The translations under genes and the position numbers were made by a program. Source: an uncultured Chloroflexia bacterium (GTDB lineage Bacteria > Chloroflexota > Limnocylindria > Limnocylindrales > CSP1-4). From it: DNA of 14,340 nt. Below, piece by piece: positions 1 to 14,340 of the stretch; the stretch's first letter is position 1, and the number at the start of each line of letters is the position of its first letter. The DNA is taken from NCBI GenBank assembly GCA_963712745.1, contig CAVQJC010000009.1, positions 1 through 14,340 on the forward strand, read 5' to 3'. The notes under the pieces are model-generated. The model was not told where the DNA came from. It did not search any database and worked only from the letters and a program-made list of their open reading frames with translations.

Positions 1-8
1 GTCAGTGC

Positions 9-37
9 ACGATAGCAGAGGCTTCGAGGGCCGTCAC
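9..37 (-). promoter_or_regulatory. Sigma70-type promoter firing leftward out of the window
   Basis: Minus strand reads GTGACG-17 nt-TATCGT with an extended -10 TG. The 14 bp at 9-22 (acgatagcagaggc) are identical to 7184-7197. Confidence 0.6.
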
Positions 38-145
38 TCGCAGGACGACGGTGACTCGTGCTCAAGGCTGGGACGGCTTGGTTCAGCCTCTACTCTCGGA
101 CCGGACCAGCGAAGGTCTGGCCGGTCGATGAGCGGAAGCCAGCTG

Positions 146-391
146 ATGCCGAAACAGCGGCCGACCCGGCGCCAGCTCGAGGTCCTGCGGGCGTACATCC
201 GGGCCGGCTCGGTGGCGGCCGCGGCCTACGAGCTGGGCATCAGCGAGACGACGGTGCGCCAGCACCTCTCGGGGCTGTACCGGCGGACGGGCTGTCTGAA
301 CGCGGCGCAGGCGGCGTACTGGCTGGGTCGAGCCGACCCATGCGGCACCTGGTCGGATATGCTCTGCTCTGGACCTGGGTCCGAGCGCTGA
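146..391 (+). CDS. Small stand-alone LuxR/GerE-type helix-turn-helix protein
   Basis: PTRRQLEVLRAYIRAGSVAAAAYELGISETTVRQHLSGLYRRTG matches the LuxR C-terminal HTH pattern (LT.RE.EVL...IA..L.IS..TV..H...I..K.G). Start is ATG 146, with ATG 128 as an alternative. Confidence 0.8.
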   Translation: MPKQRPTRRQLEVLRAYIRAGSVAAAAYELGISETTVRQHLSGLYRRTGCLNAAQAAYWLGRADPCGTWSDMLCSGPGSER

Positions 392-520
392 CGCTCGCCC
401 GGAGGCCACGACCATCGCGGTGACCTTCGGGCGACTCGCGATCGGCTCGCCGGCACGTGGCGCGATACTCGGTCGATCGATCGTCCCCGTCATCGCTGTA
501 CGAAGGAGGACACCACGCTC

Positions 521-2385
521 GTGGCATCGAACCCGGTCTTGCCGTCAGTCACATCAGCCAACGCGACGCTACTCGCCGAGCTTCCGTTCGACGACACCCA
601 GGACTTCGACGATGCCCGACGCGGCTTCATCGGGCGGCTCGAGCCGTGCATCGTCCACGACGCCGACGGCCGCGTCGTCTGGGACAACGAGTCCTACCGT
701 GCCTTCCTCGATGGCCCCGCGCCCGACAGCGCCAACCCCAGCCTCTGGCGCCAGTCGCAGCTGAATGCCATCGACGGCCTGTTCGAGGTGGTCCCCGGCA
801 TCTACCAGGTGCGCGGCTTCGACCTCTCGAACATCACCTTCGTCGAGGGCGAGACCGGCGTGCTCGTCATCGACCCCCTCGTCTCCGCGGAGCCCGCCGC
901 AGCGGCGCTCGCGCTCTACCGGCAGCATCGCGGCGACCGACCCGTGGTCGGCGTCATCTACAGCCACAGCCACGTCGACCACTTCGGCGGCGTCAAGGGC
1001 GTCACCAGCCAGGAGGACGTGGACGCCGGCCGCTGCGTCGTGCTCGCCCCCGACGGGTTCATGGAGCACGCCGCCTCGGAGAACGTGTACGCGGGGACCG
1101 CGATGCTGCGGCGCTCGGGCTACATGTTCGGGGCCGCCCTCGAGCGCGGGCCGGCGGGCCAGATCGGGACCGGCCTGGGCCAGACGAACTCGACCGGCAC
1201 CGTCTCGCTCATCGCCCCCACCGACACCATCACGACCACGGGCGAGACGCGCGTCATCGACGGCATCCGCATGGAGTTCCAGAACACGCCCGGCACCGAG
1301 GCGCCGGCGGAGATGAACACGCTGTTCCCCGACCACGGGGCCCTCTGGATGGCCGAGAACGCGACCCACGTGCTCCACAACGTCCTGACCATCCGGGGCG
1401 CGCTCGTCCGCGACCCACGCGTGTGGGCCCGCTATCTGACCGAGGCCATCGACCGCTTCGGCGAGCGGATGGACGTGGTGTTCGCCTCCCACCACTGGCC
1501 CACCTGGGGTCGCGAGCGGGCGCGTCCGGTTCCTCTCCGAGCAGCGCGACCTCTATGCCTACCTCCACGACCAGACGCTGCGCATGCTCAACCAGGGCTT
1601 CAACGGGGCCGAGATCGCGGAGTCCATCCAGATGCCACCCGCGCTCGAGCAGGCTTGGCATGCCCGCGGCTACTACGGCTCGGTGAGCCACAACGTGAAG
1701 GCCATCTACCAGCGCTACATGGGCTGGTATGACGGCAACCCCGCGCGCCTGTGGCAGCACCCGCCCGAGGAGCAGGCCAAGCGCTACGTCAGCGCCATGG
1801 GCGGCATCGACGCGGTCGTGGCGCATCGCGCGGACGGCCTTCGACTCGGGCGACCTGCGCTGGGCGGCCGAGCTGCTGGACCGCGCCATCTTCGCCGACC
1901 CCGCGCACGCGGAGGCGAAGGCGCTCCAGGCGGACACGTTCGAGCAGCTCGCCTTCGGGGCGGAGAACGGGCCGTGGCGCAACGCCTATCTCGCGGGCGC
2001 CACCGAGCTCCGCCACGGCGCCTTCGGCACGCCGGCCACCTACTCACCGGATCTGCTGCGCGCGCTCACCCCGGAGATGGTCTTCGATGCCATCGCCATC
2101 CGGGTCAACGGGCCGAAGGCATGGGACGAGCGCCTGTCGATCGGCATCACCCTGACGGACCTGGACCGCTCCTGGCGGCTGGACCTGCGCAACGGCGTGC
2201 TCATCCACCGCGAGTCCACGGTCGAGGGCGCGGACGTCGTGCTGCGGCTACCGGCGGCGGCGCTCGTGGGCCTGCTCGCAGGGCAGATGGAGGGCATCGC
2301 CGTCGAAGGCGACCAGGGTGTGCTCGGCCGTCTCATGGCGGTGCTCGACGAGCCTGACCCCGGGTTCGCCATCGTGACCCCGTAG
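521..2385 (+). CDS. Alkyl sulfatase, SdsA1/YjcS/BDS1 family (MBL fold, dimerisation domain, SCP2-like C-terminus); two apparent +1 frameshifts near 1520 and 1821
   Basis: RBS gaaggagga precedes GTG 521. Motifs NPSLWRQSQLN, YQVRGFDLSN, HSHVDHFGG, TPGTEAPAEM, HHWPTWG, then HDQTLRMLNQG and RGYYGSVSHNVKAIYQRYMGWYDGNPA, then WRNAYL and FAIVTP are spread over three successive frames. Confidence 0.92.
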
Positions 2386-2412
2386 CGCCCAGCGGCTGCG
2401 GGGGCCTGGAAC

Positions 2413-3273
2413 CTAGCCCTCCCCTTCGAGCGCTCCGGCAGGCGTCTCCAGGCGTCCCGCGATCTCCCGCAGCCGGATGAGTTCCTGGGCATAGCCGGGT
2501 AGCGTGGCCAGGAGCTCGATGTAGGCCAGCACGTAGATGAGCCCCGAGATCACCAGGCCGATCTCGGGCTCGCCGGTGACGAGGACCACGATCGAGTAGA
2601 CGAGGAACACGGCGGCCCCGGCAGCCACGATCGTGGTGTTGGCCGTATCGAGGTCCCAGAGCTTGACGTCCCAGCGCACCAGGCGGCCGAAGTGTGCGCG
2701 CGACGACGCTTCGTCCTGCCGGAGCGCCGCGACCTGCCGCTCCAGCTCATCGTTGTAGCCCTCGTTCAGGCGCAGGTTGAGGCGTCCCGTGACCGCGTAG
2801 ACGACCACCACCAGCGCCAGCAGCGCGATGCAGGCGACGAGCAGCCTGGCATCGATCCCGGCCAGGATGAGCATCGTCCCGAGGATGCCCACGGCACCCA
2901 TGGTCAGCTCCGGCACCGACTCCTGGAAGAAGGCCACGATCTCCTCGACCAATCCCGCCCTCGCCGCGACGACTGACACGTCGCTCGACGCCGCTCGCTC
3001 CCGGGCCGCGACGTCCCCGGCCACATCCTCGAACATCGAGGCGTAGAGGCGTGCGTCGTAGACGCGGCGGATGGCCGAGACGGCGATGATCGCGACGGCC
3101 AGCCCGGCCAGTGCCGCCAGCCCGGCGTACGAATCGTCCAGCAGGCCATCCACCGCGAGGCCGATGACGAGGGGCGCGAGCAGGTAGCCGATGCCCTCGA
3201 GCAGGATGAGCACGAGGGACAGGCCGATCCGCCATCGGTACCGACGAGCCAGGGACCCGACGGAGACCCGCAT
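2413..3273 (-). CDS. ABC transporter six-transmembrane-domain protein (ABC_membrane_3-like) without an ATPase domain
   Basis: MRVSVGSLARRYRWRIGLSLVLILLE..APLVIGLAVDGLL, RRVYDARLY, EEIVAFFQ and LNEGYNDELERQV fit this family, with about 6 hydrophobic segments. The ATG overlaps the upstream TGA (TGATG coupling). Confidence 0.75.
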   Translation of the reverse strand: MRVSVGSLARRYRWRIGLSLVLILLEGIGYLLAPLVIGLAVDGLLDDSYAGLAALAGLAVAIIAVSAIRRVYDARLYASMFEDVAGDVAARERAASSDVSVVAARAGLVEEIVAFFQESVPELTMGAVGILGTMLILAGIDARLLVACIALLALVVVVYAVTGRLNLRLNEGYNDELERQVAALRQDEASSRAHFGRLVRWDVKLWDLDTANTTIVAAGAAVFLVYSIVVLVTGEPEIGLVISGLIYVLAYIELLATLPGYAQELIRLREIAGRLETPAGALEGEG

Positions 3274-3998
3274 CACGGCTGGCCCGTCGAGCCGTGGCGA
3301 CGCCACTCCACCACCAGCGTCACGGCGCTGACCAGGAAGACCCAGAGCGGGAAGAGCAGCACGATCCACTGCAGGAACGAGAGGCTCAGCAGCATCACCA
3401 GGCCGACGGCGTAGCCCACGAGCGCCAGCACGTGCGGCAGCGCGCGCGAACGCCAGATGATCGTCGAGGTCACCAGCACGAAGACGGCCGCGGCTCGGGC
3501 GGCGAGGACGAAGAGGAACGAGAAGGCCGACGAGCGGACCGCCTCGAGTGCCGCGGCCGTGAGCGGCGGGGCGGCGTCGAAGCGGTTGCCCGCGACGAGG
3601 CTCGCGAACTGCGCGGCACCGGCCCAGTACATGGCCACGAAGAGCAGGCCGCTGCCGAGGAAGACGGTGGCGAAGAGCTGGTCCTCGCGCGTGCCGATAC
3701 GGGAGCGGATGAGGCCGATGAACCAGAGGAAGGCGATGCCCGCGAAGGGCGCCACGTAGAGGGCCGCGACCGTCACCGAACCGAGCGCATTGGCCTCGTA
3801 CCAGTCGATGAAGGCGATCTCGTCGAGGCCCTCGGGTGGGCGGGCGCTGACGAGCCACAGAGAAACGACGAAGAGCAGCGAGAAGGCCATACCCGCGATC
3901 CCGGCCGAGCGCAGGACGAGGTGTGGTGTGCCGGCGCCCGCGTCGATGGCTGCCCCGCCGGAGGTCTTGCGCGTGTCGCTTCGATCAGCCGCCGTCAT
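3273..3998 (-). CDS. Conserved hypothetical multi-pass membrane protein
   Basis: RBS aggagggagg precedes ATG 3998. About 6 TM segments. Motif PFAGIAFLWFIGLIRSRIGTREDQLFATVFLGSGLLF resembles an uncharacterised actinobacterial membrane family. The start overlaps the SulP 3' end. Confidence 0.8.
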   Translation of the reverse strand: MTAADRSDTRKTSGGAAIDAGAGTPHLVLRSAGIAGMAFSLLFVVSLWLVSARPPEGLDEIAFIDWYEANALGSVTVAALYVAPFAGIAFLWFIGLIRSRIGTREDQLFATVFLGSGLLFVAMYWAGAAQFASLVAGNRFDAAPPLTAAALEAVRSSAFSFLFVLAARAAAVFVLVTSTIIWRSRALPHVLALVGYAVGLVMLLSLSFLQWIVLLFPLWVFLVSAVTLVVEWRRHGSTGQP

Positions 3999-5687
3999 CG
4001 TCGCTGCCTCCCTCCTCGCTCGACGCTGCCGAGCGGGCAGCGACCCAGGCCTCGGCATCAGCGTGCGCGCGCCGAAGCGCCGCGCCCACGCGCTCGCTGC
4101 CGGCATACACGTTCTCGGACCCGATGAGCGCGGTGATCCCGGCCACGCGCAGCTGCTCCTCCACACGCTCGTTGGTGGACACGATGACGAGCTTACTGCC
4201 GACCGCCGCCAGGCTGAGGGCGTACCGGCGCAGCAGATCCAGGAAGGTGACCCCGAGCTCCACGCGGCCACGCACCCGGATGATCACGACGCTGCCCCGC
4301 GAGGCCCCGTCCGGCGTGGGCAAGAGCGTCTCCAGCACCGGCGCTGCGGCGAAGAAGAGGCTGCCGTAGGGCTGGAGCACCACGACCTCATGGGCCGCCA
4401 GGCGAGCCGGGGGCTCGGTCTCGGTGGCGTGCCCCTCCTCGTCGAGCTCCCAGCGCTTCATCGTCACCTGGTTCGACTGCCGAACGACGTGGAGGATGAT
4501 CGAGAGGCCGACCCCGACGAGCACCGCGTACTGCATCGGGATCACCAGCGTCAGCACGAAGGTCGTCGTGACGACGACCTTCTGGATGGGCCCGGTGCGC
4601 CAGACCGACCACAGGTCGGCCGGCTTGACGGTACGGACGCCGACCACGATGAGGAGTCCCGCGAGCGACGGCATGGCGAGGCTGCCGACGACGTCCCCGA
4701 AGACCACGATGACGACGGCCATGACGAGGCTGGTCAGCAGCAGGGCCAGGCGTGACGCGGCGCCGGCGTGCTTGAGGATGGCCGTGGCCGAGAGCGAGCC
4801 GCCGACCGGCATGCCCTGGAAGACGCCGGCCGCCACGTTGGCCACACCCTGGCCCGTGAAGTCGCGCGAGGTGTCCGGGTAGCGGCCGTCGGGGTTGGGG
4901 AAGCTGGCCGAGATGCTCGCGCCCTGGATGAGTCCGACGAACGCCAGCGAGATGGCCGGGAGCAGCAGCGCCGGAACGAGCGCGAGGTCGGGCATGACGG
5001 GCAGCGGCAGTGAGCCGGTGGCCACGCCGAGGTCATCGATGGTGGCGACACCACTCCAGCCGAGCAGCCACCGGGATGGCCGACGCCGCGACGACGGCGA
5101 TCACCAGGCCCATGGCGCCAAGACGTGTGCGTCCGATGAGGACGATGAGCGCGATGGTGAGGAGACCGACGAAGAGCGACGGCAGGTGCAGCTCCGCCGG
5201 ACTCAGGAACGTGCCGATGGCGCGTGCGATGCGGTTGGGTCCGTCGGCCGCGTACCCGGTGAGGTCTGCCAGCTGGCCGAGCACGATGTTGACGCCGACC
5301 GCGTTGATGAAGCCGACCATGACGGCGTTGGAGACGAAGCGCATGATGAAGCCGAGGCGCAACAGGCCCACGACGAGCATGATCACGCCGGTGACCGACC
5401 GCGAGCGTGAAGAGCGCCGCTCGGGGTCGAGCGCGGTGTGGACCTCGGGGATATCGGCGATGACGACGGCCATCGCGCCGGTGCCCTGGACGGCCATGAA
5501 CGCCGAGCTCGTGACCAGGGCGCCCGCCGCGGGACCCACGAGATAGGCGTACAGCCCCGACAGCGGGTTCACGCCGGCCAGCAGCCCGTTCGCCAGGCCG
5601 GCCGGGCACGCTCTGGATGCCGAGCACGAGCGCGGCCAGCGCGTCCTGCCGCAGGGTGTCGAGGCGGATCGGGATGGGTCGTCTCAA
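3985..5687 (-). CDS. SulP/SLC26 family anion transporter with C-terminal STAS domain; apparent frameshifts near 5600, 5418, 5398 and 5070
   Basis: DALAALVLGIQSVP, GLANGLLAGVNPLSGLYAY, LRLGFIMRFVSNAVMVGFINAVG, QGVANVAAGVFQGMPVGGSLS and the STAS motif YGSLFFAAA. Probable TTG start at 5687 after gagga. Confidence 0.9.
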
Positions 5688-5792
5688 CGGTGTCCTCTGC
5701 GATACGGTCCGCCGCCGATCCTGGGCCGTCGGACAGAACGCGCCACGTGGCGCCGCGGTCCTGCCGGACCGGCCGAGGCCCGGCACTCGCGA

Positions 5793-5825
5793 CATCGGGG
5801 CCTCCGAGGGTGCAGGACCCCGATG
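5793..5825 (-). terminator. GC-rich stem-loop downstream of the META gene
   Basis: catcgggg (5793-5800) pairs with ccccgatg (5818-5825), just after the inferred stop at 5837. No clear U-tract. Confidence 0.35.
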
Positions 5826-5836
5826 GGCTCGATGGC

Positions 5837-6634
5837 TCAGTTCCCGATGGCGCTGTTCGCCATGCACCTGCAGCGCGCCCTCGTCGTCTCGCAGCTCGAG
5901 CACTCCCGATACGATCGCCCACGTGGTGGCGGCCTGGAGCGCGGTGAGGTACTGCCCCTCGAAGGCGTCGGTGGTCTCGTCGCAGGACATCATCGTGCCC
6001 ATCAGCGGGCCGATGGCGATGGTGTCACCGTCCACGCTGTAGCCACCGCTGAAGCGATTGCAGCCAGCGAAGCCCTCGACGGTGCCGTCGGGCTGGAAGG
6101 TGGCCGTCGCGTCGATCCCGTCGGGCACCCCCACCACGGCCTCGCTGCCGTCGTTGACCATGGTCACGGTCCACGGACCCTCGATGCTCGCGGGCGCCAT
6201 GGGGCTGTAGGTGAGGACCGTCGCACCACTCGGCATCGGACATGGCGAGGCCACCGTCCATCGATGACGTAGCTGGCCACGGCGGCGAGAGCGGCGAGGT
6301 AGCTCTGCTCGAACGCGTTGGCGGCGTCGTCGCACAGCTTCATCGTGGTCGCGATGGGGCCGAACGTCAGGCTGGAGACGCCATCGGTGGCGTAGCTGAC
6401 CATGAAGCGGTTGCAGCCGGCGAAGCCACCGGCCTCGGTCTCGGTGAACAGGATGTCGCCGTCGTCACCGCTCGCTAGCGGCGTATCACCGACACTGGTG
6501 AGCGACCATGAGGTGTCGGCCAAGCCGTCCGCCATGGCCTCCGGCGAAGCCGACTGCGCGGCCGTGGCGCCACTGATGCCGAGCACCAACGAACCGGCCA
6601 TGAGCCACCCCAGGACTCGGAAGCGTTCGGGCAT
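5837..6634 (-). CDS. Secreted protein with two tandem META (HslJ-like) domains; apparent frameshifts near 6258, 6230 and 5865
   Basis: RBS gaggaggag. Signal peptide MPERFRVLGWLMAGSLVLGISGATAA. Two copies of W.(L/V)T....GFAGCNRF...Y...G......GP...TM..C. Removing one base near 5865 gives the end ALQVMANSAIGN*. Confidence 0.85.
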
Positions 6635-6776
6635 CATCTCCTCCTCGCGTTGTCGTCGACCATGCTTCGTCGGCCAGACCATCCGTCCGACGGCCATCGG
6701 AAGCGTACCTCGCTGCATCCAGCCAACCACTGCGGCACGGCACGGCGCCGATGCCATGGTCTCGGCGCGTCCCACT

Positions 6777-6806
6777 TCCGTACGACTTCCCGAACATCCG
6801 TACGAC
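6777..6806. promoter_or_regulatory. Phased direct repeat tccgtacgac x2 upstream of the META-SulP operon; candidate regulator site
   Basis: Exact 10-mers at 6777-6786 and 6797-6806, period 20 bp, with a degenerate copy between them. Confidence 0.35.
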
Positions 6807-7040
6807 GCCTCGCTTGACGCCCGACTGACCGCCCCGTAGACCGAGGACGTGCACGGACGTCCTCCCCTCCTCCATCCGCGTCGATCTGCGCTATGAGCCC
6901 GCTCGAGCTCGTCCTGCTTCGGGGACGCCTGCTACCTCTTCGGCCTGGTCTCAGGCGCCGTCATCATTCCCCGGGTCAGTGTCGTGGACCCCGGTCGGTC
7001 CCGAGGGTTGCGGGGACGTGATCAGGCATGTCCGCGCGTG

Positions 7041-7068
7041 GTTCAGCCGATAACGTTCAGCCCATAAC
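7041..7068. repeat. Tandem 14-bp direct repeat gttcagcc(g/c)ataac; integrase arm-type site candidate
   Basis: Copies at 7041-7054 and 7055-7068 with one mismatch, about 65 bp from the tRNA break point. Confidence 0.6.
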
Positions 7069-7071
7069 AAG

Positions 7072-7094
7072 GCCCTCACCGCATCGGTGAGGGC
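7072..7094 (-). terminator. Intrinsic terminator-like hairpin downstream of the tRNA-Val half
   Basis: Perfect 10-bp stem gccctcaccg-cat-cggtgagggc, followed on the minus strand by cttgttat. Confidence 0.6.
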
Positions 7095-7132
7095 TCGTCA
7101 TCGTGCGACACCTGCGCCGCATTCGGGTCGAC

Positions 7133-7173
7133 GCATGTCAAGCAAGTGCTCTAACCAGCTGAGCTAGCCGCCC
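7133..7173 (-). tRNA. tRNA-Val(GAC) 5' half only (truncated; att-site remnant)
   Basis: GGGCGGC TA GCTC AGCTGGTTA GAGC A CTTGC TTGACAT GC gives acceptor 5' strand, D-arm, anticodon stem 5' strand and GAC loop. The sequence then diverges (GTCGA instead of AAG) and no T-arm follows. Confidence 0.88.
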
Positions 7174-7183
7174 GAGTTCCAAA

Positions 7184-7212
7184 ACGATAGCAGAGGCAGT
7201 CGATGTAGTCAC
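7184..7212 (-). promoter_or_regulatory. Sigma70-type promoter of the tRNA-Val half
   Basis: GTGACT-17 nt-TATCGT with an extended -10 TG, 10 nt upstream of the tRNA 5' G. Confidence 0.7.
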
Positions 7213-7222
7213 ACCCGCGTCG

Positions 7223-7400
7223 ATGTCCGGTGATCTCAGCAACGAGCTTGCGTCGTTCATCCCTGCGATACAGGCCAATAGCGTCAGCCCAAACACGATC
7301 ACAGCCTATGGCCGCGTCGAGCCCCAGATCAAGTCGTGACTCATGGAAAGAGGGAGACCAACCGACCTCGAGGCCATCGGGCGGCGACCTTGTGGCCGAC
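7223..7400 (+). pseudogene. N-terminal (SAM-like/core-binding) remnant of a tyrosine recombinase/integrase
   Basis: Reads MSGDLSNELASFIPAIQANSVSPNTITAYGRVEPQIKS*LMERGRPTDLEAIGRR. The F...L.....SPNTI.AY.......W pattern is typical of Xer/Int N-termini. In-frame TGA at 7337-7339 and no catalytic domain. The end coordinate is approximate. Confidence 0.6.
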
Positions 7401-7492
7401 CGCGTCATCCGTGCCGTGCAAGCCGCTCGAGCCACGGATTCGAGATTGCTTCAGCATGTCTCGACGGCGCAGATCATCGGAGTACCTGCCGT

Positions 7493-7536
7493 TCGCGAGC
7501 AGCAGCTCCTCGGTTCAAGTCCGAGTGACGGCTGCA
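7493..7536 (+). tRNA. Degenerate tRNA 3' half, probably tRNA-Thr(CGT)-derived (att remnant)
   Basis: Perfect T-arm CTCGG-TTCAAGT-CCGAG (7509-7525), then acceptor 3' strand TGACGGC, discriminator T and GCA (CCA-like). Upstream tcgcgagcagcagctc resembles TCGTAA-GCAGC-AGGTC. No recognisable D-arm. The isotype is inferred. Confidence 0.65.
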
Positions 7537-7543
7537 CTTCCGC

Positions 7544-7567
7544 GCGTGAAACGGCCCCGTTTCGCGT
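7544..7567 (+). terminator. Stem-loop immediately after the tRNA 3' fragment
   Basis: gcgtgaaacg-gccc-cgtttcgcgt, a 10-bp stem with two G-U pairs. Confidence 0.4.
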
Positions 7568-7592
7568 TGCGTGGCGGCGCAGACTGCCCTGC

Positions 7593-7616
7593 CTGACCCC
7601 TACGCTGACCCCTGCG
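7593..7616. repeat. Tandem 12-bp direct repeat ctgacccct(a/g)cg; arm-type site candidate
   Basis: Copies at 7593-7604 and 7605-7616, with a partial third ctgaccc at 7660-7666. Confidence 0.5.
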
Positions 7617-7782
7617 GTCCCACGCGTGAAGCTCGGAGGCTCAGCGGGGTAGCGCCAGCCTGACCCACCCTCGGTCCTGGCCGCGATCCGTGTCGAGACC
7701 GTCACCGCTGCGGTGAGATCGTGGTCTGCTGCGTACCGGAAGGCCCGGGTGACGGCGAAGCAGCGGTCGGCCCGGCGGCTGG

Positions 7783-7895
7783 GTGGCCACCGAGGTGGTT
7801 ACGGGTTGGGCCGAAGCGTGGAAGCCGTTGATGTAGTCGAAGGCGACGGTCAGGGCGATGACCAGCAGCAGCGATGGCTTCAGGGCGTCAAGCAC
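7783..7895 (-). pseudogene. Truncated, diverged 5' fragment of a Pit-family phosphate transporter gene
   Basis: VLDALKPSLLLVIALTVAFDYINGFHASAQPVTTSVAT aligns to the pit N-terminus at 12271-12383. Shared exact stretches cgtggaagccgttgatgtagtcgaag and gtggccaccgaggtgg. Confidence 0.85.
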
Positions 7896-8016
7896 CAGGG
7901 CTTCGATCTCGCGATGTTCGGACAAAGCGGCGCCTCTCGCCATTGGGACGGCCGGGCGTGTTGCTCATTGCGACCCGAATGCCTCGCCAAGGCGACGGCC
8001 CCACCCTTTGCGTGAC

Positions 8017-9081
8017 TCACGGAGCCGGCGCAATCCCGCTCTCGACGGGGACGAACACGACGTCGACCTCCACGGCCCGTTCCAATCTGCCCGCGATCTG
8101 CTCAGCGAGGAGACCCGGGCTCGGAGGCGAGTCATCGCCGGTCACCGTGACCGAGATGGTCATCGGATCGTGGGAGTGGTCGACATCGACGACCTCGAGC
8201 GTGAGGTCGGGGGCCCAGGCCGCGACACTGTCGGCCGCGACGGCGACCGCATTCGCCTGTTGCAGTCGCTCCAGCGAGTGCACCAGAAGCGGGATGGCGA
8301 CGATGACGACCCCGACGATGACGACGATCCTGGCGTACTTGGCCTGGCGCACGCCCGACTCGTCTCGGAAGGCGGCGAAGCCAGCGCCAGCGAGGACCAG
8401 CCCGGCGGCGAGCACGATGGCCAGGAGATTGGTGGTGAAGAGCAGGAGCGCGCCGAGGGCGAGGTCGATCTGCCCGAGCCCCAGCGTGATGCCGACCGCG
8501 GCCAGCGGCGGGACCAGTGCCACCGCGATGCCGACGCCCGGTAGCGCTCCGCTGGCCTCGGTCCGTACCGCTACGAATCCGCCGGCGGCTCCAGCTGCGA
8601 GCGCGATGCCGAGATCGATGAGGTTGGGGCCCGTCCGCGCCAACAGTTCATCCGGCAGCAGCAGGCCCGTCCTCAGGACCGGTGCAAGGAATGAGATCAG
8701 GACGCCCACGCCGATGGCCGCCAGCGCGCCGGCGGCCACGATGGCGAGGGACTCCAGCGTGCGGCGACCCCAGCCCTGCACGATGGCGGCAGCGATGGCC
8801 AGGATCGGCGTCATCAGGGGCGCCACGAGCATGGCGCCGATGACGACCGCGGCGCTGTCGTTGGCCAGTCCGAATCCGGCGATGGCCGCCGACAGAAGCA
8901 TGAGGACGAAGTACTGCTGCAGATAAGGGATGCGTCGGTCGTCTTCGAAGAAGAATGCTTCGAAGATCTGCGACCGCTCCTCTGGCGTCGCACTGCGTCC
9001 GCGGAAACCCAGTTTGCCCATCGGCGCAAGTCGTTGCCGGGTGACCTCGACCTCCGTTGTGGGCTCACGCTGAGCGCTCAC
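8017..9081 (-). CDS. DUF389 / TIGR00341-like membrane protein
   Basis: LSAAIAGFGLANDSAAVVIGAMLVAPLMTPI, ELLARTGPNLIDLGIALAAGAAG and LPGVGIAVALVPPL are family hallmarks. GTG start at 9081 (or 9084) after ggggag. Confidence 0.9.
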   Translation of the reverse strand: MSAQREPTTEVEVTRQRLAPMGKLGFRGRSATPEERSQIFEAFFFEDDRRIPYLQQYFVLMLLSAAIAGFGLANDSAAVVIGAMLVAPLMTPILAIAAAIVQGWGRRTLESLAIVAAGALAAIGVGVLISFLAPVLRTGLLLPDELLARTGPNLIDLGIALAAGAAGGFVAVRTEASGALPGVGIAVALVPPLAAVGITLGLGQIDLALGALLLFTTNLLAIVLAAGLVLAGAGFAAFRDESGVRQAKYARIVVIVGVVIVAIPLLVHSLERLQQANAVAVAADSVAAWAPDLTLEVVDVDHSHDPMTISVTVTGDDSPPSPGLLAEQIAGRLERAVEVDVVFVPVESGIAPAP

Positions 9082-9311
9082 CACCGTCTCCCCTCTGTGG
9101 CGTCGAAGCGGCCGTCCTCGACTTCGGGCCGGCGGCGGAGCGTGGCTGAGCGACCAGCCGCGAACTCGCTCAGTCCAGCCCTGCCTGGCCCGCCTGCGCC
9201 CAGATCGTTCGGACCGGCGCCGCACCCGGCAGGGAACTGCGAGACCCAGCGCCTCGAGGCGGGTGTGGTCCGGGCCGCTCTTCGTCTTCGTCCGGAAGCG
9301 ACCCGGAACGG

Positions 9312-9546
9312 CTACCCGGCGTCGGCGTCGGCCTCGGTGACCTCCTGCTTCTGGATGCCCAGCTCGTCCTGCGCCTGGGCCAGCTCCTCGTCGGTCATCT
9401 CCTCGGGATCGACCCCGGTGTGCTGCTGGATCTGGTCGGCCTGTTGCTGGGTCATCTTGTATGCGCCGTAGGCGATGCATGCCGCCTGCGAGCACGCGGC
9501 GGCGACGACGTCGACGCATCGCTCTTCTTCGTGGTCCGAGTGGCAT
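9312..9546 (-). CDS. Small hypothetical protein with Arg-rich N-terminus and acidic C-terminus; one apparent +1 frameshift near 9478
   Basis: RBS aggagga precedes ATG 9546. Removing one C joins MPLGPRRRAMRRRRRRRVLAGGM to IAYGAYKMTQQQADQIQQHTGVDPEEMTDEELAQAQDELGIQKQEVTEADADAG*. Confidence 0.7.
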
Positions 9547-9892
9547 GGCCGGATCCTCCTGCTTCTGGTGTTGCGCCCAAGGGCCGGCGTGACGGCCACG
9601 GCCAACCGCACGCTGACCATCACCGGTTCCGACCAGCCACGAGTGATGGCTGATGCAACTGACATGAGTGGACTCCGTGCTGACCGGCGCGTCATCGTCC
9701 AGTTAGGAGGATGCCCATGCAGAGACACGCTACTGGTGACTCCGAACGCCATCGCCAGCGGCCAGCCGACGACGAGAAGGAGTGGTCGCGGGGGTGTCGG
9801 GCTTTCCTCCCTTCCGGACGATGCGCGCAACACGACCGCCTGCTCGAATCGGTGAATCGAACGAAGACGGCGTGTCTCGACTGGACGATGGA

Positions 9893-10697
9893 TCAGGCGC
9901 CGCTCGTGGGCGCGCCCACGGTGTACCGCCAGCTGCGCCACTGGATGGAGGACGAGCTGGGCTTCGCCTTCGGGCCGCGCGAGTCAGCCGCGCTCGATGG
10001 GGCGAGCGACGATGGTGCATCGGTCGCGCTGGAGCGCGATGCCGCGGATGACATGCGGCGCACCCGCAGGAACGGCTGGGCCAACATCAGCACCGTGGCC
10101 AACACATAGAGGCCGACCGCGATCGGCGGCGCGACCAGGGCAACGACGACGGCGATCAGCCAGACCCCATTCGAGATCCTGCGCTGCCGTGTCAGCGATG
10201 CCAGCTTCTCATCGGCGACCTCGCCACCCAGCAGCGATCGTTGGCGTACGAGGTAGGCCATCAGCAGCGTGAGCATCACCGATGCGACGAACACGTTGAG
10301 GCCGTAGACGAGCACCGCCACCCCCGAATCGGGGCCACTGAGATTGCTCACCATCAGGTTGGTCGAGAACGGCAGCAGGGCGATGAACAGCAGGGCCAGG
10401 AGATTGAGTCCGGAAGCGAGGGTGTCGCTACCCTCCATGAGCCTCGTGGTGCGGGCGTGGGTCATCCAGCTGCCACCGATGAAGGCGAAGCTGATGAGAT
10501 AGCCCAGGAACTCGGGCCACTCTTCGAGCAGGCTCTCGAGCAGGTCGGCCCCGGTGGGCACGGGCAGCTCGAGGACGAGCAGGGTGATGGCGATGGCGAA
10601 GACGCCATCGGAAAAGGCGTTGAAACGGTCGAGTGGCAGGTCGCCGGGGATACGCGTGCGGCGATCTCTCGTCGGTCGTCTGGTCAGTCACCGGCAT
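9893..10697 (-). CDS. TMEM175 family (DUF1211) potassium channel; apparent frameshift near 10668; true C-terminus uncertain
   Basis: RFNAFSDGVFAIAITLLVLEL (RxxxFSD signature), YLISFAFIGGSWMTH and LLPFST, with 6 TM segments. RBS aaggag precedes ATG 10697 or GTG 10691. Confidence 0.9.
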
Positions 10698-10712
10698 TCT
10701 CCTTGTCTTGGC

Positions 10713-10745
10713 CAGCTAGCGTGCCACGCGGTGGCACGCTAGCTG
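10713..10745. repeat. Perfect 15-bp inverted repeat overlapping the DUF47 stop codon
   Basis: cagctagcgtgccac-gcg-gtggcacgctagctg. Confidence 0.85.
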
Positions 10746-11360
10746 CCCTTGTGCACGACGCGCTGGATCGATCTCCGAGACATCCTCGGCGGCGTCGATG
10801 GACTCCTCGAGCGAACCGTAGATGTCGCGCCACTTGATGACCTCGAGCGGGTCGCTGCCGCCCTGGAACAATCCCCCGATGGCCGCTCGCGAAAGCCCGT
10901 CGGCTTCGTTCTCGAGGTTGTGGACGCGCCGCACATGCTCGCCCAAGCCCTTCATCGACTCGAACTTGCCGAAGGCCATGTTCAGCTCGACGGCTTGCTC
11001 CTCGAGGATGGCCGCGAGATGTTGGGCCTCTTCGGTCGGTGCCTGGACGTCGAAGATCTGCATCGCCTCGGCCGTCTCCTGGATGCGATCCACCACGTCG
11101 TCCATGCGCCGCGCCAACTCGTGGATGTCCTCGCGATCGATGGGCGTGATGAAGGCATCCTCGAGACGCTCCTCGATCTCATCGCCGATCTCATCGCCGG
11201 CGTGCTCCAGCACCTGGATGCGCTCGATCCGCGCATCGAGGTCGTCGTAGGAATCCATCAGGCCCCGTAGCTCGCGGGCGGCCGCCAACAGGTTCGCCCC
11301 ATCCGCGATGAGCAGGTCGAAGAACCTCACATCGCGGGGCATCAGGCGCAGGGTGACCAT
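10739..11360 (-). CDS. DUF47 / PhoU-like phosphate transport regulator (Pit accessory); apparent frameshift near 10770
   Basis: LEHAGDEI, FITPIDREDI..LA..MDDVVD, LENEAD and EVIKWRDIYGSLEESIDAAEDV. Removing one G gives the canonical end IIQRVVHKGS*. Lies directly downstream of pit. Confidence 0.92.
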
Positions 11361-11376
11361 CGGGTCGGACCTCCGT

Positions 11377-12383
11377 TCAGCTCAGTCCGAGAACGTCCAG
11401 GACCACCCATGCGGCGGCACCCACCAGGGCGGCGGCAGGGATGGTCACGTTCCAGGCGGTCACGATCGTACGTGCGATACCCCAGTTCACCCGTCGGGTG
11501 CCCTTGGTGGTGCCCACGCCGGTGATGGCGCTGGAGATGACATGGGTGGTCGAGACCGGCATGCCCATCGAGGCCGTGGCCACGAGCACGGTCGCGGCCG
11601 TCGTCTCAGCGGCGAAGCCATGGACAGGCTCCAACTCGACGACGCGCTGGCCCATCGTCTTCATGATGCGCCAGCCTCCGGCCGCGGTACCAAGGGACAT
11701 CGCGCTGGCGGCGATGATGATGACCCAGACCGGCACGGTGTCGTCATCGATGAGACCAGCGGCGAACAAGGCCAGCGCGATGATGCCCATCGTCTTCTGG
11801 GCATCGTTCGAACCGTGGGCGAAGGCCATGAACCCGCTGAAAACACCTGCGCCTTGCGGAAGACGCGAGACGCCGGCCGTCTTCGGAGCGCGGAAGAAGA
11901 GCCGGGCCAGCAGCACCATGAAGAGCAGGCCGAGGACGAAGCCGACCAGCGGCGACGAGAACATCGGGACGATGACCTTGTTCGACGATGCCTTCGGTAT
12001 TGAGCGCTCCGAAGCCGGCAGCCACCACGGTCGCGCCGAGCAGGCCTCCGATGAGCGCATGTGAGGACGAGCAGGGGATGCCGAACCACCACGTGAACAG
12101 GTTCCAGGCGATGGCCCCGAGCAACGCGGCGATGACCACGGCTTCGGTCGTCGTATCGACATCGACAAGACCGGCGCCGATGGTCCTGGCTGACAGCCGT
12201 TCCGGCGAAGGCACCGGCGAAGTTCATCGTCGCCGCCATGAGCACGGCCGTCCGCGGCCGCAGCGCTTGCGTGGCCACCGAGGTGGCGATGGCGTTGGCC
12301 TAATCGTGGAAGCCGTTGATGTAGTCGAAGAGGACGGCCAGGACGATGACGAGCAGCAGCGACAGCGTCAGGGCATCGAGCAC
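11377..12383 (-). CDS. pit: Pit family inorganic phosphate transporter; in-frame TAG at 12300-12302 and apparent frameshifts near 12190, 11983, 11875 and 11835
   Basis: FDYINGFHD*ANAIATSVAT, TWWFGIPCSSSHALIGGLLGA, AFAHGSNDAQKTMGII, GWRIMKTMG and GMPVSTTHVISSAITGVG. GTG start at 12383. Confidence 0.92.
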
Positions 12384-12418
12384 CTAGTCCCCTTGGATCC
12401 TCGATGGAGGGCATCGGG

Positions 12419-12454
12419 TCGCCCGCCGGCTCCGTTGACGTCACCGGCGGGCGA
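12419..12454 (-). terminator. Stem-loop between the DUF1269-like gene and pit
   Basis: An 11-bp stem, tcgcccgccgg (12419-12429) with ccggcgggcga (12444-12454). No strong U-tract. Confidence 0.45.
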
Positions 12455-12482
12455 TCTCTCCCAAGAGTGGAGTTCTGTGCGC

Positions 12483-13112
12483 CTAGGCAGACGCCTTGGC
12501 CGCCGCGTCCTTGATGGAGCTGGCCGTGGCGTCGTCGACACCGGCGCTGCGGACGCTGCTGGCATCCGGCATCTTGGCCGTAACGGCCGCGACATCGTTG
12601 GCCACGACGAGCGCGAGGATGCCCGACTGGTTGGGTCGAGGGCACCGGTGAGGGCGTCACCGGCCTCGGACTTGTGCCACTCGTTGCGGAGCTTGCCCAG
12701 CACGCCACCGACGACACCCGCGCCGACCGCGCCGGCGATGAGGGTGGGCGGGAAGAAGATGGCCAGCACGACGCCACCGACGGCGCCCCACTTGACGCCG
12801 GTCTTGGTGCTGTGGTCGGTCATCTTCTGGATCTTGACCTTGCCCGCATCGTCAGTCTTGATGACGAGCACACCCTCGATGCCGAGGCCGCCCGCGACTT
12901 CAGCGTCCTGAAGGTTGTCGTAGGCCACTGGCCGAAGTCTCGTCGTTGAAGGCGGCCACGATGGCGGCGTAGTCGTAGTCGGTCACCACGGCGCCGACGG
13001 CCTGCACGCCGCTGTCGTCACCGACGGCTGCCACCACGGTGGCGCCGGTGTCGTCAGCCTCGGCGGCCACGACGGCGTCGACGTCCTGGGGGGTCTGCTG
13101 ATCGTCTGTCAT
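12483..13112 (-). CDS. DUF1269-like membrane protein (glycine-zipper); apparent frameshifts near 12930 and 12630
   Basis: RBS aaggag. AAFNDETSA..AYDNL, GVLVIKTDDAGKVKI, TKTGVKWGAVGGVVLAIFFPPTLIAGAVGAGVVGGVLGKL, then SGILALV...IKDAAAKASA*. Confidence 0.75.
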
Positions 13113-13189
13113 CTCGTTTCTCCTTGTCGCTGCTGGGGTTCTCCTGGGCCGTGCGCGAGGTCGCGCACGGCCATGGTTGGCTGGGTCGC

Positions 13190-14188
13190 CTAGACCTCTG
13201 CCTCGATCTCTTCGGCGGCGATGACGGCATCGAGGGCCTCGGCCGCCGCGGCCTCCTCGACGATCTCGGCGGCCACGAGCGCGTCGACGGCCTCCTGGGC
13301 AGCCTCGTCCTCGATGACCTTGGCCAGGTACAGGGCACGCAGGGCCTCGATCGCGGCGGCAGCCTTGATCGCGGCTGCCGCAGCGACCGCATCCTCGGCC
13401 TCTTCGACGGCGGACTCCTCGACATCCATGGCCATGCGCACGACGTCGGCAGCCTCCTCCTTGGCGGCCTCCTCGATGAGCTCGGCCGCGAAGAGCGTGT
13501 CGATGACGTCCTCGGCCGCGGCATCCTCGATGGCGATGGCGGTGGCGACCACGTCGGCGGCCTCGAGCATGGCGGCCTCCTCGATGAGGTCGGCCTCCTC
13601 GAGGACCTGGGCGATCTCGATGGCTGCCGCGAGCTTGACCTCCTCGGCGGCCTCGATGGCGGCCTCGGCCTCGAGACGGGCGTCGAGCCCGGCGCCGATG
13701 GTCATGAGCAGGTCCGGTCCGATCATGGCCTGCAGCAGCAGCTCGCCACCGGCCTCGGCGAGGGCCTCACGCAGGTTGGCGGCCCAGTGGTGCTCGATGA
13801 CCATGACCGCGGCAGCACTGCCCGCGGGGATGCTGTCGGCGAGGTCCGCGAGCTGGGCGCTGCTCATGCCGTAGTCCCGGGCGGCCACGCGCAGCTCCCC
13901 GAGGACGGCCCTCTCCTCCATGCCCTCGAGGCCGTCGACCTCGAGGCCGATGAGCCCACCCGCGACCGCGCCGAGGCGCAGGCGCTCGGCCTCCGACAGG
14001 TCGGTCAGGTGCATCGTCGAGCTGATGGAGCCGCCGCTGTCCTTCTGCACGAAGAGCAGGTCGACGAGGCGGATGACGCCGCGCTTGCGGGCCTTCTTGA
14101 GCTCGGCCAGGATCTGGCCGTTGAAATCCGGCTTCTCGAAGCCGATGACGAAGACCTGCACAGGTCCGGTGACGATCTTGTCGGCCAT
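13190..14188 (-). CDS. DUF6325/DUF1269-like protein fused to a long Ala/Glu-rich repeat tail
   Basis: RBS gaaggag precedes ATG 14188. GPVQVFVIGF..F.GQILAEL, GVIRLVDLLFVQKD and LADSIPAGSAAAVMVIEHHWA..LREAL..AGG. The C-terminal ~160 aa are 18-aa repeats. Confidence 0.8.
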   Translation of the reverse strand: MADKIVTGPVQVFVIGFEKPDFNGQILAELKKARKRGVIRLVDLLFVQKDSGGSISSTMHLTDLSEAERLRLGAVAGGLIGLEVDGLEGMEERAVLGELRVAARDYGMSSAQLADLADSIPAGSAAAVMVIEHHWAANLREALAEAGGELLLQAMIGPDLLMTIGAGLDARLEAEAAIEAAEEVKLAAAIEIAQVLEEADLIEEAAMLEAADVVATAIAIEDAAAEDVIDTLFAAELIEEAAKEEAADVVRMAMDVEESAVEEAEDAVAAAAAIKAAAAIEALRALYLAKVIEDEAAQEAVDALVAAEIVEEAAAAEALDAVIAAEEIEAEV

Positions 14189-14340
14189 GGGATGGTTCTC
14201 CTTCACTGGTGTGTGTGGCGCCTTGTTCTCCAAGATCAAGCCCCGTCTCGTGGGACTTCCCTAAGCCCTAGTCGCTAGGCAGCGGCCGGTGTGGCAGACG
14301 CCGATGCGTCAGCTGCCGGCTCCGGCATCTCATGACCCGC

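Follow-up and report, generated by a model that had tools for sequence, protein, structure and literature searches.

The window analysed here, 14,340 nucleotides that form the whole of contig C9 (G000:C9) in the bin of an uncultured Chloroflexota bacterium, carries near its middle only the first half of a tRNA-Val(GAC) gene, which raises the question of how this half came to lie there and what the 7 kb to its left represent. A sequence-only reading had taken positions 1–7132 for a single element of about 7 kb which crossed over in the anticodon loop and brought its own tRNA promoter and 5′ half. Our analysis partly supports this interpretation: the reversed-polarity model with its anticodon-loop crossover and incoming promoter and 5′ half holds, while the lone island has to be replaced by a member of an array. 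In our view 1–7132 is probably an integrase-less cassette in a tandem array at tRNA-Val(GAC), built by reversed-polarity recombination in the anticodon loop.

Results and Discussion

The tRNA-Val half and its attachment unit

The following features were assigned in the window:

1–108 (−): upstream (promoter) arm of a tRNA-Val unit, GTGACG-17-TATCGT at 9–37, from alignment with relatives
128–391 (+): LuxR/GerE-type helix-turn-helix protein, 87 aa (Pfam GerE, E 3.8e-8)
521–2385 (+): alkyl sulfatase in two frames, split at about 1730 (Pfam Lactamase_B, Alkyl_sulf_dimr, Alkyl_sulf_C)
2413–4271 (−): ABC-type membrane protein (Pfam ABC_membrane_3, E 4.4e-34)
3985–5572 (−): SulP-family sulfate permease with STAS, split ORFs 5033–5572 and 3985–5025
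5876–6775 (−): two META-domain proteins (Pfam META, E 1.7e-19 and 5.3e-21)
6814–7000 (+): conserved small module, a hairpin leader followed by a hydrophobic ORF of about 40 aa, from alignment
7041–7132 (−): conserved element-side arm with a terminator-like hairpin at 7072–7094 and an ATGCGG-type direct-repeat pair
7133–7173 (−): displaced 5′ half of tRNA-Val(GAC), bases 1–41, 100% identity to C10:7833–7873
7184–7212 (−): promoter-like GTGACT-17-TATCGT of the displaced half, with the 14-mer twin
7184–7378 (+): N-terminal remnant of a Xer-like tyrosine integrase, ORF 7223–7339, 38 aa
7492–7614 (+): degenerate 3′ half of tRNA-Thr(CGT) with conserved arm, a different unit family
9893–14,239 (−): genes for TMEM175-like, PhoU_div/DUF47, PHO4 phosphate transporter and DUF1269 proteins (Pfam)

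The tRNA-Val(GAC) fragment and its break point, both read from the letters beforehand, were recovered by a BLAST search with the tRNAs of the assembly, in which identity to the intact gene (C10:7833–7909, the single copy of the assembly) stops two bases past the anticodon loop. No complete tRNA was found by ARAGORN in the whole window. The fragment is part of an attachment unit of about 160 bp consisting of promoter, tRNA 5′ half and an arm of about 95 nt with a terminator-like hairpin, which was identified in a terminator scan (RNA fold z = −2.9 for 7041–7132). This unit occurs in seven copies in the bin with unrelated cargo between them and in 9 of the 48 other species of the genus, and all copies break at the identical base in the anticodon loop. 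Despite the differing cargo the element-side arm is 87–95% identical across the seven copies. A 5′ tRNA fragment ending in or beside the anticodon loop, one of the features by which reversed-polarity islands are recognised, is present here.

The promoter-like sites and the left contig end

The 14-bp twin had also been noticed in the letters, and exactly two occurrences were found, at 9–22 and 7184–7197 in the same orientation, compared with a chance expectation of 0.01 and two matches in none of 200 shuffles. The likeness extends beyond the 14-mer, as window 1–108 is homologous to the tRNA-Val upstream region in relatives and in three other copies of the bin, from alignment with those of G010, G044, C10, C16 and C8. 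Most copies have a conserved GAC...TATCGT pair, a putative promoter, about 10 nt upstream, and the TATCGT box takes this position before tRNA-Val in most aligned members of the genus. A sigma-70 consensus scan reported 0 sites and both promoter-like sites agree with 8 of 12 hexamer positions (counted by hand); as neither passes the scan, the label 'promoter' reflects position and conservation alone. The site at 7184–7212 was found as described, while the idea that it is simply native did not hold, as it abuts the integrase remnant. The site at the left end is of the type that precedes tRNA-Val in G010, a relative with an unoccupied site.

The assembly holds no DNA left of base 1, and according to the alignment the contig stops about 5 nt short of the expected 5′ start of the tRNA. 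Of the two attachment sites only the right one is therefore complete (7041–7212), the left one being cut by the contig end after its promoter arm. Neither the arm nor the tRNA-Val 3′ half is present at any other contig end of the assembly. Each of the eight assembled copies has its upstream flank, so that the sequence partnering the left end appears to be simply unassembled. We screened 22 public read runs, the best of which reached 0.31 of the sampled words, and used four of them, resulting in short contigs only, derived from relatives with 90–99% identity. These short contigs show neither a joint from about 7132 to about 1 nor any bridging of the left end, which is uninformative on circles either way; loose ends at 7133 in them are ordinary intact tRNA-Val genes.

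In its exact form the sequence-only reading placed this cassette nearest to the gene, with a complete tRNA-Val(GAC) a few bases left of position 1. The left end indeed aligns base for base with the upstream regions of intact tRNA-Val genes, and C10 shows an identical layout of LuxR-type gene, promoter and intact tRNA. However, the bin has seven halves and one intact gene, this intact gene on C10 is already preceded by a different cassette of its own, and a half with arm fits the left end equally well as a whole gene. We regard another half as just as likely a left neighbour as a whole tRNA, and the exact version as rather doubtful.

Cargo of the cassette

The LuxR/GerE-type gene, transcribed divergently from the putative tRNA promoter, is a recurrent hallmark of the cassettes. 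The bin contains 11 copies or fragments of it, several located 150–290 nt from tRNA-Val or tRNA-Pro units, and many copies are found across the genus. The alkyl sulfatase shows metallo-beta-lactamase, dimerisation and SCP2-like C-terminal domains, and the ABC_membrane_3 gene changes its reading frame near 3260 according to GC3 frame analysis. Both pieces of the SulP permease match Pfam Sulfate_transp and the second one also STAS; near the split, one base at 5066 is missing from related metagenome contigs. The small module, whose ORF has its ATG at 6893 and is out of frame in the window, recurs beside attachment units elsewhere and could be aligned with C10, C17, C20 and two copies in G001. We saw no replication genes in the window. 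An ORF at 7874–8926 (+) was rejected as a gene, being the antisense shadow of a DUF389 gene at 8017–9546 (−).

Window 132–6721 has a counterpart in another species (G001:C2:303901–310478) with 90.9% identity, compared with 78.7% for core DNA (7.7 kb). The cargo copy in G001 is flanked by direct repeats of about 480 bp belonging to another module and not by tRNA halves, so that there are other ways, too, in which the block can move or persist.

The integrase family

As stated in the sequence-only reading, 1–7132 encodes no integrase: recombinase domain searches of that stretch found none, and the integrase expected within a reversed-polarity island is represented by a stump (38–65 aa) outside of it, head-to-head with the tRNA half. 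In a tblastn search with the 316-aa integrase of G051 as query this remnant covers aa 4–64 with 47.7% identity (E 6e-9). The 38-aa stump alone gave no match in Pfam, and it is identified as an integrase because of its homologues in relatives. Homologues of the 38-aa peptide adjoin tRNA-Val in 5 of the 48 other species, and in G051 the intact integrase, with Phage_integrase and SAM-like domains, lies 105 nt from tRNA-Val. Twelve of 13 integrase loci in the genus are head-to-head with an intact tRNA, and among seven loci examined three have an exact 39-nt 5′ half 9–17 kb beyond the integrase and a fourth a partial piece of 20 nt; related elements with an integrase gene inside the island are those of G052, G005 and G032. 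Throughout the phylum a tRNA was found at most about 380 nt from the integrase start in 24 of 30 loci (13 divergent, 11 co-directional). The loci in the genus support the conclusion that the family is located exactly where the reversed-polarity model needs an integrase. Against the NCBIfam integron-integrase model the protein scores 42.5 bits (cut-off 265); the best models are XerA, XerC and XerD, all below their own cut-offs, and the closest solved structure is XerA (5hxy).

The bin itself, which is 84.5% complete, contains no intact member of this family and only two N-terminal stumps, the one in the window and C17:373739–373891. Its serine recombinases amount to one small resolvase far from any array, and clustering of the ORFs near tRNA fragments resulted in cargo families and the LuxR-type gene only, with no recombinase-like family among them. 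An integron-like platform with the integrase always at the far end of the array was also considered and rejected, as the C17 stump adjoins an intact tRNA-Lys with fragments beyond.

Occupied and unoccupied sites in relatives

The empty site called for by the sequence-only reading exists in four relatives (G010, G001, G008 and G007), which possess an intact tRNA-Val with the same downstream gene; there is no tRNA-Val fragment anywhere in these assemblies and no LuxR-type gene or cassette gene at the site. The genes at 9893–14,239 are the set that flanks the upstream side of tRNA-Val in relatives: in G010 the TMEM175-like and DUF1269 genes are directly upstream of the intact tRNA-Val, and in G044 and G046 they lie beyond the array as in the window, with TMEM175 following the outermost fragment in G044. 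A second TMEM175/DUF1269 copy on C15 is closer to G010 than the copy in the window, so that the ancestral flank cannot be assigned cleanly. A fully assembled array is present in G052, where two fragments are followed by the intact tRNA-Val gene on one contig, so that a single molecule bears the 5′ fragments, co-oriented with their cognate tRNA gene and upstream of it. In our bin the intact tRNA-Val is located on C10, a different contig, and the junction coincides with the end of the window. That neither an excised circle nor an empty allele of this particular cassette nor a read across the left end was found, with short contigs of relatives as the only public data used, counts against the cassette-array reading.

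Scale of the arrays in the genome

In total the bin contains 58 tRNA halves, 31 of the 5′ and 27 of the 3′ type, and units occur in both polarities and at eight or more tRNA species. One row consists of 16 consecutive Pro units spaced 0.95–5.2 kb apart with no integrase among them; their arms of about 70 nt and 100 nt are both intact, and tblastn with 11 family members revealed no integrase trace in these cassettes. Toxin–antitoxin pairs are found among the cargo. Different unit families are also mixed in one stretch, as seen from the Thr unit in the window, whose arm bears a doubled CTGACCCCT motif and aligns with 12 copies on C5 and C2, and from Pro beside Val units on C8. Such mixing is not predicted by simple serial insertion at one tRNA.

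The bin shows 5% contamination, C1 and C2 share the same tRNA order at 76–82% identity, and the TMEM175/DUF1269 block is present twice, all of which could point to misassembly or to two organisms mixed in the bin. However, the same units and arrays are found within long single contigs of G052, G044 and G046, and mixing could inflate the counts but not create the structure; we consider an artefact very improbable.

Proposed mechanism and rival explanations

In the proposed mechanism each incoming circle would carry an attachment unit of tRNA promoter, the first 41 tRNA bases and the arm of about 95 nt. Recombination with the chromosomal gene would place the resident 3′ half behind the newly arrived promoter and 5′ half, a well-supported step by which the tRNA stays whole, and the earlier promoter and 5′ half would be pushed upstream, where they now would read into the terminator-like hairpin of the arm, which is likewise well supported. 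There is also good support for a Xer-like tyrosine recombinase of about 316 aa as the probable enzyme, encoded head-to-head with the tRNA in autonomous elements. For its movement a cassette like 1–7132 would depend on a related integrase acting in trans, and the small LuxR-type protein, which takes the position of the integrase, might be a regulator or an accessory DNA-binding factor.

A different explanation would be decay, with the array being the wreck of successive full-size integrase-bearing islands that lost their integrase genes and a large part of the rest by deletion; the cassettes of today would never have moved without an integrase and would now be immobile. The two integrase stumps of the bin, an integrase pseudogene with two in-frame TGA in G011, a 78-aa stump in G051:C15, complete integrase-bearing elements of 9–17 kb in relatives and several split cargo genes in the window would fit this. 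It is difficult to reconcile with the 16 consecutive Pro cassettes, with Val arms of 87–95% identity around unrelated cargo, and with cargo that shares 91% identity between species whose core DNA differs by 21%; indel errors of long reads may account for the gene splits in view of the one-base differences near the SulP split. Pure decay appears unlikely to us. We give still less credit to homologous recombination, in which units of 160–250 bp would serve as portable homology for RecA-dependent gain, loss and shuffling of cassettes after DNA uptake, even if the intermixed unit families, the G001 cargo between its direct repeats and a bin without intact integrase are in line with it. Breaks at the same base of the anticodon loop and a dedicated integrase family at these tRNAs are marks of site-specific recombination, to which homologous recombination may add, and it leaves the origin of the units unexplained.

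Comparison with known systems

Genomic islands that integrate into tRNA genes at a site centred on the anticodon and displace a 5′ fragment are already known (Zhao and Williams 2002, as cited in PMC6563490). Reversed-polarity islands of this kind share with our arrays the anticodon-loop crossover, the directly oriented 5′ fragment that is moved upstream, the tyrosine integrase beside the regenerated tRNA and the need for an element-borne promoter, but here most units have no integrase, are as small as about 1 kb and are stacked up to 16 deep. CIMEs of the streptococcal ICE families are att-flanked DNA without recombination genes that is moved by the integrase of a related element. Both have attachment-site flanks, of which the window shows the right one complete and the left one cut, no integrase or excisionase, a tandem arrangement with related elements and, by analogy, presumably mobilisation in trans; in our case a tRNA 5′ half with a putative promoter serves as the site, and number and density of the units are far higher. 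With integrons the arrays have in common a Xer-like tyrosine recombinase without arm domain next to an insertion point that stays fixed, small cassettes lined up in long rows without a recombinase, toxin–antitoxin pairs in the cargo and a conserved hairpin-containing recombination site at the end of every unit. In contrast to integrons the integrase scores far below the IntI-type cut-off, recombination takes place at double-strand tRNA halves, with putative promoter and arm, and not at attC, insertion is into tRNA genes, and every cassette has its own putative promoter.

In Table 1 of the Islander paper (PMC4383910) 159 of 3919 islands (~4%) are of the 5′-fragment, reversed-polarity type; Islander accepts tandem arrays only if every member has its own integrase and lists only four arrays of three or more members. 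Island finders requiring one integrase per island will miss arrays such as those described here. Tycheposons of Prochlorococcus, as presented in part of a preprint (bioRxiv 10.1101/2020.12.28.424599), are also cargo elements at tRNA genes with partial tRNAs between neighbours, where newcomers push older elements deeper into the island, but they have their own integrase and replication hallmark genes and number 1–2 per genome on average, and that part makes no statement on a 5′ half or promoter. In the literature text, supplements aside, we found no description of integrase-less tRNA-half cassette arrays.

Significance

Reversed-polarity integration into tRNA genes is known as a rare event described for single integrase-bearing islands, whereas its chemistry appears to be used here for an economy of cassettes, with dozens of small recombinase-less units per genome. 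Our wider reading, which as a whole we put forward tentatively and would stop short of calling probable, is that soil Chloroflexota may possess an integron-like, tRNA-anchored gene-capture system. One Xer-like integrase family would act at the 5′ or 3′ side of many tRNA genes and capture, stack and reshuffle integrase-less cassettes, the cassette site would combine a conserved arm with a tRNA half, to which the 5′ version adds a promoter of its own, and with more than 50 sites possible per genome the system could be the main store of flexible genes. If the cassettes are moved in trans, the system would solve the problem addressed by integrons a second time and independently, and would explain a large flexible gene pool despite the few integrase genes found. 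For annotation it means that tRNA finders will mis-handle tRNA halves. Exchange of the cassettes appears to take place among the species of this soil genus, which is widespread and uncultured. The 27-nt core of the arm had no exact match in viral contigs and five in genome contigs, all of them Chloroflexota MAGs.

Results and Discussion

Displaced tRNA-Val half and the borders of the proposed cassette

The window makes up the whole of contig C9 of the source bin (20 contigs, 4.2 Mb, about 70% G+C, 84.5% complete, 5% contamination), and the assembly stops at its base 1. ARAGORN found no complete tRNA in it, and the sole intact tRNA-Val(GAC) of the bin is located at C10:7833-7909. BLAST against this gene bore out the tRNA-Val(GAC) fragment that the sequence-only reading had described, as the fragment is 100% identical to bases 1-41 of the intact gene and the match ends two bases past the anticodon loop. 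It belongs to a larger unit, listed here with its surroundings.

1-108: aligns to the promoter arm of other Val copies and of intact tRNA-Val genes
1-7132: proposed cassette
7041-7212: Val unit of about 160 bp (promoter arm, 5' half, arm of about 95 nt)
7072-7094 (-): hairpin of the arm, with a 10-bp stem and then a T-rich tail
7133-7173 (-): tRNA-Val(GAC) 5' half
7184-7378: integrase stump
7223-7339 (+): 38-aa ORF
7492-7614: complete tRNA-Thr(CGT) 3'-half unit
8017-9546 (-): DUF389 gene (Pfam E 7e-33)
9893-14239: gene set that lies upstream of tRNA-Val in G010

The arm recurs in seven copies within the bin (four on C8, two on C16 and one on C9) with 87-95% identity, and the DNA separating the copies is unrelated from copy to copy. 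It contains two ATGCGG-type direct repeats, and half and arm together fold with a stability above that of shuffled sequences (z = -2.9). In the alignment of 1-108 the window breaks off some 5 nt before the tRNA would begin. Because this alignment is to a promoter arm and 7041-7212 is a full unit, the cassette, as judged from the alignments, has a complete unit as its right border and, on the left, a promoter arm belonging to a second unit, both in direct orientation. The promoter twin proposed earlier also held, with the shared 14-mer occurring at 9-22 and 7184-7197 only (0.01 expected by chance; two matches in none of 200 shuffles). Since neither promoter-like site (9-37 and 7184-7212) passes a sigma-70 consensus scan, we infer promoters here from position and conservation: a GAC...TATCGT pair, some 10 nt from the tRNA on its upstream side, is shared by the majority of the regions that precede tRNA-Val genes in the genus.

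Each of the eight assembled Val copies (the intact gene plus seven halves) comes with an upstream flank of its own, so the partner of the left end is unassembled. The left neighbour of base 1 is more probably another half with its arm than the whole tRNA-Val predicted there from the sequence.

Unoccupied and occupied sites in related species

Among 49 species genomes of the genus, 48 of them besides the bin, the arm-bearing Val unit is present in nine of the 48. The empty site that an island would leave in relatives was found in four genomes (G010, G001, G008 and G007), where an intact tRNA-Val is accompanied by the same downstream gene and lacks the cassette genes; no tRNA-Val fragments were detected in their whole assemblies. 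Directly upstream of tRNA-Val, G010 carries a TMEM175-like gene, a 27-aa PhoU_div relic and a DUF1269 gene, the set that fills 9893-14239 of the window. At occupied sites, G044 has a LuxR-type gene and TMEM175 after its outermost fragment, in G046 DUF1269 comes before the units, and in G052 one contig holds a complete array, with a worn fragment, an exact fragment and then the intact tRNA-Val, 1.4 and 7.1 kb apart. A second TMEM175-like/DUF1269 block of the bin (C15:16233-18880) shows 81-88% identity to the G010 flank versus 78-80% for the window copy, and it abuts a tRNA-Gly 3' fragment.

A Xer-like integrase family in head-to-head position

A domain search found no recombinase domain in 1-7132, in agreement with the earlier view of an island without integrase. 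Directly right of the tRNA fragment lies the 38-aa ORF, whose homologues stand beside tRNA-Val in 5 of the 48 other species. The G051 homologue, an ORF of 316 aa, begins at a distance of 105 nt from the intact tRNA-Val, points away from it and has Phage_integrase and SAM-like N-terminal domains. Its best models are XerA, XerC and XerD, all below their cut-offs, it scores far under the integron-integrase cut-off, and its closest solved structure is XerA. Residues 4-64 match window 7184-7378 with 47.7% identity (tblastn, E 6e-9).

Paralogues with 39-47% identity occur in 10 of the 48 genomes. In twelve of 13 loci an intact tRNA stands head-to-head with the integrase (Arg(TCG) six times, Val three times, and Pro, Ala and Gly); the remaining locus is co-directional. 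Seven loci were scanned 20 kb further on the integrase side: three end in an exact 39-nt 5' half and thus represent complete elements of reversed polarity (lengths about 17.1, 9.8 and 9.1 kb), a fourth has a 20-nt piece and the other three have nothing within the 20 kb. In the phylum, the family is present at E <= 1e-40 in 27 of 251 sampled genomes. Thirty loci of this sample divide into 13 that diverge from a tRNA, 11 placed behind one in the usual 3' polarity, and six for which no tRNA was found, four of these six having less than 200 nt of upstream sequence. The bin itself retains two stumps only, the one in the window and an N-terminal one at C17:373739-373891 (aa 5-55, 41% identity), head-to-head with an intact tRNA-Lys(TTT) at 374074-374149. 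Two tRNA-Lys 5' halves are located 3 and 5.7 kb further upstream on C17.

tRNA halves across the bin and a possible mechanism

A BLAST search with all 47 tRNAs gave 58 tRNA end-fragments outside annotated tRNAs; an internal piece of Glu and a nearly complete Thr copy were excluded from the count.

tRNA halves in the bin (upper bounds)
5' halves: Pro(TGG) 21, Val 7, Lys(TTT) 2, Arg(TCG) 1
3' halves: Thr(CGT) 13, Gly(TCC) 8, Asn 5, Arg(GCG) 1

These copy numbers are upper bounds because the bin may combine two related organisms. C1:338-421 kb and C2:1-110 kb share seven tRNA genes in the same order with 76-82% DNA identity outside rRNA, which could stem from an ancient duplication or from two related organisms binned together.

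All half families break in the anticodon loop. The longest row, at C5:73679-110161, has 16 tRNA-Pro 5' halves over 36 kb upstream of the intact tRNA-Pro, spaced by 0.95-5.2 kb, each with a promoter arm of about 70 nt and an arm of about 100 nt carrying a doubled GAGCGGCGAAGGC motif. The intervals hold 1-4 genes apiece, including in two cases (84850-85397 and 103911-104342) putative toxin-antitoxin-like pairs, named from N-terminal sequences alone. Thr units keep the 3' half, starting at the anticodon loop, together with an arm in which a CTGACCCCT motif is doubled. The tRNA families are interleaved: a Thr unit neighbours the Val unit in the window, and Val and Pro units are mixed on C8. The Thr unit of the window lies 280 nt from the Val unit, between integrase stump and DUF389 gene; a candidate gene at 7874-8926 (+) was rejected as an antisense shadow of the latter.

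We suggest that the integrase cleaves inside the anticodon loop and that an incoming unit would provide the resident tRNA 3' half with a promoter and with bases 1-41, while the arm hairpin may silence the displaced promoter and half. Cassettes without integrase would then be mobilised in trans. Short contigs of relatives, obtained from public reads, showed no junction that would mark an excised circle. In six cases a LuxR-type gene is located 150-265 nt from the tRNA half, the position of the integrase in autonomous elements, and its product might be a regulator or accessory factor.

Islander (PMC4383910) counts 159 islands bearing a 5' fragment and 3760 bearing a 3' fragment. It lists no more than four arrays of three or more, and every member must have an integrase. 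Tycheposons (bioRxiv 10.1101/2020.12.28.424599) likewise stack with partial tRNAs but bring their own integrase, unlike cassette 1-7132. No description of tRNA-half cassettes arrayed without an integrase turned up in text searches of the literature.

Cargo and an associated small module

The cassette encodes an 87-aa LuxR/GerE-type protein, an alkyl sulfatase, an ABC-type membrane protein, a SulP/STAS permease and two META-domain proteins. Sulfatase, ABC protein and permease (521-5572) are each broken across two frames. As contigs of relatives show single-base differences close to some of the breaks, the splits could equally well be long-read indel errors or real pseudogenes. Window 132-6721 and G001:C2:303901-310478 share 90.9% identity, versus 78.7% across 7.7 kb of core DNA beside tRNA-Val in the same two genomes, which argues for a recent exchange of the cargo block between species. 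The G001 copy sits away from tRNA-Val and lacks neighbouring tRNA halves; on either side it has direct repeats, about 480 bp long, of a small module.

This module, a TTGACG-type leader, a hairpin and then a hydrophobic ORF of about 40 aa starting MSPLELV, recurs beside attachment units.

Sites of the small module
Window 6814-7000
C10:7005-7249 and C17:5127-5371, both preceded by a 5' piece of tRNA-Pro that ends near base 30
C20:35198-35438
C8:94249-94419
L060 (stretch of G001:C2 around the 10-kb cargo copy) 1846-2323 and 11837-12314, the repeats of about 480 bp

The module could encode a small membrane peptide or represent a further type of site.
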